A stretch of 64,000 bases of DNA from an uncultured Lachnospiraceae bacterium (GCA_964568425.1 CAZMPO010000002.1:82840-146839), one strand, 5' to 3'. Counted from the first letter of the stretch, positions 1-64,000 are shown. The notes: a model not told the origin generated them from the letters alone. Made by a program: numbers and translations.

Positions 1-1449
1 GAGCCGACGAGCGGATCTGTCACCATGAGCCCGGACACAAGAATGTCGGTGCTCAGACAGGATCACTTTGCCTTTGATGCCTACTCGGTCACCGATACCG
101 TCATAATGGGAAACAAAAAGCTTTACGATCTCATGAAGGAACGCGAGGCAATATATTTAAAGGATGATTTTTCCGAAGAGGACGGCGTGCGTGCCTCGGA
201 AATTGAGACAGAGTTTGCTGAAATGGGAGGTTGGGATGCCGAATCGGATGCATCAAAGCTCGTGCTCGGGTTGGGGCTCTCCCCAAATCTGCTCGATGCC
301 ATGATGAGCGATCTCAAGGAGACAGAGAAGATCAAGGTCCTGCTTGCACAGGCTCTTTTCGGAAATCCAGACATTATTCTGCTCGACGAGCCGACAAACG
401 GTCTCGATCTTGCCGCTGTCGGCTGGCTTGAGGATTTTCTGTCCAATTATTTCGGCACGGTGCTCGTCATATCCCACGACAGACATTTTCTCAACGATGT
501 TTGCACGAATATCGTCGATATAGATTACGGCGGCATAAAAATGTACGTCGGTAACTATGAATTCTGGTATGAGTCGAGCCGCCTTATACAGCGCATGATC
601 AAACAGCAAAACAGGAAAAACGAGGAAAAGATCAAAGAGCTTCAAGAGTTCATCTCGCGTTTTTCGGCAAATAAATCAAAATCCAAGCAGGCGACCGCAA
701 GGAGAAAGCTGCTTGATAAGCTGACCGTCGAAGAGCTGCCCGCGTCCTCACGCAGATATCCGTTCATCGGATTTGACATGGAAAGACTGCCCGGCAAGGA
801 TATACTCACCCTGACCGAGCTCTCCTGCGAGCGCGACGGCAACAGGCTCTTTTCAAATCTTTCGTTTGCTCTCGGCAAGGACGATAAGGTGGCGTTTGTC
901 GGCAATGAGACCGCAATAACCGCACTTTTCGAGATCCTTTGCGAAAAAGCAGAACCCACAAGCGGCAGCTTCAAATGGGGCGTCTCGATCACAAGATCCT
1001 ATTTTCCGCACGATAATTCGGAATTTTTCAACGGTCACGATGAGTCGATAATCGATTGGATGCGCCCCTATTCCAAGGATCAGACCGAGGCATATCTTCG
1101 CGGTTTCCTCGGCAGAATGCTTTTCTCGGGGGATGCCGTCTATAAGCCGGTAAAGGTTCTCTCGGGCGGCGAAAAGGTCAGATGTATGTTTTCTCGTATG
1201 ATGCTTTTCGGCTCAAATATGCTGATCGTCGATCAACCGACCGACCATCTCGACCTTGAGTCGATATCCGCGGTAAATATCGGTCTTTCGGATTTCAAGG
1301 GAAACATACTGCTTTCCTCTCACGACTATGAGCTTGTGAATACGGTCGCCAACCGAATTATCGAGATCACACCCGACGGTATGATCGATTACCGCGGAAC
1401 ATATGACGAATTTCTCGAATATAAGGCATCGCTTGCCGAAAACGCTTGA
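1..1449 (+). CDS. ABC-F family ATPase, YbiT-like (5' end cut by window edge)
   Basis: The frame is open from nt 1 (track ORF 25..1449). Motifs: KIKVLLAQALFGNPDIILLDEPTNGLD, ISHDRHFLN, linker FISRFSANKSKSKQATARRK, and second NBD LSGGEKVRCMF / LIVDQPTDHLD. The first Walker A must lie upstream of the window. Confidence 0.85.
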   Translation, partial: EPTSGSVTMSPDTRMSVLRQDHFAFDAYSVTDTVIMGNKKLYDLMKEREAIYLKDDFSEEDGVRASEIETEFAEMGGWDAESDASKLVLGLGLSPNLLDAMMSDLKETEKIKVLLAQALFGNPDIILLDEPTNGLDLAAVGWLEDFLSNYFGTVLVISHDRHFLNDVCTNIVDIDYGGIKMYVGNYEFWYESSRLIQRMIKQQNRKNEEKIKELQEFISRFSANKSKSKQATARRKLLDKLTVEELPASSRRYPFIGFDMERLPGKDILTLTELSCERDGNRLFSNLSFALGKDDKVAFVGNETAITALFEILCEKAEPTSGSFKWGVSITRSYFPHDNSEFFNGHDESIIDWMRPYSKDQTEAYLRGFLGRMLFSGDAVYKPVKVLSGGEKVRCMFSRMMLFGSNMLIVDQPTDHLDLESISAVNIGLSDFKGNILLSSHDYELVNTVANRIIEITPDGMIDYRGTYDEFLEYKASLAENA

Positions 1450-1459
1450 CGGTGATGTT

Positions 1460-1912
1460 ATGGGCGATGTTATGAATGTACTGATCAGTGCATGCCTGCT
1501 CGGCAGAGCCTGTCGCTATGACGGAAAGAGCAAAAAATGCATCGGCGAGGTCGACGGGATCAATTGGATCCCCGTATGTCCCGAATGCGACGGCGGACTT
1601 CCGACGCCCAGAGCTCCTGCTGAGATAGTCGGCGACAGAGTGATAAATTCATCGGGGGTCGATGTTACCGCCGAATACGAAAAGGGCGCGGAGATCGCAC
1701 TGCAGACCGCCGTCACGAGCGGCTGTCGCATTGCGGTCTTGAAGGAAAGAAGTCCGTCATGCGGCACGAGCAGTGTCTATGACGGAAGCTTTTCGGGAAA
1801 GCTCTGCGACGGCATGGGCATCACGGCAAGACTTTTGTCCGAAAACGGGATACGCGTTGTCGGCGAGAGCGAGTTTTTGTCGAAAAAACAGGAAATAATA
1901 AAATCTCTTTGA
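1460..1912 (+). CDS. DUF523 (TudS/YbbK-like) Cys-rich protein
   Basis: Track ORF 1403..1912. The first ATG after the upstream stop is at 1460. Motifs: VLISACLLGRACRYDG, PVCPECDGGLPTPR, LKERSPSCG. Confidence 0.7.
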   Translation: MGDVMNVLISACLLGRACRYDGKSKKCIGEVDGINWIPVCPECDGGLPTPRAPAEIVGDRVINSSGVDVTAEYEKGAEIALQTAVTSGCRIAVLKERSPSCGTSSVYDGSFSGKLCDGMGITARLLSENGIRVVGESEFLSKKQEIIKSL

Positions 1913-1948
1913 TCTTTTCAAATACTGCATCGAAAGGATGGGGTCTGT

Positions 1949-4117
1949 TTGGTAAAACGTCCGCTTTGTGTCTTTTGCGGATCTTTTCTCGCCGCGCTCC
2001 TTGCCTCCTCCTTTTTCTACGGAAGGATAAAGCCGATAGCCGCCGCCGTTTGTGCCTTGATCTTCGTTGTTTTCCTTATAGTCTTCTTACGAGGCGGGCG
2101 ATCGAGAGCGTGTACCATGACGGCGATCGCCTGCCTCGGCATCGCGGCGGCACTTGTTCTTTCCTATCTCTATTTCGATGTCCGATACAAATCGACAGCG
2201 GATAAATACACGGGCAGGGAAGCGGAGTGCGAGCTTGTCGTAACACGCACCCTTGTCGAGAGCGAGATGTACTGCCGATACGAAACGACGATCTACAAGA
2301 TCGACGGTAAAAAAACGGATATCCGTGCGATACTCGAGACCGAGTACGAGGCTTTTCTTGATGTCGGTGACCGCGTGAGCGTCAAGGGTGACCTTTCGGG
2401 ATCACGCACGGGAGGCTCTCTCAACGAAGGCTATTATCTCTCCAAGGGATTTTTCTTAACCGTCTCCTCGGGCTCGTCTGCCGCCGCAGAACAAAGACTG
2501 ATCGGGGTCGGCGATCATTCGAGCTTTGACGCACTTGTCGGTCGAATGAGCAGCGGCATCTACTCAAAGCTTTCGACAATGCTCGACAAAAGATCGGCGG
2601 GTGTGATGCGCGCACTTATTTGTGCAGACAAATCGACGCTCGATAACGAACTCTCGACAGATTTTAAGATCCTCGGACTTTCGCACATGCTCGCGGTCAG
2701 CGGTATGCACCTCGGAATAATCGCGGGTCTTGTCCGACTGCTTATGAACGTTCTGCCGATCGGACGCCGCTCAAGATCGCTGCTTGTTCTCGCTCTGTCG
2801 CTTGTCTATGTCATCGTCTGCGCATTTACGCCCTCGATCTGCCGCTCGCTCGGTATGCTGTCGGTACTCTTTCTCGAACCTTTTTCAAGACGAGAGCGAG
2901 ATATCGTCACCTCGCTTTTCTTTTCGGTCACGGTCATCTGCCTGATCTCGCCCTGTTCGATAATCGATATCGGACTGCTTGCGTCATTTCTGTCAACACT
3001 CGGAATAGTAACCCTCGGTGCGCGCCTTTCGGATAAGATCAGGACCAAACGTCGCATCCTCCGTGCGATACTCGATCCGCTGATCCTCACCTATTCGGCA
3101 ACCGTCTTTGTCATGCCGCTGTCGGTGTTCTGCTTCGGGTCGATGTCGATAATCGCTCCCGTGGCGAATATAATCTTCCTTCCGATATTGACGCTCGTCA
3201 TGTATTCGGCACCCGTCCTTCTTGTGCTCTCCTTTTCACCGCTCGCTTATGCCATTCCTGCGGCTGTAACATCACTTCTTTGCAGTGCTCTGTGCTCGCT
3301 TGCCGATCTTATGTCGCTTGACATCTTCTTGATCTCGCTTGACTTTGACCTGATAGCATATCTGACAGTCCCGTTTTGTGCCCTTGCACTCTTCTTTACC
3401 GTGAAGTCGGACGTCGGGGATGTCCTGCTCCCGATAGCTCTCGCGCTTTTTGTCGGAGTCGCGGTCACGCTGAATTATGTCTATGTCTGCCCCGAGACGA
3501 CCGAGCCTCTCTATGTGTCCGACGGTCAAAATGATGCCTTGATACTTGTTCACAAGAGATCGGCGATGATCATTGACAATTCAAGCGGCGGCGGAAGCTT
3601 TGTCCTTGAATGCATAAATAAAGCGTCCGAGTACGGCGCGAGTGTTGATACTATTCTCTTTACGCATCCGCATACATATCAGCAGTCGGGTATCTCGCGC
3701 GCCCTCACAAAATGTCGGGTCAAAAGTGTCGTGCTCATGGGATGCACGGACGATAATTACTACAATCTCCCCGAGTACCTCGAGCGAAACGAGATCACCC
3801 TCGACCGTGTCGGCAAGACCTACAGCTTTTCCTATGGGGATTTCACCGTCAATGTGTCTGTCGGCGAGATCGACCGCTCGGAGCATGACTGCAATGTCGC
3901 TCGTATCACGGCTCACGGCAAGACCACCGTGTACCTTGGCGCATCGTCATGGGAAAATGCCGATCTTTTCGATGTTGCCACCGTCGGCAGTGTCGATCGA
4001 CTCATCGTCGGCTCGCACGGACCGAAGATCAAGACCGATCTCGCCTTGCCCGAAAAATATAAAAATATCGAGATGATCACCGAAAATGCCGATGTTGCCG
4101 TCGTGTACGGTCGATAA
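1949..4117 (+). CDS. comEC: ComEC/Rec2-family DNA internalisation channel protein
   Basis: 722-aa polytopic membrane ORF with a TTG start and an SD-like aaaggatgg upstream. It carries the ComEC core motif LGLSHMLAVSGMHLGII and a C-terminal MBL-like domain (SDGQNDALIL ... ILFTHPHTYQQSG). Confidence 0.8.
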   Translation: MVKRPLCVFCGSFLAALLASSFFYGRIKPIAAAVCALIFVVFLIVFLRGGRSRACTMTAIACLGIAAALVLSYLYFDVRYKSTADKYTGREAECELVVTRTLVESEMYCRYETTIYKIDGKKTDIRAILETEYEAFLDVGDRVSVKGDLSGSRTGGSLNEGYYLSKGFFLTVSSGSSAAAEQRLIGVGDHSSFDALVGRMSSGIYSKLSTMLDKRSAGVMRALICADKSTLDNELSTDFKILGLSHMLAVSGMHLGIIAGLVRLLMNVLPIGRRSRSLLVLALSLVYVIVCAFTPSICRSLGMLSVLFLEPFSRRERDIVTSLFFSVTVICLISPCSIIDIGLLASFLSTLGIVTLGARLSDKIRTKRRILRAILDPLILTYSATVFVMPLSVFCFGSMSIIAPVANIIFLPILTLVMYSAPVLLVLSFSPLAYAIPAAVTSLLCSALCSLADLMSLDIFLISLDFDLIAYLTVPFCALALFFTVKSDVGDVLLPIALALFVGVAVTLNYVYVCPETTEPLYVSDGQNDALILVHKRSAMIIDNSSGGGSFVLECINKASEYGASVDTILFTHPHTYQQSGISRALTKCRVKSVVLMGCTDDNYYNLPEYLERNEITLDRVGKTYSFSYGDFTVNVSVGEIDRSEHDCNVARITAHGKTTVYLGASSWENADLFDVATVGSVDRLIVGSHGPKIKTDLALPEKYKNIEMITENADVAVVYGR

Positions 4118-4257
4118 GCCTTCCTAAACCTCGTGACACACCGCATATACCGTTTTTTACAAAAAAATCACGCAAATGCTTGGATTTTTCCCTAAAGTTT
4201 ATTTTCGGTTTACTTTTGCGTGCTGTAATTACATAGCTGAAGAAAGGAGATATTTAC

Positions 4258-4701
4258 ATGAAAACAGCTGTAGTTTACTATTCAAAACACCACGGAAATA
4301 CCAAAAAACTCCTCGATGCCATTGCAAAGCAATACGATATCGATCTGATCGATGTCACCCTTGACACCTGCCCCGATCTTTCGGCATATGACGCGATCGG
4401 TTTCGCGTCGGGCATATACTATTCCAAATTTCATGAGAGCCTTCTGAAATTTGCCGAGGAAAAACTGCCCGAGAACAAAAAGACCTTCTTCGTCTATACC
4501 GGCGGAACGAAGAAAAAGGGCTATACCTCGGCGATCGCCGACGCAGTCAGCAAACACGGCGCAAAGGTCCTCGGCGAGTACGGAAGCCTCGGTCTTGATA
4601 CCTTCGGACCGTTCAAGCTTATCGGCGGCATAGCAAAAGGACATCCCGACGATAATGACCTCTCGGGCGCGGTAGCCTTCTACGAGAGGATCATAAAATA
4701 A
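4258..4701 (+). CDS. flavodoxin-domain protein
   Basis: N-terminus MKTAVVYYSKHHGNTKKLL is flavodoxin-like. Strong SD gaaaggaga lies 8 nt upstream of the ATG. Confidence 0.7.
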   Translation: MKTAVVYYSKHHGNTKKLLDAIAKQYDIDLIDVTLDTCPDLSAYDAIGFASGIYYSKFHESLLKFAEEKLPENKKTFFVYTGGTKKKGYTSAIADAVSKHGAKVLGEYGSLGLDTFGPFKLIGGIAKGHPDDNDLSGAVAFYERIIK

Positions 4702-4768
4702 TAATTGACAATTCAGTCGATGAGTCGCCTCAAAAGACCTTGCTGCGGCACTTCGTACCGAATAAGAC

Positions 4769-4820
4769 AAGCCGTATCAAATGCAATTTTTCGGCATTTG
4801 ATACGGCTTTGTTTGTTTTC
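4769..4820 (+). terminator. Rho-independent terminator after the flavodoxin gene
   Basis: 16-bp perfect stem, aagccgtatcaaatgc (4769-4784) pairing with gcatttgatacggctt (4794-4809), followed by a T-rich tract. Confidence 0.8.
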
Positions 4821-4825
4821 TGCTA

Positions 4826-4854
4826 TTGACAATCGGACTCTTGTGTGATATAAT
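4826..4854 (+). promoter_or_regulatory. sigma-A type promoter (TTGACA-17-TATAAT, TG-extended)
   Basis: TTGACA at 4826-4831, a 17-nt spacer ending in tgtga, and TATAAT at 4849-4854. It lies upstream of the DUF4091 gene. Confidence 0.6.
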
Positions 4855-4898
4855 AGCCACATAAATATATTAAAAATGTAATGTACGGAGTGTTGACC

Positions 4899-6572
4899 AT
4901 GATAATTACAAAAATCGTTTCATCTCTTGAAAAAATGTTTATTGACGGCTCTATCGAGGCATACGAGCCGCTCGAGCGTCTGTCCGCGCTCAAAAACGAG
5001 CGAATTTCATTCCAGCTTGCCTATATCGGTGTCGGTGAAGGATGTCCGACACGCGATCTGCTTCACATTTCGGTCGATGGCGCACCTGTTGAGGATGTAT
5101 CGATCCGCGCTGTGAAAAATCTGCCTGTCGAGTTCCCTCTTTGGGACAATATCGACGACGGCAACTATCTCACGACTAAACCGGGGCTTTATCCCGATCT
5201 GCTCGTGCCGCTGAACTATAACTCATCGATCTCGGTGCGCAAGGATTGTCTCTACTCGGCGTGGATCGAGATAGATCTGCGTGATCACCCCGCACAGGCG
5301 GGCACTTACGAGATATCGGTCAAGCTGTCGGGCGCCGAGGGTGTGGTGAGCGAAAACAAGCTCACACTCACGATAGTGGACGCATCCCTTCCAAAGTCCG
5401 AGCTGATCTACACCGAATGGTTCCACTGCGACAGTTTGGCAAACTACTATAATGTACCCGTTTGGTCGGAGCGTCATTGGGAGATAATCGAAAATTTTGC
5501 AAAGACCGCACGCTCCAACGGCATAAACATGCTCCTGACCCCTGTGTTCACCCCTCCGCTTGACACGGCGATCGGCGGCGAGAGACTGACAACACAGCTT
5601 GTCGGCGTGGAGCTCATGGGTGACGGCGAATATGCATTCGATTTTTCAAAGGTCGATCGTTGGATCGATATGTGCGACAGGGTGGGCATCGAGTATTTTG
5701 AGATATCGCACCTGTTCACACAGTGGGGCGCACATCACGCGCCGAAGGTCGTCGCGACTGTCGACGGTGCTGAAAAGAAGATATTCGGCTGGGAGACCGA
5801 TGCCGCCTCGGACGAGTACCGCGAGTTTTTGCGCAAGTTCTTGGGCGCATTCATTGCCCACATGAAAGAGCGCGGCGACGATCGAAGATGCTACTATCAC
5901 ATATCCGACGAGCCGGGTGCCGATCATCTTGAGTCCTACAAGACCGCAAAGGCATCGGTTGCCGATCTGCTCTCCGATTATGTCATCATGGACGCACTTT
6001 CGGACTATGATTTTTACAAGCAGGGCATCGTTGAAACGCCGATACCGTCGAATGATCACATCGCACCCTTTATCGAGGGTGAGGTAAAGGATCTTTGGAC
6101 ATATTACTGCTGCGGTCAATGCACCGATGTGTCGAACAGGCTGATCGCGATGCCGTCATGGCGTAACCGCTCGATCGGCATGCAGATGTTCAAATACGAC
6201 ATCAAGGGCTTTTTGCAGTGGGGCTACAATTTCTACAACAACATGCTCTCGGACGCGGCGATCAATCCGTTTGTCGATACATGCGGCGAATATTGGGTAC
6301 CGGGCGGCGATACATGCTCGGTCTATCCGTCAATGCGCGGCGAGGCACTCGAATCGCTCCGCATAATCGTATTTTACGAGGGTCTCCAGGACATCTGTGC
6401 GATGAGACTTGCCTCAGATCTCTGCGGCAAGGACACGGTCGTTCACGCGATCGAGGAGATCTTCGGCGATGAGATAAGATTTGACAGATGCGCAAGGGAC
6501 GCACGCACGATGCTTGCGATCCGCGAAAAGGTAAACGCAATGATCGCCGAAAAGGTTTCTTTGGAGAGGTAA
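4899..6572 (+). CDS. DUF4091 / GH123-like glycoside hydrolase family protein
   Basis: Track ORF 4881..6572. ATG 4899 has a ggag 9 nt upstream. The family call comes from overall resemblance recalled from memory (for example WFHCDSLANYY, HISDEP, FLQWGYNFY). Confidence 0.55.
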   Translation: MIITKIVSSLEKMFIDGSIEAYEPLERLSALKNERISFQLAYIGVGEGCPTRDLLHISVDGAPVEDVSIRAVKNLPVEFPLWDNIDDGNYLTTKPGLYPDLLVPLNYNSSISVRKDCLYSAWIEIDLRDHPAQAGTYEISVKLSGAEGVVSENKLTLTIVDASLPKSELIYTEWFHCDSLANYYNVPVWSERHWEIIENFAKTARSNGINMLLTPVFTPPLDTAIGGERLTTQLVGVELMGDGEYAFDFSKVDRWIDMCDRVGIEYFEISHLFTQWGAHHAPKVVATVDGAEKKIFGWETDAASDEYREFLRKFLGAFIAHMKERGDDRRCYYHISDEPGADHLESYKTAKASVADLLSDYVIMDALSDYDFYKQGIVETPIPSNDHIAPFIEGEVKDLWTYYCCGQCTDVSNRLIAMPSWRNRSIGMQMFKYDIKGFLQWGYNFYNNMLSDAAINPFVDTCGEYWVPGGDTCSVYPSMRGEALESLRIIVFYEGLQDICAMRLASDLCGKDTVVHAIEEIFGDEIRFDRCARDARTMLAIREKVNAMIAEKVSLER

Positions 6573-6573
6573 T

Positions 6574-7956
6574 ATGTCGACACTTGACAAGCTTAAAGAA
6601 AAAGTGCAGGGGAAAAGGGTCGCGGTGCTCGGTATCGGTGTGTCGAACACTCCCGTTATAGATATGCTCCTCTCTCTCGGAGCGCGCGTCAGTGCGCATG
6701 ACATCAAGGATAGAGGGGCGCTCGGTCCTATCGCCGACGAACTTGAGGAAAAGGGCGTTCGTCTCGTCCTCGGGAAGGGGTATCTCGATAGACCCGACAC
6801 GGATATCATATTCCGCGCCCCCGGCATCCGTCCCGATCACCCGGCGATAGTTGCCGCCGTCGAGAGCGGAGCAATCTTGACGAGCGAAATGTCCGAGTTT
6901 TTCGACCTTTGCCCCGCAAAGATAATCGCAGTCACCGGCAGTGATGGAAAAACAACGACGACTACGATCATATCAAAGCTGCTTGAGGCAGATGGTAAGC
7001 GCGTCTTCCTCGGCGGCAACATCGGCAGACCGCTGCTCCCTGTTGTCGATCAGATGACAAGCGACGATTGGGCGGTGGTCGAGCTGTCGTCTTTTCAGCT
7101 TCAGACGATGCGCCGCTCGCCCGATGTCGCCGTGATAACAAATATCACGCCAAATCACCTGAATTGGCATGTCGATATGGACGAGTACATCGACGCAAAG
7201 CTCAATATCCTTCGCTACCAAAGCATATCGGGGCGTGCTGTCCTCAATTTCGAAGATCCGATCACAAGGTCGGCAGCCGATATTGCCGTCGGCGAGCATA
7301 TATTCTTTACCTCAAAGAGAGTGCCCGACGATACGCACGGATATGTTTACGAAAAGGACGGCGGAATATATTTTGACGGCGAGAGGGTGATCGCTACATC
7401 GGATATCATGATCCCCGGACGGCACAATGTCGAAAATTACATGGCGGCGATCGCCGCAACGAAAGGGATCGTTTCGCCCGACACGGTGCGCGCCGTCGCG
7501 AATACATTTGGCGGTGTTGAGCACAGAAACGAATTTGTTCGCGAGCTCGACGGCGTCAAGTATTATAACAGCTCGATAGATTCAAGCCCGACAAGAACCA
7601 TCGCCGCACTTCGCTCGTACGATCAAAAGCTGATCGTGCTCTGTGGCGGATATGATAAAAACATTCCCTACGAGCCGCTTGCCGAGCCTCTTTGCGAGAG
7701 GGCAAAGCTTGTCATACTTACGGGCGCGACAGCCCCCAAGATCATGGCGGCACTCGAGGCATGCCCGGCATATAAAAAAGATCACCCGACCATCGTTCTT
7801 GCAGATGACTACGGTCAGGCGGTCGACATCGCTCGCGAGAGAGCGGAGAGCGGTGACATTATTCTGCTCTCGCCCGCATCCGCAAGCTTTGATGCGTTCA
7901 AGAATTTCGAGGAGCGCGGAAATTTCTTCAAAAACAAGGTAAATTCGCTCAAATAA
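6574..7956 (+). CDS. murD: UDP-N-acetylmuramoylalanine--D-glutamate ligase
   Basis: N-terminal Rossmann motif VLGIGVSN and Mur ligase P-loop VTGSDGKTTTTT. Length 460 aa. SD ggagagg precedes the ATG. Confidence 0.9.
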   Translation: MSTLDKLKEKVQGKRVAVLGIGVSNTPVIDMLLSLGARVSAHDIKDRGALGPIADELEEKGVRLVLGKGYLDRPDTDIIFRAPGIRPDHPAIVAAVESGAILTSEMSEFFDLCPAKIIAVTGSDGKTTTTTIISKLLEADGKRVFLGGNIGRPLLPVVDQMTSDDWAVVELSSFQLQTMRRSPDVAVITNITPNHLNWHVDMDEYIDAKLNILRYQSISGRAVLNFEDPITRSAADIAVGEHIFFTSKRVPDDTHGYVYEKDGGIYFDGERVIATSDIMIPGRHNVENYMAAIAATKGIVSPDTVRAVANTFGGVEHRNEFVRELDGVKYYNSSIDSSPTRTIAALRSYDQKLIVLCGGYDKNIPYEPLAEPLCERAKLVILTGATAPKIMAALEACPAYKKDHPTIVLADDYGQAVDIARERAESGDIILLSPASASFDAFKNFEERGNFFKNKVNSLK

Positions 7957-7974
7957 TCAAAAAAGGATCCGAAA

Positions 7975-9246
7975 ATGAATTTTTCAAAAAAAGTTCTCGA
8001 TCTTGTCGGCATGGCGGAGTCCGCCCTTGCCGATCGCTTTGGCGAGATCGACAGAATATCGTTCAACAATACGGCAAGAGTGCTTGACGCCTTTGCCGAG
8101 CACAAGGTCGCCGAGGCGGATTTCGGTAGCTCCACCGGTTACGGCTACGACGATTGCGGCAGAGAAAAGCTCGATCGCATCTACGCCGAAGTTTTTTCGG
8201 CTGAATCCGCGTTCGTTCGCCATCAGATAGTCAACGGGACGCAGGCACTGACCATCGCGCTGTTCGGCATTTTGCGCCCCGGCGATGTTATGCTGTCGAT
8301 CACGGGCAAGCCCTACGACACGCTCGAAGAGGTCATCGGCATATCGGGACAGGCGGGGAACGGATCGCTTGCCGATTTCGGTGTCGAGTATAGACAGATC
8401 GACCTGACAGATGACGGAGATATCGATCTCGACAGCTTGAGAACGGCACTTTCGGAGGAAAACAACCGCATTAAAATGGTCTTTTTGCAGAGATCAAAGG
8501 GCTATATGAATCGCCCGACACTTTCGGTGGACGATATCGGACGCGCGGTGTCGGTCGTCAAGTCTCTGTCAGATGCTTATGTGGTCGTTGATAACTGCTA
8601 CGGCGAGTTTACCGAGGAGCGCGAACCGACGGCGGTCGGCGCAGATCTGATCGTCGGATCGCTGATCAAAAATCCGGGCGGCGGAGTGGCAGAGTGCGGC
8701 GGATATATTGCGGGTACTCAAAGGGCAGTCGAGCTTTGCTCCTATCGCCTGACCTCGGTCGGTGTCGGTCTTGAGGTCGGCGCAACCCTCGGTCAGAACA
8801 AAAACATGTACAAGGGCTTTTTCTATGCGCCTCATACGGTCGCGGCGGCTCTCAAGACCGCCATGCTCGCGGCTTATATATTCGAAAAGCTCGGATATGC
8901 CGTCGAGCCTCGATATGACGAGATGAGATATGATATCATTCAGTCGGTGTCGCTTGGCTCGGAGCAGGCAATGTGCGCATTCTGCAAGGGTATACAGGAG
9001 GGAAGTCCTGTCGACTCGCATGTCACACCACTTCCGTGGGCAATGCCGGGGTATTCGGACAACGTTATCATGGCGGCAGGCACATTTACGAGCGGTGCAT
9101 CGATCGAGCTGTCCGCCGACGGTCCCATCCGTCCGCCGTATACGATCTTCTTCCAAGGCGGTCTGACCTACGAAAGCGGAAAATACGGCATAATGAAGGC
9201 GGCAGAGCGCGTCATCGAGTTTCAGTCGGAGGATAGTCCGAAATAA
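7975..9246 (+). CDS. YnbB-like methionine gamma-lyase family (aluminium-resistance) PLP protein
   Basis: 423 aa. The N-terminus (ARVLDAFAEHKVAEADFGSSTGYGYDDCGREKLDRIYAEVF) is typical of the YnbB family. Confidence 0.7.
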   Translation: MNFSKKVLDLVGMAESALADRFGEIDRISFNNTARVLDAFAEHKVAEADFGSSTGYGYDDCGREKLDRIYAEVFSAESAFVRHQIVNGTQALTIALFGILRPGDVMLSITGKPYDTLEEVIGISGQAGNGSLADFGVEYRQIDLTDDGDIDLDSLRTALSEENNRIKMVFLQRSKGYMNRPTLSVDDIGRAVSVVKSLSDAYVVVDNCYGEFTEEREPTAVGADLIVGSLIKNPGGGVAECGGYIAGTQRAVELCSYRLTSVGVGLEVGATLGQNKNMYKGFFYAPHTVAAALKTAMLAAYIFEKLGYAVEPRYDEMRYDIIQSVSLGSEQAMCAFCKGIQEGSPVDSHVTPLPWAMPGYSDNVIMAAGTFTSGASIELSADGPIRPPYTIFFQGGLTYESGKYGIMKAAERVIEFQSEDSPK

Positions 9247-9794
9247 TTCAGCAGTCCAAGGTACATCCCCTCGGCATATAAGGCGGTCTCCTCCGACATG
9301 AGTGCCGCCTCGCTCGGCGTGGTGATAAATCCAAGCTCGACAAGGACTGCTGGCATGGCAGTCCTTCGCAGGACATAGAGTGACGGACGCGCGAAAACGC
9401 CTCGCGGTGCGATCCCCGTGACCTCGGAGATGCCGCCGATCAGAGCCTCTCCGAGATCACCCGCAACAGAGGGGAGCGAGTAGACATACGCCTCACTGCC
9501 GAGCGCGGTGGTGATCGACGATGCGTTTGCGTGAATGCTGATAAAATAATCGGCACCCCACTCGTTTGCCGCGCTGACTCGTCCCGCAAGTGAGGTCGAG
9601 TTTGATGTCCCGATGACGCTCTCGGGTGTCGGGCGTGACAGTCTTGCCTCAAAATTTGGGTCTGACGACAGCAGATCGCCGAGAAGTATGCCTGTTTTGT
9701 AGGTTATGTCCTGCTCACGAAGTCCGTTTCCCTCGGCACCGGCGTTGGGATTTGTCGGATTGTGCCCCTGATCGATGAAAATTTTGATTGCCAT
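9222..9794 (-). CDS. N-acetylmuramoyl-L-alanine amidase (Amidase_3)
   Basis: The C-terminal 190 aa of track ORF 9222..10580, starting at ATG 9794 (MAIKIFIDQGHNP...ADYFISIHANA...LVELGFITTP). The upstream part of that ORF is antisense to the next gene. Confidence 0.8.
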   Translation of the reverse strand: MAIKIFIDQGHNPTNPNAGAEGNGLREQDITYKTGILLGDLLSSDPNFEARLSRPTPESVIGTSNSTSLAGRVSAANEWGADYFISIHANASSITTALGSEAYVYSLPSVAGDLGEALIGGISEVTGIAPRGVFARPSLYVLRRTAMPAVLVELGFITTPSEAALMSEETALYAEGMYLGLLNYFGLSSD

Positions 9795-9884
9795 AATTTT
9801 TCCTTTCTTCGGGATGCTTCGGTCATTCTTTGTATAATTATATGGCAAAACCAAGATAAAGTTACAAACACGGAAAACACAAAT

Positions 9885-10610
9885 ATGGATTATCTGAAAA
9901 TAAGACGACTGCTGTCGAAGGTTCGACACGCGGTCGATGAATACAATATGATAGAGGCCGGCGACAAGATCGCGGTCGGGATATCGGGCGGTAAGGATTC
10001 GACCGCCCTTGCTTGTGCGCTCGCGGATATGCGCCGCTTTTATCCGAAAAAATATGATATCTGCGGCATTATGGTCGATATGGGCTTTGAAGGCAGTGAT
10101 TTTAGCGAGATCACCGAGTTTTTCGAAAAAGCCGATATCGAGTTTCGGATAGTGCATACCGAGCTTGCCAAGATCATCTTTGATGTGAGAAAAGAACCGA
10201 ATCCCTGCTCGCTCTGTTCGCGTATGAGACGAGGGATACTTCATCAGGCGGCAAAGGAGATGGGCTGTAACAAGCTCGCTCTCGGTCACCATTACGATGA
10301 TGTTCTCGATACCTTCATAATGAATCTGTTTAATGAAGGAAGACTCGGGACTTTTTCGCCCGTGACATACCTCGACAGACGCGATATAACGGTAATTCGT
10401 CCGCTCATCCTCACCCCCGAGAGCGATATCATGTATTTTGTCAGGCAAAATCATCTGCCGATCATGAAAAGCTCCTGCCCCGAGGACAAGCATACCGACA
10501 GGGAAAAATATAAGACCCTCCTTAATACGCTTGATCGCGAAAATGACGGGCTCAAGCACAGAGTCTTCAAGGCGATACAAAAGGCAGGGCTTGACGGTTA
10601 CAAAGAGTGA
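9885..10610 (+). CDS. TtcA-like PP-loop ATPase (tRNA 2-thiocytidine biosynthesis family)
   Basis: PP-loop motif AVGISGGKDSTAL, then CSLCSRMRRG and ALGHHYDD. The ATG at 9885 is the first Met preceding the conserved region. Confidence 0.75.
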   Translation: MDYLKIRRLLSKVRHAVDEYNMIEAGDKIAVGISGGKDSTALACALADMRRFYPKKYDICGIMVDMGFEGSDFSEITEFFEKADIEFRIVHTELAKIIFDVRKEPNPCSLCSRMRRGILHQAAKEMGCNKLALGHHYDDVLDTFIMNLFNEGRLGTFSPVTYLDRRDITVIRPLILTPESDIMYFVRQNHLPIMKSSCPEDKHTDREKYKTLLNTLDRENDGLKHRVFKAIQKAGLDGYKE

Positions 10611-10788
10611 AAATGCCTAATCTCGTGCGTGAATATAAACCTTAAATTAAAAAACATGCAGATTGGAGAATTTGCATGCCGAAAAAACATTAAATTTGGT
10701 GAAAAATTTATAGAAATTCACACGGAGTTAACAAAAGGGCTGTATAATGAGAGTCGGAACATGACGATGGAAGGGCAGGCGATGAATA

Positions 10789-11547
10789 ATGCCGATTACC
10801 GTGTTCAAAAGGTATGAGAAAAAATATCTCGTTACCGATGAGCAGTACAGGACAATAATGGATTTTCTCTCCGACTATATGGTATTTGACAAATACTGCG
10901 TCGATGAGAAGGTGTACGGACTGCTTAACGTTTACTATGATACCCCCGACAACATCCTGATAGGAAGGTCTACCGATAAACCGCTTTATAAGGAAAAACT
11001 GAGACTTCGCTCGTATTTTCCGCCGAAAAACGAGGATTCGACCGTGTTTTTCGAGATAAAGCAAAAGTATAAAGGTATCGTCACAAAGCGTCGTGTCGTT
11101 ATGCGATACGGTGAGGCACTCGAGCTTACCGCAACAGGCAAGGCACCGCATCTTGCAGATGACTCGTATATGAACAGACAGGTCGCATACGAGATAGAGA
11201 AGATGTTTGACCGCTACAAGGGACTTGCTCCTGCAGTGTTTATCTCCTACGACCGAATGGCAATGTTCGGCAAGGAGGACAAGGAGTTCCGCCTGACATT
11301 TGACAGAAATATCAAGGTTCGGCGCGATCATCCCACATTTGAGGGCGGACTTGACGGCGATGAGATACTCCCTGTGGGCAAACAGCTCATGGAGATCAAG
11401 ATCCCCAACACCATGCCGCTTTGGATGGCGAGATTTTTGTCTGATAATGCCATTTTCAACAGCAGCTTTTCCAAATACGGAAAAGAGTACGAATATAGAC
11501 TTAAGGGCAAGGACGCTCTCGCCCGTGTCGAATCTGACGAATATTAA
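10789..11547 (+). CDS. VTC-domain (polyphosphate polymerase-like, CYTH fold) protein
   Basis: N-terminus FKRYEKKYLV plus YYDTPDN and YKEKLRLRSY is typical of bacterial VTC-domain proteins. Length 252 aa. Confidence 0.7.
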   Translation: MPITVFKRYEKKYLVTDEQYRTIMDFLSDYMVFDKYCVDEKVYGLLNVYYDTPDNILIGRSTDKPLYKEKLRLRSYFPPKNEDSTVFFEIKQKYKGIVTKRRVVMRYGEALELTATGKAPHLADDSYMNRQVAYEIEKMFDRYKGLAPAVFISYDRMAMFGKEDKEFRLTFDRNIKVRRDHPTFEGGLDGDEILPVGKQLMEIKIPNTMPLWMARFLSDNAIFNSSFSKYGKEYEYRLKGKDALARVESDEY

Positions 11548-11634
11548 GTCGAGCGCGATCGGCTTAAATATAAAACTCGACCGATAAATGTGTCGATCAT
11601 TAATGTCTTTAATGAAAGAAAGGATCTTAAAGAA

Positions 11635-12315
11635 ATGTTCAACATTGAATCTATTATCACGGGACAGTTTACCGCACTGCTCCTGTTTGCGATCATGGGC
11701 ATATCGCTCGTTTGCGGACTCATTCTCGCATTCGTCTATATGTTCGTAAATCGCAAAACCGGTTATTCGAACGGACTTGCGACGACGCTCGCAGTCCTCC
11801 CCGTTGTTATCAGCGTTATCGTTCTGCTCGTAAACAACAACTGGGCGGCGGCACTCACACTAGGCGGTGCGTTTACGATCATAAGATTCCGTACAACGCA
11901 GAGCAACCCGAAAGACCTTACATATGTTTTCACAGCACTCGGCGCGGGACTTGCCGCAGGTATGGGCTTTGTCGCTGTCGCGCTCATCCTCACCGTTATG
12001 ATCGCACTTGTTTCGGTCGTTCTTTCGGTCGTCGGATTTGCGACACCCCGCGTGCCTAAGATGATGCTCAAGATATCCATCCCCGAGAGCCTTAACTATG
12101 TCGGCGTTTTCGACGAGGTTTTCGGCAAATATCTCTCGAATTGGCAGCTCAGCAAGGTAAAATCGAGCAATTTCGGTACAATGTTCGATCTTTCCTTCGT
12201 TGTCAATTTCAAGAAGGATATCAATCAGAAGGAGTTTCTCGATGAGCTTCGCGCGCTCAACGGCAACCTCAATATCATGATCCAAGACTATATCTTCAAT
12301 CCCGACGAGCAGTAA
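11635..12315 (+). CDS. DUF4956 membrane protein
   Basis: Three to four TM helices followed by IIRFRT and a soluble C-terminal domain. This family is the usual partner of bacterial VTC-domain genes. ATG 11635 has an aaagga SD. Confidence 0.65.
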   Translation: MFNIESIITGQFTALLLFAIMGISLVCGLILAFVYMFVNRKTGYSNGLATTLAVLPVVISVIVLLVNNNWAAALTLGGAFTIIRFRTTQSNPKDLTYVFTALGAGLAAGMGFVAVALILTVMIALVSVVLSVVGFATPRVPKMMLKISIPESLNYVGVFDEVFGKYLSNWQLSKVKSSNFGTMFDLSFVVNFKKDINQKEFLDELRALNGNLNIMIQDYIFNPDEQ

Positions 12316-12332
12316 GAGAGGTCTTGTATAAA

Positions 12333-12995
12333 ATGAAGAAAATCACACGAATTTTTTCGGTTTTTCTCGCGGCATTCATGCTTTTGACCGTATTCTCGTC
12401 CTGCTTGGACGATGAAGACGCCAACAATACCCCCGAGTCTCCGGACAATGAAAAAGTCAACACCACATTCGAGTCTCCGTACAGCTTCGATTTCGGAACT
12501 GTCATCAAAGCGGAGATAACCGTCAAGGATTTCGGCAAGATCTCGCTTGATCTCTATCCCGATGAAGCACCGAAGACGGTCGATAATTTCGTCGAGCTTG
12601 CGGAAAAAGGCTTTTACGACGGACTCATTTTCCACCGCGTGATCAGCGGATTTATGATCCAAGGCGGCGACCCCACGGGTACGGGCTACGGCATTGACGG
12701 TCAGCCGACTGTCGAGGGCGAGTTCACCGCAAATAAAATAAGAAATCGCATATCGCATGTCAGAGGTGTCATTTCAATGGCAAGAAAGGGCGGCGATAAC
12801 AACAGCGCGACCTCGCAGTTCTTTATCGTTCATGCCGACAGCCCCGCATCACTCGATGGACAGTATGCCGCATTCGGTTGTGTTACCGATGGAATGGATG
12901 TAGTTGATGCCATCGCCGCAGTCGAAACCAATACATCCGATAAACCGCTCTCTAATGTTGAGATCGAAAGCGTCAAGATAATAAAGAGCAAATAA
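12333..12995 (+). CDS. cyclophilin-type peptidyl-prolyl isomerase, predicted lipoprotein
   Basis: Signal peptide plus lipobox (LLTVFSSC). Cyclophilin motifs: FHRVISGFMIQGGDPTGTG, SMARKGGDNNSATSQFFI. Confidence 0.85.
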   Translation: MKKITRIFSVFLAAFMLLTVFSSCLDDEDANNTPESPDNEKVNTTFESPYSFDFGTVIKAEITVKDFGKISLDLYPDEAPKTVDNFVELAEKGFYDGLIFHRVISGFMIQGGDPTGTGYGIDGQPTVEGEFTANKIRNRISHVRGVISMARKGGDNNSATSQFFIVHADSPASLDGQYAAFGCVTDGMDVVDAIAAVETNTSDKPLSNVEIESVKIIKSK

Positions 12996-13043
12996 AAGAT
13001 ACAAATGAACATTCCTATATAATCGAAAGGAAGTATTTTATCT

Positions 13044-13865
13044 ATGGTTTTAATGAAAATAAAAGATCTCGGGACAATAAAGCTTGAGCTTTATCCCGAT
13101 GATGCGCCTATAACGGTCGATAACTTTGTCTCACTCGCAAGCAGCGGATTTTACGACGGACTTATATTCCATCGTGTTATAAACGATTTTATGATCCAAG
13201 GCGGCGACCCCACGGGCACGGGACTCGGCTCTCCCGATCAAAAGCGCATAAAGGGCGAATTTGAGGCAAACGGTATCAAAAATCCCGTAAAGCACACGAG
13301 AGGCACTATCTCAATGGCGCGTTCGCAGAACTATAACAGCGCAAGCTCACAGTTCTTTATTTGTCACACCGACTGCAACTTCCTCGACGGACAGTATGCG
13401 GCATTCGGCAGAGTGACCGAGGGCATGGATATCGTTGATAAGATCGCCACATGCATGACCGATCATAACGACCGTCCGATCGAAAAAGTCGTTATCGAGG
13501 AGGTGTCGATCGTCCCCGATGAGATCCCCGATTGCCTTTTCTGTAAGATCGCGACAGATCTTATTCCGTCGACCAAGATCTACGAGGATCGCTATATGCT
13601 CGCATTTAAGGATATAAATTCGCAGGCGGCTGTTCATGCGGTCGTCATCCCCAAAAAGCACATAATGAGCCTTGACGATATAAATGCCGATAACTCTGTC
13701 GTTGTTTCGAGAATATTCGAAAAAATACCGCATATCGCAAAGCTTGCCGGTGCAAATAACGGATATCGCGTCGTTTCCAACTGCAAAATGGACGGACGTC
13801 AGAGCGTTATGCATCTCCATTTCCATATACTCGGCGGTCAGGAACTGTCTGACAAGATGGCGTAA
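13044..13865 (+). CDS. cyclophilin PPIase fused to a HIT (HinT-like) domain
   Basis: One continuous 273-aa ORF. The N-terminal cyclophilin shows FHRVINDFMIQGGDPTGTG. The C-terminal HIT domain shows CLFCKI...VHAVVIPKKH...HLHFHILGG. Confidence 0.8.
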   Translation: MVLMKIKDLGTIKLELYPDDAPITVDNFVSLASSGFYDGLIFHRVINDFMIQGGDPTGTGLGSPDQKRIKGEFEANGIKNPVKHTRGTISMARSQNYNSASSQFFICHTDCNFLDGQYAAFGRVTEGMDIVDKIATCMTDHNDRPIEKVVIEEVSIVPDEIPDCLFCKIATDLIPSTKIYEDRYMLAFKDINSQAAVHAVVIPKKHIMSLDDINADNSVVVSRIFEKIPHIAKLAGANNGYRVVSNCKMDGRQSVMHLHFHILGGQELSDKMA

Positions 13866-13938
13866 GACCTCGCTTTTCCCAAAGCTGTCGCATTTTATCG
13901 CGACAGCTTTGAACTTTTCGTAAAATTATAATAAAATA

Positions 13939-13967
13939 TTGACATGAGGACAAAAATAAGTTATAAT
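13939..13967 (+). promoter_or_regulatory. sigma-A type promoter (TTGACA-17-TATAAT)
   Basis: TTGACA at 13939-13944 and TATAAT at 13962-13967, upstream of the DUF1858 gene. Confidence 0.6.
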
Positions 13968-14011
13968 ATAAGAGTGTCCGCAAAAAGCGGTCAAAAGAAA
14001 GGAATATAACA

Positions 14012-14221
14012 ATGAAGGTAACAAAAGATACACTTATCGGAGATATTCTCGATTATGATGTCGAGACAGCACAGTTCTTTTTTGAAATTGGCATGCACTG
14101 CCTCGGATGCCCTGCATCAAGAGGCGAGAGCATAGAGATGGCATGTGCCGTTCATGATACCGATGCCGATGCACTTGTCAAGAAGATCAACGAGTACCTC
14201 GAGGGCAAAGGCGATAAATGA
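14012..14221 (+). CDS. DUF1858 domain protein
   Basis: 69 aa with the motif FFFEIGMHCLGCPAS. SD aaaggaa precedes the ATG. Confidence 0.7.
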   Translation: MKVTKDTLIGDILDYDVETAQFFFEIGMHCLGCPASRGESIEMACAVHDTDADALVKKINEYLEGKGDK

Positions 14222-14929
14222 AGGGATGAACTCTCTCCCCGACTTGCCGCGGCGGCAAAATATGCAAGACAGGACCGCGTCGTCGCCGATATTGGCACAG
14301 ATCACGCGTATCTGCCGATATGGCTCGTTTCCAACAGGATATCGAGCCGTGCCGTCGCGTCCGATGTGAGAGACGGTCCGCTCGAGCGTGCAAGGGCAAA
14401 TATTCGTGCATACGGGCTTTCGGACAGGATACAGACATGCCTTGCCGACGGTCTTTGCGGCATCGAGAGCTATGCCCCCGATGATATTTTTATTTGCGGT
14501 ATGGGCGGCGAGCTGATAGTAAAGATCATCGATGCCGCACCCTTCTTACGCTCGAAAAAAATTCGGCTGATCCTTCAACCCATGACCCATGCCGAAACAC
14601 TTCGTCGCTATCTTGCCGATGTCGGTTTTGACATTGTCGATGAAGAGATCGCGGTCGAGAAAAGCGGAAAGGTCTATCAGATCATCGTTGCCGAGTATTC
14701 GGGTGTCGCTTATCGGCTGACAGAAGTCGAGTGTTTGCTCGGACGGGTCAATATAAAAAAGGGCGGCAGTAAACTTCAAACTCTTGCCGCCGGCATTCTG
14801 CGTGCGATCGATACCAAAATAAAAGGTCTTCGCACGGCAGGCATCCCCGACTGCGAGATCCGCTCGCTGAGATTGGAGATCATGAAAACTTTGAAAGGAG
14901 AGAACGGACGAAATGATGAAAATACGTGA
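14222..14929 (+). CDS. trmK: tRNA (adenine22-N1)-methyltransferase TrmK, with a frame anomaly at the start
   Basis: The frame is open from 14222 and encodes ..LSPRLAAAAKYARQDRVVADIGTDHAYLPIWLV..DGLCGIE..ICGMGGELI. No ATG/GTG/TTG occurs in this frame before GTG 14366. ATG 14226 is one nt out of frame. The gene is followed by a Nif3 gene, as in the B. subtilis yqfN-yqfO pair. Confidence 0.75.
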   Translation, partial: RDELSPRLAAAAKYARQDRVVADIGTDHAYLPIWLVSNRISSRAVASDVRDGPLERARANIRAYGLSDRIQTCLADGLCGIESYAPDDIFICGMGGELIVKIIDAAPFLRSKKIRLILQPMTHAETLRRYLADVGFDIVDEEIAVEKSGKVYQIIVAEYSGVAYRLTEVECLLGRVNIKKGGSKLQTLAAGILRAIDTKIKGLRTAGIPDCEIRSLRLEIMKTLKGENGRNDENT

Positions 14930-15683
14930 TATATATAACCGCATGAACGAGCTTTGTCCGTCCTCGCTTTCACTTGATTGGGATAACGACGGAATCATGT
15001 GTATGCCTGATTCCGACATGTCGGTGGGCAGGATACTGCTCACACTCGATATCACAAATGGTGCTGTCGAATTTGCAGGTAAAAACGGCGCGGAACTGAT
15101 AATTTCGCACCATCCGCTCCTTTTTAAGCCGCTAAAAAGACTTTCGGCATCAGATCTTACCGGTGGGAAGCTTTTGACTCTTGCAGGGAGCAACATTGCC
15201 GCAATGTCCTTTCATACAAGGCTCGATGCGGCAGACGGCGGCGTGAACGACGCACTTGCCGAAAAATTGTCGCTTGTCGGTGTAAAACCGTTCGGCGAGG
15301 ACGGCGAGATGATAGGCAGGGTCGGAGAGGTTCGCGAGTGTAAACTTTCCGAGTTTGTGCTCTTTGTCAAAGAAAGGCTCGGTATCAAGCATCCCGTAAG
15401 CGTTGTCGATGCAGGCAGACCGGTCAGACGCGTTGCCGTGCTGGGCGGAGCGGGGAAGGATTTTATCGCATCCGCGATAGAGGTCGGTGCCGATACCTTT
15501 GTGACGGGCGAGGTCGGGTATAACGCTCTTGTCGATGCAAAGGACATGGGGCTGAATATCATCCTTGGCGGACATTATCACACCGAGCGTCCGATTCTTG
15601 ATAAGATAAGAGACACCCTTGCCGCCACCGATCGAACACTTGAATTTCTGTTTTACGACTGCGATCCCGAGCAATTCTACTGA
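14913..15683 (+). CDS. Nif3-like dinuclear metal centre protein
   Basis: Motifs: WDNDGIMC, LIISHHPLLFKP, MSFHTRLD, GGHYHTE. Conserved neighbour of trmK. Confidence 0.85.
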   Translation: MMKIRDIYNRMNELCPSSLSLDWDNDGIMCMPDSDMSVGRILLTLDITNGAVEFAGKNGAELIISHHPLLFKPLKRLSASDLTGGKLLTLAGSNIAAMSFHTRLDAADGGVNDALAEKLSLVGVKPFGEDGEMIGRVGEVRECKLSEFVLFVKERLGIKHPVSVVDAGRPVRRVAVLGGAGKDFIASAIEVGADTFVTGEVGYNALVDAKDMGLNIILGGHYHTERPILDKIRDTLAATDRTLEFLFYDCDPEQFY

Positions 15684-15752
15684 CGGTCATCGAGAAAATT
15701 TCATTAAATCGGCAAATATTTGAATTTATGACATAAGAAAGAGGTTTTAACG

Positions 15753-16859
15753 ATGATCATACAGCTTGAAGAAGCAAAAATCAAACTCAGAGCACTGCGC
15801 GAGGATGTCGCGGAGCTTTACAATTCACTGCGCATCGAGGCTTGCGAGAAGAAGGTCGAGGAGCTTGAGCGCATGACATATGAACCCGATTTTTGGGCAG
15901 ATGCATCAAAATCGGGCAAGATACTGCAAGAACTTAAGGGACTCAAAAAGAAGGTCGAGGATTATCACAGCCTTGAGTCAAGACTCGAGGATGCACTGTC
16001 GCTTGCCGAGCTTGCAATAGAGGAAAATGATGAGTCCTTTACCGACGAGGTCCTCTCCGAGCAGGAGGTGATCGAAAACGATGCCGAGACCATGCGTCTT
16101 TCCGCACTGCTCACGGGCGAATATGATGCAAATAACGCAATTCTCACATTCCACCCGGGCGCGGGCGGAACGGAGGCACAGGACTGGGCTATGATGCTCT
16201 ATCGTATGTACACAAGATGGGGCGAGAAGCACGGATTTGATGTCAAGCTTATCGATTGGCTTGACGGCGATGAGGCTGGCATAAAGAGTGCGACCGTCAG
16301 CATCAACGGCACCAACGCGTACGGCTTTCTCAAGAGCGAAAACGGCGTACACCGCCTCGTTCGCGTCTCTCCCTTTGATGCCTCCGGAAGGCGTCAGACC
16401 TCGTTTGCATCGGTTGAGGTTATGCCCGAGCTTGAGGATGACGGCTCTATAGAGATCCGCCCCGAGGATATCGAAGTGACCGCACACCGTTCGAGCGGCG
16501 CGGGCGGTCAGCATATCAACAAGACCGACTCGGCGATCAGAATACTTCATATCCCGACGGGTATCGTTGTCGGATGCCAGACCGAGCGCAGTCAGCTGCA
16601 AAACAAGGAAACCGCCATGCATATGCTTAGAAGCAAACTCATGGAGATCAAGATACAGCAAAATCTGCAGAAGATCGACGACATCAAGGGAATCAAGGCA
16701 AATATTGAGTGGGGCGCACAGATCCGCTCGTACGTCTTCATGCCCTATACGCTCGCAAAGGATACGAGAACATCCTATGAAGAGGTCAATATTCAGTCTG
16801 TCATGGACGGCAATATCGACGGATTTATCAACGCTTATCTTAAAATGAACGCAAAATAA
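15753..16859 (+). CDS. prfB: peptide chain release factor 2 (uninterrupted ORF)
   Basis: SPF motif (VRVSPFDA) and GGQ motif (SGAGGQHINKTDSAIRI). Length 368 aa. No internal TGA frameshift site. Confidence 0.9.
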   Translation: MIIQLEEAKIKLRALREDVAELYNSLRIEACEKKVEELERMTYEPDFWADASKSGKILQELKGLKKKVEDYHSLESRLEDALSLAELAIEENDESFTDEVLSEQEVIENDAETMRLSALLTGEYDANNAILTFHPGAGGTEAQDWAMMLYRMYTRWGEKHGFDVKLIDWLDGDEAGIKSATVSINGTNAYGFLKSENGVHRLVRVSPFDASGRRQTSFASVEVMPELEDDGSIEIRPEDIEVTAHRSSGAGGQHINKTDSAIRILHIPTGIVVGCQTERSQLQNKETAMHMLRSKLMEIKIQQNLQKIDDIKGIKANIEWGAQIRSYVFMPYTLAKDTRTSYEEVNIQSVMDGNIDGFINAYLKMNAK

Positions 16860-16867
16860 TATCAAAA

Positions 16868-16904
16868 CTCTCACCTGTTCCGCAAAAAGCGGAACAGGTG
16901 AGAG
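16868..16904 (+). terminator. hairpin terminator after prfB
   Basis: 16-bp perfect stem, ctctcacctgttccgc pairing with gcggaacaggtgagag. The downstream T-run is weak. Confidence 0.6.
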
Positions 16905-16942
16905 CGTTAAAATTATATTTACAAAAAACTTTTTGAAATCTA

Positions 16943-16971
16943 TTGAAAAAGCGAGAGATTTGTGATATAAT
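16943..16971 (+). promoter_or_regulatory. sigma-A type promoter (TTGAAA-17-TATAAT, TG-extended) upstream of the SRP RNA
   Basis: TTGAAA at 16943-16948 and TATAAT at 16966-16971. Confidence 0.55.
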
Positions 16972-17016
16972 ACACAGAGATAGGTTGTAAACTTATAATA
17001 AATAAAGGATATAAAA

Positions 17017-17292
17017 TAGGACCATACCGGCCGGGGAGATAGCGGTGCCTTGTAACCTGCAATCCGCTACAGCAGGGGTGGTTTCCGTCTTCGAGGGCAG
17101 CTCGTGTATGGTCTGCACCGAGTTTTCGTGTGTTGAAGGATGGGTCCTGTGCAATCGTCGCCCGTGAACCATGTCAGGTGGGGAACCAAGCAGCATTAAG
17201 CGGGTACGGCGATGTGCCACAGGTTCGCCTGTTCGGAGCATGAGGCTCCTTTTCCGCATATACGGACTGTTCGAAGAGCGGTGTATGGTCTT
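17017..17292 (+). ncRNA. ffs: signal recognition particle RNA, large Bacillus/Clostridium type
   Basis: Domain IV-like motif gtcaggtggggaaccaagcagc. The 5' ggaccatacc (17019-) pairs with the 3' gtgtatggtc (17281-17290). It sits directly upstream of dnaX, as the SRP RNA gene does in Bacillus. Ends are approximate. Confidence 0.8.
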
Positions 17293-17332
17293 ATTTTATG
17301 TCCTTTATTTTTCTGCTCGGAGGTGACGCTTT

Positions 17333-18895
17333 TTGCATCAGGCATTGTACAGAAAATGGCGACCCACCGCATTTCGCGATGTTGTCGGTCAGGATCATAT
17401 AACAAAAGTTCTCGAATATGAGGCGGCAAACGGCAAATTAAATCACGCTTACCTCTTTTGCGGATCGAGGGGAACAGGAAAAACCACCTGCGCAAAGATC
17501 CTTGCAAAGGCTGCCAACTGCGAGCATCTCACAAACGGCAACCCCTGCAATATGTGTCCGTCGTGCAAGGCGATCGATTCGGGCGCATCGCTCGATGTTC
17601 TCGAAATGGACGCGGCGAGCAATACGGGCGTCGATTATATTCGCGATATTCGTGACGAGGTGATCTATACCCCCTCCGAGATGGGCACGCGCGTGTATAT
17701 TATCGACGAGGTCCACATGCTTTCCGAGTCCGCCTTTAACGCACTCCTCAAAACGCTCGAGGAACCGCCGCCAAAGGTAATATTCGTCCTCGCAACCACC
17801 GAGCTGCAAAAGATCCCGGCGACGATCGTTTCAAGATGTCAAAGGTTCGATTTCAGACGCATCCCGGTGTCCGATATCGTTTCGAGGCTTTCGTACATAG
17901 CCGAAAACGAAAAGATCGATCTCACAAATGAGGGTGCGAGACTTATCGCCAAGCTTGCCCAGGGCGGCATGCGTGATTCCATCAGCATGCTCGAGCTTTG
18001 CGCATCGGACGGTGAGAAGATCACGCTCGAGAAGGTCGAGGCGGCGGCAGGCGTTGTCGGACGAGAAAGCATTGTCCGCTCGGTCAGGGCGATAATCGAC
18101 AAAAAGCCCAAAATACTGCTCTCCGAGGTCGCATCGGTATTCAGATCATCACGCGATATTTCGGTGTATCTTGGCGATATTTCGCTTTTCTATCGAGATA
18201 TGATGGTGCAAAAGGCGATGAACATAAGCTCAGCAGCCGCTGTTTCGAAGGATATACTCGATGTTTCGGAAAACGAGCTCTCGGATCTTGCAAATCTTGC
18301 CGGTATGATGAGATATTCGACGATGATATATCACTCGAAGCTGCTTGAGTCGGCGATACTCTCGATAAATCGCGGTGCTGATAAGCGAATAACCGCCGAG
18401 ATGGCACTTATACGCATGTGCAGTGAAGCGGCTGACGACTCAAACGAGGCACTGTCCGCAAGGATCGACAGCCTTGACGAAAGACTCACGCAGTATATGG
18501 CAGGCTCGCCAAAACCAATGACGCTAAGTGTCCCCGAGACGGAAATAATTGCCCCTCCGACAACCGAAGAAAATCCGCCCCAAGAAGACGACACGCTCGT
18601 TGGTAAGACCGTCGAAACGCGCGAGTACGAGGGTTGGCAGGAGCTTGTCGAGTGCTACGAAAAGGTCGATAAGGGTGCGGCAGCGTTTTTGTCGAACGCG
18701 ACATTTGAGCTTTCGTCAGACGGCAGACTTATCGTAAAGCTCCGCGACGCGTTTGCCAAAACGATACTTACCGATAAAAAGACCCCCGATGCGCTTTTGT
18801 CGCTCGTACGGGCAAGAGGCGAGAGGGTTGGCTCGGTCGAGCTTGTGGTTGAGAAAAAACAGATCGAAAAGAATCTTTTCGACGATCTTTTTTAA
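17333..18895 (+). CDS. dnaX: DNA polymerase III subunit gamma/tau
   Basis: TTG start with SD ggaggtga. Motifs: ALYRKWRP, CGSRGTGKTT, Zn module CEHLTNGNPCNMCPSC, IDEVHML. Confidence 0.9.
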   Translation: MHQALYRKWRPTAFRDVVGQDHITKVLEYEAANGKLNHAYLFCGSRGTGKTTCAKILAKAANCEHLTNGNPCNMCPSCKAIDSGASLDVLEMDAASNTGVDYIRDIRDEVIYTPSEMGTRVYIIDEVHMLSESAFNALLKTLEEPPPKVIFVLATTELQKIPATIVSRCQRFDFRRIPVSDIVSRLSYIAENEKIDLTNEGARLIAKLAQGGMRDSISMLELCASDGEKITLEKVEAAAGVVGRESIVRSVRAIIDKKPKILLSEVASVFRSSRDISVYLGDISLFYRDMMVQKAMNISSAAAVSKDILDVSENELSDLANLAGMMRYSTMIYHSKLLESAILSINRGADKRITAEMALIRMCSEAADDSNEALSARIDSLDERLTQYMAGSPKPMTLSVPETEIIAPPTTEENPPQEDDTLVGKTVETREYEGWQELVECYEKVDKGAAAFLSNATFELSSDGRLIVKLRDAFAKTILTDKKTPDALLSLVRARGERVGSVELVVEKKQIEKNLFDDLF

Positions 18896-18928
18896 TAATT
18901 TAATTATAACGAAAAGGAATTGACACTT

Positions 18929-19285
18929 ATGAAATCAAGATTACCCGAAGGAATGGGCAAAGGTCCCGGAAATATGCAGTCCATGCTTAAGCAGGCGCAG
19001 AAGATGCAGGCTGATATGGAGGCAAAGCAGGCAGAGCTTGACGCCGCAGAGTACGAAACTCAGGCCGGCGGCGGTGCTGTCACTGTCAAGATCAACGGCA
19101 AAAAGGAGATCCTTGCGATCGATATATCGCCCGACATCGTTGACCCCGACGATATCGAGACGCTGTCCGATATCATTGTTGCGGCAGTAAATCAGGCGAT
19201 AAAGACCGTCGAATCCACAAATGAGACGGCAATGGCGGAGATCACGGGCGGCATGAATATCCCCGGTCTTGGCGGAATGTTCTGA
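18929..19285 (+). CDS. ybaB: YbaB/EbfC nucleoid-associated protein
   Basis: Motif MLKQAQKMQADMEAKQAELD. Sits at the conserved position between dnaX and recR. Confidence 0.85.
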   Translation: MKSRLPEGMGKGPGNMQSMLKQAQKMQADMEAKQAELDAAEYETQAGGGAVTVKINGKKEILAIDISPDIVDPDDIETLSDIIVAAVNQAIKTVESTNETAMAEITGGMNIPGLGGMF

Positions 19286-19287
19286 TA

Positions 19288-19890
19288 ATGAGCGAATTTG
19301 TACAGCCTCTCGAGAGGTTGATAGAGCAGTTCGGCAGACTTCCGGGAGTCGGACGAAAGACCGCGACCAGATATGCACTCGCCATACTTGATCTTGACGA
19401 GGATAAGGCACTCGAGCTTTCGGATGCCATAATCGACGCCAAAAGAAAGATCAAGCGTTGCAGGATCTGCAATAACATCTGCGAGGGCGATATCTGCGAT
19501 ATCTGCGCCGATGATACGCGCACGCCGATAATTTGCGTTGTCGAGGACGCTCGCGCCGTTATGTCGATCGAGCGTGTCCGCGATTTTCACGGCAGATATC
19601 ACGTTTTGGACGGTGTCATATCACCAATGAACGGTGTGGGACCCGAACAGCTGAAGATCAGAGAGCTTCTCGAGCGGATCAACAGCGAGAACATCAGCGA
19701 GATCATAGTGGCAACAAACCCGACGATCGAGGGTGAGGCGACCGCTATGTATCTGACCAAGCTTCTTGCACCGTTCGATATCAAGGTCTCAAGACTTGCA
19801 TACGGCATACCCGTCGGCGCGGATCTCGAATATGCCGATGAGGTAACCCTCTTCCGCGCACTCGACGGCAGACGCGAAATAAAGCAGTGA
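19288..19890 (+). CDS. recR: recombination protein RecR
   Basis: N-terminus LIEQFGRLPGVGRKTATRYA, a C4 zinc finger CRICNNICEGDICDIC, and a Toprim domain. Confidence 0.9.
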   Translation: MSEFVQPLERLIEQFGRLPGVGRKTATRYALAILDLDEDKALELSDAIIDAKRKIKRCRICNNICEGDICDICADDTRTPIICVVEDARAVMSIERVRDFHGRYHVLDGVISPMNGVGPEQLKIRELLERINSENISEIIVATNPTIEGEATAMYLTKLLAPFDIKVSRLAYGIPVGADLEYADEVTLFRALDGRREIKQ

Positions 19891-19924
19891 TCTTGCGGAC
19901 GCTGTCTTTATTACCGCTATAACC

Positions 19925-19963
19925 AAAAATCAGCAGAAGGATGAACCCTCTGCTGATTTTTTG
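19925..19963. terminator. bidirectional terminator between recR and the convergent peptidase gene
   Basis: Hairpin atcagcagaagg / cctctgctgat flanked by an A-run and a T-run. Confidence 0.75.
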
Positions 19964-19977
19964 TGTGCGTCTCTTGA

Positions 19978-21888
19978 TCAATTACCCTGCGCAACCCAAA
20001 GATATGAGAGCATCGGTACATCCTTGAGTCTTGCCCAAAGATTGTCAAATTCGCGCATCATAAGCGGACTTGACGATGTTCCGCATTCGATCGTGAGTGA
20101 CGGTATGCCGATGGTTACCGCCCAATCGTGAAGCCCTGCCGTGCTGGTCGTTGACTCGGGTCCGATCACATAACCCGATCTGCCCGCTATAAAACGGGCG
20201 ATCTTGTTGCATTTTGCGTTGGTTTCGGGATGATCGCGATAGGTGTCGTATATATAAGAGCCCGATGTGTGGTAGACAAGCACAAGATCGAAGTCCTCGG
20301 AGCGTATGTAGTCGGCGACCGCCTTTGCCTCGGCTGCTGATTCGGGAGCGGTTCCTTTGTAGCTTTGGAATGACGGTCGACCTGTCGAGCCGAGATGACC
20401 GCCGTAGTTCTCCCAATCTGCATCAAAGTTGGCGTTCAGATCGACACCGAGCGCGTTTGCCTTCCACTTTGATGTGTATGATGAGTTGTATCTGTTCTTG
20501 AACATCTCGGGAAGCTCGCCTGATGTTACTATGTAAGCACCATCGGGATTTGTGAAGGGCAGGAAGCATATGCAGACATCGTTTAACATTTCACCGACTG
20601 TTAAGTTGCCGATACCGCAAGAAAGATCTCTCTGCGAGAGGAGATATTCGATCTGTGCCATCGCAAGCGTTGCCGTCATGTATTCGCGCGCGTGGATCGC
20701 CGCCGAGATGAATATGCGATTTTCGGCGTTCGGATTGCCGACGATCGCTACCGTCATGTCTCTGCCTTCCTCGCTTTTGCCGATAGATCTCAGCGTCAGC
20801 ATGTCGGGGTACAGCTCCTTGAGCTTTGCAAGATCGTCCTGCATTTTGTAATAGTCGTAGTCGTAGCAAACATCCACGGTCGAAATGACGCTCTTGTAGC
20901 CCTTTTCGTCGGTCTGCTTTATGTACGCGGCATGCGCGTAGCCAAATGAGCCGTTGTATTCGCAATAGGCAAATTTTTCGGTGAAGAAAATCACCTTTAC
21001 AAGCTCGCCGTTTGCTATGCTGATCGTTGTGTCGCCGCTCAGCGATGGGGTAGATCTGAAGGATATCGAGCTGTCGCAGTTTACGATCCAGCTCTCGCAT
21101 TCGACGACCTTGCCGTCGTCTATCCTAAGAGTTGCGGCAAGCGGATGCTCGGTGCTGTCCGCGTAGCTGTACCATTCGTCGAGATAGGGAAGAAATCCGG
21201 CAGTCGTCATAATGTCATCGAGCATTTGCACATTTGCCTTTTGAGCATCGGTCGCACCTTCAAGCTCTCGCGAGCGACCCTCTCCGAAGAAATCGGAGGG
21301 AAGATCGATCAGATTGCCGTCCTTGTCGGCGGCGGCGATCGATACGGCATCTGCGTGGCTGTAGCGAACATATTCGCCCGAGGCGGGCGATATGAGGCAC
21401 TCGGGCTGTGTGTAATAGAGTGCCATTTGCGCCTCAAGCGGACGAAATGCGTCCCAGATAACGAGAGTCAGTCCGCGCGCCTCAAGCAGTTCTTTGGCTT
21501 TCCCCAGCTTCAGAAGCGTGTCGTAGCGAAGATACGCGCCGCTATATTTGTATATCTGCGTCTTTGTGCTGTTGTTCGTGCCGCCGTATCTGATATCGAT
21601 CGTTATGTCGTTGAAATAATCGGCAACATTCACAATGTCGCTCGTATTTGTCGGCGGATCGGACGGTGTCCACGGTTTTGCTGTCGTCACCGCCTCTGTG
21701 GTCGTTGACATGGGCGGAGGTGTCGTATTTGCATTTGCTTGACCGAGCGTGTTTGTGTTTGTCGTGCCTGTTTTGTCTTTGTCAGAGCCCTTTGACGCTC
21801 TGTTTGATTTTATGCATGACGCAACGCTTGCCGCGATTATAAGGGCGACAAGCAGAAAAGATGTGATCTTTATAAGCCTTACGGGCAT
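19978..21888 (-). CDS. lipoprotein with a VanX-like (M15) domain, an SH3-like segment and an M14 carboxypeptidase domain
   Basis: Signal peptide plus lipobox (AASVASC) and a Thr/Pro-rich linker. The M15-like region shows LVIWDAFRPLEAQ. The M14 region shows ISAAIHAREYMT and LVLVYHTSG. Confidence 0.7.
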   Translation of the reverse strand: MPVRLIKITSFLLVALIIAASVASCIKSNRASKGSDKDKTGTTNTNTLGQANANTTPPPMSTTTEAVTTAKPWTPSDPPTNTSDIVNVADYFNDITIDIRYGGTNNSTKTQIYKYSGAYLRYDTLLKLGKAKELLEARGLTLVIWDAFRPLEAQMALYYTQPECLISPASGEYVRYSHADAVSIAAADKDGNLIDLPSDFFGEGRSRELEGATDAQKANVQMLDDIMTTAGFLPYLDEWYSYADSTEHPLAATLRIDDGKVVECESWIVNCDSSISFRSTPSLSGDTTISIANGELVKVIFFTEKFAYCEYNGSFGYAHAAYIKQTDEKGYKSVISTVDVCYDYDYYKMQDDLAKLKELYPDMLTLRSIGKSEEGRDMTVAIVGNPNAENRIFISAAIHAREYMTATLAMAQIEYLLSQRDLSCGIGNLTVGEMLNDVCICFLPFTNPDGAYIVTSGELPEMFKNRYNSSYTSKWKANALGVDLNANFDADWENYGGHLGSTGRPSFQSYKGTAPESAAEAKAVADYIRSEDFDLVLVYHTSGSYIYDTYRDHPETNAKCNKIARFIAGRSGYVIGPESTTSTAGLHDWAVTIGIPSLTIECGTSSSPLMMREFDNLWARLKDVPMLSYLWVAQGN

Positions 21889-21923
21889 TTATTCAAGCCT
21901 CCGATCGGGGGAAAATCAAGAAA

Positions 21924-22658
21924 TCAATTAAAACAACATAAAAATCCGCCGCCGTAATCGCAAAGCGGCATCGACCCGAGTGAAATTGGCAAAAATCCTG
22001 CCGATCTGATAAAATCGACCATTTTGGTGCCGTCGGGATGGGTGAGGGGATCGCCGAAAAAGAAAACATTATGTTCGCACACGATCGTCGCGCCGCCGAT
22101 AAAGCCTCTGTCATAGCCGGGAAGGGAAATGCCCGTCGGCGATATCAAGAGCATATTGACACCGAGCGATGAGAGAATGTCGAACAGCCCTTTGTCGGAT
22201 GTGATGGCGTGGTCGCCGAAAAGACAGACACTGCAACGCGCATACCCTTGTCTTGCGGCAATTTGACAGAGTTCAAGCCCTTGCAGCTCGCACGGGAGCA
22301 TATCGACCCTGCCGATGATGTTTTCTTTGTATATCAAAAAATTCAAAAGAATGTCGCCCGGATATTTTTTGTCAGGGACCTTGTCAACAGTGCGAATTTT
22401 GTCGGATAACGCCGCCGGCAAAGACTTGGCATACTCGCCAAACATGCATATTTTGCCGTCCGGTGTGGGAAGGGCGAGCATGTCGGGATGGGACGCAACG
22501 GGCGCGTCGAGGCGATCATATGAGGGCAGGCGAACAATGCTTGCCGTCTTGCAGGTCTTGTTTAATATGGTCTCCGAAAAGCTTTTCGGCAGATCGCCCG
22601 ATATAAACAAATAAGGACGGACAACATGTCCGTCCTCGTATGTCGGGAAAACGATCAT
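21924..22658 (-). CDS. hypothetical protein (244 aa), translationally coupled to rpmB
   Basis: Its ATG overlaps the rpmB stop (TAATG at 22656-22660). I could not assign a family confidently. The C-terminal CDYGGGFLCC weakly resembles the Cys-nucleophile motif of guanidino-modifying enzymes. Confidence 0.5.
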   Translation of the reverse strand: MIVFPTYEDGHVVRPYLFISGDLPKSFSETILNKTCKTASIVRLPSYDRLDAPVASHPDMLALPTPDGKICMFGEYAKSLPAALSDKIRTVDKVPDKKYPGDILLNFLIYKENIIGRVDMLPCELQGLELCQIAARQGYARCSVCLFGDHAITSDKGLFDILSSLGVNMLLISPTGISLPGYDRGFIGGATIVCEHNVFFFGDPLTHPDGTKMVDFIRSAGFLPISLGSMPLCDYGGGFLCCFN

Positions 22659-22954
22659 TAAGCGTTCTCAGCCGAAGCCTCGGACACTGCTTCAACTTCA
22701 GCAGGTTCTATAACGACAGCTTCAACAGCAGCCTCGGTAAGGGGTGCTTCTTTGACCTTGATCTCGGTCTGTACACGGTTGAGCTTGCCGGAACGCAGAC
22801 AACGGGAGCATACATAGACGGTCTTGTGAGTTCCGTTTATGTCAGCCTTTACCTTTCTGATGTTCGGCTTCCATGTTCTGTTTGTCTTGCGATGAGAGTG
22901 CGATACACTCGCACCGAAAACTACGCTCTTGCCGCAGAGTTCACATTTAGCCAT
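22658..22954 (-). CDS. rpmB: 50S ribosomal protein L28 with a 35-aa acidic C-terminal extension
   Basis: MAKCELCGKSVVFGASVSHSHRKTNRTWKPNIRKV is canonical L28. The ORF continues through an extra tail, QTEIKVKEAPLTEAAVEAVVIEPAEVEAVSEASAENA. Confidence 0.85.
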   Translation of the reverse strand: MAKCELCGKSVVFGASVSHSHRKTNRTWKPNIRKVKADINGTHKTVYVCSRCLRSGKLNRVQTEIKVKEAPLTEAAVEAVVIEPAEVEAVSEASAENA

Positions 22955-23056
22955 ACTCTATACCTCCAATTTTGTAATTATCAATTCAGCGTCTACCATT
23001 ATAGCATATTTCTTCGAAAAATGCAATAGTTTTTCGAAAAATTCTTAAAAAGTTTA

Positions 23057-23932
23057 TCATTTTTCTTCGCCGTTTTCATCGCTTTCGTCATCGTCGATGC
23101 GGTGAAGAGATTTTTTTGCGGTTTTTGCCTCGTTTTCGGCATTGCCGCTCTGTTCGGTCTTGCTTTTTTTCTTTTTGAAGCTGATCTTGTTCTCTGTTCC
23201 CGAGAGCAGTCTGCTGATGTTTTGCCTGTGCGCGAACACGACCGCCACGGTCATCAGCAGGGATGAGATCACCGTTATGATCGACGGATGGATGCCGCCG
23301 CTTGTCAGAAGGAATATGCGGTCGAGCACGAGCGGAAAGATCAGCGCGGATATGATCGAGCCGAGCGAGACGAACTTTGTGCCGATTGTCACAACGAGAA
23401 ATGTCAGAACGATTATAGCACCGACGATCGGATCGGCAGCAAATATTATGCCTGCCGATGTTGCCGCGCCCTTGCCGCCCTTGAACTTAAAGAATATCGG
23501 GAAGCAGTGACCGAGTATGCAACAAAATCCTGCAAGATAGCCTACATTGTAACCGATAAGCAGTATAGGAATGAGGGTTGCCGCAACGCCCTTGGCAAAA
23601 TCGCCGACGAGTGTCAGCACCCCGGCGACCGTTCCGTATGTGCGGTTCATGTTCGTACTGCCTGCGTTGTGACTGCCGTAGTTTCGCACATCGTCGTGGA
23701 AGACATATTTCGATATCAGCACTGAAAAATTGAGACTTCCGAGCACATATGCAAGGATCGCAAAACCAAATGTGATAAGCACAAGCAGCCATATCGGATG
23801 CTCTGATGTAACCCCGGTCAGCATGCTCCCACCGTCAACATCCGAGCATATAGGCTCAATGCCGAACAATTTCCTGATAACGCCCGGAGCCGGGTCGTTG
23901 TTGAAAAACCATCTGTAAAGGAATAATTCCAT
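23057..23932 (-). CDS. plsY: glycerol-3-phosphate acyltransferase PlsY (extended termini; start uncertain)
   Basis: Core motifs: YVLGSLNFSV, YGSHNAGSTN, FKGGKGAATSAG. ATG 23932 lies 3 nt after the der stop. An alternative start is ATG 23824. Confidence 0.8.
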   Translation of the reverse strand: MELFLYRWFFNNDPAPGVIRKLFGIEPICSDVDGGSMLTGVTSEHPIWLLVLITFGFAILAYVLGSLNFSVLISKYVFHDDVRNYGSHNAGSTNMNRTYGTVAGVLTLVGDFAKGVAATLIPILLIGYNVGYLAGFCCILGHCFPIFFKFKGGKGAATSAGIIFAADPIVGAIIVLTFLVVTIGTKFVSLGSIISALIFPLVLDRIFLLTSGGIHPSIITVISSLLMTVAVVFAHRQNISRLLSGTENKISFKKKKSKTEQSGNAENEAKTAKKSLHRIDDDESDENGEEK

Positions 23933-23935
23933 TTG

Positions 23936-25270
23936 TCAGTCGCCCCCCTCGTCGCCCTTCATGCGGATATTCAATCTTATCGGCGTGCCGTTGAAGCCGA
24001 ATACCTGACGGAGCTGATTTTCAATATACCTCTGATATGAAAAATGGAACAGTCGCGCGTCGTTGCAGAAGATAACGAATGTCGGCGGCTTGACGCCAAC
24101 CTGCGTCATGTAATAGATCTTTAACCTGCGCCCCTTGTCGGACGGCGGCTGAACGCGAGCCTGCGCGTCCGCGAGCATGTCGTTGAGCATGCCGGTCGTC
24201 ACACGCATGCACGACTGATCGTTTATGTAAACGATGTTCTCGAAAAGCTTTTCGACACGCTGTCCCGTTTTTGCCGAGACAAAAAGTATCGGCGCATAGG
24301 GCATGTACGAAAGGGAAGTTCTGATCTTGTCGGTAAATTCCTTGACGGTCGTGTTGTCCTTTTCGATAAGATCCCATTTGTTGACGACTATGATCGAAGC
24401 TTTGCCGGCATCGTGCGCAAGCCCTGCGATCTTTTCGTCCTGCTCGGTGATCCCCTGAGACGCGTCGATCATGATCAGACAGACGTCCGCACGGTCAACT
24501 GCCATTTTTGCACGCAGAACCGAGTATTTTTCTATCCTGTCCTCGATCTTCGCCTGACGACGAATGCCTGCGGTGTCGATCAATGTAAATTTGCCGTATT
24601 CGTTGTCGACATTTGTGTCTATCGCATCACGCGTCGTGCCTGCAATGTCTGAAACGATAAGCCTGTTTTCGCCGAGTATCTTGTTGATGATCGACGACTT
24701 CCCGGCATTCGGCTTGCCGATGACCGCGACCTTTATTCGATCGTCGTCATCATCCGACCCCTCCCACTCGGGCAGATAGTCGTACACCGCGTCAAGCAGA
24801 TCGCCCGTGCCGCTTCCGTGAACAGAGGAGAGCGCGATCGGGTCTGTCGGGAATCCAAGCTCGTAAAATTCGTAATATTCGGGTGGCGGCGCGCCGACCG
24901 TGTCGCATTTGTTGACCGCAACAACAACAGGCTTGCCCGAGCGTAAAAGCATGCGCGATATGTCGCGATCGTCGGCGGTAAGCCCCGTGCGACTGTCGCA
25001 CATAAATATAATAACATCGGCACTTTCTATGGCTATCTCGGCTTGCATGCGCATGTGACGAAGTATCACGTCATCGCAGGTAGGCTCAATTCCACCCGTG
25101 TCGATCAGCATGCAGGATCTGCCGCGCCACTCTATTTCATAATAAATGCGGTCGCGCGTGACACCGGGCGTGTCCTCGACGATCGATATCCGCTCCCCCG
25201 CTAGCTTGTTGAAAAGGGTGGATTTGCCGACATTCGGTCGCCCTACTATGGCAATTATGGGTTTGCTCAT
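23936..25270 (-). CDS. der: ribosome biogenesis GTPase Der (EngA)
   Basis: Two G domains, GRPNVGKST and GKPNAGKSS, with NKCD and NKWD motifs, plus a KH-like C-terminus. ATG 25270 has SD aaggaagg. Confidence 0.9.
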   Translation of the reverse strand: MSKPIIAIVGRPNVGKSTLFNKLAGERISIVEDTPGVTRDRIYYEIEWRGRSCMLIDTGGIEPTCDDVILRHMRMQAEIAIESADVIIFMCDSRTGLTADDRDISRMLLRSGKPVVVAVNKCDTVGAPPPEYYEFYELGFPTDPIALSSVHGSGTGDLLDAVYDYLPEWEGSDDDDDRIKVAVIGKPNAGKSSIINKILGENRLIVSDIAGTTRDAIDTNVDNEYGKFTLIDTAGIRRQAKIEDRIEKYSVLRAKMAVDRADVCLIMIDASQGITEQDEKIAGLAHDAGKASIIVVNKWDLIEKDNTTVKEFTDKIRTSLSYMPYAPILFVSAKTGQRVEKLFENIVYINDQSCMRVTTGMLNDMLADAQARVQPPSDKGRRLKIYYMTQVGVKPPTFVIFCNDARLFHFSYQRYIENQLRQVFGFNGTPIRLNIRMKGDEGGD

Positions 25271-25293
25271 CCGTATGCCTTCCTTTCCGCATA

Positions 25294-26622
25294 TCAAATT
25301 TCATACTCGCCGTTTGCAGCACCGAGTATCTTGTATATAAAATCATATCCGTCGGCATCGACAGTGATTATCTTTACCGACAGTGCCTCCTCGACCTGCT
25401 CGATCGATGTTCCGTCAAGAAACAGATCTCCCTCGTCGCGAAGCATCGAGGATGATAAAAACAGCACCCTTCCGAGCTTCTTGCCGCTCAGCTGCTTTAT
25501 GAGGTCGCATCCGCATATAAGTCCCGATACGGTGATCGTGTGCCCGAAAAAGTCATTTTCAATCAGGTAGACATTGCCCGAGAGCTTGTCCGATCTCGCA
25601 CAGAGCTTTGACGTTATCGACTCGATAAACCGAAACGCAGCATGCCCTGTCGCTATCGAAAACTCAAATGTCTCGCTCGGAAGTTCATCATCTTCGAGAT
25701 CTCGAAGTGCCGACACAAATTCGGTGTTCATCGATCTTATCATCCCGACACCGTTTTCGATCTGCGGATAACCGTCGTAATAATCCTCGCTCGGCATCGC
25801 TCTGCCTGCCGTTAAGAAAAATTCGTCCGACGGATAAAAGAGCCTTACTCTGTGCTCTTTTACAAATCTGTCTCCGAAGCTGTCGATAATGTCGATGACC
25901 TGCCCCGCGCCCTCGGCATCAAAGACCTCAAGCGGATAAAGCCCTTCTCGATGCGCCGTGATCCCCGCAGGGACGACCGCTACGGAGCCTATCCCGGGAT
26001 AGAGCGCGCCGAGATCGCTAAGGGTGCGTGTCAGCTCATCGCCGTCATTTACGCCCTTGCAGAGTACGATTTGGGCGTTTACGGTTATTCCACCATCCAC
26101 GAGCCGCTTGATATAGGACAGCACCTGACCGGCGAATCTGTTCGAGAGCATCCTGCAACGAAGCTCGGGATTTGTAGTGTGGACCGATATGTTGATCGGC
26201 GACATCTTCATCTTTATGATCCGATCAATGTCCGACTCGCTCATGTTGGTGAGCGTTATGTAGTTGCCCATCAAAAACGAAAGACGCGAGTCGTCATCCT
26301 TGAAATAGATCGTGTCGCGCATCCCGTGCGGGTTTTGATCAATAAAGCAAAAAATGCATTTGTTCCTGCAGGTCTGCTTTTTGTCCATGAGAAAGGTCTC
26401 AAATTCAAGTCCCGGGTCGTCGTACTGATCTTTTACTATTTTGAAGGTCAGAAGCTCGGGCCCTCGGTGAATGAGAAGCTCTATCTCTTTTTCTGTTATG
26501 TAATATCTGTAATCGAGGACGTCGCGAACGTCGCTGCCGTTTACCGATATGAGTATGTCCCCGGGCAAAATGCCGACCTTTTCGGCATGCGAACCCTCGA
26601 CTGTCGATTTTACGGTAACCAC
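25294..26622 (-). CDS. DUF512 protein (PDZ plus radical-SAM-like)
   Basis: N-terminal PDZ (GILPGDILISVNG) and a Cys cluster CRNKCIFCF. Sits upstream of der. Confidence 0.7.
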   Translation of the reverse strand: MVTVKSTVEGSHAEKVGILPGDILISVNGSDVRDVLDYRYYITEKEIELLIHRGPELLTFKIVKDQYDDPGLEFETFLMDKKQTCRNKCIFCFIDQNPHGMRDTIYFKDDDSRLSFLMGNYITLTNMSESDIDRIIKMKMSPINISVHTTNPELRCRMLSNRFAGQVLSYIKRLVDGGITVNAQIVLCKGVNDGDELTRTLSDLGALYPGIGSVAVVPAGITAHREGLYPLEVFDAEGAGQVIDIIDSFGDRFVKEHRVRLFYPSDEFFLTAGRAMPSEDYYDGYPQIENGVGMIRSMNTEFVSALRDLEDDELPSETFEFSIATGHAAFRFIESITSKLCARSDKLSGNVYLIENDFFGHTITVSGLICGCDLIKQLSGKKLGRVLFLSSSMLRDEGDLFLDGTSIEQVEEALSVKIITVDADGYDFIYKILGAANGEYEI

Positions 26623-26769
26623 ACCTAAAACATCCTCTCTGCGATTGCTTTATATCGTTTTTGCGTGTTTTATATGAAGTTAGCAAAGCGGGGCGTGTTC
26701 AAATAAGAAACACGCCCCAAAACGCTTCATAAAACCGCGGACAGACATGCATCTGTCCGCAACTTGAGA

Positions 26770-26952
26770 TCAAGCTTCGACCTTCAGAATTTCTTTGCCG
26801 TTGTAGGTTCCGCAGTTCTTGCAAACTCTGTGAGCAAGAACATACTCACCGCACTTCGGGCACTTCTGTATCTGGGGTGTTTCGAGCTTCCAAACGCTTG
26901 AGCGTCTCTTGTCGCGTCTTGCCTTCGATACTTTTCTCTTTGGTACTGCCAT
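26770..26952 (-). CDS. rpmF: 50S ribosomal protein L32
   Basis: [17 protein letters not shown] followed by [18 protein letters not shown]. Confidence 0.9.
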
Positions 26953-27010
26953 AAGTGTACACCTCCTAAAAACTCATACATACCTAAACTACATTATACA
27001 ACATTTTTTT

Positions 27011-27511
27011 TCATTTGTCAAGTAGTTTTCCCAAAATTGCGAGCCTTGGATCAATTTCTTTTTTCGGACAACCGCAGTCACCCTCGTTCAGATCGGCTCC
27101 GCACTTTGCGCACAGTCCGCGGCAATCCTCTTTGCAGAGAAAAACCATCGGAAAATCAAGCAGTACAGCCTCACGAACTCTGTCATCCGGATCGATCATG
27201 CCTTTTTCGATCAATAAATAATTGTCGGTATCCTCATCGTTCAAAGTGCCCTTTACCGCAAGAGGTCTTTCAAATGAAAAATTGAATTTTCCGTCGATCT
27301 CGCGAAAACATCTCGCGCAGTGCGTGGTGTAGGGTATCTCTGCCGCAGCGGTCAAACACATGTATCCCGCCATGTTTTTGATGTTACCTTCAAGATGCAT
27401 GCCGTCGGGGAAGCGGACATCGGGGAGCTCTTCGGGAGCCTCGGTGTCATACGAAAAATCGAGAGTGGTGGTATCTCCCTTGATAAGGGAGCGTATATCG
27501 ATCTGCGTAAT
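27011..27511 (-). CDS. yceD: YceD/DUF177 protein (start codon unresolved)
   Basis: CxxC pairs (HCARCF, CRGLCAKCGADLNEGDCGC). Sits upstream of rpmF. The ATG ORF is 27011..27400, but a protein-like frame continues to 27511 without a canonical start. Confidence 0.7.
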   Translation of the reverse strand: MTQIDIRSLIKGDTTTLDFSYDTEAPEELPDVRFPDGMHLEGNIKNMAGYMCLTAAAEIPYTTHCARCFREIDGKFNFSFERPLAVKGTLNDEDTDNYLLIEKGMIDPDDRVREAVLLDFPMVFLCKEDCRGLCAKCGADLNEGDCGCPKKEIDPRLAILGKLLDK

Positions 27512-27559
27512 ATCACCTCCGTCATGACATTGTCGTGAGCCATAAAGCCACGCCTACTA

Positions 27560-27587
27560 TTATATAGCAAAATTTGCGTTTTGTCAA
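27560..27587 (-). promoter_or_regulatory. sigma-A type promoter for yceD-rpmF (TTGACA-16-TATAAT)
   Basis: On the minus strand, TTGACA is at 27587-27582 and TATAAT at 27565-27560. Confidence 0.55.
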
Positions 27588-27633
27588 TAGAAAAGTGTAA
27601 AAAACATTTATTTTTTTGAAGAAAAAAGGTGTA

Positions 27634-28365
27634 TCATACCGAAAGCTCGCGTCGGAGAGCCTCAATTATCTTCTTTTCCTCTCTCGAGACCTTCACCTGA
27701 GTCAGCCCGAGCTTGTCTCCCGTCTGCTGTTGGGACATGTTTTTGAAATATCTCATCTCGACGATCTGACGCTGACGCGGAGTGAGCGTGGCTATCGCCT
27801 GCCTGAGTGCTATCGAGTCGGTCAGAGTCTCGATGCTGTCGCTCTTGTCCCCGATAAGGCACTCAAGAGTCGCGCCGTCCTCCGATCCGACCTTTTCGGA
27901 GAGGGAGCGTATCGGACTGATCGCCTCGAGCGCGATCGCCACCTCTTGAGTGCTCATTTCGCAAAGCGACGCAAGCTCGCCAAGTGTCGGATCACGCCCG
28001 TATACCTTGGCAAATTCTTCTTTTTTGCGCATTATCGCACTGCCTGTCGATTTTAGACCTCTGCTGACCTTGATCGCACCATCGTCCCTTAAAAAACGTC
28101 TGATCTCGCCGACGATCAGCGGAACGGCATAGGTCGAAAAAAGGCATCCGAAGGAAAAATCGAAAGATCTTGCCGCTCTCATCAGCCCGATCGAGCCGAT
28201 CTGCATCAGATCCTCAAATTCGCATCCTCGGTCGCAAAATCTTTTCGCGACCGTTCGCACAAGCCCCATGTTGTTTTCGATTATCATGTTCAGCGCATCC
28301 TCGTCGCCGCTCGCCAAACGCTCGAGAAGTGCGATGTTGTCCTGTCCCGCGTTTTTTTCGCTCAT
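27634..28365 (-). CDS. sigF: sporulation sigma factor SigF
   Basis: Sigma-70 regions 2-4 (GLVRTVAKRF, DLMQIGSIGLMRAARSFD, EIRRFLRDDG, the C-terminal HTH QQQTGDKLGLTQVKVSREEKK). Third gene of a spoIIAA-spoIIAB-sigF operon. Confidence 0.85.
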   Translation of the reverse strand: MSEKNAGQDNIALLERLASGDEDALNMIIENNMGLVRTVAKRFCDRGCEFEDLMQIGSIGLMRAARSFDFSFGCLFSTYAVPLIVGEIRRFLRDDGAIKVSRGLKSTGSAIMRKKEEFAKVYGRDPTLGELASLCEMSTQEVAIALEAISPIRSLSEKVGSEDGATLECLIGDKSDSIETLTDSIALRQAIATLTPRQRQIVEMRYFKNMSQQQTGDKLGLTQVKVSREEKKIIEALRRELSV

Positions 28366-28387
28366 GTATGATTCCTTTCATAAAAGG

Positions 28388-28828
28388 TTATGTACCGCCC
28401 AGAGCCTTTGTCAGCGTTACGAGCGTCCCTTTTCCCGGATGGGAGATGACCGACAACTTGTCCGAGAGCGATTTCATTATGGGGAATCCCATTCCGCCTC
28501 GCTCGCCGTCGGGATCTGTTGTGTAAAGCGGCTCCATACAACGCTCGATGTTGTCTATACCGCACCCTCTGTCGCGGATCTTTATCCGAAGCGATCGATC
28601 GTCGTAGCACCTCAGCGCGATCTCGACCGTGCCGATCGGCATGCCCTTGTAGGCATGGACGATGCAGTTTGTCACTGCCTCCGAAACGATAACACGCAGA
28701 TCGGACAGCTCCTCGAGCGTCGGGTCAAGTCCCGCGGCGAATGCGCATACGACCTGCCTTGCAAAGCATTCGTTTTCGGAAATGGCTATAAATTCAAGCT
28801 TCATTTGATTTGTGACTGTTTTTTTCAT
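28388..28828 (-). CDS. spoIIAB: anti-sigma F factor (serine kinase) SpoIIAB
   Basis: HATPase_c motifs SEAVTNCIVHAY, DRGCGI and GGMGF. Length 146 aa. Confidence 0.9.
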   Translation of the reverse strand: MKKTVTNQMKLEFIAISENECFARQVVCAFAAGLDPTLEELSDLRVIVSEAVTNCIVHAYKGMPIGTVEIALRCYDDRSLRIKIRDRGCGIDNIERCMEPLYTTDPDGERGGMGFPIMKSLSDKLSVISHPGKGTLVTLTKALGGT

Positions 28829-28858
28829 TTCTGTAGCTCCTTTGCTCCTTTTATCTTG

Positions 28859-29194
28859 TCAGACCTTGCTGTTTGCCGCCCGCACGATCTCGATCATTCC
28901 ACCGATTCCCGCAAGGCGCAGGATCTTCTCGGTCTGCTCTGTGGGATTTGACAGGATAAGCTTGCCGCCAAGCTCCCTGACACGAGTGAGACGCCCGAGT
29001 ATCAGCCCAAGCCCTGACGAATCCATGAAGCTCACGCCTCCAAGCTCCATGATCGTCTCTTTCGGACGGCAATAAAATATCGCCGTGTCGATCTGCTCCC
29101 TGATGTATTTTGCGCTGTGATGATCGATGTCTCCCTCTATCGTGACGACCATCCTCTTGCCGTCGCTCTCACATTTTACACCGGCTATTTCCAT
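28859..29194 (-). CDS. spoIIAA: anti-sigma F factor antagonist SpoIIAA (STAS)
   Basis: STAS domain with the phosphorylatable motif FMDSSGLG. ATG 29194 lies within track ORF 28859..29353. Confidence 0.85.
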   Translation of the reverse strand: MEIAGVKCESDGKRMVVTIEGDIDHHSAKYIREQIDTAIFYCRPKETIMELGGVSFMDSSGLGLILGRLTRVRELGGKLILSNPTEQTEKILRLAGIGGMIEIVRAANSKV

Positions 29195-29394
29195 TTTGAT
29201 CTCTTCCTTTCGACTTTGTTTCTTTATTTTTTTGATGAGTGAATGTCCTTGTCCGATCGATCGGACATTTTCGAGAAAATAATAGCATGTATCTTTCGCA
29301 AAATCTGTCAAAAGCCGACGATATCGAAAATTTTTCAAAAAAAGAGCCCCCATCGGTTTTGCCGATGGAGGCTGTGAGTGTTGTGTGTTGAGAT

Positions 29395-31644
29395 TTATTC
29401 ATCCTGCTCTTTTTTGCCTGTTGAGGGTGCTGTTATTGGCGCGGTAACGGGAGCGGGAATATCGCTTGTTGTATCTGTCGTCGTTGACGTGACGGGCGGG
29501 GTGGATACATCTCCTTTGACGAACCAGTGGGTCAGTTTGTTCTCGTTGCTGTCAAAGAGCGCGTTGTATTGCAGGTATTTGTACAACAGCAGGAGATTCG
29601 AGTCCTCTGCGGGATATTCGGAAAAACTGTAGAAATTTCCGCTCGTGTCCCAATAGCCTGCCGCGCTGATCGCGGGATATTCTTCTCTGACCATCGAAAT
29701 AAAGTTCAGATACTCGGTCTTTTCGATGCCTGCAATGTCGAGTGCTTTGCCCGAAAGATAGTTGAGAGACGTGATCTCGCTCTCGTCGCCCTCAAATTCG
29801 AAATTTGCCCAGATGAGATAGGGAACGGCATACTTTGCTTGATTGAGCCTTGCGTCGCTGTCGTCGTCGATTCCGAAGAAGTTTGAATAAAAGCTTGCCG
29901 ACAGAGAGGGCTGATGGTCGCCGAAGAATACGATCACCGTCTCCTCATCGGCATTTGTGAAATATTCGATCAGCTCGCGGAGTGCCTCGTCGGTCTTGTT
30001 GATCGATGACAGATATTCCTGCGTGCCCTTGTATTTCGTGTAATTCTGCAGATGGATGGTCGGTACAAAACCCTCGGTTGAAAATCCGCCGTGATTCATC
30101 ATGGTAACGGCAAAGGTGAAGAGGGGAGTGCCCTTGTCCTTTGACTCGTACATTTCAATGATCTTGTCAAATACTGCCGCATCGCTTACATGTCCGCGAT
30201 AGTAATCCTCGTCGGTAAGCCCGGTGAAATCGTCCTCGAAAAGGATCTTGTTAAACCCGTAGTATGAGTAGATCTTGTCTCTTGACCAGTTTGTCGGTGC
30301 TTCGGGATGCATTCCGACCGTTAAATATCCTTCCTTGTTCAGAAGATCGACGATCGAGAAGGAATTGTTTTTGTTCAGATAGAGATTGTACGCGACAGTG
30401 TTCGCAGGAAGGAAGGCAAGCGAGTGACCGGTCAAAAACTCGAGCTCCGAGTTTGCGGTGTTTCCGCCGAATACCGAGGATATCGCCCAACCCTTTTCGA
30501 CATTCGGCATGGTTGAGGAAAGCGAGCTGAAGAAGGGAAGCACGTTTTCGACGGTCAGCAGATTGTCCTTTGCCTTGCCCTTGTTGTAAAGATACTCGGA
30601 TACAGCTTGCAGATCAGAGAAGGTCTCGTCCATGATGACGATGATGTTCGGCTTTTCCTTGTCGTCGTCGTCCGATGTGTCGGGCGTCGTTGACGGAGCG
30701 GTCGGCGCACCTGTCGCGGGCGGTGTTACTTCATCGGTGCTTGGAGGATCGACCGGCGTCACGCCTGTTTGCGGCGGGACGACGTCCAGTCCGTAAAGCT
30801 CTTTAAGAAGCCCTATCAGCACCTCGCGCGAGTAATTCTCGGGCACTTTGACCTTCGTTGCGGCGGCTGTGTGAATGAAATTGACATAGAAACCGTTGTA
30901 TTCGGATGCACGAAATTTCCAATACTTGTCCTTGAAATCGATGGCGTCACTGCCGCGATCGGATGAGATAACAAAGCAGGGAACTACTATCGTGACGGCG
31001 GCGAGCACGCTTGATATGATCCGAATATAACGAATACGGAATATCGGCAACCTTGTGCGTATGATAAGTATCGCAAAGGGAACAGCAAACAGCAGACCGC
31101 TGAGCGTCATCGGCGAGAGGGTGAATTTGTAAGACCCTGCGACACTAAGCCCGGTAAAGACCGAGAAAAGGTCGTTGTATCCGATCTCCATCTGTCTTGT
31201 TTGTACGACAAAATGGTCGATGACACCGAGTACCTCCGAGAAGATCAGCACCGACAGTATCGACGCATTAACTCTTGCGCTTGCCGCAAATATAAGAAGC
31301 TCCATGCCGAAAATGATGATCACGTTCAGCATGAATTTCGCGAAATTCATATATTTTCCGAATCCCGCGCCGATCGTGAACTGCATCAAGATGAATATTA
31401 AAAATGCCGAGGCGAAGAGTATCGGAAGCGAGATGAGAGGGTGGGTCTTTTGCGTTGGTTGAATTTTTATAAGAAGTGTTGCCGCCATGAGCAGGGCAGA
31501 GCCGAGAATGACGAATGTGTTGGCGTGCAGGATTGCCGCAATTATCGCGACCGCGACGATCGAACCGAATATCCACGGATAGGTTCGCAGGTTCGTCTGA
31601 AACGATATCTTCAAGACGGAACACCTTGGTAACTTTATCTTCAT
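29395..31644 (-). CDS. LTA synthase-family sulfatase (LtaS-like membrane protein)
   Basis: N-terminal multi-TM region and a Pro/Thr linker. The sulfatase domain shows IIVIMDETFSD, GGNTANSELEFLTGHS, FFGDHQP. Confidence 0.75.
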   Translation of the reverse strand: MKIKLPRCSVLKISFQTNLRTYPWIFGSIVAVAIIAAILHANTFVILGSALLMAATLLIKIQPTQKTHPLISLPILFASAFLIFILMQFTIGAGFGKYMNFAKFMLNVIIIFGMELLIFAASARVNASILSVLIFSEVLGVIDHFVVQTRQMEIGYNDLFSVFTGLSVAGSYKFTLSPMTLSGLLFAVPFAILIIRTRLPIFRIRYIRIISSVLAAVTIVVPCFVISSDRGSDAIDFKDKYWKFRASEYNGFYVNFIHTAAATKVKVPENYSREVLIGLLKELYGLDVVPPQTGVTPVDPPSTDEVTPPATGAPTAPSTTPDTSDDDDKEKPNIIVIMDETFSDLQAVSEYLYNKGKAKDNLLTVENVLPFFSSLSSTMPNVEKGWAISSVFGGNTANSELEFLTGHSLAFLPANTVAYNLYLNKNNSFSIVDLLNKEGYLTVGMHPEAPTNWSRDKIYSYYGFNKILFEDDFTGLTDEDYYRGHVSDAAVFDKIIEMYESKDKGTPLFTFAVTMMNHGGFSTEGFVPTIHLQNYTKYKGTQEYLSSINKTDEALRELIEYFTNADEETVIVFFGDHQPSLSASFYSNFFGIDDDSDARLNQAKYAVPYLIWANFEFEGDESEITSLNYLSGKALDIAGIEKTEYLNFISMVREEYPAISAAGYWDTSGNFYSFSEYPAEDSNLLLLYKYLQYNALFDSNENKLTHWFVKGDVSTPPVTSTTTDTTSDIPAPVTAPITAPSTGKKEQDE

Positions 31645-31776
31645 GACAGAGTCCTTTCGTAATAACGGTGAAAAAGGTATAATTACGTATTGTCGGATGC
31701 TTTTTCCTTTTGTTTTGGTTTATTTGTATTGTAAACTCCCGAGTATCGGGACGAAATTTTTCAGACAACGAATGCT

Positions 31777-31805
31777 ATTATACACCAGATATGAAACTTT
31801 GTCAA
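31777..31805 (-). promoter_or_regulatory. sigma-A type promoter (TTGACA-17-TATAAT) for the LtaS-like gene
   Basis: On the minus strand, TTGACA is at 31805-31800 and TATAAT at 31782-31777. This predicts a 5' UTR of about 130 nt. Confidence 0.55.
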
Positions 31806-31900
31806 CCTTTTTTTAGGTACAACTTGTGAACAAGGTGCAAACTTTCCTGTACGATCAACACTTTTCTCGACTGTTTTGCCTGTTTTTTTAAAAAAAACTA

Positions 31901-31929
31901 TTGACAATCGGACAACTTCGTGTTATAAT
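31901..31929 (+). promoter_or_regulatory. sigma-A type promoter (TTGACA-17-TATAAT) for the valS leader
   Basis: TTGACA at 31901-31906 and TATAAT at 31924-31929. Confidence 0.65.
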
Positions 31930-31944
31930 AAGTCAAATTGAATA

Positions 31945-32224
31945 CCGTTTGAAAATGCTTCGACGGGGAGCAGTAAGACGAAACGCGTCCCACAGAGAGT
32001 GCCGCAGAGCTGAGAGCGGCATGGAAGGTGCGCCGCCCGAAGTCGCCCCCGAGCATCGGTCGTGAAGATCTCTTAGCCTCCGACGGGACTGCCCGTTACA
32101 GCAGTGACCGTACCGTGATATTTTGTTGGTGCGGCATAAAGTGCTCGCTTTTGCGAGAATACGGGTGGTACCGCGTCTTTTCGGCGTCCTGTGGATCTTT
32201 TGATCTGCGGGCGTTTTTTATTTT
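31945..32224 (+). promoter_or_regulatory. T-box leader (probable Val specifier GUC) with terminator
   Basis: Conserved T-box sequence aatacGGGTGGTACCGCG (32156-32175). Stem I elements: agagag, gctgagag. Candidate specifier gaaGTCg at 32052-32054. A terminator hairpin and T-run end at about 32224. Directly upstream of valS. Confidence 0.8.
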
Positions 32225-32287
32225 GCCACCAAACGGCGATTTTAATCCGCAAAAATACCGATATATTATGAAAGGAAGACATCGATA

Positions 32288-34903
32288 ATGAAAGAACTCG
32301 AAAAACAATATTCTCCAAAAGACATCGAGGACCGACTCTATGCTTTTTGGAATGATAAGGGCTATTTTACCCCCGATCTGAACGACGGCAAGCCGCCGTT
32401 CTCGATCGTAATTCCGCCCCCCAACGTTACCGGCAAACTCCACATGGGACACGCACTTGACGAAACGCTTCAGGATATTCTGGCACGCTTCAAGCGTATG
32501 CAGGGCTATTCCACACTCTGGCTGCCGGGTACCGACCACGCAGGCATCGCAACGCAGATCAAGGTTGAGGAATCGCTTAGAACAAACGAAGGGCTTACCC
32601 GCTATGATCTCGGTCGCGAAAAATTCCTCGAGCGCGTTTGGGATTGGAAAGAGCAGTACGGCGGAAATATCATCCGCCAGCTCAAAAAGCTCGGCTCGTC
32701 CTGCGATTGGTCGCGCCTGCGCTTTACCATGGACGAGGGCTGCTGCAGGGCAGTTCGCGAGGTCTTTGTCAATCTCTATGACAAAGGACTCATCTATCGC
32801 GGCAACAGGATCATAAACTGGTGTCCGCATTGCCGCACCGCACTTTCGGATGCGGAGGTCGAATACGAGGAACAGCCGGGACATTTTTGGCATATCAAAT
32901 ATCCGCTTTCGGATGGCAGCGGCTATGTTGAGATCGCGACCACGCGTCCCGAGACCCTGCTCGGCGATACAGCCGTCGCCGTTTATCCCGATGATGAAAG
33001 ATATAAGTCGATCGTCGGCAAAACGCTCATCCTTCCGCTTGTCGGCAGAGAGATACCTGTCATTGCCGATGAATATGTCGAGAAGGACTTCGGTACGGGT
33101 TGCGTAAAGATCACTCCCGCACACGACCCCAACGACTTCCTTGTCGGTCAGCGTCACTCGCTTGCGCAGATCAAGATACTTGACGATGACGCAAAGATCA
33201 ATCTTGTCGGATCGAAATACCACGGCATGGATCGCTATGAGGCAAGAGCCGCCATGGTCGCCGATCTTGAGGCGGCGGGACTTCTTGTCAAGGTCGAGCC
33301 GCATGTTCATAATGTCGGAACATGCTACCGTTGCCACGGCACGGTCGAGCCGATCACGTCCGATCAGTGGTTCGTTAAAATGGCACCGCTTGCCGAGCCT
33401 GCGATCGAGGTCGTTAAGAGCGGTGAGATCAAATTCGAGCCCGATCGCTTTGCGAATAATTACTATCGCTGGATGGAAAATGTCCACGATTGGTGCATAT
33501 CCCGTCAGCTTTGGTGGGGTCACCGCATCCCCGCATTCTACTGCGACGATTGCGGCGAAATGATCGTTTCGAAAGAGGATGTCACAGTCTGCCCGAAATG
33601 CGGCGGCAGGATGCGTCAGGAGGAGGACGTTCTCGATACATGGTTCTCGTCGGCTCTGTGGCCATTCTCGACCATGGGCTGGCCCGATGAGACCGAAACG
33701 CTCAAGAAATACTATCCCACATCCGTGCTCGTTACCGGCTATGATATCATATCCTTCTGGGTTTCGAGAATGATCTTCTCTGGGCTTGAGCATACAGGTA
33801 AAAAGCCCTTCTCCAATGTCTTTATCCACGGACTTGTCCGCGATGCGCAGGGACGCAAGATGTCCAAATCGCTCGGCAACGGAATCGATCCGCTCGAGAT
33901 CATCGATCAGTACGGTGCCGATGCTCTGAGATTTGCCCTCGCGACAGGTAACGCACCCGGCAACGATATGCGCTTCTCGGACGAAAAGATCGAGGCGGCA
34001 AGAAACTTCAATAATAAGCTTTGGAACGCCGCAAGATTTATCTTAATGAACCTTACGATCGAAAAAGCCGAGCTTCCTCCCGCTGAAAAACTCGAAACCG
34101 AGGACAGATGGCTGCTTTCGAAGTATAACAGGCTTGTCGGCGAGGTCACTGCAAATCTTGAGAGCTATGAGCTTGGTGTCGCCCTCGCAAAGCTTTACGA
34201 TTTTGCCTGGGATGTCTTCTGCGATTGGTATATCGAGCTTGTTAAGCCTCGCCTCTCGTCGTGCGATGAGGGTGCACAGCAGGTGCTCGTTTATGTCATG
34301 ACCGGTATTTTGAAGATGCTCCATCCCTTTATCCCCTTCATAACCGAGGAAATTTGGCAGTCTCTGCCGCATGACGGCGAGTCGATCATGGTGTCAAGTT
34401 GGCCTGTCGCCGATCCTCTGCACAGCTTTGTCGAGGATGAGGGACGCATGGAAGCGATCATAGAGGCGATCCGCGCTATCCGCAATCGCAGACAGGAGAT
34501 GAACGTTCCGCCCTCCAAAAAAGCCGCACTGACTGTCGTCACCGACCGTACCGACGCCTTTAACGAAAAGAGCGAACGTTTCTTCGTAAAACTCGCGTGT
34601 GCGTCCTCGATGAAGACCGTCAGAACGCATACCGATGACGGCGCGATACAGATCGTCACCTCGACCGCGACGATATTTATTCCGCTTGCCGATATCGTCG
34701 ATCTTGCAAAAGAAAGAGCGCGTCTTGAGGCTGAACTTAAGAAAAATCTGTCCGAGATCGATCGTCTTACCAAAAAGCTCGATAATCCCGGATTTGTCGC
34801 CAAGGCCCCCGAAAACGTCATCGCCGGCGAACGCGCAAAGCTTGCAAAGTATACCGAGACCGCCGAAAAGGTCAAAGCGGCACTTGCAAAGCTCCCTGAA
34901 TAA
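32288..34903 (+). CDS. valS: valine--tRNA ligase
   Basis: 871 aa with HIGH ([14 protein letters not shown]) and KMSKS ([10 protein letters not shown]) motifs and a C-terminal coiled coil. Confidence 0.95.
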
Positions 34904-34917
34904 AATTTATAATAAAA

Positions 34918-34955
34918 GATCCGTCCCTTTTGCGTTTTTGCACAAGGGACGGATC
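34918..34955 (+). terminator. hairpin terminator after valS
   Basis: 12-bp stem, gatccgtccctt pairing with aagggacggatc. Confidence 0.7.
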
Positions 34956-34967
34956 TCTTTACATAGA

Positions 34968-35003
34968 AATAAAAAATCTCTCATGCATCTTCGCATGAGA
35001 GAT
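34968..35003 (-). terminator. terminator immediately 3' of tRNA-Lys
   Basis: 11-bp perfect stem (34976-34986 / 34993-35003) abutting the CCA end. A T-run follows on the minus strand. Confidence 0.75.
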
Positions 35004-35079
35004 TGGTGCACCCTCGGGGACTCGAACCCCGGACCCACTGATTAAGAGTCAGTTGCTCTACCAACTGAGCTAAGGGTGC
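35004..35079 (-). tRNA. tRNA-Lys (anticodon CUU), CCA encoded
   Basis: Manually folded cloverleaf. Acceptor stem GCACCCT/AGGGTGC, anticodon stem ACTGA/TCAGT with loop CTCTTAA, T arm CGGGG-TTCGAGT-CCCCG. Length 76 nt. Confidence 0.9.
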
Positions 35080-35118
35080 ATTTTCTTTCGTTTCCGCGCT
35101 TGCCGCGGAACGTGTATT

Positions 35119-35146
35119 ATTATACCACATTTTTTTATTTTGTCAA
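35119..35146 (-). promoter_or_regulatory. sigma-A type promoter for tRNA-Lys (TTGACA-16-TATAAT)
   Basis: On the minus strand, TTGACA is at 35146-35141 and TATAAT at 35124-35119. Confidence 0.55.
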
Positions 35147-35190
35147 GGGGTTTTTGAAAAAAAGTTTGATTTTTTTCAAAAAACTTTCTA
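35138..35190. repeat. AT-rich promoter-upstream module, copy A (second copy at 50187-50240)
   Basis: ttttgtcaaggggtttttgaaaaaaagttt is identical in both copies, and the alignment continues at about 90% identity for roughly 50 nt. Copy A holds a 14-bp inverted repeat, GTTTTTGAAAAAAA / TTTTTTTCAAAAAC. Confidence 0.8.
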
Positions 35191-35211
35191 AAGGCATACC
35201 CCTGTAAGACA

Positions 35212-35265
35212 GATCGCAAAACAAAGCTGTCTCAAATGCCCCGAAAAGAGCATTTGAGACAGCTT
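35212..35265 (-). terminator. terminator downstream of the LRR protein gene
   Basis: 16-bp perfect stem, aagctgtctcaaatgc (35224-35239) pairing with gcatttgagacagctt (35250-35265). A T-rich tract follows on the minus strand. Confidence 0.75.
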
Positions 35266-35429
35266 GAACGGTTACCGCTGTTTACATAGTGCCGATAATT
35301 GCCGTCATCCGCAGGCTGTGCCTTGTTGTAAAAGCAGGGCGTAAGTGTAATGACAGCGTCGGTGGTCTTGGGGATGACTACCGATGCCGCGGTGCCGTAA
35401 AAGCCTGCGATCGTGCAACTCTTGCCGTC

Positions 35430-37238
35430 TTAGTTTGGCACGGATGCGAAATTTGCAGTCGAATTATAATGGATTGTCGCCGATGTCAATTTCGTGTTGT
35501 TTGTGCCTATCGAGATCTCCCACCACTCATTTATGCTGCCGAGATAGTAGACATCCTTGAGCGATGAGCATCCGCTGAACGCACTCTCGCCAATCCTCTT
35601 GATATTTGCGGGGAATGTTATGCTTTCAAGACTTGTACATCCACTGAATGCCATGCTTTGAATGCTATCCGCGCCCGTGCCGATCTTCACGCTTTTGAGA
35701 TTGGTACAGCCGCTAAACCAACTGCCGACATATTGGACTCCGTTTCCGATAACTGCACTCTCAAGACTCTTGCAGTCCGTAAACAGTCCGTCACTGCCGA
35801 TGTCGTTGACACTGTTGGGGATGACTATGCTCTTGAGCTTTGCACAGTACTGGAACGCATAACCGCCGATCAATGTAACGCCTTCCGGAATATTGATGCT
35901 TTCGAGAGCCGAGCAGTATCTGAATGCGTCACCGCCGATTTTGGTTACATTGTCGTGAAGGGTGACCTTCTTAAGGCTTGAACAACCAGCGAATGCGCCC
36001 GTGGGAATAGAGGTCAAGCTGTCCGGAAGGGTGATCTCGGTGACGAGCTTGCTACCGAAATAGAGCTCTGCACCGTTCACGAGCGGACTGCCGTAACTGT
36101 AAGGAAAACTTGTGCCGAGCCATCCCTCGAGTGTGCCGTTGTATTTAACACACTTAAGCTTTGGACACATGTTGAATGCATATGAATAGATCGTTTTAAG
36201 AGTACTCGGCAGAGTGATGCTTTCGAGATTTTCGCAACCTTCAAATGCGTACCAGCCGATGCTTGTCACGCCCTCGGGAATAATGACGCTTGTTATATTC
36301 TTGTTACCCTTGAAGGCATTGTCCGCGATGGACGTGACCTTGCCTACACGCCCGGTGGATGTTTCTTTCGGTATGTATATGACCGTATCCCTGCAGTCGC
36401 CGATGCCCGCAACAGAATAAGTGCCGTCGCCGTTTGATGTGTACTTGAGCATTACCGAGTAATCGACATAAACAGGGGTGTAGGTCTCGTCCTTGTCACC
36501 GACCGTCAGTACGAACTCGGGCTCAGACGAGACTACCGTCTCCGAGCTGTCGATCCAGTGACTGAAGCTCATGCCGTTGCTGTCGACCGACGGAGCGGTG
36601 AGCGTGACCTTGTCCCCCTCGAGATAGAGTCCCGAGAGCATTCCGTCGGGCAGACTTCCCGCAGTCAGACGCACCGCCAGCCAATCGGCGTTCGGGAGAG
36701 CGTCGGTCTTGTATTCCTTGTATTCCTGCACCGCCGCGCCGTAGCTGAGCATGTTCTCAAGCAGTTTTACGAGTTTCGGGTCTGATGTTTTTTCGAGCAT
36801 GTTGTGCGCGTACTGCAAGATGCTGTATTTGCTCACGTCGCTGTAATAGTCGACATCGCCGACTCGGACATGAGCTCTTGCGTAGACATAATCGGTCATG
36901 TTCTTTGCCGAAAGCTCGTCGTAGTCGAATATTGCATGAGGGACGCCGCCGATATTTTCGGTGTAGCTGTCGGTCAGGATGAACGGGTCGTTGTCGATCG
37001 TGTAATCGGTCATCGGGGATGACCAAATAAGCAGTTCGACATTGTCAACATTTGACTTTACTGCGTACTTGATGCGAATGTTGTCCGAAAATGAGAGATT
37101 GCAGTATTTTATCTCCACCTCGGGATCGTTTGGTTGTGCGCCCGATATAAGCGCAAAGCAGATGTTCAGTGTTGCCGCCAGCATGATCGCCGTAAGCAGA
37201 ATGAGTGAACGTTTTTTCGTGATCTTCATGATCTTCAT
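35430..37238 (-). CDS. BspA-type leucine-rich repeat surface protein
   Basis: Signal peptide, then repeated about-23-aa units of the form L.SI.IP..V..IG..AF..C..L. Confidence 0.8.
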   Translation of the reverse strand: MKIMKITKKRSLILLTAIMLAATLNICFALISGAQPNDPEVEIKYCNLSFSDNIRIKYAVKSNVDNVELLIWSSPMTDYTIDNDPFILTDSYTENIGGVPHAIFDYDELSAKNMTDYVYARAHVRVGDVDYYSDVSKYSILQYAHNMLEKTSDPKLVKLLENMLSYGAAVQEYKEYKTDALPNADWLAVRLTAGSLPDGMLSGLYLEGDKVTLTAPSVDSNGMSFSHWIDSSETVVSSEPEFVLTVGDKDETYTPVYVDYSVMLKYTSNGDGTYSVAGIGDCRDTVIYIPKETSTGRVGKVTSIADNAFKGNKNITSVIIPEGVTSIGWYAFEGCENLESITLPSTLKTIYSYAFNMCPKLKCVKYNGTLEGWLGTSFPYSYGSPLVNGAELYFGSKLVTEITLPDSLTSIPTGAFAGCSSLKKVTLHDNVTKIGGDAFRYCSALESINIPEGVTLIGGYAFQYCAKLKSIVIPNSVNDIGSDGLFTDCKSLESAVIGNGVQYVGSWFSGCTNLKSVKIGTGADSIQSMAFSGCTSLESITFPANIKRIGESAFSGCSSLKDVYYLGSINEWWEISIGTNNTKLTSATIHYNSTANFASVPN

Positions 37239-37342
37239 GATATTTGTTTGCCTCCTTGATTTTTTGCGGGTATTTGTAAAACAATTATACCATTTTCGAG
37301 ATGCTTTGTCAACATTTATCGCAAAAAAACAGCCGATGACGC

Positions 37343-37372
37343 AAAAAAGCAGACCGAATTTGTACGGTCTGC
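37343..37372 (-). terminator. terminator after mtnN
   Basis: Stem gcagaccg / cggtctgc followed by TTTTTT on the minus strand. Confidence 0.7.
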
Positions 37373-37400
37373 CGTGATTTGTTTGTATTTTGTTGTTTGA

Positions 37401-38129
37401 TCAAAGCTTGATATGCTCGTCCGTTGCGGATGACAGCACACTTCGTACGATCGCCGACGAACGCTCTGCCGCGAGGGTCTCGAACTCCGCATAGCTGACT
37501 CCCGCACTGTCGCCCGCAAGATCGGATATCGCGCGGATTATCGCAAAGGGCACTCCGTTTAGCGTACAGACCTGCGCGATGGACGCCCCCTCCATTTCGG
37601 TAGCGGCGGCGAAGTAGTCTTTTTTCAGCCCCGCGCGAACGGCATCGTCACAGATGAACTGATCGCCCGATACGACGGTGCCTCTGATGAATTTGTTCTT
37701 GCCGATGTGAAGCGACGCCGCCTTTTCTATGCGCTCGCAAAGCAGTCTGTCTGCCACAAATCGCGTGGGAAGGGAATGGTCGCCCTTCGAGCCGGGAATG
37801 AATCCCTTGGCGTGTCCGAAATAGTGAACATCAAAATCGTGCTGGATCGCGTCTGTCGCGATCACGAGATCGCAAACCGAAAGTCGGTCGTCAAGTCCGC
37901 CCGCGATGCCCGTGTTGATTATCGCGTCGGCATGGAACAGATCGATCATTGCCTGCGTGCATGCGGCGGCTGCAACCTTGCCGATACCGCAGACCACTAT
38001 TCCGACATCCTGTCCGCACAGCTTTCCGATGTGAAATACCGATCCGCAGGCGACAACCTCACGCTCCTTTTCCATCATCGCCACGAGGGTGTTGACCTCG
38101 ACATCCATTGCTCCGATTATTCCTATCAT
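37401..38129 (-). CDS. mtnN: 5'-methylthioadenosine/S-adenosylhomocysteine nucleosidase
   Basis: Motifs: MIGIIGAMDVE, GIGKVAAA, ATEMEGASIAQV. Adjacent to luxS. Confidence 0.85.
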   Translation of the reverse strand: MIGIIGAMDVEVNTLVAMMEKEREVVACGSVFHIGKLCGQDVGIVVCGIGKVAAAACTQAMIDLFHADAIINTGIAGGLDDRLSVCDLVIATDAIQHDFDVHYFGHAKGFIPGSKGDHSLPTRFVADRLLCERIEKAASLHIGKNKFIRGTVVSGDQFICDDAVRAGLKKDYFAAATEMEGASIAQVCTLNGVPFAIIRAISDLAGDSAGVSYAEFETLAAERSSAIVRSVLSSATDEHIKL

Positions 38130-38147
38130 AATGTATCTCCCTCTCTT

Positions 38148-38612
38148 TTATCTCGGATACTCAAATGTTACCCGATCGGATGAAATGACCTCAAGATATC
38201 TCTCGCACTCGAGCTTTGCCGCACTAAGCGAAAGATTTTTGTAATTTCCGCACTCCTTGCGACTTTTCCCGAATATTTCGCCCTCATGAGCTATTGTGTG
38301 CCTCAGCGCGGATTTTAATGCATCGAGCACCTCGCCATCTTCGGCGTCTCTGACGAGCAGATAAAATCCGGTTTGACAGCCCATAGGACCAAAATATATG
38401 ATCTTGCCGCCGATCTCGCCCGAGCGCAGATATGTTGCCAGCATGTGCTCGACCGAGTGCATGGTCAGATCGTCCATGTAATCGCCGCAATTGGGCTTTC
38501 TCGTGCGCAGATCGTAGGTCGTTATATCGCCGTCAATTCGGGATATGTATATGCCCGGGACGATAAGATCGTGATCGACCTCAAATGACGCGATCCTCTT
38601 TACTTCACTCAT
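38148..38612 (-). CDS. luxS: S-ribosylhomocysteine lyase
   Basis: Motif FEVDH plus the metal site HSVEHMLA ... GPMGCQTG. Length 154 aa. Confidence 0.9.
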   Translation of the reverse strand: MSEVKRIASFEVDHDLIVPGIYISRIDGDITTYDLRTRKPNCGDYMDDLTMHSVEHMLATYLRSGEIGGKIIYFGPMGCQTGFYLLVRDAEDGEVLDALKSALRHTIAHEGEIFGKSRKECGNYKNLSLSAAKLECERYLEVISSDRVTFEYPR

Positions 38613-39369
38613 TAAGACCGCCCTCCTTTGTAAGCTTGTATATTATTTTCGCGACCCCCGCACACTCGGCGGTGTCGGTCTCCGCGTCGCAAATATGCTT
38701 TACGCTCTCGGGCGCGTTGCCCATCGCGACCGAAATGTCGGCAACCGAGAGCATCGGCAGATCGTTTATGCTGTCGCCGATCGCGACAGAGACAACATCG
38801 TCGCCGTAAATTTTTTTGATCGTTTCGACAGAGCTGCCCTTGTCGCGCCCCGGGATGGAGCATTCGGCGTAGGTCGGCTGCTGCAAGACGGTGTAGTAAT
38901 TTGAAAAATAGCTCATCTCGATCGGCGAAAGTTTGCCGACAAGCGCGATCTTTTCAACACCGATAAGGTCAAATTTTTCACGAAAATCCTCGGGATCGTC
39001 GATGATCTCGTAGTCGGTCTTTCCCTTGGGGTTTATTATCGCCATGCCGCGAATGCCCTCAAATACCGCCTGCCGCCCGGTGCCCTTTATAAATTTGGCG
39101 TTTTTGACAAGCTGATCGCCGTCGATCTCATTTGAGAGGATAACATCGTCAAAAAGCTTTATGTACGCTCCCGATCCGGCTGCCACTCCGTCAAATTTGA
39201 TCTTTTCAAAAAGAAATTTCGGAATAAAATCAGGGCTTCTGCCGGTGTTGATAAATACGGCGTGCCCGAGCGATCTTGCGTATTCTATCGCGCGAATGTT
39301 TTCCTCGGGCAGTCGTCCTCTTGCGATTAGCGTCTCATCAATGTCGAGAAAGAATAAATACTTTTTCAT
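38605..39369 (-). CDS. Cof-type HAD-IIB hydrolase
   Basis: Motifs: FFLDIDETL, AIGDSINDLPML. Its stop overlaps the luxS start by 8 nt. Confidence 0.8.
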   Translation of the reverse strand: MKKYLFFLDIDETLIARGRLPEENIRAIEYARSLGHAVFINTGRSPDFIPKFLFEKIKFDGVAAGSGAYIKLFDDVILSNEIDGDQLVKNAKFIKGTGRQAVFEGIRGMAIINPKGKTDYEIIDDPEDFREKFDLIGVEKIALVGKLSPIEMSYFSNYYTVLQQPTYAECSIPGRDKGSSVETIKKIYGDDVVSVAIGDSINDLPMLSVADISVAMGNAPESVKHICDAETDTAECAGVAKIIYKLTKEGGLNE

Positions 39370-39399
39370 CGTTTTTGTTCGAATTAGTCCTTAAATTTC

Positions 39400-39433
39400 G
39401 GAAGGTTGGCGGGAACTCTCTCACCAACCTTCC
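39400..39433 (-). terminator. hairpin after alaS
   Basis: 10-bp stem ggaaggttgg / ccaaccttcc. The T-run is weak. Confidence 0.5.
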
Positions 39434-39463
39434 TGTTTTGCTTTTGTTTTTGTTATCAGATTA

Positions 39464-42091
39464 TCAGCCGATCATATCGGAGATGATCTCACATGTGCGC
39501 GAGATCGCCTCGTCTGCCTTTGCCGGATCCTTGCCGCCCGCTGTCGCACTGTCGGGACGTCCGCCGCCGCTTCCGCCGCAGATCGATGCGACCGATTTGA
39601 CTATCTTGCCTGCGTTTGCACCCTTGGAAATGGCTTCCTTGCCGCATCCGCAAACGAAATTCAGCTTGCCGTCAAGTACACTTGCGATGACCGTTATCGA
39701 GTTTTCGTTCTGATTTCTCAGATCGTCGCAGAGCGATCTGACTGCGGCGAGCGCAAGACCGTCAACTCTGCCCGAATAAACGGTGACGCCGCAAACATCT
39801 TTTGCAGATGCACGGATGCCGTCGAGCTTGGATGATGCCATCTTTGCCTCAAGCGACTCGATCTCGCTCTTTGCCGCCTTGAGCTCCCCCTGGAGCTGAG
39901 ATGCGCGCTTTGCGATGTCGTGAGTTGCGACCTTCAGCTCTTTTGCGGTCTGATCGATGAGATTGTCCTTTTCCTCTATCAGGCCGAGTACGCCAATGCC
40001 TGTCGTGCCCTCGATCCTTCTGATTCCTGCGGCTACCGAGGATTCGGAGATGATCTTGAAAAGTCCTGCCTTTGCGGTGTTGTCAAGGTGTGTACCGCCG
40101 CAAAGCTCGGTCGAGAAGTTGCCCATCTTTACCATGCGCACGACCTTGCCGTATTTTTCGCCGAAAAGTGCCATCGCACCCTTTTTCTTTGCGGTGTCAA
40201 TATCGGTCTCGATCGTCTCGATCGTCTCGCCGAGGAAAATATGTGCGTTTACGAGTCCTTCGACCGCAGAGAGCTCAGCCTTTGTGAGCGGAGCAAAGTG
40301 AGTAAAGTCAAAACGCACGCGTGTTTCGTCGACATATGAGCCTGCCTGCTCGACATGCGTGCCGAGAACCTTGCGGAGTGCCGCCTGGAGCAGGTGGCAG
40401 GTCGAGTGGTTGCGCGCGATGCTCAGCCTTCTGGATGCGTTGATCTCAAGGCGCAGATCGTCGCCCGTTGCGACATCGCCGTTTACCATCGAACACTGAT
40501 GTACATACACACCGTCGATCTTCTGAGTATCGACGACATTTATCATCGTGTCGCCGTCGTAAATGACGCCCGTGTCTCCGACCTGACCGCCGCCCTCGCC
40601 GTAGAATACCGTTTTGTCGGTGATAAGCGAAAATTCGCCTTCGTTGACTCGCTCGACCTTCATGTCATCGGCGATGATGCCGATGACCTTTGCATTGCAT
40701 GCCGTGTCGGTGTAGCCGACAAACTCGGTCTTTTTGAAATCGCCGAGCAGGGATTTTGATGCGTCGCTCCATCCGGATATCGATGCACGAGCACTTCTTG
40801 CGCGCTCTTTTTGGCGCATCATAAGCTGCTTGAAGCCTTCCTCGTCAAGCACGAGCGACTGCTCCGCCGCGATCTCCTTTGTGAGATCGTAAGGAAAGCC
40901 GAATGTGTCGTAAAGCTTGAATACTTCCTCTCCGGGGATCGTGTGAATGCCGCTTTCGATCGCCTTGCGAACGATGTTTGAAAGGATCGCGATGCCCGCA
41001 TCGATCGTCGAGGCAAATCTCTCCTCCTCCATCGTGATGACCTTCTTGATGTAGTCGAGCTTTTCGGTAAGCTCGGGGTATTCAGACAGATTTTCGTGCG
41101 CTACGACCTCGGCAATGTCGGCAAGGAAAAGTCCGTCAATTCCGAGCAGGCGTCCGTGACGCGCGGCGCGGCGGAGAAGTCTGCGGAGAACATATCCGCG
41201 CCCCTCGTTTGAGGGAATGACACCGTCGCAGATCATAAATGTCGATGAGCGGATGTGGTCGGTGATAACGCGAAGTGAGATGTCGCTCTTTTCGCCCTGT
41301 CCGTAGTGAACGCTTGCTTTGTCGGATACAGCCTTCATGATGTTTCTGACGGTATCGACCTCGAAAAGATTGTTTACGCCCTGCATGATGCATGCAAGAC
41401 GCTCAAGTCCCATGCCGGTGTCGATGTTCGGCTTTGCAAGGCGCGTGTAGTTGCCGTTTCCGTCGTTGTCAAACTGCGTGAATACGAGATTCCAAAATTC
41501 CATGTATCTGTCGCAGTCACAGCCGGGCTTGCAATCGGGTTTGCCGCAACCGTATTCGGGACCGCGATCAAAATGGATCTCCGAGCAAGGACCGCAGGGA
41601 CCCGAGCCGTGCTCCCAGAAATTGTCCTCTTTGCCAAGGCGGACGATCTTTGACTCGTCTACACCGATCTCGTTTGCCCAAATGTCATGTGCCTCGTCGT
41701 CGTCTTGGTATATGGTGACCCAAAGCTTGTCTATCGGCATTTCAAGAACCTTTGTTATAAATTCCCATGCCCAGTTTATTGCCTCGCGCTTGAAATAATC
41801 GCCGAACGAGAAGTTGCCGAGCATTTCGAAATATGTTCCGTGGCGTGCCGTTATGCCGACACGGTCGATGTCGGGAGTGCGGATGCACTTCTGACAGGTC
41901 GTCATGCGATGACGGGGCGGCTCTGCCTCTCCGGTGAAATATTTTTTGAGCGGTGTCATGCCTGCGTTGATAAGCAGTATCGATTTGTCTCCGATCGGAA
42001 CGAGCGGATAACTCTTGTGACGCAAATGTCCTTTTGATTCAAAAAAAGAAAGATATTTTTCACGAATATCGTTTACCGATGTCCATTCCAT
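39464..42091 (-). CDS. alaS: alanine--tRNA ligase
   Basis: The N-terminus from ATG 42091 reads MEWTSVNDIREKYLSFFESKGH. Also FEMLGNFSFGDYFK, the editing-domain HSTCHLL, and a C-terminal DHHA1 GGGGGRPD. Confidence 0.95.
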   Translation of the reverse strand: MEWTSVNDIREKYLSFFESKGHLRHKSYPLVPIGDKSILLINAGMTPLKKYFTGEAEPPRHRMTTCQKCIRTPDIDRVGITARHGTYFEMLGNFSFGDYFKREAINWAWEFITKVLEMPIDKLWVTIYQDDDEAHDIWANEIGVDESKIVRLGKEDNFWEHGSGPCGPCSEIHFDRGPEYGCGKPDCKPGCDCDRYMEFWNLVFTQFDNDGNGNYTRLAKPNIDTGMGLERLACIMQGVNNLFEVDTVRNIMKAVSDKASVHYGQGEKSDISLRVITDHIRSSTFMICDGVIPSNEGRGYVLRRLLRRAARHGRLLGIDGLFLADIAEVVAHENLSEYPELTEKLDYIKKVITMEEERFASTIDAGIAILSNIVRKAIESGIHTIPGEEVFKLYDTFGFPYDLTKEIAAEQSLVLDEEGFKQLMMRQKERARSARASISGWSDASKSLLGDFKKTEFVGYTDTACNAKVIGIIADDMKVERVNEGEFSLITDKTVFYGEGGGQVGDTGVIYDGDTMINVVDTQKIDGVYVHQCSMVNGDVATGDDLRLEINASRRLSIARNHSTCHLLQAALRKVLGTHVEQAGSYVDETRVRFDFTHFAPLTKAELSAVEGLVNAHIFLGETIETIETDIDTAKKKGAMALFGEKYGKVVRMVKMGNFSTELCGGTHLDNTAKAGLFKIISESSVAAGIRRIEGTTGIGVLGLIEEKDNLIDQTAKELKVATHDIAKRASQLQGELKAAKSEIESLEAKMASSKLDGIRASAKDVCGVTVYSGRVDGLALAAVRSLCDDLRNQNENSITVIASVLDGKLNFVCGCGKEAISKGANAGKIVKSVASICGGSGGGRPDSATAGGKDPAKADEAISRTCEIISDMIG

Positions 42092-42194
42092 GCTATATAT
42101 CAAACCTCCGTGTTTGTCATTCAAATTTACAGATATATCGATCTCCTCTAATTATAACTCATTTTTTGCAATATGTCAAGTGGAAAAGTCCAAC

Positions 42195-42223
42195 TTGACA
42201 AAAAAACATAAGTGTGATATAAT
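42195..42223 (+). promoter_or_regulatory. sigma-A type promoter (TTGACA-17-TATAAT, TG-extended) for cca
   Basis: TTGACA at 42195-42200 and TATAAT at 42218-42223. Confidence 0.6.
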
Positions 42224-42262
42224 AAACATGTTTGAAAGATACTTGTTCGGACGGTGATTTTG

Positions 42263-43615
42263 ATGATAGCCCTGCCAAAAGACGTAAAAATGATAATAAA
42301 CAGACTGTCCGAGCGCGGACACGAGGCTTTTGCTGTCGGCGGATGTGTAAGAGACAGTCTGCTTGGCATCCTGCCAAAGGATTACGATATAACCACCTCC
42401 GCGCGCCCCGATGAGATAATTGCCGCCTTTCCCGAGCTTTCTTACTTTGATGCGGGGATAAAGCACGGCACTGTCAGCCTGATCGTTAACGGAAATGTCT
42501 ACGAGGTCACGACCTATCGTGTCGACGGAGATTATCTCGACCACCGTCATCCCGACAATGTGGTTTTCGTCAGCTCGATCACCGATGATCTTGCAAGGCG
42601 CGATCTGACGATAAACGCGATGGCGTATAGTGACGCGCAAGGTCTTTGCGATCCCTTCGGGGGAGCGGATGATCTGAAGACGGGCATCGTCCGTGCAGTC
42701 GGAGATCCGAGAAAACGCTTTGACGAGGACGCACTGCGTATTCTTCGCGCCCTGCGATTTGCATCCGTATACGGCTTTTCGATCGATGAGGACACCTCTG
42801 CGGCAATTCACGAGCTGTCATATCTGATAAAAGATGTCGCCTTCGAAAGAGTCAAGGCTGAGCTTGACAGACTGCTCTGCGGCAAAAATGTCGGACATAT
42901 ACTGCGCGAGTACCACGACGTCATCGAAAGGGTGATACCCGAAATATCGGTGACTGTCGGCTACGATCAAGGGACAAGGTACCATGAATTTGACCTCTGG
43001 GAGCATATCGTGCGCACCGTCGAGAATGTTCCGCCAAATGTGACGCTTCGCTATACGATGCTCCTTCACGATCTCGGTAAGCCGTCGTCTCGCACGATCG
43101 ATCGGCGCGGGCAATGCCACTATAAGGGTCATGCGTCGGCGAGCGTTCCGATAGCGCGCCAGATAACCGCAAGACTGAAGTTTGACAAAAAGACCGCCGA
43201 TGATATTGTCTGCCTTGTCGGTGCGCATATGGATGCGCCGCCGACAGATCGTCCCTCGGCACGGCGAATGATAAAAAAATACGGAGTGTCGCGTACCGAA
43301 ATGCTTCTCCATGTGATGCGCGCGGACAATCTGTCGAAAAAAAGTGACGGCGAAAACGATCCGCGCATACCCGAAACAGCCGCCGCACGGGTGCTTGTCG
43401 AGAGCGTTGTGCATGACGGTGATGCATGTACGCTGTCAGCCCTTGCCGTCGGCGGAAATGATCTGATAGCTCTCGGCGCAAGTCGCGGACGCGCGATCGG
43501 CGAGATGCTCGAGACACTCCTTGACATGGTGATCGACGGCAAACTTGAAAATCGTCGCGACGATCTGCTCGATTTTGCGAAAAAAATCGTCAATAATGAA
43601 AAAAATTGCAAATAA
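42263..43615 (+). CDS. cca: CCA tRNA nucleotidyltransferase with an HD domain
   Basis: Motifs: AFAVGGCVRDSLLG, DYDITT, RRDLTINAMA. The HD region shows LLHDLGKP. Confidence 0.85.
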   Translation: MIALPKDVKMIINRLSERGHEAFAVGGCVRDSLLGILPKDYDITTSARPDEIIAAFPELSYFDAGIKHGTVSLIVNGNVYEVTTYRVDGDYLDHRHPDNVVFVSSITDDLARRDLTINAMAYSDAQGLCDPFGGADDLKTGIVRAVGDPRKRFDEDALRILRALRFASVYGFSIDEDTSAAIHELSYLIKDVAFERVKAELDRLLCGKNVGHILREYHDVIERVIPEISVTVGYDQGTRYHEFDLWEHIVRTVENVPPNVTLRYTMLLHDLGKPSSRTIDRRGQCHYKGHASASVPIARQITARLKFDKKTADDIVCLVGAHMDAPPTDRPSARRMIKKYGVSRTEMLLHVMRADNLSKKSDGENDPRIPETAAARVLVESVVHDGDACTLSALAVGGNDLIALGASRGRAIGEMLETLLDMVIDGKLENRRDDLLDFAKKIVNNEKNCK

Positions 43616-43618
43616 AGG

Positions 43619-43647
43619 TTGCAATAAACTTCACTTTGTGCTATAAT
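43619..43647 (+). promoter_or_regulatory. sigma-A type promoter (TTGCAA-17-TATAAT) for hisS-aspS
   Basis: TTGCAA at 43619-43624 and TATAAT at 43642-43647. The leader is too short for a T-box. Confidence 0.55.
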
Positions 43648-43697
43648 AGCATGATATCCTATGGATTGTAAGAAAGAACCGAAAGGTGATCAGCAAA

Positions 43698-44948
43698 ATG
43701 ATAAAGAAACCGCAGGGGATGCTTGATCTTTTCCCCGAAGATACCAAGAAAATTCAATTTGTCGAGTCGACGGCGCGTAAGGTGGCGGCACGCTTCGGCT
43801 TTGGCGAGATACGCACACCGGTGCTTGAATCGACCGAACTCTTTGCAAGAGGCGTCGGCGGCACGACCGATGTTGTGCAAAAAGAAATGTACACCTTTGT
43901 TGACCGCGACGGTCCCTCGCTTTCCCTTCGCCCCGAGGGGACTGCCGGTGTCGCAAGAGCTATACTTGAAAACGGCAAATACGGCGACGCCATGCCGCTT
44001 AAGTATTATTACATCATAAACTGCTACCGCCACGAGCGTCCGCAAAAGGGAAGATACCGCGAGTTTTCGCAGTTCGGCGTCGAGATGTTCGGTGCGGCGA
44101 CCGCGACCGCGGATGCCGAGATCATCGCGCTTGCCGACAGGACCATAAAAGAGCTTGGAATAGCAAACGTCAAGCTTCACATCAATTCGATCGGCTGTCC
44201 GAACTGTCGCCCTGCGTACTACGGACGACTTCGCGAGTACTTTGCCGATAAGAAGGATGGACTTTGCGAGAGCTGTAAAAGCCGACTCGAGGCAAATCCC
44301 ATGCGCATACTCGACTGCAAATCCGAGGTGTGCAAAAAGCTCGCCGCCGATGCCCCTCGCGCCATCGATTGCCTGTGCGATGAGTGTCGCGCACACATGG
44401 ACGGCGTAAAAGCGTCGCTCGATGCCATGGGTATCGAGTACGAGATCGACACATCGATAGTTCGCGGACTCGATTACTACACGAGAACGGTGTTCGAGTT
44501 CATCTGCTCGGACGAGCGTATGGGCGCACAGTCGACAATATGCGGCGGCGGCAGATATGATCTGCTTATGGAAGAGCTTGGCGGCTCGCACCTGCCCGCA
44601 TGCGGCTTCGGAATGGGAATTTCGAGACTGCTCCCGACGGTCGAGCTTCCCGATGCTCCCGAGAGGGAAGGCGTGTATGTCGCACCGATGGGCGAGCGTG
44701 CTCTGCTTTTTGCACAAAAGCTTGTGAATGAGCTTCGCGCCGACGGCATTCGCGCAGAGACCGACACGGTAGGCAGATCGGTCAAGGCGCAGATGAAATA
44801 CGCCAATAAAATATCGGCGGCGTATACGCTTGTTATCGGCGATAACGAGCTCAACTCGGGTCGCGCCGAACTCAAAAACATGACCGACGGATCGTCTTCG
44901 AGCGTAGAGCTCGCCGGCGTTTCGAGCGCTATCAAAGAAAATATGTAA
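43698..44948 (+). CDS. hisS: histidine--tRNA ligase
   Basis: Motifs: KPQGMLDLFP, RTPVLE, LRPEGTA, YRHERPQKGRYREFSQ, GGGRYD. Confidence 0.95.
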   Translation: MIKKPQGMLDLFPEDTKKIQFVESTARKVAARFGFGEIRTPVLESTELFARGVGGTTDVVQKEMYTFVDRDGPSLSLRPEGTAGVARAILENGKYGDAMPLKYYYIINCYRHERPQKGRYREFSQFGVEMFGAATATADAEIIALADRTIKELGIANVKLHINSIGCPNCRPAYYGRLREYFADKKDGLCESCKSRLEANPMRILDCKSEVCKKLAADAPRAIDCLCDECRAHMDGVKASLDAMGIEYEIDTSIVRGLDYYTRTVFEFICSDERMGAQSTICGGGRYDLLMEELGGSHLPACGFGMGISRLLPTVELPDAPEREGVYVAPMGERALLFAQKLVNELRADGIRAETDTVGRSVKAQMKYANKISAAYTLVIGDNELNSGRAELKNMTDGSSSSVELAGVSSAIKENM

Positions 44949-44994
44949 ATTTGCAAAAAATTGCATACGCAGTTAGAAAGTGAGACATAATAAA

Positions 44995-46782
44995 ATGGCA
45001 GAATTTTTCAGCTCCTCCGACAAGAGGACGTGCTATTGCGGCACACTGACAAAAGAAAACATAGGACAGGAAGTGACGGTCTGCGGCTGGGTACAGCGTC
45101 AGCGTGACCTCGGATCGCTGATATTCGTCGATCTTCGCGACCGCACGGGTATCGTTCAGCTCGCATTTGACCCGGATACCGATAAGGAACTTTTCGACAA
45201 AGCATTCTCGGTACGCAGTGAATATGTGCTGTCGGTGAAGGGAATCGTCCGCTCAAGAGGAGAGGGCGCGATCAACAAAAACATCCCGACAGGCGAGATC
45301 GAGATCTTCGTTGGCTCGATGAAGGTACTCTCTCAGGCACAGACACCTCCGTTTGAAATATCCGACAGCGCAAAGGTCGGTGACGAGATCGCACTCAAAT
45401 ATCGCTATCTCGATCTTCGCCGCCCCTCGCTCCAGAAGAACATAATGCTCCGTCATAAGATCGCACAGATCGCACGCGATTATTTCTATGAAAACGGATT
45501 TTACGAGATCGAGACCCCGATGATGATCAAGCCCACCCCCGAGGGTGCACGCGATTATCTTGTTCCGTCGCGTATACATCACGGATGTATGTACGCGCTT
45601 CCTCAGTCGCCTCAGATCTACAAACAGCTCCTGATGCTCGGCGGATTTGACAGATATGTGCAGATCGCAAGATGCTTCCGCGATGAGGACCTTCGCGCCG
45701 ATCGCCAGCCCGAGTTCACGCAGATCGACCTTGAAATGTCTTTTGCTACACAGGAAGACATCATGGCGATCAACGAGGGACTTATGCGCAGACTCTATAA
45801 GGAGATACTTGATATCGACCTTGAACCAATGCCGCATATTACATATGATGAGGCGATGAACAGATACGGCTCGGATAAGCCCGATACCCGTTTCGGCATG
45901 GAGATACAGGATGTTTCGAATTTGGTTGCCGATTGCGCGTTCGGCGTGTTCTCGTCGGCTGTCGCAAACGGCGGCTCTGTCCGCGCCATAGTCGTCAAGG
46001 GAGGCGCGGCAAAGCTCTCGCGTAAGGAGATCGATAAGCTTACCGAGCACGCAAAGGGAATCGGCGCGAAGGGACTTGCGTTCGTTCGCTTTGTCGATGA
46101 AACTCCGAACTGCTCGTTCGCGAAGTTCTTTGAAAAGGACGCGCTTGACGCACTTCTTGACTCGATCGATTGCAGAAGGGGCGATGTCGCACTCTTTGTC
46201 GCAGATAAAAATCCGATCGTTCTGTCCACTCTCGGCGCACTCCGCAATATCGTCGCAAGACAGCTCGATATGATCCCTCACGGCAAATATAACTTCCTTT
46301 GGGTCACGGAATTCCCCTTCTTTGAGTGGAATGAGGAGACCGAGCATTGGGATGCCATGCACCATCCCTTCACGATGCCGCATGAGGATTGCCTTCAGTA
46401 TCTCGAAAGCGACCCCGGTAAGGTATACGCACAGTGCTATGACCTCGTGCTCAATGGCACGGAGCTTCTTTCGGGATCAATCAGAATCACCGACTGGGAG
46501 CTTCAGGAAAAGATGTTCAAGGCACTCGGACTCACACCCGAGGAGATCGATGCAAAGTTCGGCTTCCTTGTAGATGCCTATAAGTACGGTGCACCTCCGC
46601 ACGGTGGATCGGGTATGGGACTTGATCGACTCGTTATGACCATGGTCGAGGCTGATTCGCTCCGTGACGTAATAGCCTTCCCGAAGATCCAAAACGCATC
46701 CGAGCCGATGTCGAAATGCCCCGCAAAAGCCGACCCCGCCGCTCTTGCCGAGCTTGGGCTTGCGATCGTCGATGAAGAATGA
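44995..46782 (+). CDS. aspS: aspartate--tRNA ligase
   Basis: OB fold VCGWVQRQRDLGSLIFVDLRD, then FRDEDLRADRQPEFTQID and GGSGMGLDRL. Confidence 0.95.
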   Translation: MAEFFSSSDKRTCYCGTLTKENIGQEVTVCGWVQRQRDLGSLIFVDLRDRTGIVQLAFDPDTDKELFDKAFSVRSEYVLSVKGIVRSRGEGAINKNIPTGEIEIFVGSMKVLSQAQTPPFEISDSAKVGDEIALKYRYLDLRRPSLQKNIMLRHKIAQIARDYFYENGFYEIETPMMIKPTPEGARDYLVPSRIHHGCMYALPQSPQIYKQLLMLGGFDRYVQIARCFRDEDLRADRQPEFTQIDLEMSFATQEDIMAINEGLMRRLYKEILDIDLEPMPHITYDEAMNRYGSDKPDTRFGMEIQDVSNLVADCAFGVFSSAVANGGSVRAIVVKGGAAKLSRKEIDKLTEHAKGIGAKGLAFVRFVDETPNCSFAKFFEKDALDALLDSIDCRRGDVALFVADKNPIVLSTLGALRNIVARQLDMIPHGKYNFLWVTEFPFFEWNEETEHWDAMHHPFTMPHEDCLQYLESDPGKVYAQCYDLVLNGTELLSGSIRITDWELQEKMFKALGLTPEEIDAKFGFLVDAYKYGAPPHGGSGMGLDRLVMTMVEADSLRDVIAFPKIQNASEPMSKCPAKADPAALAELGLAIVDEE

Positions 46783-46803
46783 TAATCATATGATATAGTA
46801 AAA

Positions 46804-46838
46804 ACAGATCAGCTCACCGCTAAGATGAGCTGATCTGT
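46804..46838. terminator. bidirectional terminator between aspS and the feo operon
   Basis: 13-bp stem acagatcagctca / tgagctgatctgt flanked by A- and T-rich tracts. Confidence 0.75.
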
Positions 46839-46849
46839 TTGTATGTGTC

Positions 46850-47029
46850 TTATTTTTTGTGGCATGCGCCCGACATTGCGCACTTTGCACAACCGCCGCA
46901 ACAGGAACTCTTGCCGCTCTTTTTGTCCTTGATAAGACTTGCGATGATCAGCGTTACGATGCCGACAAGCAGTACGCAGATCGAGACCGTCACAATGCCT
47001 GAAATGTTTGATGCTATCCATTCGAGCAT
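46850..47029 (-). CDS. FeoB-associated Cys-rich membrane protein (59 aa; below the ORF-track cutoff)
   Basis: Hand translation gives MLEWIASNISGIVTVSICVLLVGIVTLIIASLIKDKKSGKSSCCGGCAKCAMSGACHKK. SD aaggagga lies 6 nt before ATG 47029, which is 13 nt after the feoB stop. Confidence 0.75.
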   Translation of the reverse strand: MLEWIASNISGIVTVSICVLLVGIVTLIIASLIKDKKSGKSSCCGGCAKCAMSGACHKK

Positions 47030-47041
47030 AGGATCTCCTCC

Positions 47042-49549
47042 TTACGCCTTGCCGGTTTTCTTTGCGGGGCGGAATGTCAGATATACCATTGCCGCCAAAA
47101 GGACGATCGCAACGACAAACCCTACGATACCGAGCGCACCCGAGAGCGATCCCGTAAAGAGATTTCCGATGTTGTAGACCATAAATGCGATGGCGTAAGC
47201 AAAGAGGCACTGATATCCGACAGCGAACCATGTCCACTTTGCACTGTTCATCTCACGCTTGATAGCTCCGATCGCCGCAAAGCAGGGAGCGCAGAGCAGG
47301 TTGAATACGAAGAAGCTGTAGCCCGCAGTCTGAGTAAATGCCGCCGCGATGTTCTGATAGACAGTTCCGTCGCCGCCGCCGTAAAGAATGCCCAGCGTGC
47401 CGACGATGTTTTCTTTCGCAACAAGACCGGTGACCGATGCAACAGCACCCTGCCATGTTCCCCATCCGAGGGGTCTGAATATCCATGCAAATACCGAACC
47501 GATAGCCGCAAGTATCGAGCTGTCGATCTCCTCATCGGAGAGCATGCGGAATGTTCCGTCAACTACACCGAAGTAGGTGGTGAACCAGATAACGATGGTG
47601 GAAAGAAGAATGATCGTTCCCGCTTTCTTAATAAAGGACCAACCGCGCTCCCACATGGAACGAAGCAGTGCACCGATGGTGGGCAGATGGTATGCGGGAA
47701 GCTCCATGACAAAGGGAGCGGGATCACCCGAGAACATGCGTGTCTTCTTGAGCATAACGCCCGATATGATGATCGCCGCCATGCCGATGAAATATGCCGA
47801 TGTAGCGACCCATGCCGAACCGCCGAAGAGCGCGCCGGCTATCATCGAAATAAAGGGAACCTTTGCTCCGCAGGGGATAAATGTCGTCGTGATGACCGTC
47901 ATGCGGCGGTCACGCTCGTTTTCGATCGTCCGCGATGCCATGATTCCGGGAACCCCGCAACCCGTGCCGACGAGCATGGGGATAAACGATTTGCCCGACA
48001 GACCGAATTTTCTGAATATACGGTCAAGCACGAATGCAATTCTTGCCATGTAACCGCAGGATTCAAGGAACGCAAGGAGAAGGAAAAGCACGAGCATCTG
48101 CGGAACAAATCCGAGTACCGCACCGACACCTGCTACTATACCGTCGAGAATAAGTCCCGAAAGCCATTCGGGGCAGAGCGGCTCCTCTTCGTCAACTCTC
48201 AGCGCATTGCCGATGAGCGCGGGAATGCCGTTTACCCATACGCCGTATTCGTCGGGCGAGGGCTCGGCAAACTCGGCGTTTTCTTTTTCGAAATATTCGA
48301 CCGCCTCAAGATAGGTCATGCCGATGCATTCGTCCTCGTTTGCCCCCGAGGGAATTTCGGAGTAGTAGACCTTCATTTCAACCTCGGCAAGCGTTTCTTC
48401 GTCCTCGACAGTGACACTGCCGACCGCGTTGTCACTCTCGGGCTTGTAGCTTTTGAGTGCCTCAAGTGCCGCCGCAGGATCGAAATCCTCGGCTTCGGTG
48501 TCGATCTCGACAAACGCGCCGATGGCATTCATTGCGTTCGCATAAGCGTCGGATGCGTCGGCGTATTCGGATGAGCCTATGCCGAACATGTGCCATCCGT
48601 CGCCGAACAGACCGTCATTTGTCCAGTCGGTCGCCATGGCTCCGACCGTGACCATTGAAATGTAGTATACAAGGAACATGATCGCCGCAAATATCGGAAG
48701 TCCGAGCCATCTGTTGGTGACGACCTTGTCGATCTTGTCGGATGCTGTCAGCGCACCGACCTTCTTTTTCTTGTAACAGCCGTCGATGATCGAGCCTATG
48801 TAGCTGTATCTCTCGCCCGTGATGATCGACTCGGCATCGTCGTCAAGCTCACTCTCTGCCGCCTTGATGTCGGTCTCGATGTGCTCAAGCACCGTCTTGC
48901 CTATGTTAAGCTCGCCGATTACCCTCTCGTCACGCTCGAAGATCTTGATGGCGTACCATCTCTGTTTGTCCTCGGGCATGTCGTGAAGGACAGCCTCCTC
49001 AATGTGCGCAAGCGCGTGCTCGACAACACCCGAGAATGAGTGTTGTGGCTTTGCCGCCTTGCCGCCCGCAGCCGCGATAGCCGCCTCGGCAGCCTCGGGG
49101 ACGCCTGTTCCCTTGAGGGCGGAGATCTCGACTACCTTGCATCCGAGCTTTTTCGAAAGAGCGGATGTGTCGATCTTGTCGCCGCGCTTTTTAACGACGT
49201 CCATCATGTTGATGGCAACAACGACCGGAATGCCAAGCTCGACCAGCTGTGTCGTGAGATAGAGATTTCTTTCAAGATTCGTGCCGTCAACGATGTTGAG
49301 TATCGCATCCGGATGCTCGCCTGTCAGATACTTTCTCGCAACTACCTCCTCGGGAGTGTAGGGCGAGAGCGAATAAATGCCGGGAAGGTCGGTGATCGTT
49401 ACATCACCATGCCCCTTGAGCTTGCCTTCCTTCTTTTCAACGGTTACGCCGGGCCAGTTGCCGACAAATTGGTTTGATCCCGTCAGTGCGTTGAACAGTG
49501 TTGTTTTACCGCTGTTGGGGTTGCCCGCAAGTGCAATTTTCATTTTCAT
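47042..49549 (-). CDS. feoB: ferrous iron transporter FeoB
   Basis: N-terminal G domain LAGNPNSGKTTLFNALTG followed by a large polytopic permease. Length 835 aa. Confidence 0.95.
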   Translation of the reverse strand: MKMKIALAGNPNSGKTTLFNALTGSNQFVGNWPGVTVEKKEGKLKGHGDVTITDLPGIYSLSPYTPEEVVARKYLTGEHPDAILNIVDGTNLERNLYLTTQLVELGIPVVVAINMMDVVKKRGDKIDTSALSKKLGCKVVEISALKGTGVPEAAEAAIAAAGGKAAKPQHSFSGVVEHALAHIEEAVLHDMPEDKQRWYAIKIFERDERVIGELNIGKTVLEHIETDIKAAESELDDDAESIITGERYSYIGSIIDGCYKKKKVGALTASDKIDKVVTNRWLGLPIFAAIMFLVYYISMVTVGAMATDWTNDGLFGDGWHMFGIGSSEYADASDAYANAMNAIGAFVEIDTEAEDFDPAAALEALKSYKPESDNAVGSVTVEDEETLAEVEMKVYYSEIPSGANEDECIGMTYLEAVEYFEKENAEFAEPSPDEYGVWVNGIPALIGNALRVDEEEPLCPEWLSGLILDGIVAGVGAVLGFVPQMLVLFLLLAFLESCGYMARIAFVLDRIFRKFGLSGKSFIPMLVGTGCGVPGIMASRTIENERDRRMTVITTTFIPCGAKVPFISMIAGALFGGSAWVATSAYFIGMAAIIISGVMLKKTRMFSGDPAPFVMELPAYHLPTIGALLRSMWERGWSFIKKAGTIILLSTIVIWFTTYFGVVDGTFRMLSDEEIDSSILAAIGSVFAWIFRPLGWGTWQGAVASVTGLVAKENIVGTLGILYGGGDGTVYQNIAAAFTQTAGYSFFVFNLLCAPCFAAIGAIKREMNSAKWTWFAVGYQCLFAYAIAFMVYNIGNLFTGSLSGALGIVGFVVAIVLLAAMVYLTFRPAKKTGKA

Positions 49550-49572
49550 ACAGTATTTCCTCTCCTTTCGGT

Positions 49573-49794
49573 TTATTCGACTTCGATCATCGCCGCGTCG
49601 GCTTTTCTGATCGAAAGCTCGTATCCGCGTACGGTGATCTCAATGGGATCGCCGAGCGGTGCGATCTTGCGAACCGATACCTCGGTTCCTTTTGTAAGCC
49701 CCATGTCCATAATGCGACGCTTCGTCGCACCAACACCCGTGAGCCTTACTATCCTTACACGCTCACCAATGTTTGCATCTTTAAGTGTTTTCAC
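49573..49794 (-). CDS. feoA: FeoA family protein
   Basis: 73-aa SH3-like protein (RRIMDMGLTKGTEV..PLGDPIEI). Confidence 0.85.
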   Translation of the reverse strand: MKTLKDANIGERVRIVRLTGVGATKRRIMDMGLTKGTEVSVRKIAPLGDPIEITVRGYELSIRKADAAMIEVE

Positions 49795-49825
49795 CTTTCT
49801 GCCTCCTGTTGTATATAAATAAAAT

Positions 49826-50050
49826 TTATACCATGATCTTTTGCGCCATTTCGCGACTTATGGCAACTCGCGCCTCTTTGATCTTTACGATCACGTTGCC
49901 TCCGAGCGATGTGACGATCTGCGTGCTCTCTCCCGGCACGAATCCGAGGTCGGCAAGATGTTGCCTCGTTTCGGTCGAACCGCCGACCTTCTTTATTGTT
50001 ACCTCGCACCCCATGTCCGCAAGTGTCAGTGGGATCATCTCTGTGATCAT
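49826..50050 (-). CDS. feoA: FeoA family protein (second copy)
   Basis: 74 aa (RQHLADLGFVPGE..SLGGNVIVKI). Confidence 0.85.
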   Translation of the reverse strand: MITEMIPLTLADMGCEVTIKKVGGSTETRQHLADLGFVPGESTQIVTSLGGNVIVKIKEARVAISREMAQKIMV

Positions 50051-50073
50051 TCCTTTCCGTTTCCGTCTTACGA

Positions 50074-50159
50074 AGTTAGCACAAACTAACCGTATTGCCG
50101 AATAATCGGTTAGTAAAAACTAACCTCATACCCAAACAATAGGTTAGCCTCAACTAACC
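50074..50159 (-). promoter_or_regulatory. three phased 18-bp palindromes (GGTTAG-N6-CTAACC) in the feo leader; putative operator array
   Basis: Sites at 50074-50091, 50108-50125 and 50142-50159, with starts exactly 34 bp apart. They lie between the predicted -10 element and the feoA ATG. Confidence 0.55.
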
Positions 50160-50166
50160 ACGCAAT

Positions 50167-50195
50167 ATAATACACCATTTATTCGATTTTGTCAA
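50167..50195 (-). promoter_or_regulatory. sigma-A type promoter for feoA-feoA-feoB (TTGACA-17-TATTAT)
   Basis: On the minus strand, TTGACA is at 50195-50190 and TATTAT at 50172-50167. Confidence 0.55.
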
Positions 50196-50240
50196 GGGGT
50201 TTTTGAAAAAAAGTTTAATTTTTTTAAAAAATTTTCAAAA
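50187..50240. repeat. AT-rich promoter-upstream module, copy B (see 35138-35190)
   Basis: Shares ttttgtcaaggggtttttgaaaaaaagttt exactly with copy A and has the same position relative to the -35 element. Confidence 0.8.
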
Positions 50241-50410
50241 GAGCACAAAAAAATCGATCGGCTCAAGATAAGTTCTTGAACCGATCGATAAAATCACCAC
50301 ATTGTCAATAGATTTTTAACTTTTTTATAAAAAGCGAGCGCCAAAAAAGGCGTGATATACAAAGAGACCCCGCCGAGAAACGAGGATTAAATCGACTGCT
50401 CGAACGCACC

Positions 50411-50544
50411 CGTAGGGCGGGGGCTTGCTCCCGCCGCTTTTTGGCGGTCGATTTATAATAAATTGGCGAGATCGCAAAGAAATTACACCGAGATATCCTA
50501 CACCGATTATCCAAGAGGCGGCGGGAGCAAGCCCCCGCCCTACG
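50411..50544. repeat. perfect 27-bp GC-rich inverted repeat flanking an 80-nt spacer
   Basis: cgtagggcgggggcttgctcccgccgc (50411-50437) is the exact reverse complement of 50518-50544. Each arm also forms its own hairpin (GGCGGG..CCCGCC). Confidence 0.85.
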
Positions 50545-50718
50545 ACAGGTGCTTATTTCGGTGGTCAATTAATTACAAATCCAATCATAAAAAAGCAATT
50601 TGCAAAAACACGATTTAATCATCGTTTCCCCCAAAGGGAGGCTCAGGCGTAACTTTTTCGCGATATCGCCGACATGGTATATATCGACCTGCCAAAGAAA
50701 AGGCGGTCGACGCATAAC

Positions 50719-50757
50719 AAAAAAGCCGCCCCGAATGCCGACGGGCATTTGGGACGC
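50719..50757 (-). terminator. Rho-independent terminator after the PAP2 gene
   Basis: The minus-strand hairpin (cccaaatgcc / ggcattcggg) is followed by TTTTTT. Confidence 0.75.
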
Positions 50758-50765
50758 TTTTTTGA

Positions 50766-51335
50766 TCAGAGTGTTATGTCTTTTTTATCCTTGAGATATT
50801 TTTCAAGCATGCCGCAGAGAAGTGCTCCGAGGAAGCCGACAACTATGCCAACGACTATGCCGCCAAGGACATCGGTCGGGAAGTGAATGTAGAGATAGAG
50901 TCGCGAAAAAGCGATAAGGACGGCGATCACCGTTGCGGGGATGCCGAACTTCCAATTTTTCTTGAAGAGCAGTGCGCAACAGGACGCAAAGGATGCCGCG
51001 GTGTGTCCGGACGGGAAAGAGTAGTCGGACGGCGGATCTGCGTGGATCAGTGCTTTGATCTTGTCAAGCATATCGGGGTTCAGCGTATAAGGTCTGATCC
51101 TGTGCACGATCGGCTTAAGTATCAGATTACAGCAGAGCAGATCGAGGATAAGCGCGATGCCCATTGCAACGCCGAGCGGTCGTGTTTTCTTTATGATGAT
51201 GAAAACAAGCGCAAGTGCGATCCAGAAGATGCCCGCATCACCGAGATGTGTGATGATCGGTAAAACAGTGTCAAATAGGGCATTGTGCAGATTTTCCCAA
51301 ATGAAATCCAAAATGCCGAGTTCAAATTGATTCAT
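50766..51335 (-). CDS. PAP2-family phosphatase (undecaprenyl-diphosphatase-like)
   Basis: Motifs: KPIVHRIRP, FPSGHT, SRLYLYIHFPTDVLGG. ATG 51335 has SD gaaaggaaa; the track ORF extends to 51368. Confidence 0.8.
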   Translation of the reverse strand: MNQFELGILDFIWENLHNALFDTVLPIITHLGDAGIFWIALALVFIIIKKTRPLGVAMGIALILDLLCCNLILKPIVHRIRPYTLNPDMLDKIKALIHADPPSDYSFPSGHTAASFASCCALLFKKNWKFGIPATVIAVLIAFSRLYLYIHFPTDVLGGIVVGIVVGFLGALLCGMLEKYLKDKKDITL

Positions 51336-51524
51336 GATCTTCGTTTTCCTTTCTTGAGTTTTGATCATTCGATTTTCTCCATTATATCACAAAGCTTTGG
51401 AAAAATCAATAGCAGAGACGATAATTTTGTTGAGAAGCCGACGCATTTTGACAAATAAGTCGGAATTGTCGGTGTAAGATATGCATATAGATATAAATTA
51501 CACCCAAAAGGAGCTGATCCCATA

Positions 51525-53912
51525 ATGACGGAGACAATAGCTCGTATAAAGAAAAGGATAGAAAAAGGCATCGGAGATATCTCGGACAAATTTGCGGCAC
51601 TCGTTTCGGCACTCGGAGGCAAGATCGATCGCCTATCGCCTCTCCCTCCCGAGCAGACCGCACTGCTTCGCCGACGTGCCACTTACGCGACCGCGTTTAT
51701 GATCCTTTCATTTTTAATGGGATGCGCACCGTCCTTGTTTGACAGCCGTCCTTATGCGATAGCACTCCTTTTCTCCGCCGGTCATCCGAACACCGTGTTT
51801 GTCTGGCTGGGAGGCTCGGCTGGTGCGATCGTCGGCGGAAAGTCGCCGATATTATACCTGATCCTGCTCGGTGTTTCGGCGATCGTCAGACTTGTGATCA
51901 CATCCGATCGGTTCGGCTCGATGGGATACCCGACATTCGGTGAGCCTTTTCGGATGCGAATACTTATGTCATCGACCGCCGCACTCATCTTTGAGCTTGC
52001 AAGAATGCTGTCCGACGGCTTTTCACCCTATTTTCTGCTTCGAGTGCTTTCTGGCGCGCTCATAGCACCACTCATGACCGCGGCATTCATCTTCGCCTTT
52101 GACCGATCGGTCCACAGTGCCCTTCGCGAGGGGGCGATCTATCTGGTGATCTATGTTACCGTATCCGCACTCGCCGGCAAGACGCTCTCATCCTTCTCGT
52201 TTGCGCTCATCGTGTCATTCTTGCTCATCCTGCATGTCGCAAACTCGTCCGGACTCATGCGCGCCTGCCTTGTCGGTCTGGTCTGTGGAATGGGATGCGG
52301 CGGACTCGGGGTCAATCTTGCGGTTGCGGGTATCACTGCGGGCGCATTCGTGCCCTTCGGGATAGGCACATCGACCTTCCTTACCGCCGCGCTGACCCTC
52401 GGTATAGCCTTCTATTTCGGCGGCATTCCGTCACTTGTTGCTTTTACCGGGGATATCATTTTCGCAAGCCTTCTCTATATCCCGCTCGCAAAATCGGGTG
52501 CGCTTGAAAGGGTGAACATTTTTCGCAAAAATGCTCATGATGACGCTCTGCTCGGTGATCCCGCGACCGAAAAGAGGGCGGCAGAGCTTCGTCGTGATAA
52601 AATGGACAAGCTGTCGAGGGCGTTTGGCGAAATATCCGAGATATTTATGCGCCTCGGCACAAAGCTTCGCTCACCCGATGCCGCCGATCTGCGAGGAATA
52701 TGCGAGGGAGCCATTGATAAGGTCTGCGCGCACTGTCCGATATCGTCAAGCTGTTGGAAGGAAGATTTTATCTCGGGCAACGATCGTGCAAAACTGCTCG
52801 CAAAACAACTCGCGGAGCAGGGCGCACTGTCTTGGGCGGAGCTGCCAGAGAGCTTCAGGCGAAGCTGTCGGCGCGCCGACAGGCTCGTTCGTGAGATAAA
52901 CGACGGTTATGCCGAATTTTTGGAGGGAGTGCTCACCAAAGACAAATCAGAACTGTTCGCACTCGATTATGCCGCGCTTGCCGAGATGCTCAGATCGGAG
53001 CAAAATGAGTCGACGGACGACGGATGTATCCCCGATCAGGGACTTGCCAAAGAGGCATCCGAGCTCTTTCGCTCGCTCGGAATGTCTTTTTCGGGTGTCG
53101 GCGCATGGGGAAAAAGAAAAAAGACCGTGATTGTATCGGGCGTTGATGTCAGCTCGCTGACAGTCAGCGCAAGGCTCATATCGGAGGAGCTGTCAAAAAG
53201 GGGCGGGTGCAAATTCGGAGAGCCGGAGTTCAAATTCGAGGGCGATTTCGTCTCGATGACATTGTCCTCGCTGCCCTCATTCAGAGCAGGGACTGCCGTT
53301 TCGTTTCAGCCGCGATCGGGCGAGGAGTCGAGCGGCGACTCGGTCAGCACGTTTTACACCGATGACGGCAGAGTCTTCGCACTGATATGCGACGGTATGG
53401 GCAGCGGTGCCGAGGCGGCGGCAACGGCAGAGGTGTCCGCGATATTTCTGAAAAAGATGCTTTCTGCCGGCAACGGCAGAGGTATATCGCTCAGACTGCT
53501 CTCAAATTTTCTCTGCTCCCGTGCCGTCGAGTGCCATACGACCGTTGACATTGTTGAGATCGATCTCTATACCGGCAGGGCTGTTTTTCTAAAATGCGGA
53601 GCCGCACCATCATATGTTTTCAGATCCGAAAAAATATTCAAGGTCGACAGCAAAAGCCTGCCGATCGGTATCATGAAGGAGGTACATTCCGAGGAAACGC
53701 CGCTTGATACCGAGTTCGGCGATCTCTGTATGCTCGTCAGCGATGGCGTTGGCGCGACATTTGAGGGCTCGCTCTGGCTCTGCGATCTCGTAAACAGCGG
53801 CAGAGATCGCACCCCCGCCGAGATCGCCGATGCCGTTCGCGCGCGTGCCGTTGTCGAAAATCGCGGTGCTGACGATGTGTCGGTCGCGGTCATAAAGATA
53901 GAAAGAGCATAG
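51525..53912 (+). CDS. spoIIE: stage II sporulation protein E (PP2C phosphatase)
   Basis: 795 aa with about 10 N-terminal TM helices, a central regulatory region, and a C-terminal PP2C domain (SGDSVSTFY..ALICDGMGSGAEAA..VSDGV..DDVSV). Confidence 0.85.
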   Translation: MTETIARIKKRIEKGIGDISDKFAALVSALGGKIDRLSPLPPEQTALLRRRATYATAFMILSFLMGCAPSLFDSRPYAIALLFSAGHPNTVFVWLGGSAGAIVGGKSPILYLILLGVSAIVRLVITSDRFGSMGYPTFGEPFRMRILMSSTAALIFELARMLSDGFSPYFLLRVLSGALIAPLMTAAFIFAFDRSVHSALREGAIYLVIYVTVSALAGKTLSSFSFALIVSFLLILHVANSSGLMRACLVGLVCGMGCGGLGVNLAVAGITAGAFVPFGIGTSTFLTAALTLGIAFYFGGIPSLVAFTGDIIFASLLYIPLAKSGALERVNIFRKNAHDDALLGDPATEKRAAELRRDKMDKLSRAFGEISEIFMRLGTKLRSPDAADLRGICEGAIDKVCAHCPISSSCWKEDFISGNDRAKLLAKQLAEQGALSWAELPESFRRSCRRADRLVREINDGYAEFLEGVLTKDKSELFALDYAALAEMLRSEQNESTDDGCIPDQGLAKEASELFRSLGMSFSGVGAWGKRKKTVIVSGVDVSSLTVSARLISEELSKRGGCKFGEPEFKFEGDFVSMTLSSLPSFRAGTAVSFQPRSGEESSGDSVSTFYTDDGRVFALICDGMGSGAEAAATAEVSAIFLKKMLSAGNGRGISLRLLSNFLCSRAVECHTTVDIVEIDLYTGRAVFLKCGAAPSYVFRSEKIFKVDSKSLPIGIMKEVHSEETPLDTEFGDLCMLVSDGVGATFEGSLWLCDLVNSGRDRTPAEIADAVRARAVVENRGADDVSVAVIKIERA

Positions 53913-53920
53913 CAGTACGC

Positions 53921-53958
53921 AAAAAACAGCTGTCCCACAAAAAGGCAGCTGTTTTTTT
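53921..53958. terminator. bidirectional terminator between spoIIE and acpP
   Basis: The cagctg-based hairpin is flanked by an A6 run and a T7 run. Confidence 0.7.
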
Positions 53959-53974
53959 GACTTTTTGACTTTCC

Positions 53975-54196
53975 TCAGAGACTTTCGAGATAATCGACGA
54001 TGTCACCGACGCTTGAAAATCCCGCAAGCTTTTCGTCGGGTATGACTATGCCGCTCTCCTCCTCGATAGTCATGAGAAGCTGGAGAATGTCGACCGAGTC
54101 AGCGCCGAGATCGCCTTTGATCGTTGACTCGCGTGTGATCTTCTCGACATCAACGCCGAGCTGATCGGATAAGAGTTTTTTTACCTGTTCAAGCAT
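53975..54196 (-). CDS. acpP: acyl carrier protein
   Basis: DLGADSVD phosphopantetheine-attachment motif. 73 aa from ATG 54196, which has SD gaaagg. Confidence 0.9.
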   Translation of the reverse strand: MLEQVKKLLSDQLGVDVEKITRESTIKGDLGADSVDILQLLMTIEEESGIVIPDEKLAGFSSVGDIVDYLESL

Positions 54197-54241
54197 TTGT
54201 TTTCTACCTTTCAATATCGTTTCCTGTTTTGATTTATTTGT

Positions 54242-55282
54242 TTATTTGTCGCCGTTCGATATGTCATCGGCTATCTTCCTGCAAAGATCTGCCTTGCTCA
54301 TCTTGTATGCCTGCTCCATGCAGATCTCGAATGCGTGCGCGCCACTGCTTCCGTGTCCCTTCACGATGATCTTGTCAAGTCCGAGAAGGACAGATCCGCC
54401 GTAATTTTGGTAGTTCATAAATTCTTTTTCGTCATCGAACATCTTTTTCATGAAAAGTGCGCCGATCTTGTATTTTGTGCGTGACATTATGTCCTTTTTC
54501 AGTCGTTTAAGAATTTCGAGTGCCGTACCCTCGGTCGCTTTTATCAGCACATTGCCCGAAAAACCGTCGCAGACAACAAGATCGTACTTGCCCGAGAGCA
54601 GATCGCGGCTTTCCATGTTGCCGACAAAATTGATCCTATCGTCATTTTTCAGAAGTTGGTGTGCCTCACGGTGAAGATCGTCGCCCTTTTCCTCCTCGAT
54701 GCCGACATTTAAGAGTGCGACGCGGGGTGAGGCTATCTTGTGTACCGTGCGCAGATAAGCGGATGCCATCAGCGCGTTTTGATGAAGCCCCTCGGGGGTG
54801 CATTCGACCGACGCGCCGCTGTCGCAGATGCCGACAATGCCGCCCGACATGGTTGGCAGGATGGGGCAGAATGCAGGGCGTCGTATGCCGCGTATTCTGC
54901 CGATACGCAAAATGCATCCGCCGACGAGTACTCCGGTCGCTCCTGTCGATACGAGCGCGTCAACACTATCATCCTCGCGCAGACGCTTTATCGCACTGAT
55001 CATGGACGAATCCTTTTTCAGCCTCAGCGCATCGATCGGGCGGTCGTTGCCGTCCACCGCCTCGGGCGTGTGTACGATCTCGATCCTGCCACCTTGCAGG
55101 TCGGCGGCGGATATCTCGGCAAGCTCGGCTTTTATGACCTCGCTGTCACCAAAAAAGATGACCGACAGATCATCGTGCGCACGCATGGCACTTACGGCAC
55201 CCTCGATATTGGCACTCGGGCTTTTGTCGCCGCCGAGTGTGTCAACGGCGATCTTGATCGTTTTCTTTGTCGTTTCGCTCAT
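54242..55282 (-). CDS. plsX: phosphate acyltransferase PlsX
   Basis: IAVDTLGGD near the N-terminus, then GNMESRD and VKGHGSS. Length 346 aa. Confidence 0.9.
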   Translation of the reverse strand: MSETTKKTIKIAVDTLGGDKSPSANIEGAVSAMRAHDDLSVIFFGDSEVIKAELAEISAADLQGGRIEIVHTPEAVDGNDRPIDALRLKKDSSMISAIKRLREDDSVDALVSTGATGVLVGGCILRIGRIRGIRRPAFCPILPTMSGGIVGICDSGASVECTPEGLHQNALMASAYLRTVHKIASPRVALLNVGIEEEKGDDLHREAHQLLKNDDRINFVGNMESRDLLSGKYDLVVCDGFSGNVLIKATEGTALEILKRLKKDIMSRTKYKIGALFMKKMFDDEKEFMNYQNYGGSVLLGLDKIIVKGHGSSGAHAFEICMEQAYKMSKADLCRKIADDISNGDK

Positions 55283-55283
55283 C

Positions 55284-56420
55284 TCAGTCCCCTGCCTTTG
55301 TCACTTTTTTAACATATGCGCGTCTGCGTTTGTGTATTTCTCTCGGGAAACGCTTCCACTGATTTTGAATGGCAAAATTGTCTTCGAGATTTAGGTTCGT
55401 TTCGGCATATTCGATGTTGTCCTCGGCGAGCATTCGCATGAGCTCGGAGGTGATTATGGCGGTGATGCCTCTGTTTAAGTATTCGGGATGGACCGCGATA
55501 AGCCCGAGATCGAGCACCTTCGGATGCTTGATCGCACCGAGCAGACGAACAAGCGCGGCAGGTGTCATATGACCTCTCGACCTCTGAACGGCGCGCGCCA
55601 GCGACGGAAAGCAAATTCCCATGCAGACGATCTTGTCGTTTTCGTCAAGGATCGCCGCGACATATTTCAGATCGATGATCAGCTTGAAATTGTCGATCAT
55701 CATTTTTTTCATGCCGTCGGTGAAGGGAACTGTTCCGTAAAGTCCCTCGTATCCGATGTCGATCAGTTCAAACAGACCATCGGCGTATTTGTTTATAAAA
55801 TCCCCGACATTTTTTGCCTTGCCGATACGCAGCTTGTAACGATTCATTACAAAGTCGGACATTTTTTTCATCTGTGCGATCGACTCGGGGTCGGGAGCAC
55901 GCAGTATCGATTCGTTCCAGTCGACCTCTTTGGCATATCCGCTGTCCTCAACAAGTTTTGGGTAGTAATCGTAGTTGTACTGCTCCTCGTATGTGGACAG
56001 CCTGTCAAAGCCCTCGATCAAAAGCCCCTCGCGCTCAAGATCCGAAAAGCCGAGCGGACCGCAGACTGTGTCCATGCCTTTCTCGGCGGCAAAATCCTCA
56101 ACCGCCGAGAAGAGCGCGCGAGAGACCTCTGTGTCGTCAATGCAGTCAAATCGCGTAAATCTGACACGCTTTTCGCCATGCTTTTCGTTCGATGCCCTCT
56201 GCAGGATCGCGGAAATGCGTCCGACGGTCACACCGTCCCTCTTGGCGAGAAAATATTCGCTCTCACAGCTGTCGTTGTATATGTAATTTTTTGAAAAGAT
56301 CTTCTTCTCATCTGCCCAAAGCGGCGGGACAAAATACTCACAGTCTTTGTACAGCCTCAGCGGAAAGTTGAGAAATTCGTTTTGGTCGTTTTTGCTTCTT
56401 ACCTTGATGATGTCTACCAT
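55284..56420 (-). CDS. uncharacterised 378-aa protein, possibly GNAT-fold acyltransferase-like
   Basis: A continuous ORF packed tightly between degV and plsX (1-nt gap to the plsX start). The C-terminal segment LGLIAVHPEYLNRGITAII resembles the GNAT acyl-CoA binding motif. The family was not confidently recognised. Confidence 0.45.
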   Translation of the reverse strand: MVDIIKVRSKNDQNEFLNFPLRLYKDCEYFVPPLWADEKKIFSKNYIYNDSCESEYFLAKRDGVTVGRISAILQRASNEKHGEKRVRFTRFDCIDDTEVSRALFSAVEDFAAEKGMDTVCGPLGFSDLEREGLLIEGFDRLSTYEEQYNYDYYPKLVEDSGYAKEVDWNESILRAPDPESIAQMKKMSDFVMNRYKLRIGKAKNVGDFINKYADGLFELIDIGYEGLYGTVPFTDGMKKMMIDNFKLIIDLKYVAAILDENDKIVCMGICFPSLARAVQRSRGHMTPAALVRLLGAIKHPKVLDLGLIAVHPEYLNRGITAIITSELMRMLAEDNIEYAETNLNLEDNFAIQNQWKRFPREIHKRRRAYVKKVTKAGD

Positions 56421-56431
56421 AACAGCCTCGC

Positions 56432-57322
56432 TTATCTGTGCAGAGCGTGAAAGCAGATGCCCGCTCCGTTCGGTCCGCAGTGACTGCCAGCTGTCGGATT
56501 GGTAGGTACTATCTCGATATCAAGTGCATCTCCGAACTCTGCGCGCATCATGTCGGCAAGCTCGTTTGCAAATTCGGGAGCATCGGTGTGACCGACGATC
56601 ACCTTGTGGGAGGCAACATCGTCACCAAGCTCTCTCGCATAGGATATCAGCTTTTCCATTGCGCGCTCTCTGCCGCGCTCCTTGCCTATGCTGACCATCT
56701 TTCCCTCGGGCGACATGTAGATGATCGGGCGTATGCCGAGCAGTGTGCCCATGGTTGCCGAAATGCCGCTGACTCTGCCCGAGCGCTTGAAGAACTTGAG
56801 ATCGTCGGCAAAAAAGTACATCGCATAGTGATCGACCTCACGCTCCGCCCAAGCAAGCACTTCTTCAACCGATACTCCGTCCGAGAGCATTTTCCCGACC
56901 TCGGAAAGGATAATGTATCCCATGATCGCGATTCCTTTGGTGTCTATCGAGTAGAATTTTCTCTCGGGAAAATCGGCACGAAGACGCTCGAGTGCCTTTT
57001 CCATTACGTTAAACGTACAGCTCATCTCAGCCGAGAAATGGACATAGAGTATGTCGTTTCCTGCCTCAAATTCGGGGCGAAAATAGTTGTCGTATGCCTG
57101 TTCGGTCAGTGCGCTCGTTGTCGGGAGCGTGCCCTCGCGAAGCTTGTTGTAGAATGCGTGAATGTCAAATTCGCTTGGATCGTTTCCAAACTCGGCGTTG
57201 TCCTCGTATGGTCTGATCTCGCGTCCGTCGATCGCAAACGGCATGCTGATAAGCTTGCATCCGTGTTTTTTCGCGACCGCCGGGGTGATGTCGCAGTCGG
57301 TATCCGTAAAAAGTGTAAGCAT
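56432..57322 (-). CDS. DegV family fatty-acid-binding protein (FakB-like)
   Basis: Begins MLTLFTDTDCDITP from ATG 57322. DegV-like length of 296 aa. Adjacent to a DAK2-domain protein. Confidence 0.8.
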   Translation of the reverse strand: MLTLFTDTDCDITPAVAKKHGCKLISMPFAIDGREIRPYEDNAEFGNDPSEFDIHAFYNKLREGTLPTTSALTEQAYDNYFRPEFEAGNDILYVHFSAEMSCTFNVMEKALERLRADFPERKFYSIDTKGIAIMGYIILSEVGKMLSDGVSVEEVLAWAEREVDHYAMYFFADDLKFFKRSGRVSGISATMGTLLGIRPIIYMSPEGKMVSIGKERGRERAMEKLISYARELGDDVASHKVIVGHTDAPEFANELADMMRAEFGDALDIEIVPTNPTAGSHCGPNGAGICFHALHR

Positions 57323-57347
57323 TTTGATATTCCTTTCGTATTTTGAG

Positions 57348-59018
57348 TTATTCAAGTACCGCAATGTAATCGTATATCGGCTGACCACCGTCGATCATTA
57401 TTATCTCGAGCTTTCTGTATTTTTCGCGAAGCCTGTCGCAAAGTGTACGCGCGACATTTGTCTTCGCATCCTCGCCGACAAGCAGCAGCATGACCCCGTA
57501 GCAGGACAGGTCTTCTGCCTCGAGCATCCGATAGAGCGCATCCTCGGCACATTTTGCCTGCGATAAGATCTCGTCGCCCGTGAATCCGATGTAACTGCCT
57601 TCCTCGACCGACACACCGCCGACCTTGGCACATCTTTCGGCACGCGATACGCTGAGCGTGCGAACCTGCGAGATGATGTCCGATAGCTCGGACATTATCG
57701 TGTCGGTGTCGCCCTCGGTGTCCATCATCGACATCGCCGCATAGCCTTCTCCGACCGTTCGCGTTTCAAGTACGCAGATCTTTGACCCATCGTAAAGCTC
57801 GGATGCCTGTTTTGCCGTCATTATTATGTTTTTGTTGTTCGGAAAAACAAATATCCTCTCGGCGTCTGCCGCCTTGAACGCATCTATCATGTCGGCAACC
57901 GACGGATTCATCGATTGCCCTCCGTCAACAACGGCATCCGCGCCAAGCGATCTGAAGGTCTCTTTAAGCCCCTCTCCTGCCGCAACGACAACGATGCCCG
58001 TCTTTTTGCGAGCTTTTTTCGCAAGCAGTTCCTGTGCGTTGTCACCGCGCGCAACCGCCGCCTTGTTTTGGAATGTCATGTTCTCGATCTTGAGCGTCAG
58101 AAATTCACCGTATTTTTGACAATGATTTAAGACATCCCCGGGGACCTTCGTGTGGACGTGGACCTTCACGATGCTGTCCTGTATGAACGCGACGATCGAA
58201 TCTCCGACCGATTGCAGATACTCTATCAGAGCGTCAAGGTCAAAGCTTACGATATCGCATTTTGATGATTGAAGCCTTAAAAGAAATTCGGTGCAGTAGC
58301 CGAATTCGAGCGTGCTTTCGGGTGAAAACAGCGAAAAATCCACATTTGTCGCTCCGCCGACCGAAACTTCCCCCTGCTCAAAACCGCGCTCGGGCATTTT
58401 GCCAAGGAGCGCGTCTCGCATTCCCTCGAATATGCAGAGAAGTCCGGCACCGCCGCTGTCGACCACGCCTGCCTCCGCAAGTGCCGGAAGCAGATCCGTG
58501 GTGCGATCGAGCGAGCGTCGCATCTCGTCGAGCAGAGCATCGAAATACTCGGCTATCTCACCGCTTTTTGCGGTGCTGTTTGCATAGGCGACCGCATCCT
58601 TGAAAACGGTCAGTATAGTGCCTTCAACAGGGCGGGGAACTGCGCTGTATGCCGACCTTACTCCCGCACTCATCGAACGCATCAGTCTGTCGATGTCGGC
58701 AGATTCGATCGTCGAAAATTCGCTTGTTATTCCCGAAAAAATACGCGAGAGTATTACACCCGAATTTCCGCGCGCGCCGAGAAGCATCCCGTCGGACGCC
58801 GCCTTCGCCGCATCGCAAAGACGCTCGCCCGCAATCTCAGCCGCCGCCGCACCTCTGTCAAAGGTCATCAGCATGTTGTCGCCCGTGTCACCGTCGGGGA
58901 TCGGGAAGACATTTAAGTCGTTGACGCTCTGACGGTGCTCGGCAAGCCTGCCCGAGCCTGCGCGAAGCATGTCTGCAAAGATCTTTCCGCTTATCGTTGT
59001 CGTGTTATTTGCTGTCAT
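57348..59018 (-). CDS. DAK2-domain protein (YloV/FakA-like fatty acid kinase subunit)
   Basis: Motifs: LNVFPIPDGDTGDNM, GARGNSGVILS. Length 556 aa. Confidence 0.8.
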   Translation of the reverse strand: MTANNTTTISGKIFADMLRAGSGRLAEHRQSVNDLNVFPIPDGDTGDNMLMTFDRGAAAAEIAGERLCDAAKAASDGMLLGARGNSGVILSRIFSGITSEFSTIESADIDRLMRSMSAGVRSAYSAVPRPVEGTILTVFKDAVAYANSTAKSGEIAEYFDALLDEMRRSLDRTTDLLPALAEAGVVDSGGAGLLCIFEGMRDALLGKMPERGFEQGEVSVGGATNVDFSLFSPESTLEFGYCTEFLLRLQSSKCDIVSFDLDALIEYLQSVGDSIVAFIQDSIVKVHVHTKVPGDVLNHCQKYGEFLTLKIENMTFQNKAAVARGDNAQELLAKKARKKTGIVVVAAGEGLKETFRSLGADAVVDGGQSMNPSVADMIDAFKAADAERIFVFPNNKNIIMTAKQASELYDGSKICVLETRTVGEGYAAMSMMDTEGDTDTIMSELSDIISQVRTLSVSRAERCAKVGGVSVEEGSYIGFTGDEILSQAKCAEDALYRMLEAEDLSCYGVMLLLVGEDAKTNVARTLCDRLREKYRKLEIIMIDGGQPIYDYIAVLE

Positions 59019-59043
59019 TTTTGCTCCTTTTAGTGTCGATCAA

Positions 59044-59286
59044 TTATTTGACTTTTATCGGTGCTTTCAGCTCGATGATGTCATAAAGCGTGCATCCAAG
59101 CACCTCGCAGATCTTCATAAGCGTGCTGAGATGCACCGGCTGGTTTTTGCCAAGCTTTGCTATTACCGCAGAACTGAGTTTGGTCATGTTTTGCAGATCT
59201 TTTTTCTTCATTTTTCTGTCAATAAGCAGTTTCCAAAGCTTGTCATATGACAGCTTCAGTGTTTGAGTTACCTTTTCGCCTGACAT
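59044..59286 (-). CDS. small XRE-type helix-turn-helix regulator
   Basis: 80 aa from ATG 59286. HTH region KKKDLQNMTKLSSAVIAKLGKNQPVHLSTLMKICEVLGC. Confidence 0.7.
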   Translation of the reverse strand: MSGEKVTQTLKLSYDKLWKLLIDRKMKKKDLQNMTKLSSAVIAKLGKNQPVHLSTLMKICEVLGCTLYDIIELKAPIKVK

Positions 59287-59317
59287 GATTGTCACCTTCC
59301 TTTTTCCTTGTATCGAT

Positions 59318-59346
59318 AGTATATCACAAATTTCGACATTTGTCAA
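59318..59346 (-). promoter_or_regulatory. sigma-A type promoter (TTGACA-17-TATACT) with an embedded palindrome ACAAAT-N6-ATTTGT
   Basis: On the minus strand, TTGACA is at 59346-59341 and TATACT at 59323-59318. The palindrome spans 59326-59343. Confidence 0.55.
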
Positions 59347-59380
59347 CAAAAATCTTTATTTTCGTAAAGATTTTCTTTTT

Positions 59381-59420
59381 TTACCAAAAGAAAAAGAGCT
59401 GCCTTTTGCAAAACAGCTCT
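59381..59420 (-). terminator. terminator after the transglutaminase gene
   Basis: Stem agagctg / cagctct followed by a T-rich tract on the minus strand. Confidence 0.65.
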
Positions 59421-59430
59421 TTAACCTATG

Positions 59431-62406
59431 TTACATCACCGCGCGTACATATCTGTACCACAGCTTTTTGGGTATCGACAGTGCCGAGTATTCGGTCTTT
59501 ATCAGAGACTCTGCAAATTCTCCGAGCCCTTCAAGCCCGTCTCTGCCTATCTCTCCCGAAAATTCGAGTTCTTCCATTATTTCGGTGATCTCGGTCATGG
59601 TGTGTGACCATGCAAGGCGTCTGCGTATCGCCGCTGCCGCTTTTTTGTCACGCACATCGGGACGCGACGGATGATCTACTCTGTAGGCAAATTCGTGCGG
59701 TGTCTCGCCCGAGTGCGGCTTTGCGACGGTCAGCCTGATGACCTCCCATATGCAGTCGATGAGTACTCCGGACATCGCCGCCATCTCGGCTTTGTCCTCG
59801 AAGCTTCCGTAGATCGCGCGCTCGATGTAGTAATCTCTTCCCGCGCGTATCTTCTTTTGTCGCCTGTACATCAAAATCAGGATGGCGGCAACGATCGCCA
59901 CAGCTCCGATCGATATGCATATCTTTGCAATATCGGCGGCGGACAGCGTGAATTTGTCCTTTTCCTCATTATCGCCCTCATCTTCTTTGATATCGGGCTC
60001 TTTTGCGGTGTCGCTCGTTTCGGGGGTTGTGGTGGATTCGGGTCTTGACGTTACCGGATCGACGATCGACGGCAGATTTGAGTCGCTCGATCTGTCAATA
60101 TAGTAAATTGCCGAATAATATGACGGTGTTACCTCGATCGTGCGCCAGCCGAGCCCGTCTATCCAGACCTCGACCCATGCATGTGCATCCTCGTCGGTCA
60201 CCGATGAGCTGTAGTTCTTGTTCCCCTCATCGTCCTTGCTCTCGTAAAAGTCGCTTGCGAGATATCCCTGAACATATCTTGCGGGAATGCCCAGCTCCCT
60301 TAATATGAGCGTTGCCGCTGTCGCAAATTGTACGCAATACCCGTTTTTCGTCTCAAGCAAAAATGAGTCGATGTCAGACGCGTACGTCCCGGACGGCTTT
60401 GTCGGCTCTGTTGTGTACTCGTAATTTAATATCATGTAGTTGACGACCGCCATGATCTTGTCAAAATCGGTCGGTGCGGTGTTTACTTCATCATACAGCT
60501 CGGCGGCGATCGCTTTTATGCTCTCAAGTGACGCCCCCTTGCCGTAGAACGCCTTTACATAGTCTGCGTATTCTTCATATGCACTGACGTTCTCGGCGAT
60601 CCACTGCCTGCGGTTCGACGATTCGAGAAATTCCTCGATCCCGACAGTTCCGTAGCTTGAAAGACCCTCGCGCTCAAGCCGTTCGGTGAAACGCTTGCGG
60701 AGATCGTCGGCGTCCGAGGTTGCGATGTTTGCCGCATTTTTCAAAAAGTCGTTGACAAGCAGATTGTACCTTGCCGCGCTGTCCGCATTTGCCGCAAAAT
60801 TCTTGTATGTGTAGGTCGGAAGGATGGCAGGGGCGGTGAATGCCTTTTTGAGATTCAGCCAGCTTGATGTGTATATGCCGTCCGAATAGAGCTCAACGCT
60901 CTCCGAGTATTTGTCATCTCTTGACATGTATTCGTAGTTGCCGATCGATGCTCCGGCATAGCTCTGCGGCATCGTGTATAAAAGCCCTGTGCTTTTTATC
61001 GATTGCACATCAACAAGCGTCGCGTAATATCCGAGCGTTGAGCCGTCGTAATATTTGTCTTTCGGGAACGAATCGGGGTCAAGCCACGAGTCCAATCTGC
61101 GGTAGAGCGAATATGTCAGCGTGTCTCCGCTGATCCCCGCATATCTGTTTCGCATCACGGCGAGCATGTCCTTGTAATCGTCATCGGTGAGCAGATCCCA
61201 CGAGTCGTCACTCTCGTTAAAGTCCGAGGCGATCCAGCTGCGCAGATATATGTTTCGGTTTTTTGTGTACGAGGACACCTTGAACAGCTGTACACCGTCA
61301 AACTGTATGTCTTCAAGTCCCGCCGATCGCTTGTCGATCAGCGAGTTCATCACGTTGAGCCTCGGGTCACCGCCCGTCAGCAGGGTCATCACGATATTTC
61401 GTGCCGATGATATCGGACGGCTTATCGCCTTGATCTCTCGCCAGGGGGTCTTGATCGCCGCGGCAGGACCCGCAAGGACAGCTATCACAAGCAGACCCGC
61501 AAGTGCCGATGAAAATCCCGAATAGGCGCGCGATTTCTTTGAATTTTTGTGCTCGGCGTACAGTCTGTCATATGCCGAAAGAACGATGGTCGAGCAAAGT
61601 CCTGCCAAAATGCTGACGATGCCGATGTTGCTTCCGGTCAAATTGTAGGTAAAGCAGAGAGCACAGATCAGCCCTCCGAAGATGAGCATCGGAATAAGCC
61701 TTGTCCGTTTTGCCGAAAATGCGGCAAATATCAGCCCGATGAGCGTTGCAAGCGTGAATATTCCACCGTAGATCAGCGCGGTCTCAACACGCTCGGATGA
61801 GACCGACAGCGAGCCGAGCGACGGCAGATCAAAACGTGCGAGCGTGGCATATCCGAGCTCCTCGAGCATGTCCATCATTCTGCTCCAAAGTCGCTCAACA
61901 CCGTCGGTGATCAGCGTTATGGGCGAGCCGACAAAGAGAAAGACTCCGCCGATAAATGCCGCTATCATGCCTGCTCCGACAAATATCAGCTTGCCGCCGA
62001 TGAAGCAGAGCGAGAATGCCGCGACAGATCCGACACAGTAGAAGAGAAGTGCCCACAGATTGATCTCGACAAGCTCAAATGAGTCAACGATCAGCGCGCA
62101 TATGCCGAATACCGAAAGCCCGATCGAGAAGAATCGAAGCAGATAACCGATCGGTATCGATAAGGGAAACCCCTTCATTTTGTCGGGGGCATAGAGCGTC
62201 GCATCCTCGTTTCGCTTAAGAGCGCGTTTCTTGCGACGTGCGGCTTTGGCACTCTCTTTTGCGCGCTTTGCGGCAATTTTCTTTTCTTTTTTGCTTTTGT
62301 TTTTGCTCTTTTCGGTGATCGTTTGCGATTCGTTGTCCGACGGCAGATCGGAGGTTATGTATTCTTCGAGATCGACCGTTTTGTCGGTCTTTTTGCGCTT
62401 ATTCAT
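59431..62406 (-). CDS. transglutaminase-domain membrane protein (TgpA-like, with a DUF4129-like C-terminus)
   Basis: Lys-rich N-terminus and multiple TM helices. The transglutaminase core shows GYCVQFATAATLILRELGIPARYVQGY and DAHAWVEVW. ATG 62406 has SD aaggagg; the track ORF starts at 62430. Confidence 0.8.
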   Translation of the reverse strand: MNKRKKTDKTVDLEEYITSDLPSDNESQTITEKSKNKSKKEKKIAAKRAKESAKAARRKKRALKRNEDATLYAPDKMKGFPLSIPIGYLLRFFSIGLSVFGICALIVDSFELVEINLWALLFYCVGSVAAFSLCFIGGKLIFVGAGMIAAFIGGVFLFVGSPITLITDGVERLWSRMMDMLEELGYATLARFDLPSLGSLSVSSERVETALIYGGIFTLATLIGLIFAAFSAKRTRLIPMLIFGGLICALCFTYNLTGSNIGIVSILAGLCSTIVLSAYDRLYAEHKNSKKSRAYSGFSSALAGLLVIAVLAGPAAAIKTPWREIKAISRPISSARNIVMTLLTGGDPRLNVMNSLIDKRSAGLEDIQFDGVQLFKVSSYTKNRNIYLRSWIASDFNESDDSWDLLTDDDYKDMLAVMRNRYAGISGDTLTYSLYRRLDSWLDPDSFPKDKYYDGSTLGYYATLVDVQSIKSTGLLYTMPQSYAGASIGNYEYMSRDDKYSESVELYSDGIYTSSWLNLKKAFTAPAILPTYTYKNFAANADSAARYNLLVNDFLKNAANIATSDADDLRKRFTERLEREGLSSYGTVGIEEFLESSNRRQWIAENVSAYEEYADYVKAFYGKGASLESIKAIAAELYDEVNTAPTDFDKIMAVVNYMILNYEYTTEPTKPSGTYASDIDSFLLETKNGYCVQFATAATLILRELGIPARYVQGYLASDFYESKDDEGNKNYSSSVTDEDAHAWVEVWIDGLGWRTIEVTPSYYSAIYYIDRSSDSNLPSIVDPVTSRPESTTTPETSDTAKEPDIKEDEGDNEEKDKFTLSAADIAKICISIGAVAIVAAILILMYRRQKKIRAGRDYYIERAIYGSFEDKAEMAAMSGVLIDCIWEVIRLTVAKPHSGETPHEFAYRVDHPSRPDVRDKKAAAAIRRRLAWSHTMTEITEIMEELEFSGEIGRDGLEGLGEFAESLIKTEYSALSIPKKLWYRYVRAVM

Positions 62407-63826
62407 CTTGGTCGACCTCCTTTTGTACATTTGCTCTCGACACGCCGCCGCTTATCCTGCCGTCGCGCGCATCAAGTACCTTTATGCCTTGACGAGACAG
62501 CTCCGAAAGCGAGTTTTCAAGCTCCTCGAAGTATCTGCTCTTTTCGGACTCTGCGATCTTTTCGGTCGGGATGTAGGTGTAAAACTCGGACGCGGAACCT
62601 CCGCGAACGCCTGTCGTCGAAAGCGACGATACAAGCCCGCGTGATACTCTGCCGCCGACAAAACAGAATGTCGCATTGTCGACAGCATCCGAGACTATCT
62701 CGGCAAGAGATGTGACCTCGTGCTCGGTCCTGACGATGGGCGCGGTCGCGAAAAGTCTGTAGATCTCGTCAAATGCGGCGGGAGAGTCGATGCGTGCCGC
62801 CAGGTATCCCTCGCTGACTCGATCGTCAAACCAGATGAGCGTGACCGAGCTGCCTGCCGTCAGCAGAAGTGCATTGACAATGGCGATCGCACTCTCGATG
62901 ATGCCGTCTGCCGCAAATTCGTTTATGTCGTCTGCATATTTTTTGGGATCGCTTTCATATCTTACCGCGTTGTCGCAGATCACGATCGTCTGCTTTTCGC
63001 TGTTTTTGGCGTATTGGCGTACCAAAAGCTCCTCTGTTTTGGAGGAAAGCTTCCAGTGTATTGCACGAAGCGAATCCCCGGGGGTGTAATTTCTTATGTC
63101 CGATATCTCGGTGTTGTCGTTGCCCGAATGCCTGTTTACCGTTTCGGTGATGTCGCTGTCAAGCCTGTCTCCGTCCCGCCCCGAAAGGGTGCGCCTTGCC
63201 GGGAAGACAAAGATCTCCCTTGACAGATTGACATCCATACGATAGCAAAAAAGTCGCATGGGGTCTGATATGTAAATGTCGGACACGCCTATCTCGTATC
63301 CGCCGCGATAGGCAAAGGAAAGTGTCTTTTTGATCTCGTAGCTGCCGAGCGGAATCAGCGAAAGTCGGGTGAGCCGCCTCTGACAGCGTACCGCATCATC
63401 CGACGGAACTGAGATCATCGCATCGACGAACGGGAAGGGGATCGGCGAGCTGTTGCTGACTGTCAGCGAAAAATCGACCGGTGAGCCCTTTTCGACCTCG
63501 GTGTAGTCGGACTCGGTGTAGATCTTGATCGTCAGCGCGCCGATCAAAAGATAGACAAGTGCCATTATCGGCAAAAAGATCATAAAGACGAGTATAACCG
63601 CAGATACCGAGCTTCGCAGCGTCTGCGTGAACACTGTCGCAAAGATCAGCATCGCGATATAGATCGCAAAATTCGCCGTCGGACGGAATTTGACCCCGCG
63701 TCCGTCGTGCCCCGCAAAACGCTCCTTGATCGGTGCTGTAATGCGGCGGCATTTTTCCCGAAGGTGCGAGAGCATTGTGCTCACGCGCCGAGAAAAGCTT
63801 TTTATCGACTGTTTTGTTGATTTCAT
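62399..63826 (-). CDS. DUF58 domain protein
   Basis: Two N-terminal TM helices and the DUF58 motif IRNYTPGDSLRAIHWKLSSKTEELLVRQY. Confidence 0.8.
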   Translation of the reverse strand: MKSTKQSIKSFSRRVSTMLSHLREKCRRITAPIKERFAGHDGRGVKFRPTANFAIYIAMLIFATVFTQTLRSSVSAVILVFMIFLPIMALVYLLIGALTIKIYTESDYTEVEKGSPVDFSLTVSNSSPIPFPFVDAMISVPSDDAVRCQRRLTRLSLIPLGSYEIKKTLSFAYRGGYEIGVSDIYISDPMRLFCYRMDVNLSREIFVFPARRTLSGRDGDRLDSDITETVNRHSGNDNTEISDIRNYTPGDSLRAIHWKLSSKTEELLVRQYAKNSEKQTIVICDNAVRYESDPKKYADDINEFAADGIIESAIAIVNALLLTAGSSVTLIWFDDRVSEGYLAARIDSPAAFDEIYRLFATAPIVRTEHEVTSLAEIVSDAVDNATFCFVGGRVSRGLVSSLSTTGVRGGSASEFYTYIPTEKIAESEKSRYFEELENSLSELSRQGIKVLDARDGRISGGVSRANVQKEVDQDE

Positions 63827-63840
63827 CTGCCGTCTGCCTG

Positions 63841-64000
63841 TCAGTTCTTCTTTTCGGATCGGTCTGTACCCTCACCGCGCGAGCCGCGGAAGGGAACCGA
63901 TGTGTGAGAGAGTATGTCGGAAAGGACAGCCTCGGCATTCTTGCCCGCAAGCTTTGCCTCTTGGGTGAGTACAAGTCTGTGTGAGAGTACCGGACGAGCC
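63841..64000 (-). CDS. MoxR-like AAA+ ATPase, C-terminal 52 codons only (cut by window edge)
   Basis: Hand translation gives ARPVLSHRLVLTQEAKLAGKNAEAVLSDILSHTSVPF.. with stop TGA at 63841-63843. This is a typical MoxR C-terminus and sits upstream of the DUF58 gene. Confidence 0.7.
   Translation of the reverse strand, partial: ARPVLSHRLVLTQEAKLAGKNAEAVLSDILSHTSVPFRGSRGEGTDRSEKKN

Follow-up and report, generated by a model that had tools for sequence, protein, structure and literature searches.

A predicted DtxR-type operator array with a 34-bp period in the feo leader of an uncultured Lachnospiraceae bacterium and related Clostridia

The feo operon and its leader

We analyzed a 64,000-nucleotide (64 kb) stretch of DNA from an uncultured Lachnospiraceae bacterium, referred to here as the window, which carries a feo operon on its minus strand (Table 1). 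Operon genes were identified by Pfam and NCBIfam profile matches, and these confirmed the feoA-feoA-feoB order reported in an initial annotation of the same DNA. That annotation also placed the ATG of the first feoA at 50050; the gene stands, while by homology translation probably begins at the second ATG, 50038 (MIPLTL...), which matches the 70-aa FeoA gene calls of relatives. The organism belongs to the spore-forming Clostridia, with SpoIIE, a T-box and a large SRP RNA in the window, and the best FeoB homologues were found in Oscillospirales/Acutalibacteraceae-like metagenome bins.

Table 1. Features of the feo locus, with positions counted from the first letter of the window. L001, L002 and L004 are relatives described in the text.
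Feature	Position	Strand	Basis and remarks
A/T-rich tract 5' of the -35, UP-element-like	50196-50250	-	Direct read; proximal part kept in L001 and L002; function putative
-35 hexamer TTGACA, feo promoter	50190-50195	-	Consensus scan; invariant in alignment with L001, L002 and L004
-10 hexamer TATTAT, feo promoter	50167-50172	-	Consensus scan; alignment with relatives
Predicted operator O1	50142-50159	.	GGTTAGttgaggCTAACC on the mRNA strand, GGTTAGcctcaaCTAACC as read in the window; exact match; covers predicted +1
Linker 1, 16 bp	50126-50141	-	tATTGTTTgggtatga; A/T-rich proximal part, then G/C
Predicted operator O2	50108-50125	.	GGTTAGtttttaCTAACC on the mRNA strand, GGTTAGtaaaaaCTAACC as read in the window; exact match; 34 bp from O1
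Linker 2, 16 bp	50092-50107	-	gATTATTCggcaatac; A/T-then-G/C pattern like linker 1
Predicted operator O3	50074-50091	.	GGTTAGtttgtgCTAACT on the mRNA strand, AGTTAGcacaaaCTAACC as read in the window; 1 mismatch, at the outermost position; 34 bp from O2
feoA, first copy	49826-50050	-	PF04023, E = 8e-15
feoA, second copy	49573-49794	-	PF04023, E = 6e-22
feoB, ferrous iron transporter, 835 aa	47042-49549	-	TIGR00437, 548 bits; FeoB_N, Gate, FeoB_C
FeoB-associated Cys-rich membrane protein, last operon gene	46850-47029	-	PF12669, E = 8e-10
Terminator-like hairpin and T-run closing the feo operon	46800-46838	-	Direct read
AspS, convergent neighbour beyond the operon end	44980-46782	+	Domain/family annotation

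The promoter noted earlier ahead of the operon is real as a consensus match, with 11 of 12 positions of TTGACA-17 nt-TATTAT agreeing (minus strand, 50195-50167). From the usual 7 nt distance to the -10 hexamer, transcription is predicted to start at about 50160-50159. Three 18-bp palindromes, GGTTAG-N6-CTAACC, follow this promoter, and a direct read of the sequence confirmed both their presence in the feo leader and the exact start-to-start spacing of 34 and 34 bp that had been claimed for them. O1 begins 7 nt after the -10 hexamer, and the three sites occupy approximately +2 to +19, +36 to +53 and +70 to +87 of the predicted transcript, which upholds the earlier placement of the array between the -10 and the feoA ATG at roughly +1 to +86. 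When one mismatch was allowed, the motif matched three times in the whole 64 kb, always in the feo leader, while shuffles gave 0.03 expected sites per window and reached three sites in 0 of 100 cases. At up to two mismatches the count remained three, with 0.93 expected from shuffles.

Fur boxes control feoAB in Bacillus, Clostridioides difficile and the Proteobacteria. A scan for the 7-1-7 Fur box (TGATAATNATTATCA) at up to three mismatches returned five matches in the window, none within 1 kb of the feo promoter and the nearest several kb away, and we rejected Fur control of this promoter because no box lay nearby at this threshold. The arrangement proposed below resembles Fur at feoAB in that iron-dependent repression would act through sites overlapping the promoter, while the protein family and the motif are unrelated.

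Conservation and distribution of the array

Contigs encoding FeoB at 96% (L001), 89% (L002) and 78% (L004) identity were compared with the window. Three sites followed the same promoter in both L001 and L002, at spacings of 34 and 36 bp in the former and 33 and 35 bp in the latter. L004 carried one exact site after the -10 and one degenerate site 34 bp from it, and a further site lay about 100 bp ahead of its promoter. When the four leaders were aligned, no variation was seen in the -35, the -10 or any half-site column, while the N6 spacers and the linkers differed. Conservation in the feo leaders of relatives, which the initial annotation had put forward as a check, was thus observed for the half-sites at all three levels of FeoB identity. 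Arms kept in sequence, with loops and linkers free to change, is the look expected of a protein-binding site.

To survey the arrangement more widely, we took a single genome for each species (185,579 genomes, 596 Gb in total) and searched for pairs of exact sites with 5-35 bp between them, corresponding to start-to-start distances of 23-53 bp. The double-site pattern was observed at at least 119 loci, compared with about 0.07 expected by chance in our own calculation (24 specified bases, 31 gap lengths, 596 Gb). Almost all of the listed loci were from Clostridia of gut, rumen or digesters, and hosts among the matches listed included Ruminococcus, Oscillospiraceae, Acutalibacteraceae, Faecalibacterium, Flavonifractor, Lachnospiraceae, Christensenellales, Anaerovoracaceae and one member of the Selenomonadales.

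Genes for feoA or feoB lay directly downstream of the array in 87 of the 119 listed loci. Among the remaining 32 listed loci, DUF3793 was a recurrent neighbour (8 loci); in L041 (Flavonifractor sp. An82), the only such locus examined, it was followed by a flavodoxin gene. Other neighbours of arrays included an FTR1 iron permease, a ZIP transporter, NifH-family proteins, ABC exporters, DUF2325, TusA and a DtxR-like gene. Ferrous-iron uptake and flavodoxin are the classic content of a regulon turned on under iron scarcity, and, judged by their annotation, the array targets are the content of such a low-iron regulon.

The distances between sites were narrowly distributed. Among the loci listed, pairs of exact sites were 33 bp apart in 3 cases, 34 bp in 82, 35 bp in 28 and 36 bp in 7, and the corresponding numbers at up to two mismatches were 3, 96, 33 and 7. 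A period of 34 or 35 bp accounted for approximately 90% of the site pairs in the listed loci, with only a few at 23-25 bp; L112 was one locus with a 23-bp period. Spacings tended to be equal within one array (34,34 in 11 arrays; 35,35 in 4 arrays), and compensating spacings that would hold the O1-O3 distance constant were therefore not supported. First linkers compared across species showed 39% pairwise identity, with 40% expected from the position profile, i.e. their sequence is saturated. Since the linker sequence is saturated yet the period stays at 34-35 bp, linker length is kept by selection and not by recent descent. The initial annotation gave the 34-bp spacing but did not single it out; the period itself is the conserved and unusual part of the feature.

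Because loci entered the comparative set only with two exact sites, part of the invariance of these two follows from the selection itself. It was also evident that 34-bp units do duplicate, with four-site arrays having similar linkers in some species (L014, L071, L088, L110), as would be expected if the array were a non-functional tandem repeat. We give this reading, or that of chance palindromes, practically no credence and discarded it on several grounds: the 0.03 sites expected in the window, the at least 119 loci observed in 596 Gb where about 0.07 were expected, the fixed position relative to the -10, and half-sites that are conserved between saturated linkers.

Of 79 related feo leaders, about 74 had a TTGACA-17-TATAAT architecture. 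The distance from the -10 to the start of the first site was 6-16 nt in 74 of the 79, with a mode of 7 nt, and further sites followed at +34 and +68 from the first. Additional sites were observed at other positions as well. An extra site at -23 exactly filled the spacer between the -35 and the -10 (TTGACA-GGTTAGnnnnnnCTAAC-TATAAT) in 10 loci, an exact site lay at -19 in 7 loci, and a site 75-101 bp upstream of the -10 hexamer end was seen in 13 loci. About 10 loci carried a lone site just 5' of the feoB ribosome-binding site.

The linkers also showed a polar composition. Positions 2-8 were approximately 90-95% A/T in 74 leaders, with T at 51-81% on the mRNA strand, while position 10 was G in 60% and position 11 was C in 37% of the same leaders. 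This A/T-then-G/C pattern was observed only where another site follows and was missing after the last site. Linker 2 of longer arrays was A-rich and not T-rich, and the linkers of non-feo targets such as L041 were likewise A-rich. A search of the linker for a second offset dimer site or a cryptic half-site returned only a weak TTnGC-like bias at offsets 23-24 of the repeat unit (mean 2.9 of 5 matches), which we found unconvincing.

The palindromes as DNA or RNA elements

A logo of 273 unique sites read GGTTAG-[C 52%]-N4-[G 52%]-CTAACC, equivalent to TTAGS-N4-SCTAA, with unconserved outer flanks. The initial annotation had likened the half-sites to those of the DtxR/IdeR iron box, and they do share the pentamer TTAGS/SCTAA; it had also regarded the separation of the half-sites as a different geometry with novel spacing. 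In the crystal structure of IdeR on DNA, each dimer contacts CCTAA repeats 1 and 3 or 2 and 4, that is pentamer-N4-pentamer, and a half box binds one dimer (PMC8464063). The claim of novel spacing fails because TTAGS-N4-SCTAA is the geometry of one IdeR dimer, a layout which also matches the SloR 6-6-6 repeats and the TroR motif considered below; the geometry had seemed different because the comparison was made with the overlapped double-dimer box. A full 19-bp iron box for two dimers was not found, as no pentamer pair offset by 5 bp was present in the 273-site logo. We predict that the array unit is an ordinary one-dimer site of the DtxR family.

Palindromes within a leader may also act in the transcript, and three hairpins in the 5' UTR had been offered earlier as one of two explanations. 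Each site does fold as a 7-bp stem with a 4-nt loop (-5.9 to -7.3 kcal/mol), and the whole leader folds better than its shuffles (z = -5.1), the latter being a trivial consequence of three identical palindromes. The minimum-energy fold of the window leader is not three hairpins, as O1 is paired with O3 and the two linkers with each other. A conserved larger RNA structure was considered on this basis and rejected; in L001 and L002 the linkers lack this complementarity, so the fold is a by-product of repeated palindromes. No Rfam family was found at 50040-50200, and only SRP RNA, T-box and tRNA passed thresholds in the window.

The arms were invariant and showed no covariation. Among the 32 degenerate in-register sites, deviations were nearly confined to positions 0, 16 and 17, and a pair is broken in 12. 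Arm invariance alone neither favours nor rules against pairing. By our own count, 7 of 13 transcribed degenerate sites break a pair, and at the second base pair of downstream transcribed degenerate sites the change of C to T at position 16 occurred six times and that of G to A at position 1 did not occur.

We place the primary function at the DNA level because relatives have untranscribed sites, covariation is absent, the hairpins are weak and Rfam gave no match. These observations argue against the hairpins as the primary function of the array. A pure RNA element, in which hairpins of the 5' UTR would act through an RNA-binding factor or by structure alone and with no DNA-binding protein, would account for the hairpin predicted at every site and for the leader z-score, but we consider it highly improbable. 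The sites of relatives lie inside promoter spacers and upstream of the -35, the arms do not vary in sequence at all, although covariation would be expected of a structural element, the half-site is identical to the IdeR pentamer, and genes of the DtxR family are strongly co-located with the arrays (see below).

Dual use of the sites, as repressor operators with an added role in RNA, is unlikely in our estimation, though less so than a pure RNA element. A 5'-terminal hairpin at +1/+2 might stabilise the mRNA, or hairpin 1 with the U-rich tract behind it might form a weak early terminator or pause site that dampens leaky transcription. In keeping with this, the stems have 7 bp and 4-nt loops of the stability given above, a consensus scan flagged 50159-50142 together with TATTGTTT as terminator-like, and the 7-8 nt behind site 1 are rich in T, specifically on the mRNA strand (74 leaders). 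The substitutions at the second pair, where only those retaining a G.U pair were seen and never those breaking it, and the lone site before the feoB ribosome-binding site in about 10 loci would also fit. However, the stems are weak for terminators, and the U-run is not general, since second linkers and non-feo targets (L041) are A-rich. The transcribed degenerate sites that break a pair, the absence of covariation and of an Rfam match, and the pairing of site 1 with site 3 in the minimum-energy fold of the window also speak against it.

Candidate regulator and proposed mechanism

The absence of an adjacent regulator gene, as noted earlier, extends to the entire 64-kb window, in which tblastn with seven queries (two class B proteins, defined below, and five further ones) detected no DtxR-like gene (best E = 0.015). 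The regulator of this genome would therefore lie outside the window. In other species such genes were frequent near the arrays. A DtxR-like gene was present within the fetched stretch (up to 8 kb) in 41 of 123 loci, and 28 of the 119 listed arrays had a gene of one type, termed class A, oriented away from the array and starting no more than 350 bp from it (typically 120-250 bp). This density of class A genes beside arrays is far above chance for a gene present once or twice per genome.

Class A proteins have about 123 aa and consist of PF01325 and PF02742 (DNA-binding and metal/dimerisation domains), with no SH3 or FeoA domain. They do not reach the cut-off of any curated NCBIfam MntR or DtxR model, and their homologues, numbering at least 7,985, are named only as "metal-dependent" or "Mn-dependent DtxR family" regulators. 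A phmmer alignment of the class A protein of L061 with DtxR (chain 1g3y) matched M9 to Met10 and DACRIEH to EACRWEH. Met10, Cys102, Glu105, His106, His79 and the S-x-P-x-V-S helix are kept in class A, while Glu83 and His98 are lost. The motif [DE][AS]C.[ILVMW]EH was found in 30 of 38 regulators near arrays, and a sub-group of the array-linked regulators has Asp instead of Met10. Between DtxR and MntR, the Met/Cys pair goes with selectivity for Fe(II) and not Mn(II). The ligand set of class A is of this Fe(II) type, from which we infer iron as the effector, and this fits the content of the regulon.

We compared the array with known systems of the same family. With the IdeR/DtxR iron box of Actinobacteria (TTAGGTTAGSCTAACCTAA) it shares the pentamer and the pentamer-N4-pentamer distance, a regulator built of PF01325 and PF02742 that retains the primary ligands Met10, Cys102, Glu105 and His106 and the S-x-P-x-V-S helix, and, as proposed here, an iron-loaded repressor acting on iron-uptake promoters. 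It differs in having one dimer site per unit, the outer flank being GG/CC and not a second pentamer, and in a class A regulator that lacks the SH3-like third domain and the ancillary-site ligands Glu83 and His98. The hosts also differ, as the sites described here occur in low-GC Clostridia, in arrays with a 34-35 bp period, while Fe/Mn DtxR proteins were assigned largely to GC-rich Gram-positives and archaea in a 2024 review (PMC11672702).

SloR of Streptococcus mutans, acting at sloABC and mntH, is likewise of the DtxR family and binds 6-6-6 inverted repeats, three tandem sites of which overlap the promoter (PMC12096823). Its homodimers bind neighbouring sites cooperatively, the dimer-dimer contact being mediated by a C-terminal FeoA domain (PMC12096823). 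The SloR half-site is AATTAA instead of GGTTAG, its sites lie 4 bp apart with a period of 22 bp (72 bp in total) over the -35 and -10 instead of 34 bp apart downstream of the -10, its effector is Mn, and the Clostridial regulators have no C-terminal FeoA domain. MntR at Bacillus subtilis mneP offers a further parallel, being a two-domain protein of the family (no SH3) that binds several 18-bp sites in a row (PMC11275975), with direct dimer-dimer contacts and a cooperativity that sharpens the metal response (PMC11275975). There, four sites are packed in 84 bp at a period of about 21-22 bp with dimers touching, the array lies upstream of the promoter and activates, and the sites are of low affinity with Mn(II) as effector, unlike the 34-35 bp period, the consensus-perfect sites and the Fe-type ligand set described here. 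The close-packed SloR/MntR-type arrangement (sites 3-4 bp apart, period about 21-22 bp) was not found in the window, where the period is 34 bp.

TroR of Haloferax volcanii recognises TTTAGGC-N3-CCTAAA, which is also a pentamer-N4-pentamer palindrome (PMC10783522). It represses iron uptake when iron is replete, and its tandem motifs at a siderophore operon are about 30 bp apart, either being sufficient (PMC10783522). This system is archaeal, with the motif about 100 nt upstream of start codons at TATA/BRE-type promoters (PMC10783522); it has two sites, where 2-5 occur here, no strict period is reported, and its targets are siderophore and ABC genes and not feo.

Fur is the regulator usually credited with iron control in low-GC Gram-positives. 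DtxR proteins that sense iron are regarded as typical of Actinobacteria and archaea (PMC11672702). In the full-text literature we found no published description of GGTTAG-N6-CTAACC arrays or of a DtxR-feo regulon in Clostridia, with prior annotation in RegPrecise-type databases possible. A DtxR-family operator array is of an already known kind. What appears new is a predicted DtxR-type iron regulon in low-GC Clostridia, the deployment of a one-dimer IdeR-like site in arrays, the fixed period of 34-35 bp in place of the approximately 22 bp of SloR and MntR arrays, and the asymmetric (polar) A/T-rich linker. The data point to a widespread DtxR-type iron regulon comprising feoAB, flavodoxin, FTR1 and ZIP, with hosts in the Oscillospirales, Lachnospirales, Christensenellales and relatives, the groups that dominate butyrate production and fibre degradation in gut and rumen. 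The motif appears sharp enough for predicting iron-responsive genes from metagenome-assembled genomes of uncultured species, and the regulon may bear on how commensals respond to host iron withholding or oral iron. Next to the overlapping IdeR double dimer and the SloR and MntR sites packed at 22 bp, the period would add a third geometry of DtxR arrays, and the arrays could serve as a clean natural system for studying how spacing sets cooperativity.

We consider it likely that the three palindromes are operators for a dimeric two-domain Fe(II)-sensing repressor of the DtxR/IdeR type. The earlier suggestion of an operator array for a metal-responsive repressor is thereby supported, by conservation, regulon content, co-location with DtxR-family genes and site geometry. 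Each GG-TTAGs-N4-sCTAA-CC site would take one dimer, with one winged-helix domain per TTAGS pentamer. When iron is sufficient, the metal-loaded repressor would occupy O1 at the start site and O2 and O3 in the early transcribed region. Positioned at about +2 to +87 from the predicted start of a strong sigma-A promoter, the array could both block initiation and act as a roadblock, with bound repressor preventing open-complex formation or promoter escape and the downstream dimers serving as roadblocks. When iron is scarce, the apo-repressor would leave and the feoA-feoA-feoB-(FeoB-associated) operon would be transcribed. The fixed 34-35 bp period together with the A/T-rich proximal linker suggests that neighbouring dimers are not independent, and their cooperative assembly would sharpen the response.

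Some observations do not sit easily with a class A repressor acting in this way. The period differs from the close packing of SloR and MntR at about 22 bp, and 34 bp corresponds to 3.24 helical turns, leaving neighbours about 86 degrees out of phase, where simple side-by-side cooperativity predicts otherwise. The T-rich tract after O1 has the look of a hairpin followed by a U-run, and the small strand asymmetry of the degenerate sites leaves room for an added role at the RNA level. The lack of a DtxR-like gene in the window and the regulator carried by the relatives at 78% FeoB identity, described below, also count against it.

On straight DNA, contact between two-domain dimers is not expected at a distance of 34 bp. 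Interaction between them might occur via DNA bending at the A/T tract or via a bridging factor. FeoA has an SH3-like fold, as does the C-terminal cooperativity domain of SloR, and this fold is domain-swapped between adjacent IdeR complexes. One conceivable, though very unlikely, bridge is thus formed by the free-standing FeoA proteins encoded in the operon, which would link two-domain dimers in trans; the strict 34-35 bp period and the one-sided A/T hinge would then be the marks of a novel type of repressor assembly. If so, feo transcription would be subject to feedback from a subunit of the transporter itself, and the Clostridial regulator would have split off the third DtxR domain into a separate regulated gene.

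A regulator other than class A would leave the array an operator and change the signal that it answers to, perhaps to one other than direct Fe(II) binding. The protein could be an unrelated winged-helix protein or one of class B, a DtxR-like paralogue of 127-130 aa with an S-K-P-S-V helix and none of the metal ligands (the equivalents of Met10, Cys102, Glu105 and His106). A class B gene (127 aa), with this same helix, follows feoB in L003 and L004 (78% FeoB identity), the closest long-contig relatives, whose operon thus carries class B in place of class A, and in L098 the class B start is 2 bp from the array; the window itself has neither class. We nevertheless regard a regulator of this kind as quite unlikely, as class A genes stand beside arrays in 28 loci and class B in 1, and the half-site matches the sequence read by the recognition helix of DtxR/IdeR. 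Class A and class B share the recognition helix, so both may bind the same site, and the choice between them alters the signal and not the nature of the element.

Linker polarity and sites beyond the main array

The linkers between neighbouring sites were observed to be polar, both in the window (16 bp each, 50092-50107 and 50126-50141) and in 74 related leaders, with positions 2-8 after each non-terminal site being 90-95% A/T and followed by G/C at positions 10-11. This A/T-then-G/C pattern was absent 3' of the last site of an array. A symmetric dimer does not account for such polarity.

Sites were also observed outside the main array in the related loci fetched for comparison (L-numbers in the table). 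In several loci the feoA2-feoB spacer carried a single exact GGTTAG-N6-CTAACC, located approximately 5-25 nt 5' of the feoB ribosome-binding site. Such a lone site could form an RNA hairpin, or it could act within the operon as a roadblock or as an operator. The corresponding spacer in the window is 23 bp and therefore has no room for a lone site. An additional site recurred approximately 108 bp 5' of O1, the first site after the -10 element, and not in the feo transcript; it could act in looping or serve a divergent gene. The window had no additional site at this distance.

Features within the window (bare coordinates) and in related loci (L-numbers)
Feature	Position	Strand	Remark
Lone feoA2-feoB spacer site	L050:4689; L063:3700; L082:5993; L087:2217; L109:1684; L003:133; L114:4809; L068:773; L033:2188		
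Additional upstream site	L004, L005, L016, L068, L111		at -101
Additional upstream site	L011, L063, L082, L083, L089		at -83 to -95
Three-site array	L112:938-1001		perfect 23-bp tandem repeat
Array	L024:3110-3161		directly 5' of ribosomal protein S4 gene
Two sites, Nocardia	L065:660-701		24 bp apart
Class B gene	L003:2958-3341; L004:7793-8176		further copies in L120, L087, L097, L098
Terminator-like hairpin, very strong	50253-50289	minus	16-bp stem then T7
Second hairpin, GC-rich	50416-50435		130 bp farther upstream than the first
T-box leader	31951-32194	plus	
Large bacterial SRP RNA	17022-17288	plus	
tRNA-Lys(CTT)	35004-35079	minus	

Unusual arrays and host range

The array in a sediment Bacillota MAG (L112), aaggtGGTTAGnnnnnnCTAACC x3, lies 5' of a TusA-like gene, and its close packing resembles that of SloR and MntR arrays while differing from the 34-bp arrays. 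The ribosomal protein S4 gene (PF00163 + PF01479) was a single case among the matches listed, and iron regulators would not be expected to control such a gene. One actinobacterial match was also among those listed, Nocardia sp. SYP-A9097, where the two GGTTAG-N6-CTAACC sites precede a gene for a 459-aa secreted-looking protein. Bins labelled Absicoccus, Flexilinea and Bacteroidaceae (L014, L049, L071) contained feo arrays of the 3-4 site type, as in Clostridia bins L088 and L110, with FeoB approximately 69% identical to that of the window; contaminated bins are the probable explanation here, and not a broader range of hosts.

Class B paralogue and feo surroundings

Class B, a second DtxR-like paralogue of 127-130 aa, shares the S-K-P-S-V recognition helix with class A, the candidate regulator with Fe(II)-type ligands, and has no metal ligands. 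In the 78%-identity relatives of the window (L003 and L004) it was observed inside the feo operon, downstream of feoB and a Cys-rich protein, neighboured by small ORFs without assigned function and DUF2325. In L098 it starts 2 bp from an array.

In the window, the very strong hairpin lies directly 5' of the A/T tract of the feo promoter, and the two hairpins probably act as insulation between this promoter and the PAP2-family gene (50766-51368). An 87-aa ORF at 50305-50568 had no Pfam match. The first feoA ORF begins at ATG 50050, and homologues begin at the equivalent of ATG 50038 (MIPLTL..., 70 aa); the start as annotated probably lies 12 nt too far 5'. The T-box leader, SRP RNA and tRNA-Lys(CTT) of the window are ordinary in a Firmicute.
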